Below, piece after piece: positions 1-64,000 of a DNA stretch of 64,000 nt. The DNA comes from Lama guanicoe (lineage: Eukaryota): the NCBI GenBank assembly GCA_013239625.1, contig MU053652.1, positions 5,943,902 through 6,007,901 on the forward strand. The letters are read 5' to 3'. Within the stretch, counting starts at the first letter, position 1; every line of letters starts with the position of its first letter. A model generated the notes under the pieces. The model searched no databases. It saw only the letters and a list, made by a program, of their open reading frames with translations, and was not told the origin of the DNA. The position numbers and the translations under genes were made by a program.

Positions 1-1658
1 CCACTGAATTGACCAACTGTTTGCTAGATCACTACTACATTAACATTAAGAGCTGTATAATAATTTCAGAAAAAGGAAAATAGACCCTAACATCTCAGTT
101 TGTAAAACTAAACTGTCTCCTGAGAAATTCTTAGAAAGCAAAGCTCAACAACTATATGTCAGTCAACAAATTTAAAATTCATGTCAAGCTCATCTCAGGA
201 ACTCACATTGTAAGGTATATAGCACTTTGCAAACTTGAGCAGATCTGCCTTTTTCCTAAGAGGGAACAAAACTCAAAAGGATGCACTTTGATGTGCAAAA
301 AACCTTAACGGAGGTCCATGTGGTATTCCTGGACCAATAAGAATTTACCTTGTGTTCCAGGGATGTGAGATACTGTCAGAGTTTTAGATTTCATTAATGA
401 AAACAGAAAACAATCTTACTATACATTTTATAAGGCTGACTTCATTTCCCATCACACAAACACTTAGCTATATGTTGTTAATTTTAAGCTATATGCTAAA
501 ACACATCACAACTTTACCATCAGTGTTTTAAATGGATAGCTGGCATATAGCCTTTGACAATATTTAGCACTTTATAACAACACATTAATGCTAACTTTAG
601 AAACTATAGCATAATGAAATTTAACAGCCAATTAAGTTGAGGAGTCACTGTCAGCTTCCCCAGTTCTGCTTTTAGATGAAAGACAGAAGCAAACACAGGA
701 AGTAGGGGGCAAACTCTGGCTCCTGTAAAATCTGAAGGGTTGTGGGCTTGAAGTGTTAGGGAATAGAAAAACACATTATCTAAACGGTCGGAAAAGAAAT
801 CAGGTGATTTCTTTTTAAATTTAGAAATGGTAACAGTGTTCAGTCTTTCTGTTTATCGCTACGTTCATACATTGATCTCTGAAAAAGTCTCACTGACTCA
901 TGTGGCAGCAGCCCCTAGACAACCTTCTGAATGTTTACTTTAAAAGAAAAAAAAAAGCAAAGTTGGATGTATTTAATCTTCACTCAAGCTAATTGGGGTT
1001 TATAACTAGTCAAGGAAATAAATAGTTTGACTAGTGAAAATTTAGATGTTTTCCTTTACTAAGATGCTGTGGTCTTTGAGAAGTAATATAAACTCATTAT
1101 ATATGAAGTTGAAAAATGTTGGATGGGGGAATTCCAAGGAAGAGTATGTCTATTCAGTTGGGGTATCTATATTAAAATATATTAGGAAAGTGTTGTATAT
1201 AACTTTATCTCAATTATTGAATGCTCAGAAATAGCTTTATAGATTGATAGGAGGTTGCAGTAGCATTAAAATAAAATTCTAGTGTATGAAGTCCAGAACA
1301 TTTAGGTGCAGAACAAATTTTAAAATATAAAATATTCATACACAGCTAGCTCTTCCATATATCACATGGATTGTGGAAAATTTCCAAATTCCTTAGTGTT
1401 CTCATTGTCATTACTTTCTTTGAATCAATTTTGCCTTTGGCATTTTCTGCCAGTTCAGTGCCTGCTCACCACAGTTTACCCTGTAGTAATGTAGACATAG
1501 AAATCTTTTTTTCTTTAAAATCCATGAAAGAAAACAAAATCAGATAAATAAATAGTAATGCTCACATAAAAGATGCCAGTGCTTGCATGCGTGCATGCGC
1601 GCGTGCAGCAGAGAGGTTTACCGAGCAGCAATGCAAACCTCATAACCTGAAATGTGAG

Positions 1659-2017
1659 TGCTATAGACAGAATGTGTTCCCCCCAAATTCCTGTGTTGAA
1701 ACCCTATCCCCTAATGTGATGGTATTTGGAGGCGGACCTTTGGGAGGTGATTAGAATTAGATACCGCCATGAGGGTAGAGCCCTCATGAATGGCATTAGT
1801 GCCCTTCGAAGAGTCACGGGAGAGCTTGCTTCCTCTCTGCTCTTTGCCATAAGTAAACGGCTGCCTGAAATGCCAGAAGAGAGCCTTCATCAGAACCCAG
1901 ACAGGCTGGCATCCTGAGCCAGGACTTTCAGACTCAGAGCTGTGAGAAATAAAATTCTTCTTGTTTACAAGCCACTCAGTCCATGATAATTTATCATAGC
2001 AGCCCAACAGTTAGACA
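1659..2017 (+). mobile_element. MaLR solo LTR (MLT1A-like)
   Basis: TG start tgctatagacagaatgtg..ccccaaattc..gttgaaaccct..aatgtgatggtatttggagg; AATAAA near 1948; ends ..atagcagcccaac..agaca. Confidence 0.85.
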
Positions 2018-2034
2018 CCTGTGATCTGAAATTA

Positions 2035-2110
2035 CAAATTATTCATGCCCTCAAGTTGGGAGATTCTGATTCAGTAAGTCTGGAGTGGCGCTGAGGAATC
2101 TACACGTAAG
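2035..2110. mobile_element. MER5A-like hAT fragment
   Basis: gagattctgattcagtaagtctggagtgg..ggaatct core motif. Confidence 0.6.
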
Positions 2111-3629
2111 AAGATAACCAAGATGGGGGCACCTGCTCTGGGATGCCTTGTCTTCATCGTCAATCATCAAGTTTAATGATGGGAAATCAATGAAACACAA
2201 GGTCTCTTTACAGACCTAGGGATCTACCCTGTTTCAGTCCCATATTACTAAATTTCCCTCGTCATGTGCCTCTTTCTTCATAAGCAGCCATGCTGGTCTG
2301 CCCAGGACTGTCCAGGTTTTGATCCTACGTCCTGAGAAACTACTCGGTCCCGGAACAACAAATGACTTGTCACCAGATCAGGTCTTTAAAGAAATAACTG
2401 AATCTTTGTGGTTGCTATGATCATTCTTCAATATTTATTCATAAATTGCTTATTTCATGGTTAAAACTGTGGGAGAGGAATTTTAGAAGCTGAAAGGGCT
2501 ATTTTCCCAGGTCACTTGAGACATTCTGGACATAAGCCGTATTATCCTAGGACCTAGGAGACGAGGTGCCCCACAGAGATAGGGAGAAGACAGAACCTCC
2601 ACAGCAACACTAATCTTAGCTTAGATCATGCAGTGAAGGCAGGTTGAAGGAGACAATGTACCTTTTGGCACCTTGAAGAGGCTCTTTGTTAGATCTGCCC
2701 TCTCTCCTTGTGCTCCCAAACCTGCAAAACTTCCTCAGTAGGAAGTTTTAGGAAAATCATAATATAATTTCCTACAGCGATAGCCTGGTTTTGGATCTGA
2801 TGAGTTTGATACGGAGGCAAACTTTATAGAAATGTTGTAGGCAATTGAACATGTGGGCTGGAAGTTAGGTGACAGAAAGTCCTAGCATACTAATTTTCCA
2901 GGAAGCTAGATTCCACAATGAATTAAATTGATTACTGTGAGTCGATCTAATGTTTTGGATTCTGTAACCAACATTTTGGATTTCACTTTATATTTCTAGA
3001 CCATAGAAGTAGTAAGAGTTGGATGCATTTAGAATGAATGGATTCTGAGATTGGAGGAAAAAAAGAGGACTCAGTCTTGGGGAATGGAAAGTTGAGCCAT
3101 CAAAAAGTCTGAAAAGGCATGTAGAAAGGAGGAGCCGAATTCAGCATCATGACAGACTTCAGGGGAAAGAGCAACGACCCACAGCATTGAAAGGACCTGA
3201 GTGTAACAAGTGATTGAGGCCAGAGGAAAACTTGTTCAATGATTGTATGAATAAAAATGAATGAGTTGACCACTACATCTGTCTAGAAGAAAGTCACTGG
3301 TTTTATCAGTGTAAAAACCCAAATATTAAAAAAAAATTTAAATCATCTGTCTAAATTTAGAGGAAATATACTTTAGTGTGAAGAAAGGAATATTTGTTGA
3401 ACGTAAAGACTGATTATTAAAGTTCACTAACTGAGATTTATGGGAAAATTTAAAGTGCTTGCTTTTGATCTCTCCAAGTATTACCAGATGTATAAGGTTT
3501 AGGGGGATGTGGAAGTGATGGGAGATCCTTTTTTGTCCCCTTAATGAGCCCTCAGTGTCCTTTCTATAGTTTTTTTCTTGAGTGCCCAACATTCTTGCCA
3601 TCTACCACACTTCCCTGGGGATTGAGAGA

Positions 3630-3745
3630 ATATTGGATTTTGAATCTGAGACCTGGGAATGGTTCCCGTATCTGCTCTATGTGTCCTAAGGGGAATTTCG
3701 CCTCCGCAGTCTGTTTCCTCATCTTCAAAACAAGGATGTTGTATT
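3630..3745 (+). mobile_element. MIR SINE fragment
   Basis: agacctggg..cagtctgtttcctcatcttcaaaacaagg core. Confidence 0.65.
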
Positions 3746-3924
3746 ATAACTAATTCTACATCATCTGAGTTTAACATCAAGTTTATCTTCCATTTTTCAT
3801 TGTATGCTTCTGTTGCATATTAAATGATAAAACACCAAGCTAAAGGTAATCTTCAATGCCAATTCTCATCCTCAAATACACTTAAAAACAGGTACAGTTA
3901 TTCTGAATAGAATTCCTTTCAAGA

Positions 3925-4203
3925 GCTCTATATCTTTTATCTAACGTACAGCAAGGTGACTATAGTTAACAATACAGTATTGTATACTTGAAAGTTTTCA
4001 AGAGATTAGATCTTAAAAGTTCTCAGCACAAGGGAAAAAGGCAACTATGTGAGGTGGACGTGTTATCTAACCTTATTTTGGTAATCATTTCACAATATAT
4101 ATGCACATTAAATTATCACATTGTATTTCTTAAACTTACACAATGTTATATGTCAATTATATATCAATAAACTGAAAAAATTTAAAAATAAAAACAAATA
4201 AAA
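3925..4203 (+). mobile_element. L1 3' end (L1MA-like)
   Basis: gtgactatagttaacaatacagtattgtatacttgaaa..atgtcaattatatatcaataaa followed by an A-rich tail. Confidence 0.85.
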
Positions 4204-4767
4204 AGTTGAGTTCAAGAGGAAAATTAATTGAATGATTCTTCTAAAGATAAGCAGTTTCACTTAAGGAAATATTGTGATTAAGTAGTTACAAAAAAGGCTC
4301 CCAAACTGAGCGCATTCAAAACAAGAACAGACCTGGGGTGGGAGTGGGGTGGAGAGATCTCACTGTGGGCCACTAATTAAACGATGCTCTGGGAGCTGAA
4401 GTGGATGAAAGAACAACAGTCTGTACATTTTACTTTAAAAATCAAGTCACTACCAAACTTCTAGGTAATTACTAGAACGTACAGTATAATAGGACTCAAT
4501 AAGGTGGAAAGAAAGATAATGAAACTCTACATCTTTTATTTATTTTATATATTTTGGTTGCTAATGAAATAGTTTCTGTTCTTTCCAAATAAAAAAATTT
4601 AATACCCAGTTTAAAAACCTGGCTTAGTAAGGACAGGACTAAAATAATCAGGAGTACAATCAAATAGTTCTGTTGCATTATGTGTGCCTCAAGTGATGAA
4701 AACAGCCCTCGTGCCATCTCGTAGTGGAATCTAACCCGAGCTGATGCTTTGGCTTTTTATTTTGCAG

Positions 4768-4968
4768 GGCTGGAGCGAATTGCACGGGATTCATCTTACG
4801 AACAAGAAGGAAAGGTCCAGTTTGTGATTGATGCCGTGTATTCCATGGCTTATGCTCTGCACAATATGCACAAAGATCTCTGCCCTGGATACATTGGCCT
4901 TTGCCCACGAATGAGTACCATTGATGGGAAAGAACTTCTCGGTTATATTCGAGCTGTGAATTTCAATG
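4768..4968 (+). CDS. GRM8: Internal coding exon (201 bp, phase 1-1) of metabotropic glutamate receptor 8, Venus-flytrap domain
   Basis: Translates (G)[66 protein letters not shown](G). This matches mGlu8 as I recall it (approx. aa 386-453) and differs from the mGlu4 and mGlu7 paralog sequences. Acceptor ttttattttgcag (AG 4766-4767); donor G|GTAAGT (GT 4969-4970). Confidence 0.97.
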
Positions 4969-6599
4969 GTAAGTCAAAACTTTTTTTTTTTTGATATCTA
5001 CATACTTCAGAAGTGACAGGGTGTTTTTATTGTTTTTTCTTCTTTTTCTCCCTATATATAGAATCTACTCAAGCAGAGTAGAAAGCACAGGATTAGAAGC
5101 GGTTCCCCTTTTAATCAGAAGTGTGAGTTTTTCCACCTGCTTTTAAATCTCAAACATATTTTTTTTTTGTGCTACCATTAAGCTGCTCCTGGAAGAAGCA
5201 GAAGTTAAAAATAAGCCTCTATCAATCAAAATATCACTATTTCAGAAATAACTTAGGAGGCTCATTTGGCACCACTGACAACAGATTAGATTTCTTTGAA
5301 AATGTTTTGTTCATGCCGTTATTAGAGAAGGAATTGCAGACATTTTGTTGTGAACTCGATTTAAACATGTTTAACAGTGAGATGACGTGAGGAAAGGGGG
5401 TGAATTGAAACTGCTATATATTTACATTCTAAGAGTGCTGTGTTAAGTTTCTGTGTCTTCTTTTTCCTTGTATTTCTTTCAATGATTTGGTCAATTTGAA
5501 GCAACGAACTGTGTCGTGTAAGATAGAACTACATACAGGGCAGCGTAGATGGGATGTGGCTACTGCAGAAGCAGAAAGGCTGCTTCTGTAAGTGTCACAA
5601 GAAATTGATACAGAATATGCTGGATTCATAGTATTCAGCAGAGAATAGCCAAACTGCCTGTCTCAAGTGATGGAACTATTGAATGCTATTCTTTCATGAA
5701 AGTTGTAATGGTTGTTGCCCATGACTTTGACCATTATTTCAACTGAAATGACAGAATGCTCTGAGCTGTCTAATTCTTTCTGTTTGGCTGTAATCCACAC
5801 AGTGGACATGCCTCCGAGCCACGCGCAGCACTGCACTGTCCATCATAATACACTCCAGTGACCTCAGCTGCCAGCCTTTCTCAAAAAAGCACAAGGTCAT
5901 CTTCAATTTAGAATTCAAGTGGAAACTTCTTCTTTTGCTTTGTTCAGGCAACATGAGACACGATTTGGTTTACATTCAACACAAAGCATCCTCTTTTTCA
6001 GTAGAATTTGGTGACACATTACATAACATTGAGCCTTTTGTTAAGAATATAAATAGAAAGGGGAATTTGAAAATAATTTTCTTATAATTATTAAATGGAG
6101 CAAAAGAGGAGTGTTACAAAAGAGGGGGTTATTTATCCTAACGTGAGGTGGGGAACACTGTACTTATCCAAATTGCTAAGAGGTACGATGAGGAATGCAA
6201 ATGAATATATTTTTTCCATAACTGAAGCTGTTCTCTAGAAGGGGCAGGGAAATCTTTTAAAGACACATTGGATTCAACTATTTTAAAGGTGAATTACTAT
6301 ATTTCTCCTATCTTAACCATAGATAAAAACCTAACCCTTCCTTGATGACTTTAATGATTATACCATATTGTAATATAATGATGCTATTAAAGACTATTAC
6401 AGTGTCTTGATGTTTAAGGATTATTAAGACAATTTGCCTCTAGACTCCAGTAATTTCTGAGCTCTTCTGTCCACCTTTTATAGTTTTTTCCCCTTCTACA
6501 TCATCAGACTGCTATTGTAGTAGTTCTAGGAACTGATCCCTTCCCTAATTTGCTTCTTTCAATCCACTATGGACACAGAAACAGACATAAAACTTCATA

Positions 6600-6985
6600 A
6601 ATTTAGTCAAGAGATATTTATTGGGTACATAGAATGTGTTAAGCATCATGATAGATGCTGAAGATACACTACAGGTAAAAACAGTCAAAACAAGACATGA
6701 GAGATAGAGTTTCTTGGGGAACTTGATAGTAATCAAATAAGCACACAAAGGTATAATTACATAATCTGCAGTGAGCACTAAAGGAAGAGGTGTGCTGGAC
6801 TAAGAGTTTATAAGAGGGAACCATGCCCCTCTTCTAGGGCGTTAGGGACAGCTGAAATCTGGAGATGAGTGTCAGAGATAAGGGTAAAGCAGTAGACCAG
6901 ACCAGATGGACCATGAGAGGTCTCACAAGTCATCCTTAAGATGTGTTCTTCATCTTGAAAGCAATAGGAAGCCACTGAAACATAA
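6600..6985 (-). mobile_element. L2 LINE 3' fragment
   Basis: atatttattgggtacatagaatgtg..gatgctgaagatac is the reverse-complement L2 tail pattern. Confidence 0.65.
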
Positions 6986-7136
6986 CAGAGCTGTGTCTGA
7001 TACTAAGAGTGTACTCCAGACGAGAATCATGTAACATACATGAATTTTAGTGTATGAACCTCAAAGAAACTCTCTGAGCTCCTTGGAACTGTGTTTTGCT
7101 AATGGCTTGCAACTTGGCTGTGTTCCAATAGCTGGT

Positions 7137-7161
7137 AATAATAATAATAATAATAATAATA
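7137..7161. repeat. (AAT)n microsatellite
   Basis: taataataataataataataata. Confidence 0.9.
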
Positions 7162-7947
7162 GGGTAAAAGACCTGCGTGTAACCAAATAATCATGAAATA
7201 TATCATTTGATTTGCAGTGACTTTCAGGATGTTTATTAATTTTTTAATTTCATTATTGGCTTATCTATTAGCATTCATTCATTATTGATACCTTGCCTGT
7301 TTCTGATAAAAAGACGCATAGGGCTATTCAAATAGAAGCACGTCATCAAAACTATTGAAGGAAGAAGAAACAAATTTGGTCACCGGAATGAAGGACTACG
7401 TTAAGTTCTGAGCCTCCCAAACAGCCAAAATGCAAAGGGACATTCAGTGGAGTAGATAAGTTTCATTACGTGACAGAAGCAAGCCTGCCTATTTTTCAGG
7501 AGAGAATGAATTTTCTTAGAAATTATTTCTAAGAGAAAAGTATCATATAAGACTTTGACAGCCTAATAAGCAATGTTATTTAACAAAACTTTACTTGGGG
7601 AGCCAGAGGGAAACAAAGACCTGCCTTTTAGGATTACTTTTATTGCTACCATTTGAACAAAATGCTATTTCCATAAATTTTTTAAGTGCCAAGATTTATC
7701 AGAAGAAACACATAAAATAAAGAAGAGGAGTTCAGATTTTTCGGGTACTTAAGCAACAATGTCAATTCCTTACTCTGCTCTGGTCTATAGGCAATGAAAT
7801 ATTAATCCTGTACATCATGTATAGAATCAGAGATTTTCCTGTTGCCATGAGAACCTTATTCATCATAAAGAAAAAGTGTTGCATAGAATTCAAGAGATAT
7901 CTCCTTACTTCTCTGTAGTTGAGCAGGGTAGGCTCAGCAGCATACAA

Positions 7948-8400
7948 ATTAGGGTTCTTTGTAGGTAACAGAAACCAACTGAAGCTTGCTTAAGCTAAAA
8001 GGAAGAATTTATGAGGGTGTGTCAAGAAACCCCATGGCAGAATGTAGAGGGGTCTAAGGAAAGAACTGGCTATAAGTACTAAAACTTTCAGAAATCCAAA
8101 CATCTGTCTATCTGCTTTGTTTGATTCTCCTTATATTGGTTTTCTAAGTCCTCAGGGTAGGGAGCCGAAAGCCTTCTACATTTCTAGAATTTAGCTACTC
8201 TTTATTTAGGACACATGCCGAGATTAACATATATATTTTTAAGTCCCAATTCTAACTTTTTCAGAAACTTGAATCTTATTAGTGGAACTTAGGTTGGACG
8301 TCAGACTTGTTCCAAATCATCAGTGACAAGAAGCAAGCAGTACAAACTGAGTTGTCTTGGATGCTCCCTGTGGCTGAAAGGGACATTTAGGAAGTCTCTA
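7948..8400. mobile_element. Old MaLR LTR remnant (MLT1J/K/L-like)
   Basis: ttagggttcttt..gtaacagaaaccaact..gcttaagctaaaaggaagaatttat start motif. Confidence 0.45.
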
Positions 8401-9099
8401 TAAGTGACTTAGGGGGACAGTTTAAAGTGAGAAGAGAGGTGAAAACCGGCGAGGGGTGATGCTGTGGTCTCTGAATCCCTTTGCTTCTCTTGGTGAGTGA
8501 GCTTTGGTTGGGCTAGCGAAGACACAGTTAAGAATCACATAGAATCTGTGAGAATCTGAGAGAGGAATCAGTTTTGGAATTACTTAATGCAAACCTTCAT
8601 GTTGTGACTGAATTCCCTGAATGAAGCAGTTTGTCTAAACTCACACTGAGATAGTTGTCTAACCGTTTCAATGCTCAGTATTCTAAGAAACATATGTAAA
8701 CAGTTTCCTGATTACAGAGGCTGATATAGAGATGGAATTTATCAGCACTTTCCTTTCTTTAGAAACCTTGTTGATTTTAGGGACTTACTGCAAATTTTCC
8801 AAATATACAATTGTGAGAGTCTCTGAATACTGCAGTCTGATTTTGAAGCAGATTTCCTTGTGTAAAATACCTTTAAGCTATGGGAAAGGAGTATCACTTA
8901 ATATTAAGAAATGTACTACAAACACACCAATAGGTCAAATAAGACAATGATAAATATAAGATTCTGTAAAGCCATTTGATTAAAATACAATTTGCATTTC
9001 TGTTACAAGTACAAAAACATAAATAAACAAACTGGAAATGGAATAAATGTTTAACATGATAAAGCACAGCTCTCAACCTATAATCAATTATTTATTTAT

Positions 9100-10560
9100 A
9101 GTTATTCCTCTTACAGAGATAGATTAGTCCTATTGGCACTATTATTAATATTCTACAAAATTTAACCAATGTGATAAAGCATGAAACAAATTACAGAGAC
9201 CACTCCTAGAAATGGAAAAGTACTATTATGATTATTTTTAAATGATCTGATCTCAAGACAATAAATTGAAAAACATATTAGATGTACTTACTTCAGGAAG
9301 ATGATGAAACAGAAAATTAATATTAAAACATGAAGAACTTTCATACATACTAGTAAGAAATCATTGACTAATATATGGGAAATGAAACTGTTTTCTTTGC
9401 AAAAAATATTTAAAATGTCTTGGAATAAAGTGAACCCCCAAAAAAGGAAAGACTTATATGAAGACAACTTTACTGAGAGATATTGCTTGTTTGTAGACAG
9501 AAAAACTATGTATAGGGAAAAATGTTAATCTTTTCTGAATAAGTCTGTATTCAGGCATCGTATAATTCCAACCAAAATGACAAAGGATTATTTTCTAGAC
9601 TTTGAAATAATAGTTTATATTTTAGCTGTGAGAAAAAATGAGTAAAAATAGCTAAAATGATTTTGAAGAAAAAAATTAATCCTACCAACCATTTAACATT
9701 TAAGCATAATGTTAAGCTACAATAAGCAATCCAGTATAGAGCTATTACCAGGCTAGACATATGATAAATGGAACCAGATATAAATAGCCAGAAACATATA
9801 AGAATGATAAATGGGTAAATAGACAAAGTGGTTTATCCAGGTATATGTACGTACATACATATGAACTTATGATGAGATAAAGGTGAGTTAGAACTCAGTG
9901 GGAAAGGACATTTGATTGATTATCAATTTATAGTAAAATCAATTATGATTTTGATTATGATCTCTCCATATAAGAGAGTATTATCCATTTGGAATTTATT
10001 TCAGAGTAGGGTGAAAAGGAGAAGCAAAAGAACAAAGGAAGACAGTACAGAAGATATAAGACAATTCAGATTTGAATGGAAAAGCTTAAAATCAAAGGAA
10101 TTACAGTGAGAAAACAGACCTGTTTCATTTAGTAAAATGTAACACTTTTGAATATTAAAAATTGCCATAAGCACAGTTTTAAATGGAAGATAAAGTAGGA
10201 GATACATTTGGGTTGTTGTGTCAAAGGATAATATCTAAATATTTTAAAAAGCCAGCTAAATTGATACAAATTATGGTATCTCCAAGAGATCAATTGGCAA
10301 AATTTGTAAATGTTAATAAAAACGTGAAAAAATGTTAAGCCTCACAAAGAAAGTCCATTTAATCAACAGTGAAAGACTGTTTTCCTCCTACTGAATTTAC
10401 AAAGACTTAAAAAGTTATGATAGTAATTATTAAAAGGTAATTATACTGGTTTTTCCATATATGCTTGGTGAGAGTGGCTGTTGGTGAAATATTTTTGGAG
10501 CGAATTTGCTTAGTGTATATCATTATTTTTAGGAATGCAGTCTAAAGAAAAGTATTTGAA
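9100..10560 (+). mobile_element. Old, degraded L1 (L1ME-like) ORF2 3' region
   Basis: A-rich; aattccaaccaaaat..aaatagctaaaatgattttgaagaaaaaa..gataaatggaaccagata resemble ORF2 C-terminal nucleotides. Confidence 0.65.
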
Positions 10561-10939
10561 ATAATTGTATTTACAAAGTTTTATTGAAAAATTAAGAAAG
10601 CAGAATAACAGTTTTGCTCTTTTTTGTTGTTGTCCTGATTTAATAGCCACCAACAATATGTTGTATTGTGGCATCATATTTTGGATGCATCTTGGAATCC
10701 TAGGCTTTTATCCTAGCTCGGCCTCTATTTTCCTCTGGATTGTGGGACCTTCTTGGGTCTTTTAGATGGGAGGATTATCCTAAAGTGAACTAACCTCTGA
10801 GGTCCCTTTGGCTCTGTATTCTCTACAGATTCTTTTAAAGATAAAGATGTATTTTTAAAACATAGTTTTAAGTTCTTACTATTGCTATTTTTTAGTTGTT
10901 TATTTATTTTAATTTTTTTACGAATCATTCCTTTAGCCC

Positions 10940-11700
10940 ACATACATTTTATTGGGAATCCTACAACATATCCAATAAAAGGGCTCTCTGCTAGGCATCA
11001 AGAATACAAAGATTGAGAAAACGTGGTCCTATGAATTTTCAAATATCATAGCTGAACAGAGGAGAGACACAAACATGTTCCCAACAGTAACTCAATTTGA
11101 TAAGTGATATAGAGGCATGTGCGTGTACAAACACAACATAAAGCTGAGATTAGGAAACTACATAAAGGGGGCTTAAAGAATACAACACAGAGAGCAGGTG
11201 ATGTCTGATTTAAATAACAGATGGAAAATTCCTTAGGTGGACAAGGTGGGAAAAGGTATTCACAGAAGACAAAGCAGCTTAATAGCAGCCAGATGACAGG
11301 GAAGAATATGCATTCTGAGAAAGTGGGCAGCCTCAGCATAAGAATTCAAGTCAGTGACGTGGGAGCAGCCTGGAGATGAGACTGGCAACATGAACTTGAA
11401 CCTGGTTAGAAATCCCTGCCAAACTCTGATGTTTGAACTTGACACAGCAGGCAAGAGGGAAGCTTTCTGAGCAGGACAGTGAAGGGCTAGGATTTGCGTT
11501 TTAGGGAAATCACTGTGGCAGCAATTTGTAGGCTAGAGGAAGAGATTGAAGACAGGGATGACAATTGAAGAGATGGGTCCAATCATCTCCACAAGAGAAG
11601 AGTGCCTGAAATGGGAAAATGAAAGTACAAATAGGAGGCAAAGAAGTGAAAGAGGGAGGCAGGCACAAAGAATCATTTGAGAGCTGCCTCTGTTCTAGGC
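10940..11700 (-). mobile_element. L2 LINE fragment
   Basis: tttattgggaatcctac..ctaggcatcaagaatacaaag..gatttgcgttttagggaaatcactgtggcagc. Confidence 0.75.
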
Positions 11701-12824
11701 ACTGTGCTTTGATTAGACGCCAGGCTTTGAGAAATATCGTTAACTTTTCCAAACGATCTTTCTGTAACTGTGACAACTTCATTACTAGAGCTAATTCAGT
11801 ATTTTAGTATATGTACCATTATGAAATTGGCTTGACACTACTTTATGCTTTATCTACCTTTATAAGTAGAAAATTAGATGCAAAATATCAATATATGGAA
11901 AAACTGACATAAAATGTCAACTCTAGAAGTTCTGATGCATAATTTCCTTGCGATAGACATTACTTATTTAGTAAATAGAGATGAGGCAAAGTCGACTTGA
12001 TAAAGTGACTATCTGTTAACTTTAAATATAAATATCCTTTTTGATAATTCCCTTATTGGAAATAAAATAGAGAAAATCATTATTAATAATTTGGAAGTAT
12101 ATTATATAATTTATTTTTGAAGATAAAAGTTTGCAGGTCATGAAGTAACTCCTGGAAGTATTTATACATTTTCTAAAAGTGAATGGCCTATGTAGTGATA
12201 TTGAGTATATAGAGATAAATAAACAGGCTGATTTGAAAATAGGTAATTTTTCAGTTTCTGATTAAGGAAACTTCAGGATGGCTATAAAATATGAGTCCAG
12301 TGAATTAAGCCACCATGAAATTTAGCAGTATAATTATACCTGCTTTTGTTTTCTAACGGAGTAAGGTGATAAACTGTGAGGGTGTTTTTAAGTCTAATTT
12401 CTTTTATAGTCATGAAGAACAAGGACTCTCATTTCCTCCCTTAATATAGGAAGACTTACATGTGGGCCAAGGTGGAGCCAGTGTTGAAGAAAGGCTTCAG
12501 GCAAATCGGTGGCATTGCCTCAGTTCTTCCTTGGATCCTACCCCACTTCACCCACTGCACTGGGCTTCTTTTACTCCTTTATTCTTGTCATCCATGAACT
12601 TCATCATGTGCCGACAATTCGAGATAAATAATAAGCAAATCGCAGAAACAGATGAGGTGCCATGGCCTCAGTCTCTGGTTAAGTGATGGCTCTGGGTCTA
12701 AACGGGGATGCAGCAGTGAGCCTTGAATGAAGGACGGGGCAGGGATGAAGGAGCAGAGAGGATCTACGGTGGTGGGGAGTTTCTGAAGTTTACGTTTAGT
12801 GATTTGTATTTATCAGAATGATCA

Positions 12825-13305
12825 GAAGCACAGGCTTTCTACTCAAGAGTTTGAATCCAGTTTCAGCACTCACTACTTTGTGATCTTGGTCAAGTAACAA
12901 AACCTCTTTACATCTTTGTTTCCATGTCTATAACACAGAGATGTTAATAATATATATACATTATTCAGGAGATTAAGCCCCTGTGAGTCTCATCTTTTGC
13001 AAATATTTTCTCCCACTCCATAGGTTGTGTTTTTGTTTTGCTTATGGTTTCCTTTGCTGTGCAAAAGCTTGTAAGTTTAATTAGGTCCCATTTGTTTATT
13101 TTTGCTTTTATTTCTATTGCTTGGGTAGACTGCCCTAGGAGAACATTGCTGAGACTTATGTCGGATAATGTTTTGCCTATGTTTTCTTCTAAGAGGTTTA
13201 AAGTGTCTTGTCTTACGTTTAAGTCTTTAGTATATATACTTCAGAGTTCCCGTGAAACGTAAATAGAAGTTGAGACTATACAGAAAGTGCTCAATAAACA
13301 TATTA
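12825..13305 (+). mobile_element. MIR interrupted by an L1 fragment
   Basis: gtttgaatccagtttcagcact..tgtgatcttggtcaagt..(insert)..aaagtgctcaataaa. Confidence 0.7.
12960..13230 (-). mobile_element. Young L1 ORF2 internal fragment, no 3'UTR or polyA
   Basis: Minus strand translates KDLNVRQDTLNLLEENIGKTLSDISLSNVLLGQSTQAIEIKAKINKWDLIKLTSFCTAKETISKTKTQPMEWEKIFAKD. Flanked by the direct repeat TATATATAC (12951-12959, 13231-13239). Confidence 0.9.
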
Positions 13306-14294
13306 TGTGTGGAGACTGTTTTATCAATAGACAATGAAGTTAGTGCTTGGATCATCTCATAAGGCAGATGAGATGGGTGGGATGGGACAGGGGGCTTGCG
13401 AATCTTTAGAAAGAGCAGAGTTAAATAGCACTATGTACAAGGATCACTAGTAGGAATGAAAACAAGGCACAGGTTGGAAAGGATGCTTCTGCCATGGAAA
13501 CAATCAACAGGGTTTCTCCAGCGGTGTCAGCTTCTTAGAAAAAGGAGCAGAAGCGTGAATGTTTTCGCAACCTGCTCAAGGTACATACTGATATGGGCAT
13601 CTGAAGAGTGTGGGTAGATCAAATGGGGCTCATTCTCTCGTTGTTTCTTCTGTTTCCTTCAGACTTATGTACTTTTTAAATGAAGGGAAGTATTTAATAA
13701 AATAGCTCCCATGTTATTAGGGGTAATTATTTTCTAGTGATATTTCACTTCAGAAAGACTCTACCTGAACATTATCATGGAGACTTGATTATTTTTCTCT
13801 TTAAGGTTTTTAACTTATAATTACATTAAAGTGTAATCAAGAAGTTAGTTTGAAAATGAAGGCTAAGAATGAGATAATTCTTTTTAATTCAGGTGCCTAA
13901 TTGTTAGACTTTGGGGATTTTGGTTTTCTCAGTCTTTCGAATGTGTTCAAAAGTCATGACTACAAGACAACTTTTCTTCTGAACCGTATAAATACCTTTG
14001 TCTGTAGCTAAGCTAAGGGAACCATTATCAAATTTTAATTTTTTAACAGATTTAAGGAGTGTACATTTATGGCATTTATTTGTATATGTTGTATACATTC
14101 ATTAACATTTATGGAATGTCTATTGTGTGCCTAAATGGTGCTGTTTATATTATGTCTCTCTTCCAATTCTTACTTCTCCTTTTTCTGACTTCATATGCCT
14201 TTATATCTTAAGCTTCTTTCTCTCTCCTTTGTCCTCTTTTCTTGCCCAGTAATTCTCCATCTGCTTTAGTGATCATTCAGTAACCAAGACAGAA

Positions 14295-14560
14295 GCCAGT
14301 GGGCTTAAGAGTATGAGCTTTCAAATTGAGACAAAGATGAACTAAAATTCTAGCTCTCACACGTTGGTTGTAAGACCTTGGATAAATCACTTAAATTTTG
14401 GAAACCTCTCTGTCCTCATCTTTGGATGGGAATAATAATCATACCTACCCTGTAGTATTATTGGGAGCATTTGATGAGATAATTCATGCTTAAGGGCTTA
14501 GCATAGCTCCTTAAGGGCTTGGCACATAGCGAGTAATCAACAAACAGTAACTATTGTTTC
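14295..14560 (+). mobile_element. Near full-length MIR
   Basis: gaccttggataaatcacttaa..cctcatct..gggaataataat..gcttggcacatag. Confidence 0.8.
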
Positions 14561-15439
14561 TTCCTCTGCCCCATGACAAGAATATATCTTCTATATATGT
14601 TTATGGGATTTCAAACAGACACACATAGATACCCCTCCAAATACACACCCATTCACACACGTTCCCCTACACACCTTAGATTTCAAAGCATCTAATAAAT
14701 CTCTTGGGGTGAGATACGGGAATCCGAGGACACAAAGCCCATGCTAATCCATTTTGCCTCGAGTAAAATGACCCAATAGGTAAAGAGGTGGAGGCTGTTG
14801 CTTGCAATAGAGTTCAGGGAGTGAGTACTGGAATACAGTACACCTCCTATGTCAAGAAACTCACTGGAAACTCACTTAGACATAGGCTATTAAAGAGACA
14901 TCATGACCTGTGCAAAGAATTTAGCTAGAGGTCATTGGTCACACCCAGCTCAGCTAGAGAAAGCTCTTGTACTGATATACAACATGCCCACAGAACATAT
15001 GTTAGAATTAGTTAAAAGCCGTAAACTCTGTAGTTTAAAAAAAGTAATTCAAATAAAAATGACAATACACATTTAGGCAGCTAAAAGGGATGCGGTACAA
15101 GTCTCCCAGAAAGATATTTATGAATTTCTGCTTTACTCTTAATCCTGCTTAAGAAAGCTCTAACTTTCCCCAGATCTTATGTTTTTCTTTCTGGCTGTCT
15201 AGATGTCCCTGTGATTTATATTAGGTGATAAGTTACACTGGGAAACTCTAAGCTGTTTAACAATACATCCAGAAGGCCGTTCCTCCCAGCTCCTTTAAGC
15301 TCTCTTACCTCCCTTCTCATTCTTCTCTGTCCTTATATAAGCCATAGGCTTATGTAAAAATTTACATACTCTCATCTCAATCCCCTCTTTGCTTCAATCA
15401 AAACAATGACATGAAGAACCATGTTTATGCTTTTTTTTA

Positions 15440-15710
15440 CTTTCAAAAAGGATTTCATATATACAGAAAAGTGCAATAAGTCTACAGCTCCATGAATGTT
15501 TACAAACTGAAAACACCTAAAGTGGTATCCAGAACAGCCAATCAAACCCCCAGATCCCCAGCTGGCACCTCAAGACCTTCCTGTGCTCTTGCAGTCATTA
15601 CAGGAAGTCACTGTTCTGATTTTGAACAGCACAGGCCAGGGTTTGCTGGCTCTTGTGCTCATATGAATGAAGTGACATCATCTGTACTCTGTAAGGCCTG
15701 GCTTCACTTC
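15440..15710 (-). mobile_element. Old L1 (L1MB/ME) 3' end
   Basis: tttcatatatacagaaaagtgca..acagctccatgaatgtttacaaactgaa. Confidence 0.6.
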
Positions 15711-15989
15711 ACTGTAATTTTTGATAAAGAGGAAATAAAGCACATTGCCACCATTCTCTCTCTCTATTAACATCAGATTCAATTCTTTAATTTACTTTGT
15801 CACATATTAAGAATTTAATTTTTAAAGCCTAATGGATTATTTTATGAAATAATAACATTTAATATCATTAATGAGGTTTAACTTCTACGAAAAATTAAAA
15901 TTTTAATACAATACCTATAATTTTTTAGTGGTAAAGAAAATACTACTTTCAAGAATCTTTTTATCTTGGTCATGTTCCCATCATTTAAA

Positions 15990-16240
15990 AAAAATAGACT
16001 TTTTTTTTTTTCTCAGAGCAGTTTTAGTTTCACAGCAAAGTTGAGTGGAAAGTATAGAGTTCCCATATATTCCCTGGCCCCACACACATAGCCTCTCTCA
16101 CTATCAACATCCTGAACCAGAGGGGTACATTTGTTCCAGTCAATTAACCTGCACTGACACATCATTATCATCTGAAGTCCATAGTTTACACTAGGGTTCA
16201 TTCTTGATGTGCATTCTATGCATTTTGACAAATGTATAGT
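15990..16240 (-). mobile_element. L1MC-like 3' end
   Basis: gagcagttttagtttcacagcaaagttgagtggaaagtatagagttcccatata..aagtccatagtttacactagggttca. Confidence 0.8.
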
Positions 16241-17431
16241 TACAGTATTTCACCTTCCAGGAAAACAGCGTTTTCATAACTGTTTTGCTTTTAATCAGCA
16301 TCGTGAAAAAACACTCCTTAGTTGCCCAGTTTCATCAGTCTCAATCCTAGGCACTAAAAAGAAAGAAATTACACTCTTCCAGCTAGCGCTCTAGGATAAT
16401 TTGCAAATATCCAAACCATCAATGTAGGACTTAGCAAAAGGATTTAATATGTAATCCTTTTATTCAGCCAGGAAAGAAAACACATTTGCTTTCCTTACTT
16501 AGCTATTAAAGACAACATGTCAGAGCTGTCACAAATTCTGGAATCAATAAATTCTAGAGTGCTAAGAGGCATTTGAGAAAACTGCAGTTTTCTTGATGGC
16601 ATGTTGCACCTTTTTCCAGAACTAAGTGCTGTCTGATTTTTCTATCCCCATGTTTATTGCCCTCTGTATATTAAAAAAAAAAAAAGCTTCAGACTGACAT
16701 TTCAGGACTTTTTTTCCAGGTAGTATTTAAATTAAAATTAGTTAGGTATATTTTTCTGATTCTACTAGATTTGCTCTAACCCAAACCAAAACAAGAACTG
16801 ACTTTTTTTTAATACACAGAAACTAGTTTGGGGTTAGGGAAGAGGATGGCATTTTCCCACTGTTAAAGACTGTAATTAACTAGTAGTTTTGGGTGAGAAA
16901 GTTTTTCTTCTTAAACATGGTCTCTCTACATAGGCACAAACTATCAGATATTGTTTGAAAATGAGATTTTTTCAGTGTTTGCATAAAATTTTCTTTTTAT
17001 AACCTTTACAGGTGTGCTTCATCAGTTTGAACCATCTCAGCCTTTAGACTGGGCTGTGGATACAAAATTTAAATGATACTACTTTGGACAATTATATGCT
17101 AATACATGAATAAACAAATACCATTTCATGTTGGATTTTTTTTTTTCTTTTTAGCATTACTTGAAGTCATCTTTTGGCTTTTGAGCGTGATAGCAATCTG
17201 CTTCACTGGTATTGAAGCAGAAAATAACCAGTCCATAAATTTTCTGGCAACTGCCACACACAAAATGTTTATGAAAATAAAATAACATATTTAGCAGACT
17301 CAAGGATGGTTTCAGCTGAACAGCATTAAGTCCTGCAAGAGCTCTAACTAGAAAGTGAATTTCTAATTCCAAGAGCTTTTACGTTCATGATGGAGTGTGT
17401 ATATTTATGTGCAGGCATGCAAACGTATACC

Positions 17432-17435
<4 letters not shown>

Positions 17436-17464
<29 letters not shown>
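17436..17464. repeat. (CA)n microsatellite
   Basis: About 14 CA units. Confidence 0.95.
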
Positions 17465-17467
<3 letters not shown>

Positions 17468-18564
17468 CCTCTCTCTCTTTCTATAGAAATAGAAGAACTG
17501 ATATGATGGAAAGAAAGGTATGTTTCTTTGCCAATGTCAAGGTAAAGTTTCTAACTTCATGGGGATTGAGTAAGAGTAGAATTTTTGAATTACTTTGTAT
17601 CTTTGAACAGGGACTTGGATAAACCAAGTGACATCTGAGCTGTGTTATCTTTGGCTGGCATTTATAGAAAAAAATTTCCAGAGCCAGTTCATTACCTATA
17701 TTATTATTTTTTAATCTTAAGAATTGACAGCAAGAAGAATAAAAAATGTATAGAGCACTGTGACCAGCATCCATCTTCTTTACTGCATTTTTTAGAACAT
17801 CATAATTTAGGCATGATGTGGTTGCAGATAAGTGTCATGTGCTATTTTAAAATCTTGGTGATCTTCTGCAGATTTTATATCCTCCATTCAGAAAAGCCCA
17901 GATGTGAGTTTAGGTGATCTGTGGTTCCATTTGATAGCACCAGGGACTATGCTTGGAGAGTCAACCTAACATAAAAAATTAACCCTGTGCATTTCAAGAG
18001 TCCTTTTAAATAATAATACCTGACTAACCTATCCATCATTTGAATTAGTAATAAAATGTTAAGTGCCATGTCATTATCCAGCGACAGTTCTCTAAGGTTT
18101 TAAATACTTCTTCTGTGGATAAGGGAATATGATTACTTAATCACTGCGATTGAAAAAAAAAAAAAGACTTTTCATAGTTTCCTGGCAAAGACACTGATGT
18201 CACAAATACAGATAATTCTAGGGTGAGTTCAGATCACTCTAAATGTAGAGTAGGAAGGGTCAAATAAAATTAGCTATATGTTGTTCAGGAAAAAAAAATT
18301 GCTGAAAACTTTGTGTATTGTTTCCTGTTCTCATCATAGATTTTGAATTGTCAGAATCCTATTAATATTTGAGGAGAAAAATAATCTTATTTGGGACTCA
18401 TATTCAAACAAATATGTATGTGTAAAGATGAGAAGCCCCTGATAACCATTCATTCTCCAGGCTTTCTTATTTTGTATCTCAGTAAAAGATTTCTTTTGAT
18501 GGTAAACTTTAAATGTATCCATATTAAGTCTTTTTAGTGCTAATTACCTTGAATCTCACCATAT

Positions 18565-19170
18565 TGCAATAATAATCCCAGGCATCTTAATGCTTTTCAT
18601 TTTAAAGTACTTTCCCATATATTCTCTCATTAGCCCTAACAGCTGTGTGTGGGAGGGCACGTACGTGTGTTAGGTAGTTTAGATAGAAATGAACACTGGG
18701 CAGGGAGAGAGAATTATTAATTCACTAATAGAATTTTGCTTATCATGCTTAAAAAAAAAATAGTGAAAGATGGTGCACTGCCGAGAATTGGGAGCGGGCG
18801 AATCCAAGAGAAGAAAAATGGCGCCACTCTCTCCTTCCTCCTGTTTTTATATCCTGGTTTTGTAACTGATTGATTAATTGATTGATTGACTGGTTAACTG
18901 ACTGATTCCCTGTGCTCTGGTTAGTTGACAGCCCAGGTTCCCTGCGCTCTGGTTAACTGACAGCCCAGGTTCCTTGTGTTCTGGGTTGTTCCTTTTCCCC
19001 TCCTCTCCCCCTGCCCAGTGCTCATTTCTAGCTAAACTACCTAACACGTGAATGTTATTGTGCCATTTGACAACAGAGATGTATAAACAGAGATGTTAAG
19101 TCATATATTCAAGACTCCCAGATACTAAATCAAGAATTGGGACTAGACCCAGAATTTTCAACTCTGTGTT
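18565..19170 (-). mobile_element. MIR (MIRc-like) split by the 18668-19046 insertion
   Basis: The flanks read aaagtactttcccatatattctctcatt..|..ttattgtgccattt..acagagatgttaagt..gggactagacccag and join into one antisense MIR. Confidence 0.55.
18668..19046 (-). mobile_element. 379-bp ERV1-LTR-like element with 38-bp terminal inverted repeats and 4-bp TSD
   Basis: TG..CA ends; CGTG on both sides (18664-18667, 19047-19050); arms 18668-18705 and 19009-19046 match at 36/38. Internal 32-bp tandem repeats; minus-strand TATAAAA near 18845-18851. Confidence 0.8.
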
Positions 19171-19249
19171 TCGTGCTCCAAGTATCAAAGCAGCTGCTGA
19201 GATAGGATATTGCTCTGAAGGTAGCCTATTAAAATTGCCAATAAATCTC

Positions 19250-19555
19250 CATTCATTCATTCATTCAAGTTATTCACTCAACAGATGATGAAATGCCTGC
19301 TATGTGCTAGTCTCTATTAGGGGCTGGACCAGCAGGGGTGAGCAAAAGATAGTCCCTGCCCTCAGGAGGACACAGTTTAGTAGGGCAAGCAGTCAGTTAA
19401 CAAACAACTATGTGAAGTATTTCAAGTCTAAAATAGAGACTGTGCTGGGGGGTGGAGGGTAATGCCGTAGGGAAGATGGTGAAATCATCACTGTATTTAA
19501 ACCTGAGACCTGGATTTTGAGAAGGATGAGAGCCTAGGAAAAAACTGGTGATAAA
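19250..19555 (-). mobile_element. L2 3' end
   Basis: attcattcattcattca..gcctgctatgtgctag..gtccctgccctcaggagg. Confidence 0.75.
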
Positions 19556-20447
19556 GCCCAAAGACAGAAGAGATTTGTGTCACTATCTTCTCTTCTGTCT
19601 AAATTCTTCTCTTCTGTCTCTGGAGTCACAGACCTTTTTACTGAAAAGTACGCTACTTTCTAAAATTTTCAAAATGGCACGTTGTCTTGTAAACACTTTG
19701 TAGAAACCCATGGAAGCCCATGTAGCGCTTCTTCTAGGGTTTATGGTGCAAGCGAGGACTCCACAGGAGCCCGCACCACTCCCCGCTGTAGTTGGGAAGT
19801 ACTGCTTTTGAAAGTGGGTTCTTTGAAGTTCACGCTGTGAACAAGATGCTGCTGAACACTGAAGAAATATTTTGTCTTGCAAATATTTCCCAGATTACAA
19901 TAGCAGCAGTGTGGAAGTATAGCACAGCGAACTGCATCAGATAAAAAGTTGCCATGTTTTAATTTTCACAGAGATTTTAACAACAGCTATGGGCTTAGAA
20001 GGACAGTAAATGCTCTCTACTCTGTAACATCAAGTGCCCATGAATGCGCAGAGGAGAAAGAGGTTGATTTGCATGGGTCAGATTTGAGGTTTGGCCACTA
20101 GGCTCCTGGGAACAGTTATCTTCTGGCTAAAAATGGGTAAACAGGGCTATGGCTTGAGGCTTCCCTGCAGGAACAGCAGCAGTGAGGTGTGGGGATGCTC
20201 TCTGCAAACAGGCCAGGCCACCTAGCTCTTGTACCACAGAAGTGCTTTCTCACATGGGGCCGCTGTGCAAAGATCACTGTCCTAGTCTGAGAAGGCCTGG
20301 GGCTTGTTGGCTTAGTTCAATTCAAAGTTAGGCCCCATTAGTGTAACTGGTTTATTTTCTTACCTAACATAGGCACAAAAAGACCTCCATATTATCTTCA
20401 GTTTTTCCACGGTGGAGTTTGAGGTCAAAGTCCCAGTTAATAATAAA

Positions 20448-20500
20448 ATCTCATCTCATCTCATCTCATCTCATCTCATCTCATCTCATCTCATCTCATC
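20448..20500. repeat. (TCATC)10 pentanucleotide microsatellite
   Basis: Perfect tandem tcatc units. Confidence 0.95.
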
Positions 20501-20994
20501 ATCATGAAGTGCTTTCATTTGCTTTCTTTATGTGCATACCTCCTTGAAGTCCTCTGTAGAAGGATTGGTTAAACCAAGCCAGGACTTGGGTATTCCCAGT
20601 GTAACTCTCTAAATAATACATTCAATCTAAGTCCTTTAAAGTATCCCCAATTAAATATAAAATCAATCAAAGTACATACACACATGCATAATGCAAACAC
20701 ATATGTGATATAGAAGATTGTTGTAGGTATAAGAAATAGCGTCCTAGAACATGATCTTTATACTTCTCCATTATAAGATAAGCAAGAAAATTAAGAATGT
20801 AATAATAACAACAAAAAATTAAAAAGTCATACAAAACTGAGAAGCAGAGGAAAACTTTCCTCTAAGTTTTGAAATTAGACTTGAGTACAATTCCTGCATT
20901 TGCAAGCCCAGTTTGGCACTTTATTCAATCACATTGGTTTCATTTCTTTTCTTTTTTACTGGAATTTCTAATGGAAAATATGAGGCTGATACAA

Positions 20995-21210
20995 GTGCTA
21001 ATGTTTACTGAGTCCTTATGACTCTCCAGGTATATGTCCAAGCGTTGTTTGTGTAGTATCTCACTTAATCCTCAAAGCAATCTGATGAAGTAGGAACAGT
21101 TTTTATCCCGTTCCTGCAGGTGAGGAAATTGAAGCTCATAATTACCTAGTCAAGTGGTGGGGTCAGGGATTGAGCCGTTACAGCCTTGGCTCCGAGTTGC
21201 ACTCCTGATT
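20995..21210 (-). mobile_element. MIR
   Basis: atgtttactgagtc..tctcacttaatcctc..caggtgaggaaattgaagctca. Confidence 0.75.
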
Positions 21211-21604
21211 ATTATGATGGTTATGGTAATTACTACGTTAATTAAGGCATACCACCTCTACTGATAACTGCTATTGCAGAAGCAGGGGAAAACTTGCTAG
21301 TGGAAAAAAAACACCTTTCTAAAAGAGAAAACAAAGAAACTTTATAATTTGATAGAACACTAGGACTCAAGGAGTCAGATCAGCTCTCTGTGACTATACA
21401 GATAATGTGAAACAAAGTGAAGAAACCAACTGGGCAGCAAAAGCCAAAAGAAAGCTGTCTCTAAGAGTTGGAAGACAATGACTAAAACAAAAATGAAGTA
21501 AAGGTAAATGTTCTGAGAGCTCATTACATATATGAGTCTTGGATATTAACATCACTGGGCTTCTTGAGGCTCAGGAGTGGTCATTAAGATTCCTTCCAGC
21601 CCAG

Positions 21605-23340
21605 TAACTTTTATTCAATGAGCTTCATTGATGTAAAATATACATATAATAAAACCGACTCATTTTAAGTGTATAATTTGATGTTTTCTTACAAATATAT
21701 ACAATTGTATAACCACCAGTTCAATCACAGTATGGAACATTTCATCACCCCAAATGTTTCTTCCTGCCTCTTTTCAGCCAGTTCCCTCCCCCACAAAACC
21801 ATTCCCAGGCAAGCAGTGATCTACTTTCTGTCAGTATAGTTTTGCTCTCTTAAAATTAATATGAATAGATTCATACATTTTGCAATTTTTGTGTCTGTAT
21901 TTTTCTACTTGGCGTAAAACTTTTGAAATTTACCCATGTTGTATTTATCGTAATTCACTGCCTTTTTTTCCATGAATAAGTCACAATTTGTTTAGTTATT
22001 CACCAGTGGATGGAACTTGGATTATTTTCAACTTTTTCTATTATGAATAGTATACGATATTTGTGTTATACAAGTATTTTCTCTTTTTATTTTCATAACG
22101 GTGTCATTTGACATTTTTAATTTTGATGAAGGCCAACCTATCAACTTTTTCTTTTATGAATCTTACTTTTTCTGTCCTAGCTAAGAAGTTTGTGTCTAAC
22201 TCAAGTTTACAAAAATTTTCTCTTGGAAGATTATAATTTTACCTCTTATGTTTAAGTGTATGATATGACCAACAGAAATTCAGTTTTTGAATATGGTATA
22301 AAATAAGGGCTGGTTTCATCTTAAAAAAATATGGCTGGCCAGTTGTTTCACTACCACCTTTTGAAAAAACTACACATATCCCATTTCAAACATTTATCCT
22401 TTTGCTCCAAATCATTAAAACGCATGCATGGGTCCATTTCTTGAATCGTTATGTTATTCTATAAATTTATATGTTTATGCTAATACAACACTGTCTTGAT
22501 TACTGTAGCTTTATATTAGGTCTTGAGAAAAGGTAGTTAAAATTTTCTTTGTTTTTACTTTTAAAAATTGCTTTTCTAGTCTGTCTTTCGTATCTATATA
22601 TCAGTTCTAGAATCCATTTTTCAATCTCTAACCAAAAAAAAAAAGCCTGCTCTGATTTTAATTGAAATTGCATTGAATTTATAGATCAATATGGAGACAA
22701 CTGACATTTTAACAACACTGAGTCTTCTCATCTATGAACTTGGTGTATCTGTCCAATTATTTAGATATTTTATTTTATTTTTTTATGTTTCTAGCCTTGT
22801 ACTTTTATTTATTTATTTAATTTTTTAAAACTTTTTTACTGAGTTACATTTTACAATGTTGTGTCAAATTCCAATGTAGAGTACAATTTTTCAGTTATAC
22901 ATGAACATACATACATTCATTGTCACATTTTTTTCCGCTGTAAGCTAGATATTTTATAATTTCTCTCTAACAGTTTTTGTAGTTTTCAGTGTAAAGCTGT
23001 TGCACACATTTTGCATGTTTTGTTAAATTTACTTATTATTATTTCATACATTATTCTTGTAAGTGCAATTATTTTAAAATTTCTATTCTAAATTATTGCC
23101 AGTAGAAAATTGATTTTTATATGTAGGTTTTTTTTTTGTAGGTTCCTTATGCTTTTCTGCATAAACAATGATGTCTTACTTCTTTCTTTCCATTACATAT
23201 GCTATCTAGTTCTTCCTGCTTTGTAGGACCAGCTGGGACCTTCAGTACAGTGTTGAATAAACATGGTAAAAGCGAGCATCCTTGTCTTTTTTCCTATCTT
23301 AGAAAGAATTCTATCATTTACCATTTAGCATGACGTACCA
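21605..23340 (-). mobile_element. Old L1 (L1MB-like) 3' ~1.5 kb with a nested younger L1
   Basis: ctcattttaagtgtataatttgatg..acactgtcttgattactgtagctttata..gcattgaatttatagatcaat..cagtacagtgttgaata. Confidence 0.85.
22774..22945 (-). mobile_element. Short young camelid-type L1 3' end with 12-bp TSD
   Basis: Near-identical to 23740-23855. TSD TAGATATTTTAT at 22762-22773 and 22946-22957. Confidence 0.85.
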
Positions 23341-23344
23341 ACCT

Positions 23345-23610
23345 AGACAAATAGAGAAAATGAGTGGTATAAACTAGCTGCAGGAAAGTATAATAGGATA
23401 CAATAAAATATTATAAAATATAATGTATAAACATTAATATACATTATAAATTTTATAGATACAAATGTATATAAAATGAGTAAAAACATCCATAGGAATG
23501 ATAAAGACCTCAGGTAGTGGTAATCTCTGGGGAGCAAGGAGGAGAGGGAGAGGGACTGGGAAAAGTTCATAATTCTCCAGTTGTATTTGTGTGGTTTTAT
23601 TACTTGAAAC
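23345..23610 (+). mobile_element. Old L1 (L1MC/ME) 3'UTR fragment
   Basis: ggaatgataaagacctcaggtagtggtaatctctgggg..ggagagggactggg. Confidence 0.45.
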
Positions 23611-23686
23611 AAAACTGAAGGAAAGAGAAGAGAACAAGTAGTATTTTACACAAATGAAGGAAATAAGAAAAACTTCATAGGTCCTT

Positions 23687-24338
23687 TTTTTTTTCAAGTT
23701 CAAATGCTCTTTTCCTCAGTTTTTTCTTTTTTTTTAACTTTTTTTTGTTGAGTTATAGTCATTTTACAACGTTGTGTCAAATTCCAGTGTAGAGCACAAT
23801 TTTTCAGTTATACATGAACATACATATACTCATTGTCACATTCTTTTTCGCTGTGAGGTACCACACGATCTTGTATATATTTCCCTGTTCTATACAGTAT
23901 AATCCTGTTTATCTATTCTACATTTTGAAATCCCAGTTCGTTCCCACCCACCGTCCCCCTGGCAACCACAAGTTTGTATTCTATGTCTATGAGTCTATTT
24001 CTGTTTTGTATTTGTTTTGTTTTTTTTTTAAGATTCCACATATGAGTGATCTCATATGATATTTTTCTTTCTCTTTCTGGCTTACTTCACTTAGAATGAC
24101 ATTCTCCAGGAACATCCATGTTGCTGCAAATGGCGTTATGTTGTCGGTTTTTATGACTGAATAGTATTCCATTGTATAAATATACCACATTTTCTTTATC
24201 CAGTCATTTGTTGATGGACATTTAGGCTGTCTCCATGTCTTGGCTATTGTAAATAGTGCTGCTATGAGCCCTGGGATGCAGGTGTCATTTTGAAGTAGGG
24301 TTCCTTCTGGATATATGCCCAGGAGCGGGATTCCTGGG
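23687..24338 (-). mobile_element. Young 5'-truncated L1 (ORF2 C-terminus plus 3'UTR) with 12-bp TSD
   Basis: ORF track [41 protein letters not shown] is the L1 ORF2 end. TSD TCATAGGTCCTT at 23675-23686 and 24339-24350. Confidence 0.93.
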
Positions 24339-25694
24339 TCATAGGTCCTTAAATAGCATCACGAGAAATATAAGCATAAAGAAACAGGAAAGAATGCCAT
24401 AAATATTTTGTAGGCGGGTAATAAAAATAAGATCGGTTACTATGTTGGCAACAGAGTATGGCTATTAGTGAAAACCAAGCAGAATAATTTAGATTTGATG
24501 GTGTAGGCAAAAGGAGGGAGCCATTGTAGTTCCTTGCTGTGTTACTAGGCCTTTATTTCTAGTAAGTTACCATCAGACAGATTGTTTGGTCTCCGTTATA
24601 AAATCTTTGTCAAATCAAGGGATTAGATCTTCTTAGAGGGACTGGCCAAAGAGGTTAACACACATATGTAAAACTGGCAGGATACAAGACCTCCGAAGAA
24701 GATGAGGCTAGTAGCCAGGAACGTATGCCTTTCAATGTGTTAAAATTCAAATGTAAACGTTTTATTTGCCGACCACATATTCCTGCAGTTGGAGTTATAA
24801 ACAGTGGAAACAATAACAACAGCAAGCTGCAGGCAAGTCACGTCTCCGAAAAAGTCACAGCAATGCATATGATTGTCTTCTTGTCCCCAAGTACGGTCAT
24901 ATTTTGAAGACTAGTTTGTATTACTTTTGTCAAATTCACAAGGGTTGGGATATTTTTAAAAATATGACTTAATTCTTCTTGATTTCCCTACCGATGTTTC
25001 CCATGGTGAGTTTACAAATGTATGTACCTAATCTATATGAAATTATCACATTAAAACTCATTGTAGTATTTTATCATAAAGGTCTCTTTGCGAATTTAAG
25101 AAGCAGTCCTTCCTTAGCTTTGTTTAGGGAAATGAATGTGTGCAAAAAAAAAGAATTTTCAGAAGGTGTAAATTTACTATCTGAGTTACAGTAAGTTACA
25201 ATGAGTTACAATGAAGTGTTAAGCAGAATGTATACTGAATACATACAATATATTCCAAATTGCTTTCTATTGAGAAGATTTAATTTAATATTTGGAAGGA
25301 GAAAGCACATGATAAAAGAAACGATCTTGTGAACATTCAGTTTATAGAAAGAAATTCAATATTCATGAGTTAGGGAGAATAGATTTGCAAGCAAAGATTG
25401 TACTACAGAATAGAATCAAAAGGAATGAAATCTCACAAGTATGATTTGCCATCTCAAAAGTTAAAAAAAGTAACTCTTCAAATTTTATGCCTAGTATTAA
25501 TATTAGGGGAAAAAACAGAGCACAGGGGGGTAATTACCATTAATAAGCATGTGCAGGTTAGTGAATGATTTCATTTTCGAACCTACTACAGCGTCCCCAG
25601 TGAAGACGTTTATGAAGCAGCTGGACACACCCACACACAAGACCAAGGGGAGTAAAGATACGGATATATCACTATATGGACAGTGACGGAAACT

Positions 25695-25795
25695 GTAAAT
25701 ACTCTGATGATAGGACCCGCGTCTTATGTTTCTATTTTTCTCCATGGCACTTGGCCTATAGCAGGGACTGAAAAAATGGTTGTTGAATAAATGAC
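25695..25795 (+). mobile_element. L2 3' tail
   Basis: ggcacttggcctatagcagggactg..gttgttgaataaatga. Confidence 0.6.
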
Positions 25796-25921
25796 ATATA
25801 GATCACTGAATCTGTATAGCAAAAGATCCTAAACTCAATAGAGTGAAAAATAGCATTGCCAGAGAATTTGTCTTTTTCCCATCAAATTATGTGGATTCCT
25901 AACATATGGTATTTCCTGAAT

Positions 25922-27587
25922 CAGCAGTTCTCAAACACTTTAGCCCCAGCATCTTTTACACTTAAAATTATTAATAACCCCTCCCCAAAAGCTTTTCTTT
26001 ATATACATTGTATCTATCATCCATATTAGAAATTAAAAGTGATAGATTTAAAGTATTTATTTATTTATTCATTTAAAAATAACAAAAATTAAAAGGGCAC
26101 TAATGAACTTATCTACAAACAGAAACAGACTCACAGAGGTAGAGAACAAACTTAGGGTTACCAGGGGGTAAAAGGGATGGGAAGGGATAAATTGGGAGTT
26201 TGAAATTTGCACCCCTTGGGGAGTGATGGAGATGTTAGCTATCTTGATTGTGGTGGTGGTTTCATTGGTGTGCACATCTATCAGGACTCATCAAATGGTT
26301 CATCTCAAATATGTGTAGTTTACTGTATAGAAATCTTACCATAATAAAGGCATTAAAAATAATAACAATAATAGACCAACTAATGTGGATATACATAACA
26401 TTTTAATGAAAATAACTATTCTAAAAGAAGAAAAAAATTTATGAGAAGAGTAGCATTGTTTTAGATTTTTACAAATTTCTCTATTATGTAGATTAATAGA
26501 ACGTAGGTCACATTCTTGTATCTTTTGCACAAAATCGGTTGCAATATGAAGTTTTGGTTGATGGATATTAAAAAAAAATCTGGTCTCACACAGATAAGTA
26601 GGGAAAGGGAAGACTATTTTAATAGCATTCTCTGATAATCTTTGATAACTATACCAAAATTTGACAACTATTATGTCATAAAAAGTTAATTCCAGTATAG
26701 AATCTGAGACCATACTAATAAGCTTAAAATCCATTGGTCTTGTGGTTGTTTGAATGAATCTTTTAACTATGGGAAATTTTGAAATTTGGGTGTAACATCT
26801 TTTCATTGAGTTTACATATCTGTTTCAACTGTTGGAACACCTTACCATACAATCACAAAACATTACATTTTTTAATATCACCACCAATATAATCAGAAAA
26901 GTCTGATCAGAAATGCCTGATTAGATTTGTGGAGGTTATAAATTTCCCAGAACATTGATTTTCACTCGAAAGCTCAAGTTTTATCATTGGCCAAAATTTC
27001 TAAGTTTTTCTTTAGCTAACAGGTTTTCTTTGTTCATTTCTGAGAAAAATCTTCCATACACACAAGTCTTAATAATTGTGGTTTCTCTGTCAGCAGCCTT
27101 GTCAAGGAAAAATAATGTGCCACTGAAAAAGTGGCTAGTTCATATAATAAATCATATGGATGCTCCCCCCGACCCCTGCTGGAGTCAAACGCCATCCTTC
27201 AGTCTGTAACAGAAGTGCTTTATGTGCACTTTACATTTCATCATACAGAATATTAAGGAGATTTTTACTCCAGTCAAGATTTTAAAAATCAATAGATTTT
27301 ACTACTTCATCAAGGCTACTCTCAACTGAAACTAGCAATTTTTCTTTTACTGCGAGTGTGTAGCAGTGAAGAATACACTGACACCTAATGGAGTTTGGCT
27401 CCGCTGCCTTCGTCTGGGTAAGATACCAGCAGTTTTACCCACCATCACCTTTTGTTACCATCAGGACAAATATCAACACACTGGAAGAGGCAAACAGAAT
27501 GTTAATATTGCTATAGAAATGGTTCTCATCTGATGGATCACCTGAAAAGGGAGCCTGGGGCCCCGTGGGCTACACTGAGAGCCACAC
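25922..27587. mobile_element. Charlie1-type (Charlie1a-like) hAT DNA transposon with a nested L1 piece
   Basis: Starts cagcagttctcaaa and ends ..cactgagagccac; degenerate TSD tcctgaat/tcctaat. Minus-strand remnant LSENAIKIVFPFPTYLCETRFF resembles the hAT dimerization motif. Confidence 0.8.
26091..26355 (+). mobile_element. Composite L1 3'UTR fragment nested in Charlie1
   Basis: aatgaacttatctacaaacagaaacagactcacaga..gggataaattgggagtttgaaatttgca, then gatggagatgttagctatcttgattgtggtggtggtttca..aataaa. Confidence 0.75.
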
Positions 27588-27814
27588 TCCTAATAATAGC
27601 TCTCCATTAGCACTGTAGTATGAAGGAGGAAGGAAAAAACCATTGTGAACACGTGTAGACAAACTATACTCTTACAGAAGCAGCTCAAATATTATTGTAT
27701 TTAAACATTTCGGTGCTCCCACTTAGTATAATTTCTTTAAGGATTACCAAGATGGAGAAAATGTTCTGTTTAGCCATGGCTGGATTTCCTCTCTGTTTTT
27801 ACTTCAGGTAGATA

Positions 27815-28097
27815 CACTCTCCTTCATTCTCTCCATCCCTCCCTCCTCCCCTCTCTCCTTCCTTCCTTCATTCTTTTCTTTTCTTTTCTTTTCTTTTCTT
27901 TTCTTTTCTTTTCTTTTCTTTTTTCTTTTCTCTTCCTTCCTTCCTTCCTTTTTCCTTCTTTCTTTCTTTCTCTTTCTTTCCTTTTCTTTCTTTCTCTTTC
28001 TTTCTTTCTTACTTACTTTCTTTCTTTCTGTCTGTCTTTCTTCTCCCCTTCTTTCTTTCTTTCTTTCTTCCCTCTTACCTTTTTTCTTTTTTTTTCC
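27815..28097. repeat. Compound polypyrimidine microsatellite (TTTTC)n/(TTCC)n/(TTTC)n
   Basis: About 280 bp of almost only C/T on the + strand. Confidence 0.95.
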
Positions 28098-28559
28098 TGT
28101 AAGATTATGATTGAAATCTAATTTTGTATTGTTTTAAAAACTTGTCAGAAATGTCAATGTAAGATATAATATGAAAAGTGAATAATTTTACTAACACATG
28201 CACTGAAAATCAATTTCTATCCTTGGGACGTTACCCTATATGTCTTCAAATATTTAAAAATGAAAATGGCAGAGGTTTTATTGGATCTGCATTACAGTAC
28301 ATTAAACTATAGTATCTTTATATGGGAGAATGACTCTTTAAACTGCCAATTAGTTGCATCCTTTCACTGAAATTTTACTACATACACTCCAGGTTCAGTT
28401 TTGCACTGGTCTATTTTTCAGATATTAAAGACTTTATGTTTTATTTTTCAGAGCCTGCTTTTACTTACTGTCTGCCAAACACTGAGTCAAAGGCATCATG
28501 ACTGAGACGAGTTTTGCTTTGGCCTCCATCCATGGCCGAGGCAGTCTTCAGTGCCTACA

Positions 28560-29085
28560 TATCATTCCAGCAAATTTGTGTCAAATACCTAGTATATGAG
28601 AGACAAGAGTTTAGCCTCTCTGGGAAAAAAGGGAAGATATATAAGATAAACTCCCATCAGGAAACTTGAAATCTAGTAGAAAGCCAAGTTTTATAAGTTG
28701 TCAAATACTAAGATATATAAGAATGAACTGGTGACTAGAATTAATAAGGATGGTGCACACAGATAATTGTCCTGCAGGAGCCCCACGGAGGGAAAGATGC
28801 ATTCTGACTGAGAAATGTAGGGAAAGGAGAAACAGTGTTTGGTCAGGTCTTGTGGGAGTGAGTGAGATTTTGCTGGGTGAAGATGTGGTTTGTGGGTTAC
28901 ACGCCCAGCAAAAAGAAGGGCGAGAGTATAGGCAGTGAGGAACAAGGTGCTCGGCATGTTTGATTAACGGTGAGCTGGCAGTGGGACAGTCGGAGAAGTA
29001 GCTGGGAAGGGTGATCTTTTAAGTAGTAGCAGGTGTGTTTTTGGTGGAGGCTGTGACAAGGAGCAGAGGTTAATCCTGGAAATGC
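28560..29085 (-). mobile_element. L2 fragment
   Basis: tcattccagcaaatttgtgtcaaatacctagtat..ggaaacttgaaatctagtag. Confidence 0.55.
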
Positions 29086-29099
29086 TAGCCCTAGGTCTT

Positions 29100-29777
29100 T
29101 TTTTCCAGATTTATTGAGATATAATTGTGTAAGTTTAAGCTGTATAGCATTATGGTTTGATATATGTACATATTGCAAAGTGATGACCCCAACAAGATGA
29201 ACACATCTGTCTCCAAACATAGTTTTGTGTGTGTTGAGATCTTTTAAGATCTACTCCTTTAAGAGCAACTTTCAAATATACAACACAGCATTGTTAAATA
29301 CAGTCACTTTGCTGCACATTATATCCCCAGAACTTATTCATCTTATAACTGGGAGTTGTTTGTACACCTTCACCCATTTCTCCCCCTTCACCCAGCAACC
29401 ACCAATCTACTCTCAGTTTTAAGATTCCACATATTAGTAAGATCATATATTAGTCTTTCTCTTTTTACTGACTGATTCCACTTACCATCAAGTTTCATAC
29501 ATGTTGTCATAAATGGCAGGATCTCCTTTTTAAAGGCTAAATAATATTCCATCACATGTTGATACCACATTTTCTCTACCCAGTCATCTATCAATGGACA
29601 CTTAGGTTGTTTCTATGTCTTGGCTATTGCAAATAATGCTGCAGTGAACATGGGAGTGCAGGAATCTCTTTGATATAATGATTTCATTTCCTTCAGATAT
29701 ATACAAAGAAGTGAAATTGCTGGATCACATAGGAGTTCTTTTTTTAATTTCTTGAGGAACCACCATACTATTTTCCA
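29100..29777 (-). mobile_element. 5'-truncated L1 (L1MA9-like) with 10-bp TSD
   Basis: ORF2 end remnant DWVEKMWYQHVMEYYLAFKKEILPF. TSD CCTAGGTCTT at 29090-29099 and 29778-29787. Confidence 0.88.
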
Positions 29778-30009
29778 CCTAGGTCTTCTTAAAATCCCGA
29801 ATCAAAGGAAACCAAAGGATACTATTTTAGGACTATTTTACAGTCGTAAAACATGCTTTCAAACTGTTCTCTTTCTTTGTTTTTTCAATCTCTCTGATTG
29901 TGTGTGGGTTTCTGAGCACATACAGTATGTATGGGTTCTCCTAACAGTCTACTGAGGTTAAAAAATGAGAAAGTAATGTTTACAAATCCCTTATTGGGCC
30001 AGTTTTATT

Positions 30010-30370
30010 GCAAAGGTTTAGCTTAATCCTCGCAGCAATCCTAATACTAGTAGCAATAATGCGCGCATTATCTCATTTACTCCTCACTAGTCTTTGAGGT
30101 TGACAGTCTTGGGATTCCTGAATTACAGATGAAGAGTTTAGTCTTAGAGAGAAGTAGGTGGCAGAGTGGGGACTTGAATCTATTCTTAACTGTCAAGCTG
30201 TGCTGCCCCCACAATCTTGGGGAAGTGGCCCCTATTAATACATTCTTTATTTATAAATAAGGAAACTAAGGCACAGAGAAGTTAACTTGCTGATACTCAT
30301 ATACTTTCACAAATGGCAAGTTAGGATTTTAGCTTCTGTTTGCTGTGCCCCCGAAGCGTTTGTTCTTTTC
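30010..30370 (-). mobile_element. Two adjacent MIR fragments
   Basis: cattatctcatttactcctcac..ttacagatgaaga; ataaggaaactaaggcacagagaagttaa. Confidence 0.7.
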
Positions 30371-31689
30371 ATGATATCCTGCTGTCAGCTTGTGTTGAAC
30401 TGGTCTCACTTCCTGAGGACATTCCAGTTCTTTCACATCTGGCACTAGATTTGCAGGAAAAAACATCCTGCCTGTTCTTAGGGTGAGCAGAAAGGAGAAC
30501 AAGTGATGCTTACAAAATTGTGCACCCTTGCAGGTATATTAAGCGCATCTCTGAATTAAGCAAAGCTATTGTATGCCAGTGCTCCCGGCAGACGACCAAA
30601 TGCTTGGACACTGATTTCTTCCACCTGAAGACTGAGGGGGGGTTTTGTTTGTTTTTGTTTTGTGTTGTTTCGTTTTTTGCACGTAGTCTAGTTTAGTGAT
30701 TTCCATGCTTTGGAAGCAGCCTCATTAAAATCAGCCTGGGAACGGTGCACACAGAAACACAAAACATGTTTCCGGAATTCTGACTCAAGAGGTATCAGGT
30801 GGTAACCAGTCATCTGTTTTTGAAAAGCTTCTTGGTTCAGAAAGTAGAGGGCAATGGTCAGGCTGAGTGTCTGGAGTCAGATCTCATTGGCTTTATTCCC
30901 TGCTGTGCATCTTTGGCAAGTTGGGTAGCCTCTCTGATCCTCAGTTCATCCTCTATACTTGAGTTCCCCGTATACTATGATTATTATGTACAATCTGGTT
31001 TGAGAAACACTGGTCTACTAGCTATGATAACTTAGAGAGATATCAAGAGATGGGTGAGAAAATTCCATAAACCTGAGGGATTATTTCCCCAGTTATGTGA
31101 AAGGAAGGATAATTATAACTGAATAAACCCAGTACAGTTCTACTGTGGAACCCACTTATATTCAATGTGCATTGTTCAAATATTATAAGACAGCATAAGT
31201 CTAGACCTAGTAAATTAAAATCAGGGTGATATAGGTGTAGAATAAACCAAAGTTAATGCTTAAAATGTTTACAGCACGAGTGGTTAGTAAGCATATTAAT
31301 ATTGTAATCCAACTGCATGAGGGACGTTTGACCTAATTAAATGAAAAGTAACAACCACGACAAATCTTAATTACCTCGCAGCATACACCGGTACACATTC
31401 ACATACACAGCTTTTCCTGGCAGTGAACCTACTTAGTAACACCTTTATAGACCAGGAAGAATTTGGAGCTTGTTAAACCATGACAAATTGTTCATTTTTA
31501 TAGGTGAAGCGTGAATCCTAGAAAGGTTAAGATGACTATTTTAAAACCTCACAACTGGTTAGTTTCCAAATCAAGGCTGGGAGTCAGATTTAAAATTTTC
31601 TTGTTCTCATCAAAACTATAGTAAAGCTAGTTTTCATTAAAGTAGTTCCAAGAATTTAGACCATTCACTGTGCCAGATTGGCTGGGAGA

Positions 31690-32530
31690 TGCTGTGTTGT
31701 AAAAGGAAGAAAACGGGCTTTGGAGTTTCCCAGACCACAGTTGAAGGGCTCTCTCAGTTACTGGATGTGTGGCTGGGGTGTATTACTTCGTTCTGTTGAG
31801 CTTTGGCTGCTTCTTTTCTGTGAATACGGATTACAGTAAAATCGACCCTTGTCATTCACGGGTCTAAAACTCATGTTTCTATGTTGGAGAGCAACTTCCA
31901 AGTTCCACGATGTGTAGCAAACCACCTGCTTCAGAGCAGTGAATTCCTTAGCTAACAGGTGAGCATACTCAACTATGCAGATTTTCTCTTGAAGCTATAC
32001 AATCTCTATTTTTTAGTAAGAAAGAAAGAAAAAAAAGTCAACTGCTCATGATGATGCCGAAAAAGAAAATAAGTGAGAGGAGAGCTTTTAAAGTGATGTT
32101 TCTTAGCAGTTGGAAGGGACTAGGATACATTAAAGGGTAGAATGTCAAGCTTTATACTGGATCAGGTCACAGCCAAGATATGACTAGTTCTGCCCTAAGT
32201 TCCATATACAGAAACTAGAGAAAGTGGTTCCTGAAACTGGCTTAGTAAATGCTGTCATCTTTGCAAAATCACTTAAAGAAAATCAAGCTTTAGTGCAAAT
32301 TGAAATGTAGGTTACACTGTGAAGCTATGCACAGGAAACGATTGAATTAAACATGAATGTGGTTTTAAAAGGCCAAAAGCTTGCATAAAAATTTAGCAAT
32401 TTACAAAAGTATTAGAATATATTGCTAACAAAGCTAAGACTCTACTATAACTATTTAATAAGGTAGTTCTGAGGGTTATACAAGGTAAAAATGTAATACA
32501 TTTAGCACATTGTCTAGCATATACTTTGTT
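31690..32530 (+). mobile_element. MIR split by a Tigger-like insertion
   Basis: gggctttggagt..ctgttgagctttggctgcttcttttctgtgaa..|..tagttctgaggg..gtaatacatttagcacattgtctagcata. Confidence 0.5.
31834..32447. mobile_element. Old TcMar-Tigger-like DNA transposon
   Basis: TA|cagtaaaatcgacccttgtcattcacggg start; degenerate inverted end gactctacta|TA. Confidence 0.45.
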
Positions 32531-33199
32531 AATAATAAGAATTATTATTCTCAATTTAATCTGTACGAATACAGTATTTTCTATATTTGCTATCATTTTC
32601 TATATAAAAGATTAATCACTTACTCTTATTGGTTTTATTTATCACTATCTCCTAGCTTCCCCCAATTTCAACTTCTCACTTGCATAGTGAAAGTTAAGAT
32701 TTTATGTGCTTTACTGTGGAGGATGTTACCCAAGTAGTAAATGGTTAGCCTTAGTGTTTTTTTCCCTAGAATTTCCTTGAAATTTTAAGTTACCAACTAT
32801 TATGGCTGGTTGATGGACATACCTGAAATAACGTGACGTTTCAGGACAGCACTCTTCTGCGGCTAGAGGAATCTTTTAGCAGACTTTCATGGTCTTTCAA
32901 ATCAAGAACTGCTGAGTTCAAGTCAGAAATAATAGAGTTTTCCTTCCAAGCCTATGGAACTAAGAGAGGTAGTATTAAGTAATTTGTTCAAGGTCACGGA
33001 AGGAGTGCTTATTTCAGTCAAGATTTGTACCGTGGGAGCCACATTTTGTGTCAATCACCAGCACAAAGTTCCCTGTTTAGCAGTAAAAACTTAGTTTAGG
33101 AAAGAAAGATTTTTTTTAAGTATATATAAAGTACCCACATTTAATTCAGGCACTTTTAAACAGCCATTGATCTTTTTGGCAAAACTAATTCTATTTGAC

Positions 33200-33500
33200 T
33201 CGATAAGAGTTCTATCCTGGAGCATAAAAAATGGCCCATGTTAACAGTCAGAGATCCTATCAGCTTGCGGCATGGTGTTCAGTGGAGCATCTCCTGTGAC
33301 GGATATTAGCTCAAGTCTCGTGAAGCATCTTTATTGTTCGGGAGCTAGGTAAACAGCATGTTAATTGTGTGACTCGCTGTCTTCATCATCCTTAATGTTG
33401 CCTGGCATTTATTTATGTGAGCAGTGTGTAGTGTGGAAAGATGCTTTGGGATCTCTCAGGGTGAACGACGCTATATAAATGTAAGTCATCGTAATTATTA
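33200..33500 (+). mobile_element. Ancient AmnSINE/Deu-SINE- or L2-clade 3'-tail relic
   Basis: Ends gctttgggatctctcagggtgaacgacgctatataaatgtaagt..attatta, resembling the recalled AmnSINE1 tail (aaagcgctttgggatcc..gatgaaaggcgctatataaatgtaag). Confidence 0.6.
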
Positions 33501-34089
33501 AAGTTAGAAACAAACATTAGTAAGAACCAAAAATAATTATATCACGGGGCTGTGGGAGAATTACCAGCCTGAAAAAAGCAATAGTGAGAGATTTCACTAG
33601 GAAAATTGAGAGCGATGATTTAAAATGCTTTGGAAGAATGAAAACACTAGTGTTAAATATTAGGTGACTGAACAGAACTCCACGATCTTAAAAGAAATAT
33701 AAGATGCAATGAAGTGAATATTACATGTTTGTTTACGCTCTTGTAGCATAAATTTTGTACTGTGTGAATGGTAGGTATCTGAACAAACACAATTTTGAGA
33801 AACTTTGGAAGGAAACTTCAAGGTGGTTCACTCTAATTCCCAACTGCTGCTTCTCCTGCTGACACCATTTTATTAAAAATTTTGGCATCAAGGTAGAAAG
33901 GGGGAAAAATTTTTATCATCTATTTCATAAAAACTGTTTGCAAAAGACTTCATTTCTCTTTGAAAAGGATGTTGCCAAATACACATTGGGGAAGAATTAG
34001 CTATGACACTAATTATTTATTTTAAAATTAGTGGTTGATACATGTCTGCATCCTTTTCCTCCTCTGATAAAGTATTAGGAACATGGGTC

Positions 34090-35405
34090 CTCACTGCCCA
34101 TCCCCACCCCCTTAACCTTCTGGAATCTGGTTACACATCCTTTCCTTTTTCTTCCTACCCCTGTTTCCTTTAGCTCTGATTTCCGCATTGCTAAAGGCTC
34201 TGAACATTTGTCTTGTTCATCCTAAATGACCTCTTTGAAGCATCTGAAACACTTTACCTTCTTGGAGTTCCTCTTCATCAATTTCTTTAGATCTCTTCTC
34301 CTCCTCTGCCTCCTCCTCCTCATCTGTTCCTCTAGTAATTAGGTATCTGTAGTCTGCCTACTGCTCTCAATTTAGAGTTTCCCAGGGTGCTTTGCTGGTA
34401 CTTCTGTTCTTTCTGAATAACATCCTACCTCCTCACCCGCGTCACCCGTAACCTTGACCACGCCCATGACTTCAGTGACATCTCCTGTACAAGTTAAGTC
34501 TTGTATCTCTGTCTGGCTGTATTCTGCCCTAATCCACTTGGATTTTGAACTCATCACATTCAAAATTAAGTTCATCATCTCTCACTTCAAACCCGTTCCT
34601 TCACTTGAATTTCTCATCTTAGTGAGTTAAACAGCATTCACTTGGTACTCCACATCAGACTTCTAGAACCAGTTTAGAGTACTGAAGTATATTCCAAGTC
34701 TGTTCTCTCCCCTAGATCTCTCCCATCTTAATTGAAGCTGTTAGGATTTCTTGCCTGGATCATTGCAATAACATCCCATTTCCCTCTCTCTATTTGGCTC
34801 TCCTTTCAGTGCATCCTCCGCAGAGCAGCCAGAGGGCTTGCTTTCAAAACATTTATCTCATCACATTTTTCTCTTGCTTAAAGTTATGAAATGGCTCCCT
34901 GCAGCTTTCAGCATCACGTCCCAAATCCTTGGCTGAGCAAATCACATCCTTCCTGAAAAGGCTTTTACTTTTCTTTTGACCACACAGGCCCTTTGCTCTG
35001 GCTGTGCTGGACTTGTGATTCTATAAATGAATCATACTGTCTCACATCTTTCAGAGAACTCATATGTCATTAGCATTTTCTGGGGAATTCTCCCTCCTGT
35101 CTTGGACGTGTCTCCTTTTCCTCCTCATACCTCCAAACTCAGTTCAAGGGCCACCTCCAGAAGGCCTTCCCTGACTCGAGTGCATCCTCTTTAGCATTAG
35201 GTTGGTTTCCTTGTGCCTCCCCCTTGGCCCTTCACCAGCAGACAGCACTCACTCTGCTGAGGTTGAACTGCTCATTTACTTGTCTGCCTCTATCTGGACT
35301 GTAATTTTCTTGAGGGCAGGAGTCCTGACTTGACTTTATATTCTCATTTCTTGTTTCAGTGCTTAGCTAAGTACTGTTCAATAAATACTTCCGGAACGAA
35401 TGAAG
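34090..35405 (+). mobile_element. L2 LINE, 3' ~1.3 kb
   Basis: Pyrimidine-rich body; ends ggactgtaattttcttgagggcagg..gttcaataaatacttccggaacgaatgaa. Confidence 0.85.
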
Positions 35406-36919
35406 AAATTAATGGGCATTGAGAATGGCTCTTTTGTAAAGTCTGGCCATTGGTCAAGAAAGAAATGGAAAAATCAGATGCCAATGCATATTTAGTCTAG
35501 AGTTAAATTTAATATATGAGCAGTTATCATTAGAGGAAAAAAACGAGAAAGACTATATTTTATCAAAGTACAAAGTTGGAACATAATTCTGAATCTCTAA
35601 GAAACTTGACAGCATTGCTGTAATGACATTTTCCAATCAGACAAATCTTTGGGTATTTAGAAATATGAGCATGTTTGGTTTCTTATAGAAAGCTATTGAG
35701 AATAGTGACCAACTGCACTTTTTCATTTCTGTTTAGATATTTTGGCATCATGTAGTCTCATAGGATAAACAGTGGCAAAGGTTAGAAATATTTGACACTT
35801 TATTCCCTAAATATAATGAGAGAAACACAAAAACATCTCGATTTCAGTTACAGATTCATAATGTTGACAAACATAATAAATGTCCAAGTTTTCCAAATTA
35901 CAGGATGGATTGAATGGATCAAAATGGAAATGGAAAAGCTTTTGCTTGGCTCAGCAGGTTATGTTTACAAAGTCTAGAACATTTCTGATCCCTGTTTTGG
36001 GGAGGTCATGTTTACACATCATCTAAGCAATTGACAATTTCTGTAGGTGCACAGTTGTAAAGGTGTTGCACATGTCTGATTAGTGAGACGAGCCCATACG
36101 TTCACATACATTTAAACATGCTGTAACTTAGGTTAAGTTTCCAATTTAATGCAGCATACGTTGGTGGAGGCCTTCCTGGCCACTGGTTCCCAAACAGATC
36201 ACAGAACTGCCGTTGATACTACCCACACTAAGGAGAGTGGTGCTCGATGTGCGGAAATGTTCAGTTTGTGCTGAGCCACAAGTCTTTTGTACATCAGCCT
36301 TCTGGAAGAACTTAACGTTAACCATCTGCGCACTTCTCTTTAAGGTATTATACACAAATTTTGGGTTCTTCTGGTTCTTGAATCGAATTTAGCATTAGCG
36401 AGGCTTCTTTCTCTGCCAGGGAAAGAAAGATGGTCAGTGCCCAGGTGCCCCTGTTTCTGCCTCCAGCTTGTTAGTGTTCGAGGGGACCCATCGCCCTGCA
36501 GATGGGTCCCCTCGAACAAATAGGAACAAATAGGACTCCCGTTGTCTCCATCTGCCTCTTCTATTGTGTGTCTCTCTCTGTTCTTGTGATTAGAGCTTCG
36601 GAATTGCAAGTGCCATCTAAAAGAGGAATCTTTGCGTTTTCTTGATTTGAGTGCGCTGTGAGGACAGGGTCTTTACAATATTAAACGGCTTTTTACTCTG
36701 AAAAATAAATAATTCATCAGAATCTGGGTAATAACACAGTGTCCTTTGTATATGAAGAAGACGACAACAATCTGTTTACTTGCTCAATTATTGCCTTAGG
36801 AAGAATTCTTAGAGGTGTAATGGCTGCCTTTAAGATTCTTGATAGCATCGAATTGCCCTTCACGGTTATGCGCACAGTGGTAGTGGGTAAGTTTGCCTAC
36901 CCTCCCACACATTCACCAA

Positions 36920-39330
36920 AATTTGGTGCTATTATGTTATCTTTATCAATGCCAGAGGTAACATTTATTTTATTATTTTAGTTTGCATGTCTTTGATTCC
37001 TAAGTGGCTTGAAAGTTTTTATATACTTAATAGATAATTGTATTTATTCTTTTGCAAGTTGCTTGTTCATTACTCTGCCTATTTTTCTTTCGGGGTATTC
37101 CCCTGCTTCCTGTTCATTTTGTAAGAATCTCTTTTAGACTAAGTACATCAACCTTTTGTCTGCCATATATTTTGCAAATTTATTTCTGTAGGTCATTCTT
37201 TCATGTATGGTGTTAACTTGACATAATTTAAATAAATTATGAGGTCACATCCATCAAGATTTTTCTCCATATTTTCTGTAGTTGTGTTGTGCTTAGGAAT
37301 GCCTGTTGACAGTCCTATGAAAGATCTCCTGTGAAAGGCCTGGGTTCTCCAAAAATATTACCTTTCAATGAGGCTCTTCTTTCTGTACTCCAAAGTTTCC
37401 ACTAAATTATTTGGAATCTGAATGCCTCAAGTTGTAAGTCAAATGATGCCAATTTATTGTAGTACAGTAGTTTGAATTAAGGTGAATGTTACATTTGAAT
37501 TACAAAAATGTAATTAGATTTTAGTGAAACAGTTTCAGAAGATTGAGTGTCACTTGTGCATCTGCGGACTACCTCGTAGGGGCACTGGCTACCGTAAGTT
37601 AACTCCAAGAAGCAGGGAAGCAGTCCTCTGCTCTTCTCTCTGGGACAAACAGGGACATACATTAATGCATGCACATGTGCATGTCTTCTGATCCCTGCCA
37701 TTACTATTATGGGGTGGTATTCCTCATCAAATCTAATAAGGTGGATGCAGCCTTTCCCCTAGACCTACAGCTACCTTGTGGTGCCTACTCCCATGCTATT
37801 CCTGTTTTTCATTCTGCAGCTCGTTATACAGCAATCACTGCCTGGAGACTGACTACCAAAAATATTTCTTTTCGCTGGTGCTAGAGACCCTTCCCTTTTC
37901 TCACCACTGGGTGCAGATGTCAATAAATCCTTTAGTCATAGTCACATCTGATGAGTATATGTTCTCCATTATGTCCTGTTCACCCTGAGATCTTTCAACT
38001 AGGAAATCAGTTTAATGAGACTAAAGCAGCTATACTAGGCTTTCCGAATTATTAAGAAAAATATCTTCTTGTAGCTTTTTCATGACTTCATTCTTGTATA
38101 ATAAAATCTTGAATTTTTCTTTATTTGATATTGCAAGATAGCAGGGAAACATCTAACTTTTTAATTTATGTATAGCCAGCATCCAGCATTATTTGTAGAA
38201 AAAGCCATCAACTGTTTCAGTGATTTGAAATACCATTTTAATCATACACCACATTATGACATTTTCTAGATCTGTTTATGAATTTTCTGTTCCACTGATC
38301 TGACTGTCCGTTATTTGTGCTAGTACAACACTGTTTTGAATACTATAGATGCCTAATGTGCAATGAGCTCTGGTAGAAAAAGTTGCCACCACTTGTATCA
38401 GTTTCAAAATGTTCTTGACTTTATTCTTGTATATTTAGGTATATTTTATAAAATTTCCCACTCCAAAATAAATTGGAATTTTATTTAGAAATAGGCTGAA
38501 TTTACACATCAACTTGGAAAGAATATTGTATCGATACAGGGCAGTGATGTAAAATTTTTTTATTCAATTCGTGTGTGGCTCTCAGTAATATTTCCAGTTT
38601 TTAATATAGCCCTGGAAAATTCTCATTAAGTATATTTATGAACATTTTACGTTTGCTTATGTTATTAATGGGATTCTTTTCCCATAATATTTTAAGGTGA
38701 TTATTGTAGGTATATTGGAAAGTTATTAATATTTTTCAGATAAGGATTTTGTGAGCATCATTTTTAGTTACTATAGAACTGCTTCTAATGGAATTTCAGA
38801 TGATTCAATTTTTTTTTTAGATAAACATTCATGTCTGAAAGGGAGGGAATTTTGTCTCTTCCTTCCGTATGCCTCTTATTTATTTTATTTGTCTCATTGC
38901 ACTGGTTAGGACTTCAAGAATGACATGCATCCTTGTTTTGACCATGACATTAATGAAAATGCCTCAGCTATTACATTTTTAGGGTTATAAAGCTTACTAT
39001 TGATCTCTGATAATTATTGTTGACTATGCTAAAAAGTATTTCTAATTCAAAGTTTTTCTAAAAACATGATCCAATATGAATTTTGGCAAATGCCTTTTTT
39101 GTCACCTACTGACTTGATAATATATTTTTATTCTTTAATTTAATTTATTAGACATTAGAATTTTTTTTCCTAATGTCTAACCATGCTTTTATCTATTTAA
39201 TAAATACTCTTTAGATATGGGGTATTGTTCCTTTAATATCATACTAGGTCTAATTTTATTTATTATTTAGTATTTTATTGAGGAATTTTTGCAGTTATAT
39301 TTATAAATGAGATTTAGCTGTTGGACTTTA
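36920..39330 (-). mobile_element. Old degraded L1 (L1ME-like) ORF2, interrupted at ~37.3-38.05 kb
   Basis: T-rich; ttctgttccactgatctgactgtc..gtacaacactgttttgaatactatag; gtctcattgcactggttaggacttc. Confidence 0.7.
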
Positions 39331-40070
39331 AAAAAAATATTTTTCCTACCAAGTAATTTTTTTAATTAAGAAGAAACACCGCTCATTGCCCAACATATAA
39401 CATGATATCATAATACATTATATATTATGATGTCAATTCCATGTGTATTATGTATAATAAAGTGAAAAATACTTTAACAAAGTAAAAGCAAGAAAAATTT
39501 GTGCTTTGCTAATCTTTTCTTTTATTACAACTTCCATTAGGACAATTCAGTCAGTGTTAGAAATGTTCTTTAATAATCCTAATGTTTTTACCTCACTTTA
39601 TCAGAAATACATTGACCTGCATAGGTCAATTAGTGAAAAAGAAAAAAAAAAGACAATAACTAAGATGATTTAAACATAATTAGTTTAGTCTGAGTATGCC
39701 TCTAAGATAAACTGAATTATTCTTCACTCCTTAACTAGTTTAAGAAAAATTTTATTTTCCATTCCTTGAAATTTTGGTTCAGAAAACAGTGATTCAATGG
39801 AAAGTAGAAAGCAGTTATTTGAAAAGACAATAATTCCTCATTAAAAAAAATTAATGATGATAAAGCAAAAAGAAAATACTTCCCTTATACTACTATTTTT
39901 CATGTGTAGATATGCTACAATATATTTGACCCGGCTTTCCATTAGGCAGAAATTACTAACTGCATAAAGTAGAATGGGTGATATTTAAAAATATATCTTA
40001 TAAAGCTCTCTATATGCTATATTAATATTTTTGATTAAACAGAAGACTAATATTTCTTCAATCATGATTT

Positions 40071-40192
40071 TTTTTGAGGGGGGATGTAATTTGATTCATT
40101 TATTTATGTTCTTAATGGAGGTGCTGGGGGTTGAACTCAGGACCTCATACATGCCAAGCATGTACTCTACCAGTTGAGCTATACCCTCCCCC
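40071..40192 (-). mobile_element. tRNA(Ala)-derived camelid SINE (vic-1-like)
   Basis: Minus strand GGGGAGGGTATAGCTCAACTGGTAGAGTACATGCTTGGCATGTATGAGGTCCTGAGTTCAACCCCCAGCACCTCCA, with A and B boxes and an A-rich tail. TSD ttcttcaatcatgattt/ttcttcattcattattt (15/17). Confidence 0.9.
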
Positions 40193-42749
40193 TTCTTCAT
40201 TCATTATTTAAGCCATTTTAACTAGCTAGAGAGGATGACTTCACTAATTATATCTTTCTTTAAATTAGGATATGTCTAGGTTTTCTAACTCTCAAAGTGA
40301 TACATAAGATGTAAAATTCAAGAGGATAAAAAGAATGTTTTCATTGGAGTCTGAATTTTTCTTAGATAACTTAGAGATAGTTGCTATCGCTCTGAATAGA
40401 TGTAGAAGACTTAATTACATAATTTCTTAGATTTCTTAATGGGTCTTTTAATTTTTACAACAGATGTTCTTTTACAACTGGTCTTTTATCATCCTTAATA
40501 ACCTGCCTGCAGTTTTTCAGTTACATTTTAAATGAGTTTATTTAAAATTGTATTAAACATCTAATGTGGTGAAGAAACATATGATGATATTTGTTCTGAC
40601 TACAGACTAAATTTGGTTAATTTTGGTTAATGCCTGTATAAAAGGAATAACTGCTGACACATTAAACTAATTAGGGTTTCAGTGGTGCTTTTATTTGAGG
40701 GATAGTCCTTATGGGAGCTTCCTAGACTTTATACCCATAGCAATTCTTCTCGTATCAAATAAAGTTAACCCTCAAATAGGAAGTGCATATTATCTCTTAT
40801 TTAGAGGAAGCCTTTACAGCATTGCATGAAAAAAAAAACCCTCATTTCAAATAGAAAACAAAAAGAAAAACAGAAAGCCTCCATTCTTAACAGTGCAAAT
40901 GATGTACCTAATTGATTGCTTAGACTTATTTTCTATTTTCAGATATTTATTAGATAGAGAAAATGAAAAAATAATATATTTTCATTGTCTCTGGGAAATT
41001 ATTTGTATTCATTTTATATATGCATTTATCACAATACCATGATTATTACAACAGTGGTGGATATACTAGTGAAACACACTAACCTAAATTTTAGTGTTTG
41101 CTTCTACTGCCTTATTACTGGTATGAGATTGTGGAATATGAGAATATATTAAATGATGAAACCTTAAGTAGAAGTTTTGAGATGCCCCAAAATGGTCCAT
41201 ATTAATAATAAAATATCAGAGAATACCTAAGTTCAAATGAGAGATTTCTGGAATGGACTTTTTGTTTCTCTTCTGTTAACTGCCATTAGGAATATCTAGG
41301 CAATATTCTTTCAATTTCTTCTTATAATAAGTTTTGAAAATTAAGGATTAAAGAAATATTGGAAAGGTAGCAGGTGGAAATAGAAATCAGGAAACCCAGA
41401 AAGTGATTCTTCAAACTTCTGAGATGATTCAAATGCAACGGTAAATATTTAGGTCAAATTTAGGTCTACAGTTAGTACAGCGAGCTCGCAGGATATCCAG
41501 TGGTTCTTTTCACATCCTACTGATTGATAGTGGCCAAGGTATCAGATATAATCAAATGTGATGTCAATATAGGTAATTGGTACATGTTAAGCCTTGCCAT
41601 CAGCACATCAGGAGAGCACGTGGTTAAAGAATGATAGTACCGTTTTTATTTTCACAAATTTCTTTTCAATTAACAGATTTGGTTTAATATGAAAAATTAA
41701 TCTAAAACCTCCATTCTTTGAGGTCCCTTTAGACAAATAGTTGTATTCTAAAAAGTATTCTTAAAAGTAGATGTAAAGTTTAACTATAACTTTTAACCAC
41801 ATTCATTAATAAAATATTATAGTGTTTATCAAATGATTATATTCAAGATGAGAGACATTGCACATAATTATCAAAAGGTGAATTTGGTAACTAAATTAAC
41901 TAGATAGCTATTACTCCCAAATGTACTTAGTTAGTGGATAACTTAATACCTTTTATGCTCTGTATCTAAAATACCTCTGTATCCTTAATTTTCTAAGTTG
42001 ATTAGTAACCTGAATATTAGCCTACTTTTAATACTTCCAAACAGTATCTTTCTCCATATTGAGCCTCATATTTAAGCAGTAACCAAATATTGTTCTTTTT
42101 TTTCCCATCACACCTTTTCTTCCATTTTTTATCCCTCCTTTTAAAACTATTGTAATAGCTTTGTATCCTGTCTCCCTGTTGCATAGATACACAGGTTAGT
42201 GCCCCTTAGCTGCTCCACTTCTCATGCTCAAAATTTTCGACAATTCTGCATTATATACAAAAAGATGTATAAATTTCCTGGATGGACACCCTGGATCCCT
42301 CACGATGTACTGCAAATTCACTTCCAAATTTACTTTTCAATTTCCCTAAAGTGATTCTTGCATTTCCAATCCAAGTAGGATATTTACTGTTGCACAGACT
42401 GACCTTATAACATCTCCGTCTTGAATCTTTGCTCAGGCGTTTTCCAACTTCAGAAGTGCTCTTATTTTGTATTCTGTATCCACGCAAGTCTCCAGCTCTT
42501 TAAAAAAAAAAATCTCTGCTCAAGCTACATGGCCTTCATTATTCTTTCTGCTTCTAAGTCAGTGCATTGCCAATACCATTTCTTTGACACATGTATGGTT
42601 TATGTGTGGATCTATTGCTAATCTTCTCAACTAGTTCCATAAGCCTTAGATCATGATCTGAACTGAATAGAAGAGACTCAAACATTGCTCTTACATTGCT
42701 GCTTCCTTATTCGTCTTTACTTTCGATTCAGCTCTCATTTGGTCTACAT

Positions 42750-43900
42750 GTTTTGTTTTGCTTTTCCTACTGAAAAGAAAGACGGTCTTTCTAAACCCTT
42801 CCATGTCTGAGACTGTGTTTTCCTTAGCTTAGCTTAGCTAGATATAACCCCTTGGGTCTTGTGCTTTAGCCCAGAGCTGTTTAGATTTGTTACATTGTCT
42901 TCTGACATTTAATGTAGTGGAGATTCTTAGAACAGTCTGATTTTCTTAACCTTTCTTAACACTTTAATTAAGGTCTTTTGTTTTGCTTTAAAGCTTGACG
43001 CAAAGCTTGAGAGAATTTTACTTCCCCATTCTTGTAATTCCAAAAATAATTGCCAGAGTGTGTTTAGATGTGAGTTGTTAGAGAGATTGGTTCGGTGGAA
43101 TTTGGGGGCTTGAATTCTTCTCTCTGAGCTCTTGGATGAGGAAAAATCACAGAAGACATGAGGTCATCCCATGAAAAGTCACGCAACACTTTCTTTAAGG
43201 CTAGTCCAGCACTCAGTATCCCCCAAATGCGGGATCTCTGAACTGGAAAACACAACTTACTGTGTGAGGCTTAGTGAAGTTATCTGCTTTCTAGAGCCCA
43301 TATCCAGCCAGCCACACCGGTGATGGCGGCTTCCCCAAGGGCCAAGCTCCAGGGGTCTCCTACTGCAGGGAACTGGAAATGAGCACGTGGGCAGACCTCT
43401 CTTCTAAGGCATAGGAACCTCCTTCTTCCATTAGTAAAATATGGCCAAAAAATGTCCTGGGCTTCTTCCAAACAAACGTGTGCTTGCTTTTTTTGTGGAG
43501 ACATATGAAGTGGATGAAGAAAGTGGAAATGACCCTTTGCATACATGCTTAGGCCCCTTCTCCCCCTTCTGTTCAATTCTGAGCCTGTTCTTCCATTGAT
43601 ATTCTTACTGTTCCTCAAGAGAACAGTTGATTTCTTCCTTGGGAACTTCGAAAATTCTTAGCTTTGATTTCGTCCTTTGACTTCTCTATTCATCATATTC
43701 ATTCCAGTCACCTTCACCTCTTTGCCTCTTTTCTTTATATTCTGGAATATTCTCTCAAGTCTGCTTCCAGACTCCTAGCAGGACTTTCTGTCATGTCATT
43801 TCAGGCACTTATGATCCTCTAATTTGAATTATAATAGAGCTGCCACTTTTTTTATGGTTCTTTATTTCTGTCATCTGCCTGTTCTGTCATACTCTAGTCC
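42750..43900 (-). mobile_element. Old L1 ORF1/HAL1-like remnant
   Basis: ttgttacattgtcttctgacatttaatgt..agtctgatttttctt; T/C-rich antisense ORF1-like texture. Confidence 0.45.
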
Positions 43901-43914
43901 TTTTATCCATTAAA

Positions 43915-44800
43915 AAAGAATTCATTCCACAAAGTATTCATTAAGCATATACCTTTTACTGGGCATTGTTCTAGACACCGAGATACAACAGTAAATAATA
44001 GAATTAAAACTTGCTGAATGCTTTCTCTGTTCCAGGTACTATTTTAAGTACTTGCTCATATCAACTCATTTCATCTACACAATTATCCTCTAATGTAGGT
44101 TTCATAGGTTGGGTTCCCTCTGAGGCAAACCCTGAGACTAGTCTTTTAGTGTATACAGTTTAAGTGAGAAGGGAGTTCAGGAATCTGAGATATTTATTTT
44201 AGACTTTGATTCATAGTGGGGAAGCCATTCCCTGAAATTTTAACTCCTTGGCACTTCTGGCCTGCCCCACACATAGATTGGGCAGGTTCTCTGGGCCAGT
44301 GGATACCTACCTTCTGGCTGAAGATTGTAGGTGCTGCAGTGTGAGGCCATCCAAAGGCAGGAGTCCTGAGTGCCGAGGGAGTGGGGTACCAATCACATGG
44401 GCTACAGTTAGTACCAAATGAAAAAAAAAAATGAAGCAAAGAGAGGGTAAGTCACACAGCCAGGAAGTGCTAGCTCCAGGGTTTGCACTCTGGTCCTTAA
44501 TGGCTATGATAGACTGCCCTTGTGCTCAAGTGCTGAGACGACCACCTGCTTTAAAGCAAGGTAAGGCAATCAAGAGTGAAGGAAGCTGCTGTTCAACAGG
44601 AAAGGCCTTTCTGAAGAGGGCACACTGAATAGAGACCTGAATGAAATGAGGAGGTGAGTCTAGGGGCAACCTCAGGAAAGACTCATCCAGCTTGGAGATT
44701 ATCTGGCGTGTTTAAGGTACAACAAGGAGACCCAGGGGACTGGAGCAGTGTCAGTGCAGGGAAGAATGACTGGCAGCCAAGGGCCATATCAAAGAGGGCC
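43915..44800 (-). mobile_element. Nested L2 > MIR > ERVL (LTR16/33-like) fragments
   Basis: L2 tail attcattccacaaagtattcattaagc; MIR ~44005-44100 and 44430-44500; LTR-like taggttgggttccctctgaggcaaaccctgagac ~44100-44420; L2 resumes ~44560. Confidence 0.55.
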
Positions 44801-44836
44801 CAGAGTCCTGTGTTAAGACTTCCTGTGTTTTAGGCT

Positions 44837-45566
44837 TGTAACCAAGCAGGACCCTATTGTAATCATTGGTGATCATCTAATATCTTGTAATGGTGTTTGT
44901 AACTGCTTAACTGTATAATGGTTTAAAGGGGTTTTTATCTTATGATCTTGCTGACCAGGGTTGGGCTGGAGAGGAGGGAGGCTTGGGTGGTCCACCCAAT
45001 CCCCTTGTGGTGCTGTGTGCCGGGATCATGCTCAGTGCCCTCCTCTTGACCCCTTATGGTTTCCTTGTTTCCTGTTGTTTCAGCTGCAGGCCTCAGCCTG
45101 CAGCAGGAGATCCCAGGACTCAGCCTGCTTAAAAGGCTGAAAGCATTTATCAACCTGATTTTAAAGTGCACAAGTTTTTCTCTAGAGCTCTTTTCCACAG
45201 AGCCCCTTCCTATGCATCCTTTTTTCTAGATATAAGAATATTAAGAGGGTTTCAAAGCTGGAGGTGAACTTCATAACCAGCAGAGGGAAGGGGACAGCTG
45301 CATCTGCAAAAAAGGAACAACTATGCAACAATTTGTTACCCTGAATACCATCTGTGTGGAAACTATCTCCACCCCTTGAACTCTTGAACTTTTACTCTAA
45401 AACGCCCTGCCTTCTCTCCCCAGCAAGCTCACAGTCTTAGAGGCATTAGCCCACTGTTACCTCCTTTGCCTGGCAAAGAAATAAACCTGCCTTTTCTACT
45501 TCATCCAAAACCCTGTGTCGGGTCTTACTTTGGTAAGCAGGATACGGAGGCTGTGTTTTGGCAACA
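44837..45566 (+). mobile_element. ERV1 solo LTR (MER41-like, artiodactyl type)
   Basis: TGtaaccaagcaggaccctat start; ctttgcctggcaaagaAATAAA (~45479); ends ttttggcaaCA; near-TSD ggct/ggca. Confidence 0.8.
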
Positions 45567-48134
45567 GGCACCTACATCATTGATGCTATTCCGTCTTGTC
45601 TCCTGTTGAGTCTGTCAGTTCTCTAAGATGTCCATCTAGTTCCTCTACTGAAATGTTTTCAAGGGTCTTCTATGACTTTTTGGAATCAGGTTCTTTTTCC
45701 TCGTGGGTGTGGAGGCACCACGTGTGTTTATTTTCTTGCCTGTGCATTTGTGTAACAGGGGCAGCCTCTCCAGAGCCAGTGTGGGTGTGCTGCTTCCGTG
45801 TGATTCTTTCTCTACTGTTGTGTTTGGTCTTTCACAGACGAAGAAGACAATAGGGGAATGTACAGAGCTCCAAGCCCAAGCCCCGTCCTAGTATCGAGAA
45901 TGTTTTCCTTTTCTGCAGCATTCCTGCTCTGCCATGGGATCTTGTCTCTTCCTCCCACTGTGAGCCAGCCAGCTGGGGTCCATGTTTCTTCGGGAAGTAA
46001 AGGGAAATTAGTGGTTATGCACAGGCAGCATCTGGAGCAGTGCTGGAGGCAAGGACACAGCCAGGAGTTCCGTGGCAGGGCACTGGATCTGTGAAGAGGA
46101 GCCCTGATGGCGGGGGTGGGGTGGGATGCAGGGCAGTAGTGACAGATATAGATTATTCTTGCTGTGTCAGAAAGCAGTGGCTGTGCAGTCGACAGCTTCT
46201 CAACAATTATTTTCTTCTTGGCATTTCTTAAAATTATTTTCACGTGCACAACCCGCTTTTCTGTGTGTCTACAAGGGTTTGTGAGATTCCTAATGTGCTA
46301 GAGAGAACTCCGCCCTTTCTTTCTGAACTTGTAAATTGTATCAGAAAGCAAGCACTAGTGTAATCTTAGGTGTAATTGTGCTCAAGTGTATATAAAATAA
46401 TATTAGTAAGAAACTACTTGCCAGATACCTCACAGCTGGTCTCAATGCCCAGCTGCTCGGTTTTCAGGTGGTCAAAAATCTGTCATGTCTTAAAGGTTAT
46501 GGAGTCTAGGAAGGCAGACAGCAGAGAGAGGACCTATGGTTTTCTGGCATCCTTTCAAGTGAGTAAGCATTCTCTTTTCTGGGCACCCTACGGAGGATAC
46601 CTTTAAATTCACTTTAAGCCGTTTTCAAATTCTCTCCAGATCCTAGAGTTAGCCTTATTGTTAGTACTTTCTAAGATCATATATTTGGTTTTTATTTTTT
46701 TCTTAGTGTTCATAGTTATTTTAGTAGGCAATTAGAAAAGTCTGTATGAGAGTTTCAGAGAGATTTTAACTCGTACCAGTTCAATAAAGCCATATTTTTC
46801 ATTTAAATTGCTTTAGATTCAAAAACAGCATTTAAAAACCTATATTATTCTAAGGCAATAAAATTGTGAATCAAGTATTGTTTATATATTTATATAGTTC
46901 TTAGATATTAATTTATACATTTCAATGGTTAGAATTTTTTAAAATATGCTCTTAATGTACTCACATACCTCATACTTAAGTCCACAGAAGTTTATAGACT
47001 ATTTTAAATACTATCTTATTAAACTTATATTTTGGTTCTCATTAACATGTGAATATATATTTTATATGTGATGTTTTAAACTATTTTTTACTTGAATATA
47101 CTTAGACACTAGCTAAAATTACTTGATTTTTGTGATTAAATAGTTATATATTATATGTTCGTATAGTTACATTATTGAATAAAATCTTTAGCATATTTAA
47201 ATATGTATGCATGTTTACTAATAGTATATATGGTATTTAAAATACTGTATTATAGATCTTATATGGTCTTTGGAACATAGCTAGTTAAATATTGCGATAT
47301 ACTTCGGGAAAAAATCTTATTTTGTTAAAGAGGAAAACATGATGTCTCGAGACTATGTAAATTTATATTTTTAAGTGCTTGACAGAATTTTTTGTGAGTG
47401 GCGACATTATTCATGCAAACCAGAAGCTAGTTATTTCTCACCCTGTTGGAGTAAATCTTGGGCGGCCAGACTCGGTTTCACCAGAATTTCCTTCAGATTG
47501 GGAGGTTTGCCTGGCTTAGATTTAGATTTGATTTGCCTTTATTTCATCTTTGGATAGCCCTGCAATGGGGTATACCAACTTCCATAAAATCTGAGCATTT
47601 TTCTGGGAGGTAGGGGCAGATACTTTACAACCCCTCCTCCATATCCTGAATTAGAGTGGACTCAGGCTAGGTAGCAGGGAAAGGCAGTCAGCTCCTAAAA
47701 GGAGGTTCTGGGAAGGTAACAGCAAGGAGACAGTAGGACCAGGGCTCAAGCCTGGTTCTGGGTCAGAAGTGGGAGTAAGTGACAGAAAGAGCTGGTCATG
47801 TAGGAGACTGGTTCACCCTGCCCGGGAAAAGCCTTGCAGCTCAGATAGTGGTGGCCAGAGCAGGGAACTACTCATCTACACAGGCACAGAGATGCGAAAT
47901 GTCCTTCAGAGTCTGGATCCATGTGCCTCTGAAGGGTTCTGGGTTGGAGTAGCAAAGAACTGTTGACTCTGAGTATCTTGGCCAGTCTAGCAGGCAAGCC
48001 ACTGAAGTGAGGGCCTGCTTATCTGCAAAAAAAAAAAAAAAGGAAAAGAAGGCATCTGTGTTTGCCAGTAGAATCAGGAACCAGCCTAACCCCTACTGTT
48101 TTGTTATGTTTTGTTTTGACATTATCCACCAATG

Positions 48135-48180
48135 TTGATGATGATGATGGTGGTGGTGGTGGTGATGGTGATGATGATAG
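48135..48180. repeat. (GAT)n(GGT)n compound microsatellite
   Basis: gatgatgatgatggtggtggtggtggtgatggtgatgatgat. Confidence 0.9.
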
Positions 48181-48310
48181 CAGCTGGCACAGTTTACAAT
48201 GTATCAAACACTCTTTTAGAATTGTTTAATATGCATTAATTATATTCTCATAAAAATGCTATAAGAAAGTATTATTATTTCTAGTTAAAAGATAAAGAAG
48301 CTGAGACCCA
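48180..48310 (-). mobile_element. MIR fragment
   Basis: attctcataaaaatgctataagaaagtattatt..gataaagaagctgagacc. Confidence 0.55.
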
Positions 48311-49337
48311 TTGAAGTGCATTTAAATATGCAATGCAATAATTGGACGAGTCTGCCTCCTTAGCAGACTAGATCATCTCCCGTCTCTATTCAAAAGCCAG
48401 TGGACTTTCTGCTGCAGCCAGTGCATTAAATAAGGAGTGGACCATACTGAATTCTTCTCTGTTCCCCCTCCTCCTAGTCATATTATTAAGTAGCGTAAGG
48501 ATTGTGGACATTTAACAGGGGTGAGGTCCGTCTGGGAAGGGACAGACAGGGCCTCCTGCGGCTGTCCCTGCTATTGTATGTGCTTTGCACCCCAAGTTGG
48601 AAAGAGAGATGCCCTGGATTGAAATATGCACGTGCCACGTGTGTTTATGCGTGGGGTAATTGACAACCTAAGTTAAAGGAGGCACAGACAGCAGATAGCT
48701 CTCTTTCATTGTTGAGTGTAATGAGATGAGATTACTCTTGGAAAGGCCAACTTTGTTGAAGATGTAAATCTGGGGGTTTGTGGCTAGCTAGCTACGATCT
48801 ATCTGGCTGTTGATAACTCGTAGGCTGTGCTTTGATGCTTTCAGAAAATCTCCAGTTGTCTTGAGCAAACATCTGCTCTTGTCATTTCCTTTGCAATTCT
48901 TTTTCCCAGCATGTACCTCATCTGCGAGAAACCCACAGACTATAAAGGCTGACATGAGGTACGATCCATTTCTAGCTGCACAGAAGAATGTACATCAATT
49001 TAAGTAACTTTGGATATCTTTTTATTTCGTTTCCTTCTCTTCCCCAAGCCCCATTACATGCTGCCATTGATTTTTTATTTCTTTTTAAAGTGCTGCTTAA
49101 AATCAGTTTTGAAAATGGTTACAGAAGACTTGTATTAAAATAACCAAAATCCCAAATCATTTTTTTTTCTAAAATAGAAGCTTATGATGCATATGTGCAT
49201 ATTTCCAGCTTCCCCTTTTCAGGCACGTATTTTAAGATGTGCTTTAAGCAAACGTGTCTTTAAGTGATACACATTCACACTCATAAAGGAGGCAGCATCA
49301 GTGGCTCATCGTGACGCATCCCTGAGATACACAGATT

Positions 49338-49780
49338 TGTCAGGATAACTAATTGTTGCGTTAAGCACTGTCAGACTCTCAGGGGATTAACATGATAAAG
49401 GCTGATTTCATTATCAATGCCATGGTCCAATGCAGGTTAGTGAGGCTGAGGGAGGGCAGTTTGCTCCATGCATTTATTTGGGGAAAGATTTATTTCCCAC
49501 AGTGACTTTGCCATTCCCTAGGGCCTCACAGTTCCAAACTGGATCTTTGCACCTGGCTAGTCAGTAAGGGAAGAGAGAAAGCCTGGGGGACCCAATTGGA
49601 GGTCTTTCAGAGGCAGGCCTGGAAGGGGCGTGCAAAACTTCTGCTCACAAGTCATCGGCCAGGACTCATTCATGGTCACACCTCACTGCAAGGGAGCTGG
49701 GAACTGTAGCTGCCCGCCCAGGAGGAAAACAGATACAGGAAGCTGGTGGGATACGTCTCGTTACAGAGCAGTCACTGCAG
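49338..49780. mobile_element. MaLR LTR (MLT1I/J/K-like)
   Basis: tgtcaggataact..catggtcacacctcactgcaagggagctgggaactgtag. Confidence 0.7.
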
Positions 49781-51199
49781 TGACTGCGTTGTCTCCTCCT
49801 CTGACCCCTGAGAGGAGGTCTAGTGAATGAAGGATCGCTCCAGGAAGAGAAAACAAAAGAGCACATTCACAGAATCCCCTCCCGTGGACACCTGTTTACA
49901 CCTGTATGCCCTCCACGTAATGTGAACTCCTGGAGGCCAGAGGTGGTCTCTTATCCATAGTCCCCTCCTTTAGTAAAATGAACAGTTTGCGGGGATTTTT
50001 TTTCTTCTTGTTATCGTTCCTGATCACTTGTGTTTTCTACCCCGACCCCAGTTTCTTCAGTGCTCTTTTTCACCTACTGCCTAGGGTAGATGTTACCCTA
50101 AACTTCAGTAGATGTTAGGAGAAAAGCAATGGATTAGATGATCTGCATTAAGATAGAGTTAGTTGTAAAAATCCTCTTTAACCCCCAAGTGTAAAATCCA
50201 CCTGACATTCTCATTCCTACTCCTCATTCAGACATGGTATAGTGCTCCCCGCCCTCAGTGTTTTCAGTGTCACTGTACCTTCAGTGGCCCACAGCTGTGA
50301 GTTCAAAGTTGCCCAGGTGGTGCTATTAATACAAATGCTGATTCCCTCCATCTCTTTGACCTGTCATTATCCTCTTGTTACAGCGAGGCTCTTTGGGTTT
50401 ACCTCTGAGCATTAATAAGTACAAATTCCTGGGCTGTTGCTCTGATTCAGTGGCATTCTGACTTCTAGCATCCATGGACCTCTCTAATGCTTGACTTATT
50501 CTTTAAGCCAGATCAGTTTGAGGGCCTCCATTTCTCACCCCTGACCTATTTTGTGGACTCTAGATCTGGAGTAACTTTTCAATGGAAGCCAACAGTTAAC
50601 AGCAAAAGGGAATCAATTGACAGAATTTTTTAAATGAAGAAATGCAGGCAGTTCCACAAAGCAGGCATCACTGTGAGCAAGGTCTCTGCCGTGCTCCTTC
50701 ATACAAATCCTTGACCTTCATCGGCGGTGTGGGATCTGCTTCCAGCTGTCACTAATCGAGCCCTAGACAAGGGAGCAGGGAAAGGAGGGGTCTTATAGCC
50801 AGCCCTTCAATTTCTCCCTCTTTCTGGAAACAGGGAATCAGTTCCTTTAATAAAGGGGCAAGTGTCCTCAAAGGAGAGCCTGCAAGACGGGCAGCCTGAC
50901 CTAACATCACTCATCCATACATCATCCTCGTTTCCGTTTCCACATCCTTGTGAAAAGGGACCTGACTCTTCCCACGTTTAGGTTCCCAGAGCTTTTTGCT
51001 GGAAAAATGAAGAAAGATCAGCCCCTAAATGCTCCAAGGAGCTTCAGATAGATGTCAGAGATGCTTAGTCATACCTCATTCTTCCTGAAAGTAATTTCAG
51101 AAATTCCTCCCTCATTCTAATTTCTTGAGACCCTCATCTCCCCTACCAGTCCCAGGGCTTAACCTGTTCCTTCATGCTATGAGGCTGCATCGGGGACCA

Positions 51200-51400
51200 G
51201 TATCTGTCCACTAGTTTACTCTTGCTTCTTCGTGGGCACAGAATAGACTATATTTCCCAGTCACCTGTGTATCAGTGTGCCCATGCCCCAAGTTCTGCCT
51301 GTTGCCCTAACTGACCCTTGCCATGTGATGTAACAGATTCACAGTTTCTGGGGATTAGGACATGGACATCTTTGGGAGGGGGGCGTTGTTCTGCCACCAC
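51200..51400. mobile_element. MLT1 LTR fragments
   Basis: agactatatttcccag; attcacagtttctggggattaggacatggacatctttggg. Confidence 0.7.
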
Positions 51401-51419
51401 TAACACTGTACCAAAACTT

Positions 51420-52230
51420 GGGTGATAGCCCTGTCCCTAAGGATGGTGAAACCCACTCAAGAGAACAATTACTCATGTAACAATACTGTGATAGAGATAA
51501 GTCCTGGATTACTATTATAATACATCAGAAGACCACTCAAAATAGACTGAGGACAAGAAGAGAGAAGGTGTTGTCATGGATGCATCCTTAGCTGAGCTTG
51601 GTTGATTCAATGAGAAAGAGGTAGCAGTAGCTAAATATAAGCCATGGCAAAGAGTTTGATGATTATCTAGAAGGCTGTAAGAAGCAACAAAGGCGTATTA
51701 GAGTATAGAGTGACAAAAAGCAGTTTGTCATTTAGAAAGACCATCTTCATAGCCCCATGGAGGACTGATTCGAAAAAGCAAAGCCTAGAAGTAGGAAGGT
51801 CTAAAATGCTATGACAAACATCCAGTGATTGATGATGAGAGCCGTGGCAGGAGAGATGGAGCCTGGGGCATATTCAAGAACAAGGTAGGAGATAGATTCT
51901 GTGGCACTTGGTAATTCTTAGCAAGTTGAAAGAGAAACAAAACAAGATCTAGGGTAGCTCATCTGGTGGAGGGGCTGTGATAGATGTGTTATAATTAAAA
52001 TACATGTAAGAGGAAGAGCAGGTCTGCAGAGAGAAAATCTGTTTTCAGCTGTGTTGAGCTGAATTCCCCATGGGGCATTCAGGTAGCAGTCCAGTTGGAA
52101 ATAAGTAAGTGTGGTGCTCAGAAGCAAAGTTAAGGAAGTAGTTTACATGCAGAGCTGATGGTCCAGTACCTTCTGATGGCTCATGATACCCAGTCAGGGG
52201 CATAATGTTGTCAGAGACACAGGTATCAAT
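51420..52230 (-). mobile_element. L2 fragment
   Basis: tttagaaagaccatct..ggcacttggtaatt..ctgtgttgagctg..caggtagcagt. Confidence 0.6.
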
Positions 52231-52793
52231 TAGCCACGTCTGAATGTGCTTCTCCAAGGAGTCCATTGGTACAATCCAGCCTTCCAAATCTAGGATTATA
52301 TAGGTTTGGGCTGAGCCATTCCTCAAAACAGCCAACATCAGAAAAATCAAAACAACAACAAGATCAACCAAATGAGGTGAGGATTAGGACTAGAAGAGAA
52401 AAAATGTTCCATTATCTAAATATTTTCTCTTTAAACGTTGGAGAGTGGGTAGAGGGGAAATACGAAATATTTGGCAGTACATTTTAATGAAGGTGTGGGG
52501 AGGTCTTGTCCACAGAGCTTTTCTCTAAATGAATGTTCATTAAATGAAAGTGAATCAACGTTTGAAGGAGTGCATGGCAGGAGACAGAAAAAAAGAGAAT
52601 GAGAGCAAGAAAAATACATTAAGCCAATTGAGTATAATGTGAAAATAAATTGAGGGTGTTTTTTTTTTTAGTGGACCTATGAAACTATGCAAAGTCAATT
52701 CCAAAGAGGAATTCCAAAGTAAGTGTTCTAGGCTGTGACCACAGCACCAAGAAAGTGTTTAAACTTCCAAGGGGTCACAAAAGGACATGTTTC

Positions 52794-53084
52794 AGACTGA
52801 CAGACATAGGAAACAAACTTACGGTTACCGGGGGGTGGAAAGGAGGTAGGAAGGGATAAATTGGGAGTCTGAGATTTGCAGGTACTAACTACTCTATATA
52901 AAATAGATAAACAGCAAGTTTCTACTGTATAGCACAGGGAACTATATTCAATATCTTGTGGTAACCTACAATGAAAAAGAATATGAAAACGAATATATGT
53001 ATGTATCCGTATGACTGAGACATTATACAGTCCACCAGAAATTGACATATCATAAACTGACTATACTTCAATTTAAAAAAAAAA
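52794..53084 (+). mobile_element. Young artiodactyl-type L1 3' end with polyA and TSD
   Basis: actgtatagcacagggaactatattcaatatcttg..aactgactatacttcaatttAAAAAAAAAAA. TSD ACATGTTTC at 52785-52793 and 53085-53093. Confidence 0.9.
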
Positions 53085-54924
53085 ACATGTTTCTTCAGAT
53101 GCATGTATTATAGTAAACTTGGTACAAAAATGTTTCATTTCTTTAAGCCTCATTATGTCCATTTTTTAAAAAGCTGAAAAGAGACAACACAGCTTTGGTG
53201 ATGGCAGCCTTCACTATTCTAGGGCAAAGGGCAGGGACTGAGTCAGAATTGAAGAGATTTTTGACTGTGGAGATTCAGGATCAGACCCCAAATTGTGTGC
53301 CTTTGAGTTTGATCACCATTCAAGCCAAGCTGAGGCTTTTGACATTGTAAAGAAATAGTGACAGATCAGAGGATAAAGGGAAGAATCACTGCAGATAAAG
53401 TTCGATTCACACATTTTAAAGGCAGGGGTATGCTATATACCACTGGGGTATAAGGTCAAGCTGTTAGTGGTGATGAGATGGCTGCTCAAGAGAGCAGAAA
53501 ACATTTTATGTTTTGATGACAGTAGAATGACCCACACACTGATCTTTAGTCCCTGTGTTTGCTAGAGGGAAAAAGCGAAGGAAGGCAGCAAAACAAACAC
53601 TCACAAAGCAGTTTACCAAAAAGCCATCTGTAAGCTTTGGGTCTCCTCACACTCTTCTCAGGGATGAAAACTCTATCCCCATCCGGTGCAAGTGTTCTTT
53701 CCCTTCATTTGTGAAAATAAGGCATTAGAAACAAACACCTTTGGTTGAAGCAGTATTACCCCATTATATTGAGTTCAGTTTTATATAAGATAGCCATACG
53801 TTTTTCCTAACGTACTTTGTAACCATCAAAAGTTTTACGTTTTATCGGTAGATTCCTTATAATCAGACATTATGGAATTTTGTAATTTTCAAGGTGGTAG
53901 GTGGTTTTAGAAGTCACATAGTTATTTTTTTCTACGTCATCCCTTTAAAATAATCATACAGTGACAGTTTTGGTTAAAATTCAAATTTTGCTTTCATTTG
54001 AGTCGCATACTCCCTTGTCAGGAGTCATCTGTCATAAGAATGATGATGGTTCTTACTTACTTATTTCAGAGATAACTTTTGAGGATTCAGTGAGTTAAAT
54101 AGATGTAAAGGAGGATGGAAAATTAGAGAAGGGAAGAAGGAAGGGAAGGAGGGAGGGGGAAGAGGGGAGAACAAGGTGAGAAAGGGTGTTTGTAGGATGT
54201 AGAGACAGATCTGCTCCTATTCTGGGGGTGTTCTAAATTAAAAAGAAGTAAAAATTATGAATGTTGCTTTAAAAATATGACATTGGAATTTAGAGAGAAG
54301 TAAAGGAAGACAGAAAAATAGAACTTGCTACAGAAATCAGTAAACACCTTGTATTTCTTGATTTCCTTTTTAAAGACTCAAGATTGCCTTTTATCCTAAC
54401 AGCTGCTGCTTTGAAGGGGGAAAAAAAATATCCACCCACTCCTCAAGTCTCTTGTCTGTTTGTAATTTCCCAGCTCCCTGGAGGCCTAGTGAATTGTGTG
54501 GCATTTTTCCAGAGAAAGATGGCCCAGCTAAGTACTCTCGTGGCCCGCAGCCGGGGTAAACTGGAGCTATCACAAGGCTTTCCCAATAACACACCTCTGT
54601 GAAGTCTCTCAGTGATCCCAAGGCCCTGTATTGTCATCTTTCACACACAGCAACTGTCAAAGACTACAATAGCGTGATTTCATGGGAATGGACTGAAGGC
54701 TTGACAAAATCATTTACGACCTCATTTATGACTCATTTTAGTACAATACCCAAACTATGCCTCCTGGGTTACTGGCATTTGATTGCAGCGGAATTCCTAT
54801 GGGCTTAAACTATTCATACTAATGAATACTTTATTGAATAAACATTTCAACCTTGGCCACTTTGTAAAGTTTAGAAAAGAAAATCTATGTTTACTTTCTG
54901 TTAAAAGAATTTCAAAATATGCCT

Positions 54925-55170
54925 CTGTATTGCAAGGACTCAGTTTATGGATTGTGTGCCAAGAGTTATGCAGAATGCTCAAATATATCATCTCATTTAC
55001 TGAGGTATTCCTCATAATAACTTTATAAAGTACAGATTACCCACTTTATGGGTTAAAAAAGAATCTGAGGTTCACAGAGGTTAGATAACTTTCCTAAAAC
55101 CTCCTACCTCTTAAGAAGTAGGTCTAGGGGTGGGACTTACATCTGTTTGATTCTAAAAGCCAGGTATTTA
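54925..55170 (-). mobile_element. MIR
   Basis: tgtgtgccaag..atcatctcattta..ctgaggttcacagaggttagataactttcctaa. Confidence 0.75.
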
Positions 55171-56449
55171 TTTACCTTCTCACATAGCATATAATGTTGA
55201 CTATACATTAATTTCCTTTTGAGATGGAGAAAAGTAAGATGGCCTTAGAGAGCTAAACATTTTCCTTAAAGGAGTAGAGACTAAGATCATTTTCTTCAGA
55301 AGTGCAGTAGATCATGACAAAGACTTAAGGCCACCTCCATAAGAAACATCTCTGGGCATCTATAAGAAGTTAATAATGGTGGTAAGAGCCCAAGGGGAGG
55401 TGGGCGGCACACATGTACAAAGTGTAGTCACCGAATCCTGTAGCTCTCAGCCAGCTCTGGACAGGGAAGGGGGAGAACATATGCACAACGGAGATGACTC
55501 TGGAGACAAACAATTCTAGAGACTGGAAATGGAAAGCAGATGGGAAATCTCAAGTTAGCATCTGGTTGTATCTACCTGTGGCTCCCACTGGCCGTGATGC
55601 CCGTGCAAAGTAGTCAGTGGAGATGCTGCCCTGACAAGTCCTCATCTCCACCTCAGACCAGCGTAATGGAAACTCATCAGCACAAACGAAACTTACCAGC
55701 GCAGACACAAAGCTCATCATCGCAAATGCTTTAACCTGACTCATGCCAGGCTGTGGAATTTCTAAATCAAAACCCCAGACCTTTGTGAATCAAATCTCTT
55801 CCCCTGTTCTAGAACCTGATTCTGAAATAGTCAGGTATAAAGTAACTATTTATATTGGTCTCTAAAGAATGCATCTTTAAAAACTTCCTTATATGGAGCA
55901 AGCTTAGCCTTGAGAAATGAGAAAATAGAAATAACACACTGAAGTTCTGAAAGGCATCTCTGTTCAAATCAAGGGATCTACTCAACTTGTGAAAGAGTCT
56001 TTCCTAGAAATACGTTTGTATTCTCAGCTTGATTTTTAGGTAAATAGATTTTTCTAAAAAATTAATTAGATATTAACCAAAAAAATCTAGTAACTTAAGG
56101 TCTATTATTATTTTGATTAAATAGTTGTCTTGTGGATTTTATTTTTTACAAATATGTAAATTGGTAATATGCAATATAGGGTAACACGTATTTTCAAATA
56201 TTCCGTGTCACACTCCTTTGACATAGAAATAAACGCTATCTTGAAAAATACGTGGAAAAAATTGTATGTAAAGAAAGCATGGTTATTGACCTGCCTTATT
56301 TTCTGAATTGTCTCTTTTTGAGGAAACTTGTCCACAGCTGTATGTCTCAGCCAGGTTTGACCTGCTCTCCCATCATGAAGGAGGCCAACGGTCGGCTGTG
56401 TTTGCTGAACTCTGTCCCTCCCGCCACTCATGTCCCTGGAGGGCTCACA

Positions 56450-58400
56450 TGCCTATTATATGCAGGTCCAGCAGGCTCCTGTGTGTCTCTTCATCCTACC
56501 AAGCCTGGACCTGTCCGTTAGTCACTCTAATCCTTTCCATTTCCAGTCTCTAGAATGATCTGTCTTGGGAATCAGCTCTGTTGTGCAAGCTTTCTACCTC
56601 TTCCCTGTCCAGAATTGGCTGAGAGCTACAGGATCTGGTGACTTCACCATTATACATGTGTACCATGCACTTTCCTTTGGGTTCTCCCCACTATTATTAA
56701 CTTTTTATAGATGCCCAAAGACGTTGCTCATGGAGATGGCCTTTAGTCTTTTTCATGATCTGCTACTCTTCCCAAGCAAATGATCTTACTCCCTCCTTCT
56801 TGCAAGAAAATGTTTAGCCTCTAAGGTCTCGTGTAGTTGCTTTTCTCCGTCTCATAAAAATGTTTAAGAAACTCTTATCTCCTTCCTGCTCCCCTTGACA
56901 TGTTTATTGCTGCTCTTCATCAATGGAGGAGGAGCTCGCTGGCCTAGTTTTGAGAATAACCCCTGCACTCTTGTTCATGGTCCTCCTTTTCTCTCTCATG
57001 CTTTTTCTCTCTCAGTTGCTCCCATTTCTTTAGTCTGTCTTCTGCCTACAGATATTCTCAAATATTCTGTCTCTGCATGAGAGTAGAGTGATTTTTTTTT
57101 TTAAAAAAGTGATCCTTAAAAACATCCTCAGGGAGAATGAATTTTCTTGGTTCTTGGAGTTTCTGGGCAGGGGCACAGGTGGAGAAGAGGACGGATTAGA
57201 AGTTTGGACAAAGGAGGATGTGTGACCAGAAGGAGGGAGTGAGAAACGACATTCCATTGGGGTATTTAGGAAGGGATTACTGGAATGCTGGGTGTGATAC
57301 ATCCTGAAGTCAGACTTTCTAGCAGCACCCACCTTCGGGACTCTGGGAGAACAACATAACCAGATGCCACAGGGGAGCAAAAGGTATTACAGAAAAACAG
57401 GAGTTATTACAAGCCTAACTGATCTCCTTCTCAATTTCAGTGCATTTCTGTAGAGAAATAACTTAGCTGTCAAATACACTTCCCTGGCTAACTGCTTCAT
57501 AACTCCAGATAGTTATGGAAAATGCTGCTGCCAACATGATTTTTAAATTAGGCCAATTAGACTGAAAAACCAGGAGTCTTAAGACTGACTCTATATAAGG
57601 GGGAAAAAAAACTGTTTTGAGAAAGAAATCAGGCTAGCCTTTTAGAAAGGAAAAAATAAATATGTTTATTAAATTTGCATGCCTAAATTTAAATGTCTCC
57701 TAATCCATCCAATGCAATTGCATCAAGCAGATTATTACTGAGCGCCTACTATGTGTCTAGCTATGCGAGAGAATGCAAATGTCTGGCTTAAAGTTAACAC
57801 TCTGCAAGTGGATACTGTCATTATTGAATTACCTTTTGCTAGTGTCTGAGTTCCTTCAAGCCAGGGGCTGTGCCTTTAATGTCTTGAAACCTAACCAATT
57901 CCTAGTGTAGACTAGATCATAGGAAAAACTAAATAAATGTTTAATGAAGGGAAGGAAGACCACTGAAATGAAGTATTCACTGGAACTACTTCCCCCCGAC
58001 ACGCAATGCCTGATGGCAGACACACTTTGCTTCTAATGCACACCCCATGTGCTACTGGATACCCATCTCGTTTCCAGTTTGCTTACAGCTCTGACTCCTC
58101 TTTGAAATTCTAAAAAGTGAATATAGGGACTTTAACTTTTCATGTTTTGAATGTCTAATACATTATAATGGCTACATCTCTGTAAGGGTGAAAGTTAATC
58201 TGCCTTTGCTGTTCTGGTGAGCCATTATAGGTTCTTGATTAGTGGGGGGTTATGACGATAGTAATGTTTTGGGAAGATCAAGTAATTGTGTAGAAATGGA
58301 TTGTTATGAAGAAAGACTGATGGTAGGGCTGCCAAGTAGGCATGTGGTAACAAAGACCAAGGACGAAGGTCTCAGTGAGTGTTTAAGCCACTTCTGCAGT
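56450..58400. mobile_element. Cluster of L2 fragments in both orientations
   Basis: Pyrimidine-rich + piece ~56450-57080; purine-rich - piece ~57150-57400; tails ttactgagcgcctactatgtgtctag (~57735) and ataaatgtttaatgaa (~57935). Confidence 0.5.
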
Positions 58401-58613
58401 TGACATGGCAGATACTGGGTACGGATTCAGCATATTGAATAATGGGGGTCACTGGAAATCAGGCCATGAGGGGAATGCATATAAGACTTTTTCCGAGCAG
58501 ACTTAGAGTGGTTTATACTCTCTGTGTCAGTTACTATTCACGCTTCACTCTTTTTACCGTGAGGAGTTTGAGTGAAGACAAAAGATCCTGTGTCCTGAGG
58601 GAATGCTGACTAC

Positions 58614-59095
58614 TGTGATGATCAGCTTTGTGTGTTAACTTGACCGGCCATGGGGAGTCCGGATATTTGGTCAAGTGTTATTCTGGCTGTTTCTATGAGG
58701 ATGTTTTTGGACTTGACATTTAACTAGACTGAGTAAAGCAGATCGCCTTCCCCAATGTGATAGGCCAATCAGTTGAAGGCATGAGTAAGAGAGGATGTCT
58801 CCTGCCTGACTGCCTTTGAACTGGGACAATGGCCTTTACCTGCCTTCAGACTTGAACTGAAATATTGACTTTTCCTGTGTCTTGAGCCTGACAGCCTTTG
58901 GACTGGCACTACACCAGTGACTCTCTGGGGTCTCCAGCTTGTTGATTCACCCTATGGGTCTGGGGACTCATTGGCCTCCATAATTGTTGCGTCATTATTA
59001 CATGAGCCAATTCCTTATAATCTCTTTCAATATATATATTGAAAACATATATATCATAATATATATATGGTTCTGTTTCTCTAGAGAGCCCTCAT
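58614..59095 (+). mobile_element. ERVL solo LTR (MLT2-like)
   Basis: tgtgatg..tttgtgtgttaacttgac..gatatttggtcaa..gactgagtaaagcagat..catgagccaattccttataa..ggttctgtttctctagaga. Confidence 0.88.
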
Positions 59096-60399
59096 CACTT
59101 TCTTTATAAGTTTTCCTAGTCTCTTAGGTGATTTCTCTCAGGTTTATATGACTATTGAAACAAAAAGAAGCAACACTTGATATTACTTGCATCTTCTTCC
59201 TACTAAATATACTGTCAGTGACATTAAAATTAATATCAGCCCTTACAATTTTGTGTTCTCTCCTATCTTAGAATAATAGAATTTTTATCTAAAATTCATT
59301 TCCTAGTGATATATTTAATGATTACTAGAGTCTTCTTTACTCGAATTAAGTTTTAACAAACCAGGCAACATGTAAAATGATAAATAGTTTGAAGTTAATA
59401 GAGTGAAATTTCCTAGAGGAAACAGTTCCTCAGTTACTTAATTTACTGCCATTCTTGAATAAATATGTCAAGTTCATTTTTTCCCTCTTTTTTTACGTTG
59501 AATACTGTCATCTGAAAGATTGAACATTTAAACATGTTGAGGCTCTCCCATGTTTCCAGATAGTGAAATCTTACAAGTTTTGTATGTTCTAATGTCTATG
59601 AATTCAAATAACATCTGTGAGAAAATGTGAGTTTAATATATATAACGTATGTATATTATATATATATTCATTTAGGCATGTGCACAAATATCTATATATG
59701 TACATACAAATGTATATAAAAATATGTAAGTGTGTCAACACATGCATCCATGTGTATTCTCTCTGTGAAGATTTCAGGGACACAAATATATTTATGTGAA
59801 GATAAAGTATATGCTCAAAGAATGACTGACTGATCTAGCCAGTTTTCAATATACACATAACGTAACATAATACAATTATGAAAATGAAACCCCCCCACAA
59901 TAATGTTGATGATTATGGTGATAAAACTTGCATATGGGATGGGCAAGTTTACACACCCACAAGGAAATTGGCATTGTGGCACATTATATCCAGTGATGCT
60001 GTGAACATTTTATAAAGAAGAGCAAGTCAGCTTCTCTGGGTAGTTTCTGTAGCAATTTGATATGACTGGAGCTTATGGTCTCAGGGTCTGGGTTAGAAGC
60101 ATGAAGTAAACACGCAGTAAGAGGCTTCTAGGTGACCAGACAGCCTGATTTAGTTGTTTGTCGGTAGGAGCTAGGCAGGAGAGGTCTAGTCCTTCCTGGG
60201 TCTGAGGAAGTGTTCATGAATTTGGGGGAAACCGCCAGGGCTGTGGCTATAAGGTTAATTGAATGGTACTGCCAACGGTCTTTGATAAAAGCAACACAAG
60301 AAATAGGTGCTTGGATGAGCTGTGCTCAGTGGGGTTTTTTTCCCTGACTCTTGTGCTAAAACAGTTTGACCTGGTTCAGATGAGGGTCTCTAGATGGAG

Positions 60400-61010
60400 A
60401 ATTGTTCTTTTTTAGACTCTTACTTACAACTTCTTCTTGACATAGACCCTTGGATGTTGAGTGAGTACCTCAAATTCAACTTGTGAAAAAAATTCTTGAC
60501 GCTGCAAACGCCAACTTCTTCTGTCTTAAGAGTTCCCATTTCAGTGAATTGCACAAATCTACCCTTGGATTCAGCTAAAAGCTGAGGACCACCTTTAACT
60601 CCTTCTTTCCTTCCCTACAACTACTAGTACCACCACCACCACCACCACCATCACCACCACTATTACTGAAACAGCCTCATAACTAGTCTTCCTGCTTTCT
60701 TTTTCTACAAGGCATCCAGAGTAACATTATTAAAACTGGATCACGCCTGATTGAAATTCTTCATTGACTCTACAGTATACTTGGGGGAAAATCTAAACTT
60801 GATCTCTCTGGCATAGACCTGATCTATCGCCCGCTATAACTCTTTCCCATTCCACCTGTTTGCTCCAGCAGCAATGACCTTTTTGTTTGTTGAACATGCC
60901 AAGCCCTTTTCCAACCTCACTGCCCTTTGCACCTGCTATTTCCTCTGCCTAGAAGTCTCTTATCCTGATTTGTTACACACCTCCTTGTCATTCTTTAGGT
61001 CTTTATCACT
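60400..61010 (+). mobile_element. L2 fragment containing a (CAC)n microsatellite (~60617-60662)
   Basis: acctcaaattcaac..ttcccatttcagtgaattgcac..ctttgcacctgctatttcctctgcctagaa. Confidence 0.7.
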
Positions 61011-61309
61011 TGCCATTCTTCAGTAGGCAATCAAAACCACTCCATTTTTAGCCAGAAGAAATTTAACACAGTAAATCATGCTTAGAATATTTGGAAGGGC
61101 TTGGGAATAGCTCCAGGTTGGACCTCAAAGAGTGACTCCAAGGTCTCCAACAGCTGGGCAGGGGTTTTAAGTAGGTGGGCTATGGTAGCAATTTTCTCCT
61201 TCTGCTGGTATTTCTAAGACTACATCGAAGCATTTCCCATAAAACTTGACAATTTGAATTCAATTCTAGATCTTACAATAATAAAAATCAAAAGCAAGAC
61301 TATAGTCTA

Positions 61310-61490
61310 AGGTTTTCCAATACCATTTTTAAAAGTTTATTCAGAAATCCCTGGGAGAGTGAACTAGAAACACAGATTTATTTTCTAACTTTGTTCCTGG
61401 AAATACTGATTCCTTTGGTGGAGCTCAAGAATCCATTCCTTATAAAAGCCAGCAGTGTCTCTGGTGCATGGTTAGATTTGGGAACCGTGA
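61310..61490. mobile_element. MER5-like hAT fragment
   Basis: cagaaatccctgggagagt..atactgattc..ggtggagctcaagaatcc..gatttgggaacc. Confidence 0.5.
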
Positions 61491-62179
61491 GACTAGAAGT
61501 GTCTAGTCCCTTCCATATTTGGTATGAAGATTAATAAGTACAGTAAAATTGATAATTTTACGTATGTAAACAGTGATACTAACTAAGATAAGAGCTATAA
61601 ATGGGCCAGCAGTGTGAACTGATGTGCCGCTGCGCTCCTCCGAGTCTGTATTGCCTGTGGTTGCGATTCAAGGCAGCCCAGCCCTATGTTCTGGGCCTGC
61701 AGCTGGGAGCAACTGTGACTAAACTGATTCCAAAAATAGCGGATTCATTTCATTGCTTCCTGGTTCTCTCACTGTACCTTAAAATGTTCACAGTGGAGAG
61801 CCTAGCACACTGCCCAGTGCGTCGCAAGTGCTTGGTAATTACCAGTTATATGTACATGTTTATTATAAGAAGGAAGGCAGGGAGGGAGGAAGGAAGAGTG
61901 GGAGGGACGCCTCGAGTAATGAGATAATGTGGGAGACAGCATAGAAACACATTCACTGCTCTTAAGTCGGGATGTGATTTTGACTTAGGAACATACACAC
62001 TTAACGGTCTCTCGGGAAGAAGACACCATTATGTCCTCCGCTGTGTCATGACTGGTCAAAAAGTTACATTTTGTTGGGCTTATTTTTAGGCATCTGAGAG
62101 CTTAGGTAGCTGTTTTTTAACTGAATATAACTTAAAAATAAATGTAGGAGACATTTTTATTTCATCAAACAATGTGAGA

Positions 62180-62380
62180 ATGGCCTTGGGCCAGGTGCAC
62201 TAAATCGGGCCTGGGGTTCTAGAGGCCCCTATATCACTCTTATCAAATTCTGTAATTTATTTCCACTTTTTAAACTCTAAAATGTAGGTTATAATAACTT
62301 TTTAATTATAGGGTTGTTAAGAGAACCAAATGGGCTAACGAAGGAGAAAGTGCTAAGAAATACTTTAAAGTGAGACATAA
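62180..62380 (+). mobile_element. MIR fragment
   Basis: ggcctggggttctag..ctctaaaatg..atagggttgttaagagaaccaaatgg. Confidence 0.5.
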
Positions 62381-63924
62381 AAAAGATTGACATTCTCTCA
62401 GAAACAGGTTTTTTTAAAAAAAAATCAATCATTAATTGCTAGAATGTTGAGGCATGAGTATTCAGTTCTAGTACAGTCTTCAGCTTTATTTTCATTAAAT
62501 TGAATTCCTGAATTCTTGATTTCCTTTAGATTCAACATAGTTTATTTTAGACATTGCGCAATAAAAAACAGTCTTTTATAATCATTAGTGGCCCAGAGAT
62601 TGTGATATTTTGTTGTTCTGTCTACTTTACACCAACCTCCCACTTATTAAGTCAATGGGTAAAGTCAAGTGGATGATTAAAAGAACCCTATGAACTGTCT
62701 GAACAATGTGTGCCTTGGTTCTGATGTTCTTCTGTCTCATTGCAGACCCAACACAGGTTCAGTTAACATTCTCTATCCTTTTGTGCAGCGACACTTAGCT
62801 ACCTGAACAGATTGCACACTGCCCGGGAAAAAAAAAATCAGTTTTTCAATACACCCAGATCTTATGTCTCTGAGAAATACTTTCCATCACTTTCCTTTGA
62901 GCCAATATTTGCCATTGCCCTGAAAAATATGCACTGCAGCTAGAAAGATACAACCAGCTCAGGCAAGCAAGCCCCCGGTGGGTTTAGGGCACTTCTTGGG
63001 TCCCCTGGCTCTTTATCTAGAGCCTGGAAATGACTGACACACATCGAAGGGAGAACCTCCTCAGACACTGAAAATGGCATCCTGGAGTCTGTCTGCAACA
63101 ATTTTCCAACTGTTTCAACGGTGGAAAAATGCAAAGGTGCAGAAACATAAAAGTCAAATTCAAAATGTAATAGAAAAATGAAAAGGAAATAGAAGGGGAA
63201 GATGGTGATAAAAAGAAATGTATGAATTGCTTTTTTTATTTAGTAGTCTTATCAAAGTCTTGAGGGGTGTGTTCTGTCCGTTGAAGTCCAGAGTCCTTGG
63301 GCATCTATGAAACTATCATGAATTTTTCAACTGCTTTCCATTTTAAATTTTTGAAAGCAAGGGCATTTACATTTGGCATCCACCCAGCAGATACAAAACA
63401 GCACAACAGAGCTCTTATAAGTTTTTTTTTTTTTGAATTCAATCCTCATAAAAGTGGTACAATTACAATTGAGGGAAAGCATGGAAAATGGCTTTGCCCT
63501 GAATTTTGATAGCCTTGTTGAATCGTTCAATCTACCGTCATTCCGGTCATTCTGTCATTAGTCTTTTCCTCTCAAGTCCTTTGATGGCAATCGTGTTTTA
63601 CAGATGATCCCATTAATTCACTGGAAGTCAAGTGATTAGCTCTGCTTGGCAGGCAGGTGCAGGGTTAAGATTAGATAAAAGTCCCTCAGGTTCAGGAGAT
63701 TGCTAAGCCTTGAGGGCAGCAACCAGACATTCCAAAATCACCTCTCAGCTTCCCCCACCACTTTCAAAAGAAATTTTTTTTTCCTTTGCAGAAAAAGTCT
63801 CTCAAAGATTTTAAGGATCAGGTTGCTAGAAATATATGCTTTTCTCCTCAGAAGCTGTGATGATAAATTTAGGGAGAATTTCTTGAAGCAAATATATTTC
63901 AATGTGTGCAATACACATGAAACT

Positions 63925-64000
63925 AATAACCTGGTAAATATTTATTTGACCTGCTAATGTTCCAGGCACTGCAGTAGGCTCTGTTGGGGTCACAAAGACA
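63925..64000 (-). mobile_element. L2 3' tail (cut by the window end)
   Basis: aaatatttatttgacctgctaatgttccaggcactg. Confidence 0.6.

What the first reader, a model, noticed from the sequence alone, without database searches (positions are those of the whole stretch)
18664..19050. LTR-like element with long terminal inverted repeats: a U3 start at both ends
Seen: a 379-bp unit (18668-19046) bounded by TG..CA with an exact 4-bp TSD (CGTG), splitting an old MIR. Left arm TGTTAGGTAGTTTAGATAGAAATGAACACTGGGCAGGG and the reverse complement of the right arm TGTTAGGTAGTTTAGCTAGAAATGAGCACTGGGCAGGG match at 36/38. On the minus strand the interior looks like an ERV1 LTR: tandem repeats, TATAAAA and an R-like segment. 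There is no canonical AATAAA, and where U5 should be there is an inverted copy of the U3 start. Known: class I ERV integrases give 4-bp TSDs, but LTRs normally have only short terminal inverted repeats; the arm resembles my recollection of MER66/MER4-group U3 starts. Ginger DNA transposons also have TGT ends, long TIRs and 4-bp TSDs. Inference: a non-autonomous MITE-like family mobilised by an integrase, an aberrant two-U3-end integration, or post-insertion template switching that extended the short LTR inverted repeat.
Basis: partly seen in the sequence, partly recalled or inferred. Interest (0 to 1): 0.72.

Follow-up and report, generated by a model that had tools for sequence, protein, structure and literature searches.

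The report
Retroviral LTR folded back on itself
A leftover end-piece (solo LTR) of a camelid endogenous retrovirus carries a mirrored copy of its own start, so it looks like a DNA transposon, but other copies of its family lack this layout and it is most likely a single old copying accident.

Summary
The 379-bp unit, TG..CA ends, CGTG duplication and 44-bp inverted arms (41/44) are real. The arm-to-interior junction is present in all 4 camelid-type organisms laid. Contigs show a large LTR-like family: about 1,000x single-copy depth on the U3 start, about 90-100x on the interior, but at most 5-8x extra over 18728-18753, and the junction contig has single-copy depth. New here: other copies continue past 18753 with an AATAAA-bearing segment that lies reversed in this copy (18721-18748), between two TTAA palindromes (shown in 1 of 4 runs). 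The simplest reading is one fold-back at the LTR's 3' end that copied back to the LTR start, then loss of about 240 nt from one arm. Whether this happened on the chromosome (about 0.5) or before integration, giving two U3 ends (about 0.25), cannot be told. A MITE-like family is not supported; a few sister copies are not excluded, because no whole second copy was seen. The scan noted a similar LTR snap-back in another genome (e1-7556736, unchecked). Probably intronic in GRM8.

The parts
18664..18667 (+). Left copy of the 4-bp target-site duplication (CGTG)
   Evidence: element boundary backed by loose ends before 18668
18668..18711 (+). Left arm: U3 start of the LTR, LTR sense on +; 41/44 identical to the right arm (42/46 if taken to 18713)
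18714..18720 (+). Short T-rich tail ending in the first TTAA palindrome (18717-18720); pairs 6/7 with 18749-18755
18721..18748 (+). PolyA-signal segment of the family, LTR sense on +, so reversed against the adjoining interior; its hexamer (18727-18732) is non-canonical here; loop of the inferred fold-back
   Evidence: table 7 (X1, 9 contigs, before 18753), 23 matches in 28 columns by eye
18749..18760 (-). Second TTAA palindrome (18749-18752) and A-run: the turn point, where orientation switches
18761..19002 (-). LTR interior on the minus strand: U3 tandem repeats (18863-18984), TATAAAA (18851-18845), R-like region; about 90-100x single-copy depth where alignable
19003..19046 (-). Right arm: U3 start of the LTR, LTR sense on minus; about 800-1,200x single-copy depth
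19047..19050 (+). Right copy of the 4-bp target-site duplication (CGTG)
   Evidence: 32-36 contigs per run diverge into unlike flanks behind 19046

Best explanation
A single rearranged solo LTR of an abundant camelid class-I-like ERV family. An integrase made the 4-bp duplication (inferred from TG..CA ends and the repeat). On the chromosome, a new strand that had almost reached the LTR's 3' end folded back about 30 nt, primed by pairing one TTAA with another, copied its own LTR backwards to the U3 start, and rejoined the original template through the short terminal inverted repeat that LTRs carry, so the duplication stayed intact. The near-perfect palindrome then lost about 240 nt from one arm, or the polymerase skipped them in the same event. 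What is left is U3 start, polyA segment, turn, mirrored interior, mirrored U3 start. It is dead, fixed and has no shown function. Shown: anatomy, reversed segment, family abundance, low depth at the junction. Inferred: order of events, host origin, the normal 3' terminus.
For: Every base of the unit is assigned to LTR pieces in two orientations with one turn point. Junction contig 18676-18842 (or 18668-18821/18842) has single-copy depth in 4 of 4 runs: 10.5, 47.1, 9.98, 10.5 against flanks 11.7/9.9, 48.8/46.5, 12.5/12.2, 11.3/12.5. Depth ratio falls from 114-123x on the left arm to 12-15x (18702-18727) and 5.7-8.9x (18728-18753), then rises to 73-97x; the low bins can be explained by their edges. 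The loose end before 18753 matches the reverse complement of 18721-18745 and holds AATAAA; the shared 7+9-letter motif occurs once in the window and in 0 of 100 shuffles. Its median length of 37 nt suggests that normal copies end there (inference). The reversed segment is flanked by a 6/7 inverted repeat, like human-chimpanzee microinversions (PMC8755829). Single inverted repeats are the majority outcome of template switches (PMC7954356); fold-back at microhomologies is described at yeast breaks (PMC11724301 abstract).
Against: No whole second copy of the family was seen, so its normal 3' end is not observed. The key loose end is listed for 1 of 4 runs (9 contigs); 457 loose-end rows, 7 joints and 2,487 pieces were hidden. 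Left-arm depth (114-123x) is close to interior depth, as a family with this arm at its 3' end would also give; I put it down to cross-mapping (58-89 of 550-724 records fit two places). Summed contig depth is not a copy number, as the tool warns. A copy of about 295 nt is longer than published local switches (median 12, max 128, within a 100-nt search range; 5-34 bp in yeast). The priming match is only 4 to 7 nt. Arm divergence (3/44; 3.4% per arm, 0.7-10%) does not separate the event from the insertion (at least 14 of 247 sites differ from the majority).
Confidence: 0.5

Rival explanations
1. The same one-off structure arose before integration: plus-strand strong-stop DNA snapped back at its 3' end and ran off exactly at its own U3 start; after conversion to a duplex it had a U3 att site at both ends, integrase inserted it with a 4-bp duplication, and one arm later shortened.
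For: Run-off at the strand's 5' end explains the exact mirrored terminus without a return step (established reverse-transcription scheme; passage in PMC7197481). Both termini abut a perfect duplication. RT misalignment makes asymmetric LTRs and inversions in HIV proviruses (PMC9278108). Arm divergence allows an age close to the insertion.
Against: A snap-back hairpin has one free end and needs a further step to gain a second. No primer-binding-site-like stretch was recognised at the turn (by eye). No described two-U3 provirus turned up in the listings.
Confidence: 0.25
2. A small sister lineage exists: an ancestral provirus gained the inverted U3 start as its 3' end and spread a few times, and this copy is one member.
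For: Depth leaves room for up to 5-8 further copies over 18728-18753 and 19-25 reaching 18716. Most rows were hidden. Diverged sister copies would not raise the depth of the exact junction contig.
Against: The excess depth is also explained by bin edges. None of the 15 joints shown links the interior at 18753 to an arm; the two opposite-strand joints (18701-19008, 18709-18993; one contig each) read as ordinary U3 starts. Arm and reversed segment lie within 5 nt and share one orientation, which favours one event.
Confidence: 0.12
3. Long inverted ends are normal for the roughly 100-copy subfamily, and only the 28-bp inversion is private to this copy.
For: Left-arm depth (114-123x) resembles interior depth (about 90-100x) in 4 of 4 runs; the normal 3' end was not seen.
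Against: Depth should then stay high to 18720 (about 70x for the bin) but is 12-15x. No loose end behind 18712-18720 is among the 24 rows shown. Loose ends at 18753 have a median of only 37 nt.
Confidence: 0.05
4. A MITE-like or Ginger-like DNA transposon moved by cut-and-paste.
For: 44-bp inverted ends, TGT start and 4-bp duplication fit Ginger's general outline (PMC2836005).
Against: The interior has LTR promoter and R-like parts shared with many copies that lack the junction. CGTG is neither CCGG/CCGT/ACGG (Ginger1) nor AT-rich (Ginger2); the passages read list only domesticated Gin genes for mammals.
Confidence: 0.02
5. Two different LTR copies were brought together tail to tail (nested insertion or ectopic conversion) and trimmed by deletion.
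For: The arms differ at 3 of 44 sites and the family is abundant.
Against: One shared duplication brackets both outer ends, and the turn point is a local near-palindrome.
Confidence: 0.04

Closest known systems
Solo LTRs of class I (gamma-like, ERV1) endogenous retroviruses; Repbase lists camelid LTR families such as LTR2_Vpa (name seen in PMC6726744; identity not tested)
   Same: TG..CA ends, 4-bp duplication, start fitting the general TGTTRNR pattern, TATA box, tandem U3 repeats, AATAAA in other copies, many dispersed insertions.
   Different: Inverted ends of 44 bp instead of about 7; polyA segment reversed; no normal 3' terminus; start does not fit the gamma-specific TGWAG motif of PMC3601003.
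Template-switch and fold-back inverted duplications (four-point model type 3-2-1-4, PMC7954356; yeast foldback insertions, PMC11724301; microinversions, PMC8755829)
   Same: A reversed segment between short inverted repeats and a new long inverted repeat made from local sequence.
   Different: The copied stretch would be about 295 nt, longer than in those sets, and its ends coincide with integrase ends and the duplication.
Ginger1/Ginger2 DNA transposons (PMC2836005)
   Same: TGT start, inverted ends of 40 bp or more, 4-bp duplication. That paper suggests Ginger TIRs came from two LTRs in opposite orientation, which this unit resembles.
   Different: No transposase, no Ginger target preference, no sign of spread as a unit.
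DIRS-1 retrotransposons with inverted LTRs (search listing and abstract starts only)
   Same: Inverted terminal repeats on a retroelement.
   Different: DIRS uses a tyrosine recombinase, not a DDE integrase; nothing links this unit to it.

Membership tests
ERV solo LTR (class I-like) | TG..CA termini with a 4-6-bp duplication (4 bp for gammaretroviruses) | tested here: met
   criteria from PMC8969392 and PMC2857682 abstract
ERV solo LTR (class I-like) | Short inverted repeat: general TGTTRNR start; gamma-specific TGWAGNMRR | tested here: inconclusive
   Start fits the general pattern, not the gamma-specific one
ERV solo LTR (class I-like) | U3-TATA-R order and a polyA signal | tested here: met
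   TATAAAA at 18851-18845; AATAAA in other copies' loose end (1 of 4 runs); reversed and non-canonical in this copy
ERV solo LTR (class I-like) | A U5 end distinct from U3 in this copy | tested here: not met
   Both termini are U3 starts; so it is a rearranged derivative, not an intact solo LTR
ERV solo LTR (class I-like) | Dispersed multi-copy family with sharp ends and unlike flanks | tested here: met
   32-36 contigs per run diverge behind 19046, agreement 0.38-0.40; about 1,000x depth on the U3 start
ERV solo LTR (class I-like) | Paired copies around PBS, gag/pol and PPT; match to a named Dfam/Repbase family | not testable with these tools
   No genome held; no repeat library; pattern scans found no relative
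MITE / non-autonomous TIR transposon | Terminal inverted repeats and a duplication | tested here: met
   41/44 arms, CGTG
MITE / non-autonomous TIR transposon | Many copies of the whole unit with both ends | tested here: not met
   Junction at single-copy depth; at most 5-8x extra over 18728-18753 against 73-97x in the next bin; a few copies not excluded
Ginger1/Ginger2 | Target preference CCGG/CCGT/ACGG (Ginger1) or RTATAY (Ginger2) | tested here: not met
   Duplication is CGTG (PMC2836005 passages)
Ginger1/Ginger2 | Autonomous partner with a Gypsy-like integrase and the same ends | not testable with these tools
   No genome held; none of 242 window ORFs scanned hit a transposase or integrase family
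MIR (host site) | Flanks collinear with the MIR consensus across the insertion | not testable with these tools
   No library; joined flanks found no second copy in the window; likeness is recalled

The most novel reading that the evidence does not exclude
A small camelid lineage (a few to about 20 loci) of two-U3-ended elements exists, each with its own 4-bp duplication, that a retroviral integrase accepted as a unit: a mammalian case of an LTR turning into a TIR-bounded mobile element, the step proposed for the origin of Ginger transposons.
Probability: 0.08. Interest if true: 0.8.

Novelty: new variant of a known kind. Interest (0 to 1): 0.28.

Why it matters
As a one-off it is a clean natural example of how an LTR can gain long terminal inverted repeats while keeping its target-site duplication, and a warning that structure-based MITE callers can be fooled by rearranged solo LTRs. 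If the event was pre-integration it would be germline evidence that integrase accepts DNA with two U3 ends. Only if sister copies exist would it bear directly on the proposed origin of integrase-type DNA transposons from inverted LTRs (PMC2836005). No function is shown; any hairpin in the probable GRM8 intron is untested.

Tried and rejected
No whole genome was held, so copies could not be read whole. No second copy in the window. Pattern scans for relatives: viral contigs 0 and 0, metagenome contigs 0 and 2 hits that had no similarity beyond the pattern and look bacterial, prokaryote genomes 0, phage records 0. Rfam gave only a tRNA-like SINE head elsewhere. Pfam on 242 of 247 stop-to-stop ORFs of 58 aa or more (5 low-complexity ORFs at 27727-28133 left out) gave one hit, the GRM8 exon. 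Flank comparison for the MIR found nothing. Assembly artefact rejected: the junction is in independent contigs of 4 of 4 runs. The two opposite-strand joints were rejected as evidence for sister copies, since they fit ordinary U3 starts with small deletions. Paper searches for an LTR family with long inverted ends or a two-U3 provirus listed none; the library lacks Repbase Reports and most subscription journals, and the supplements of PMC8605555, which hold camelid repeat libraries, could not be read, so 'not in print' is weak. Earlier-finding look-ups by sequence and relatives were empty.

Full report
Observation. The unit is as described. It spans 18668-19046 (379 bp), starts TG, ends CA, and is bracketed by CGTG as a direct repeat. 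The arms match 36/38 and 41/44, with differences at 18683, 18693 and 18706; it is the best-matched inverted pair among the 25 longest listed within 2 kb in the window. The minus strand has a 32-bp tandem repeat, TGAT-type repeats, TATAAAA at 18851-18845 and an R-like stretch; AATAAA is absent on both strands. The MIR claim could not be tested.

Context. An exon at 4768-4968 (+) matches GRM8. Six recalled short motifs found no later exon, so the element most likely lies in the following intron, 13.7 kb downstream. That is an inference.

Distribution. Of 24 runs listed, 19 runs from 9 studies and 4 organisms (A-D, about 2.0 Gb of contigs) hold 0.79-0.91 of 149 sampled words. I laid 4 of the 19, one per organism, on 18468-19247 at 80% likeness; 601, 724, 598 and 550 records were laid. 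No record spans the whole unit. In all four runs one contig joins the left flank to 29 nt of the left arm with no difference inside the arm, one covers the arm-to-interior junction (18676-18842 in X1 and X2, 18668-18821 in X5, 18668-18842 in X6) with no substitution, and one joins 30 nt of the right arm to the right flank. The structure is therefore not an assembly error and is older than the split of A-D.

Family or one-off. Against flank depth, the U3 start (18988-19039) is 798-1,184x and the interior (18754-18883) 73-210x, mostly 85-107x. The left arm is 114-123x, then depth drops to 12-15x (18702-18727) and 5.7-8.9x (18728-18753). The junction contig itself has single-copy depth in 4 of 4 runs. 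The excess in the two low bins can be produced wholly by their edges; taken as real, it caps further copies at 5-8 over 18728-18753 and 19-25 reaching 18716. Behind 19046, 32-36 contigs per run go on into unlike flanks (agreement 0.38-0.40), the mark of many separate insertions. Summed contig depth is not a copy number and a filter drops records, so these are rough bounds. One result cuts against my reading: left-arm depth is close to interior depth, which a subfamily with this arm at its 3' end would also give. I read it as cross-mapping of U3 starts, because 68 of 601, 89 of 724, 61 of 598 and 58 of 550 records fit two places and because depth collapses before 18720, where such a subfamily should still be at about 70x for the bin.

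In run X1, nine contigs leave the window's sequence just before 18753 (median 37 loose letters, agreement 0.73, table 7). Their letters match the reverse complement of 18721-18745 at 23 of 28 columns (compared by eye); the shared 7+9-letter motif occurs once in the window, on the minus strand at 18721-18742, and in 0 of 100 shuffles (the motif was chosen after seeing the match). In LTR sense those letters hold AATAAA. So the family's polyA segment is present here but reversed, between TTAA at 18717-18720 and TTAA at 18749-18752, which extend to a 6/7 inverted repeat. This row is listed for 1 of 4 runs; 24 loose-end rows were shown and 457 hidden. The median of 37 letters suggests that normal copies end about there, since an element's end is a strong branch point in contig graphs; that is inference, and the normal 3' end was not seen.

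Anatomy and mechanism. On the + strand the unit reads: duplication, U3 start (18668-18711), T-rich tail (18714-18720), polyA segment (18721-18748), then a turn, and the mirror image of tail, R, TATA, U3 repeats and U3 start (18749-19046), duplication. The first three pieces share one orientation and their natural order. One fold-back at the LTR's 3' end, primed TTAA to TTAA and copying to the LTR start, gives an LTR followed by its own mirror with the polyA segment as loop. Loss of about 240 nt from the first arm then gives exactly this. On the chromosome this is an intra-strand switch of type 3-2-1-4; such types are the majority outcome and give single inverted repeats (PMC7954356, passages). 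The return can use the short terminal inverted repeat of about 7 bp that LTRs carry (PMC3601003, passages), which keeps the duplication. Reversed segments of 17-33 nt between inverted repeats of 3 nt or more are known (PMC8755829, abstract and section 6), as are fold-back insertions at breaks (PMC11724301, abstract). Against this, published copied lengths are far shorter than 295 nt (median 12, max 128, search range 100 nt; 5-34 bp). The rival is the same fold-back on plus-strand strong-stop DNA, which would run off exactly at the U3 start and leave two U3 ends for integrase; it needs an extra step to open the hairpin. RT errors do yield asymmetric and inverted proviruses (PMC9278108, passages; PMC7197481, passages). 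Dating cannot decide: the arms differ by 3.4% each (0.7-10%), and the copy differs from the majority at 14 or more of 247 sites (30 rows of that table were hidden).

Comparison with known kinds. It derives from an ERV LTR: ends, duplication, TATA, polyA signal in other copies and dispersed family are met; class I is likely from the 4-bp duplication (PMC2857682, abstract; PMC8969392, passages), but the start fits only the general terminal pattern, not the gamma-specific one, and no named family could be tested. Camelid ERV1 elements are many (PMC8605555, passages and section 14; PMC6675863, passages), a Repbase name LTR2_Vpa exists (PMC6726744, passages), and alpaca had no family under 1% divergence in PMC3183009 (passages). 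It is not a MITE or Ginger member: the whole unit is not multi-copy and the target does not fit (PMC2836005, passages). That paper does suggest that Ginger TIRs came from two opposite LTRs, which is the shape seen here. Searches listed no LTR family with long inverted ends; Repbase Reports and the supplements of PMC8605555 were out of reach and may hold the family.

Verdict. A real, tidy, most likely unique rearrangement of an ordinary solo LTR: one-off readings together about 0.8 (host fold-back 0.5, pre-integration 0.25, two copies joined 0.04), small sister lineage 0.12, family-wide inverted ends 0.05, DNA transposon 0.02. New variant of a known kind; interest 0.28.

Noticed in passing
window 4768-4968 (+): 201-nt exon with AG/GT ends whose translation matches GRM8 (metabotropic glutamate receptor 8), E 1e-43.
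   Followed up: partly
window 18727-18732 (+): The polyA segment lies on the GRM8 sense strand and its hexamer is non-canonical; one change at about 5% divergence is within chance, and the intron has 57 other AATAAA on that strand.
   Followed up: partly
loose ends before 18979, behind 19035, before 18781, behind 18829: Other subfamilies share only the U3 start (27-31 contigs per run leave at 18979; 24-26 have a slightly different terminus at 19035) or differ in R; most of the 1,000x depth belongs to them.
   Followed up: no
window 40060-40188 (-): tRNA-derived SINE, Rfam tRNA hit 43 bits; looks like the camelid SINE by recall.
   Followed up: partly
window 55217-55536 and 56533-56857: Inverted pair of about 320 bp, 80% identical, about 1 kb apart; probably two old repeats in opposite orientation.
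   Followed up: no
window 12968-13259, 23739-24358, 52793-53082: L1-like fragments, judged from ORF2-like translations (recalled likeness) and self-matches.
   Followed up: no
window 18660: Organisms C and D read A where the window and organisms A and B read C, 4 nt left of the duplication; C and D also show 3 differences in 18831-19016, so the four organisms fall into two pairs.
   Followed up: no
window 27727-28133: Long CT-rich low-complexity tract giving several open frames.
   Followed up: no
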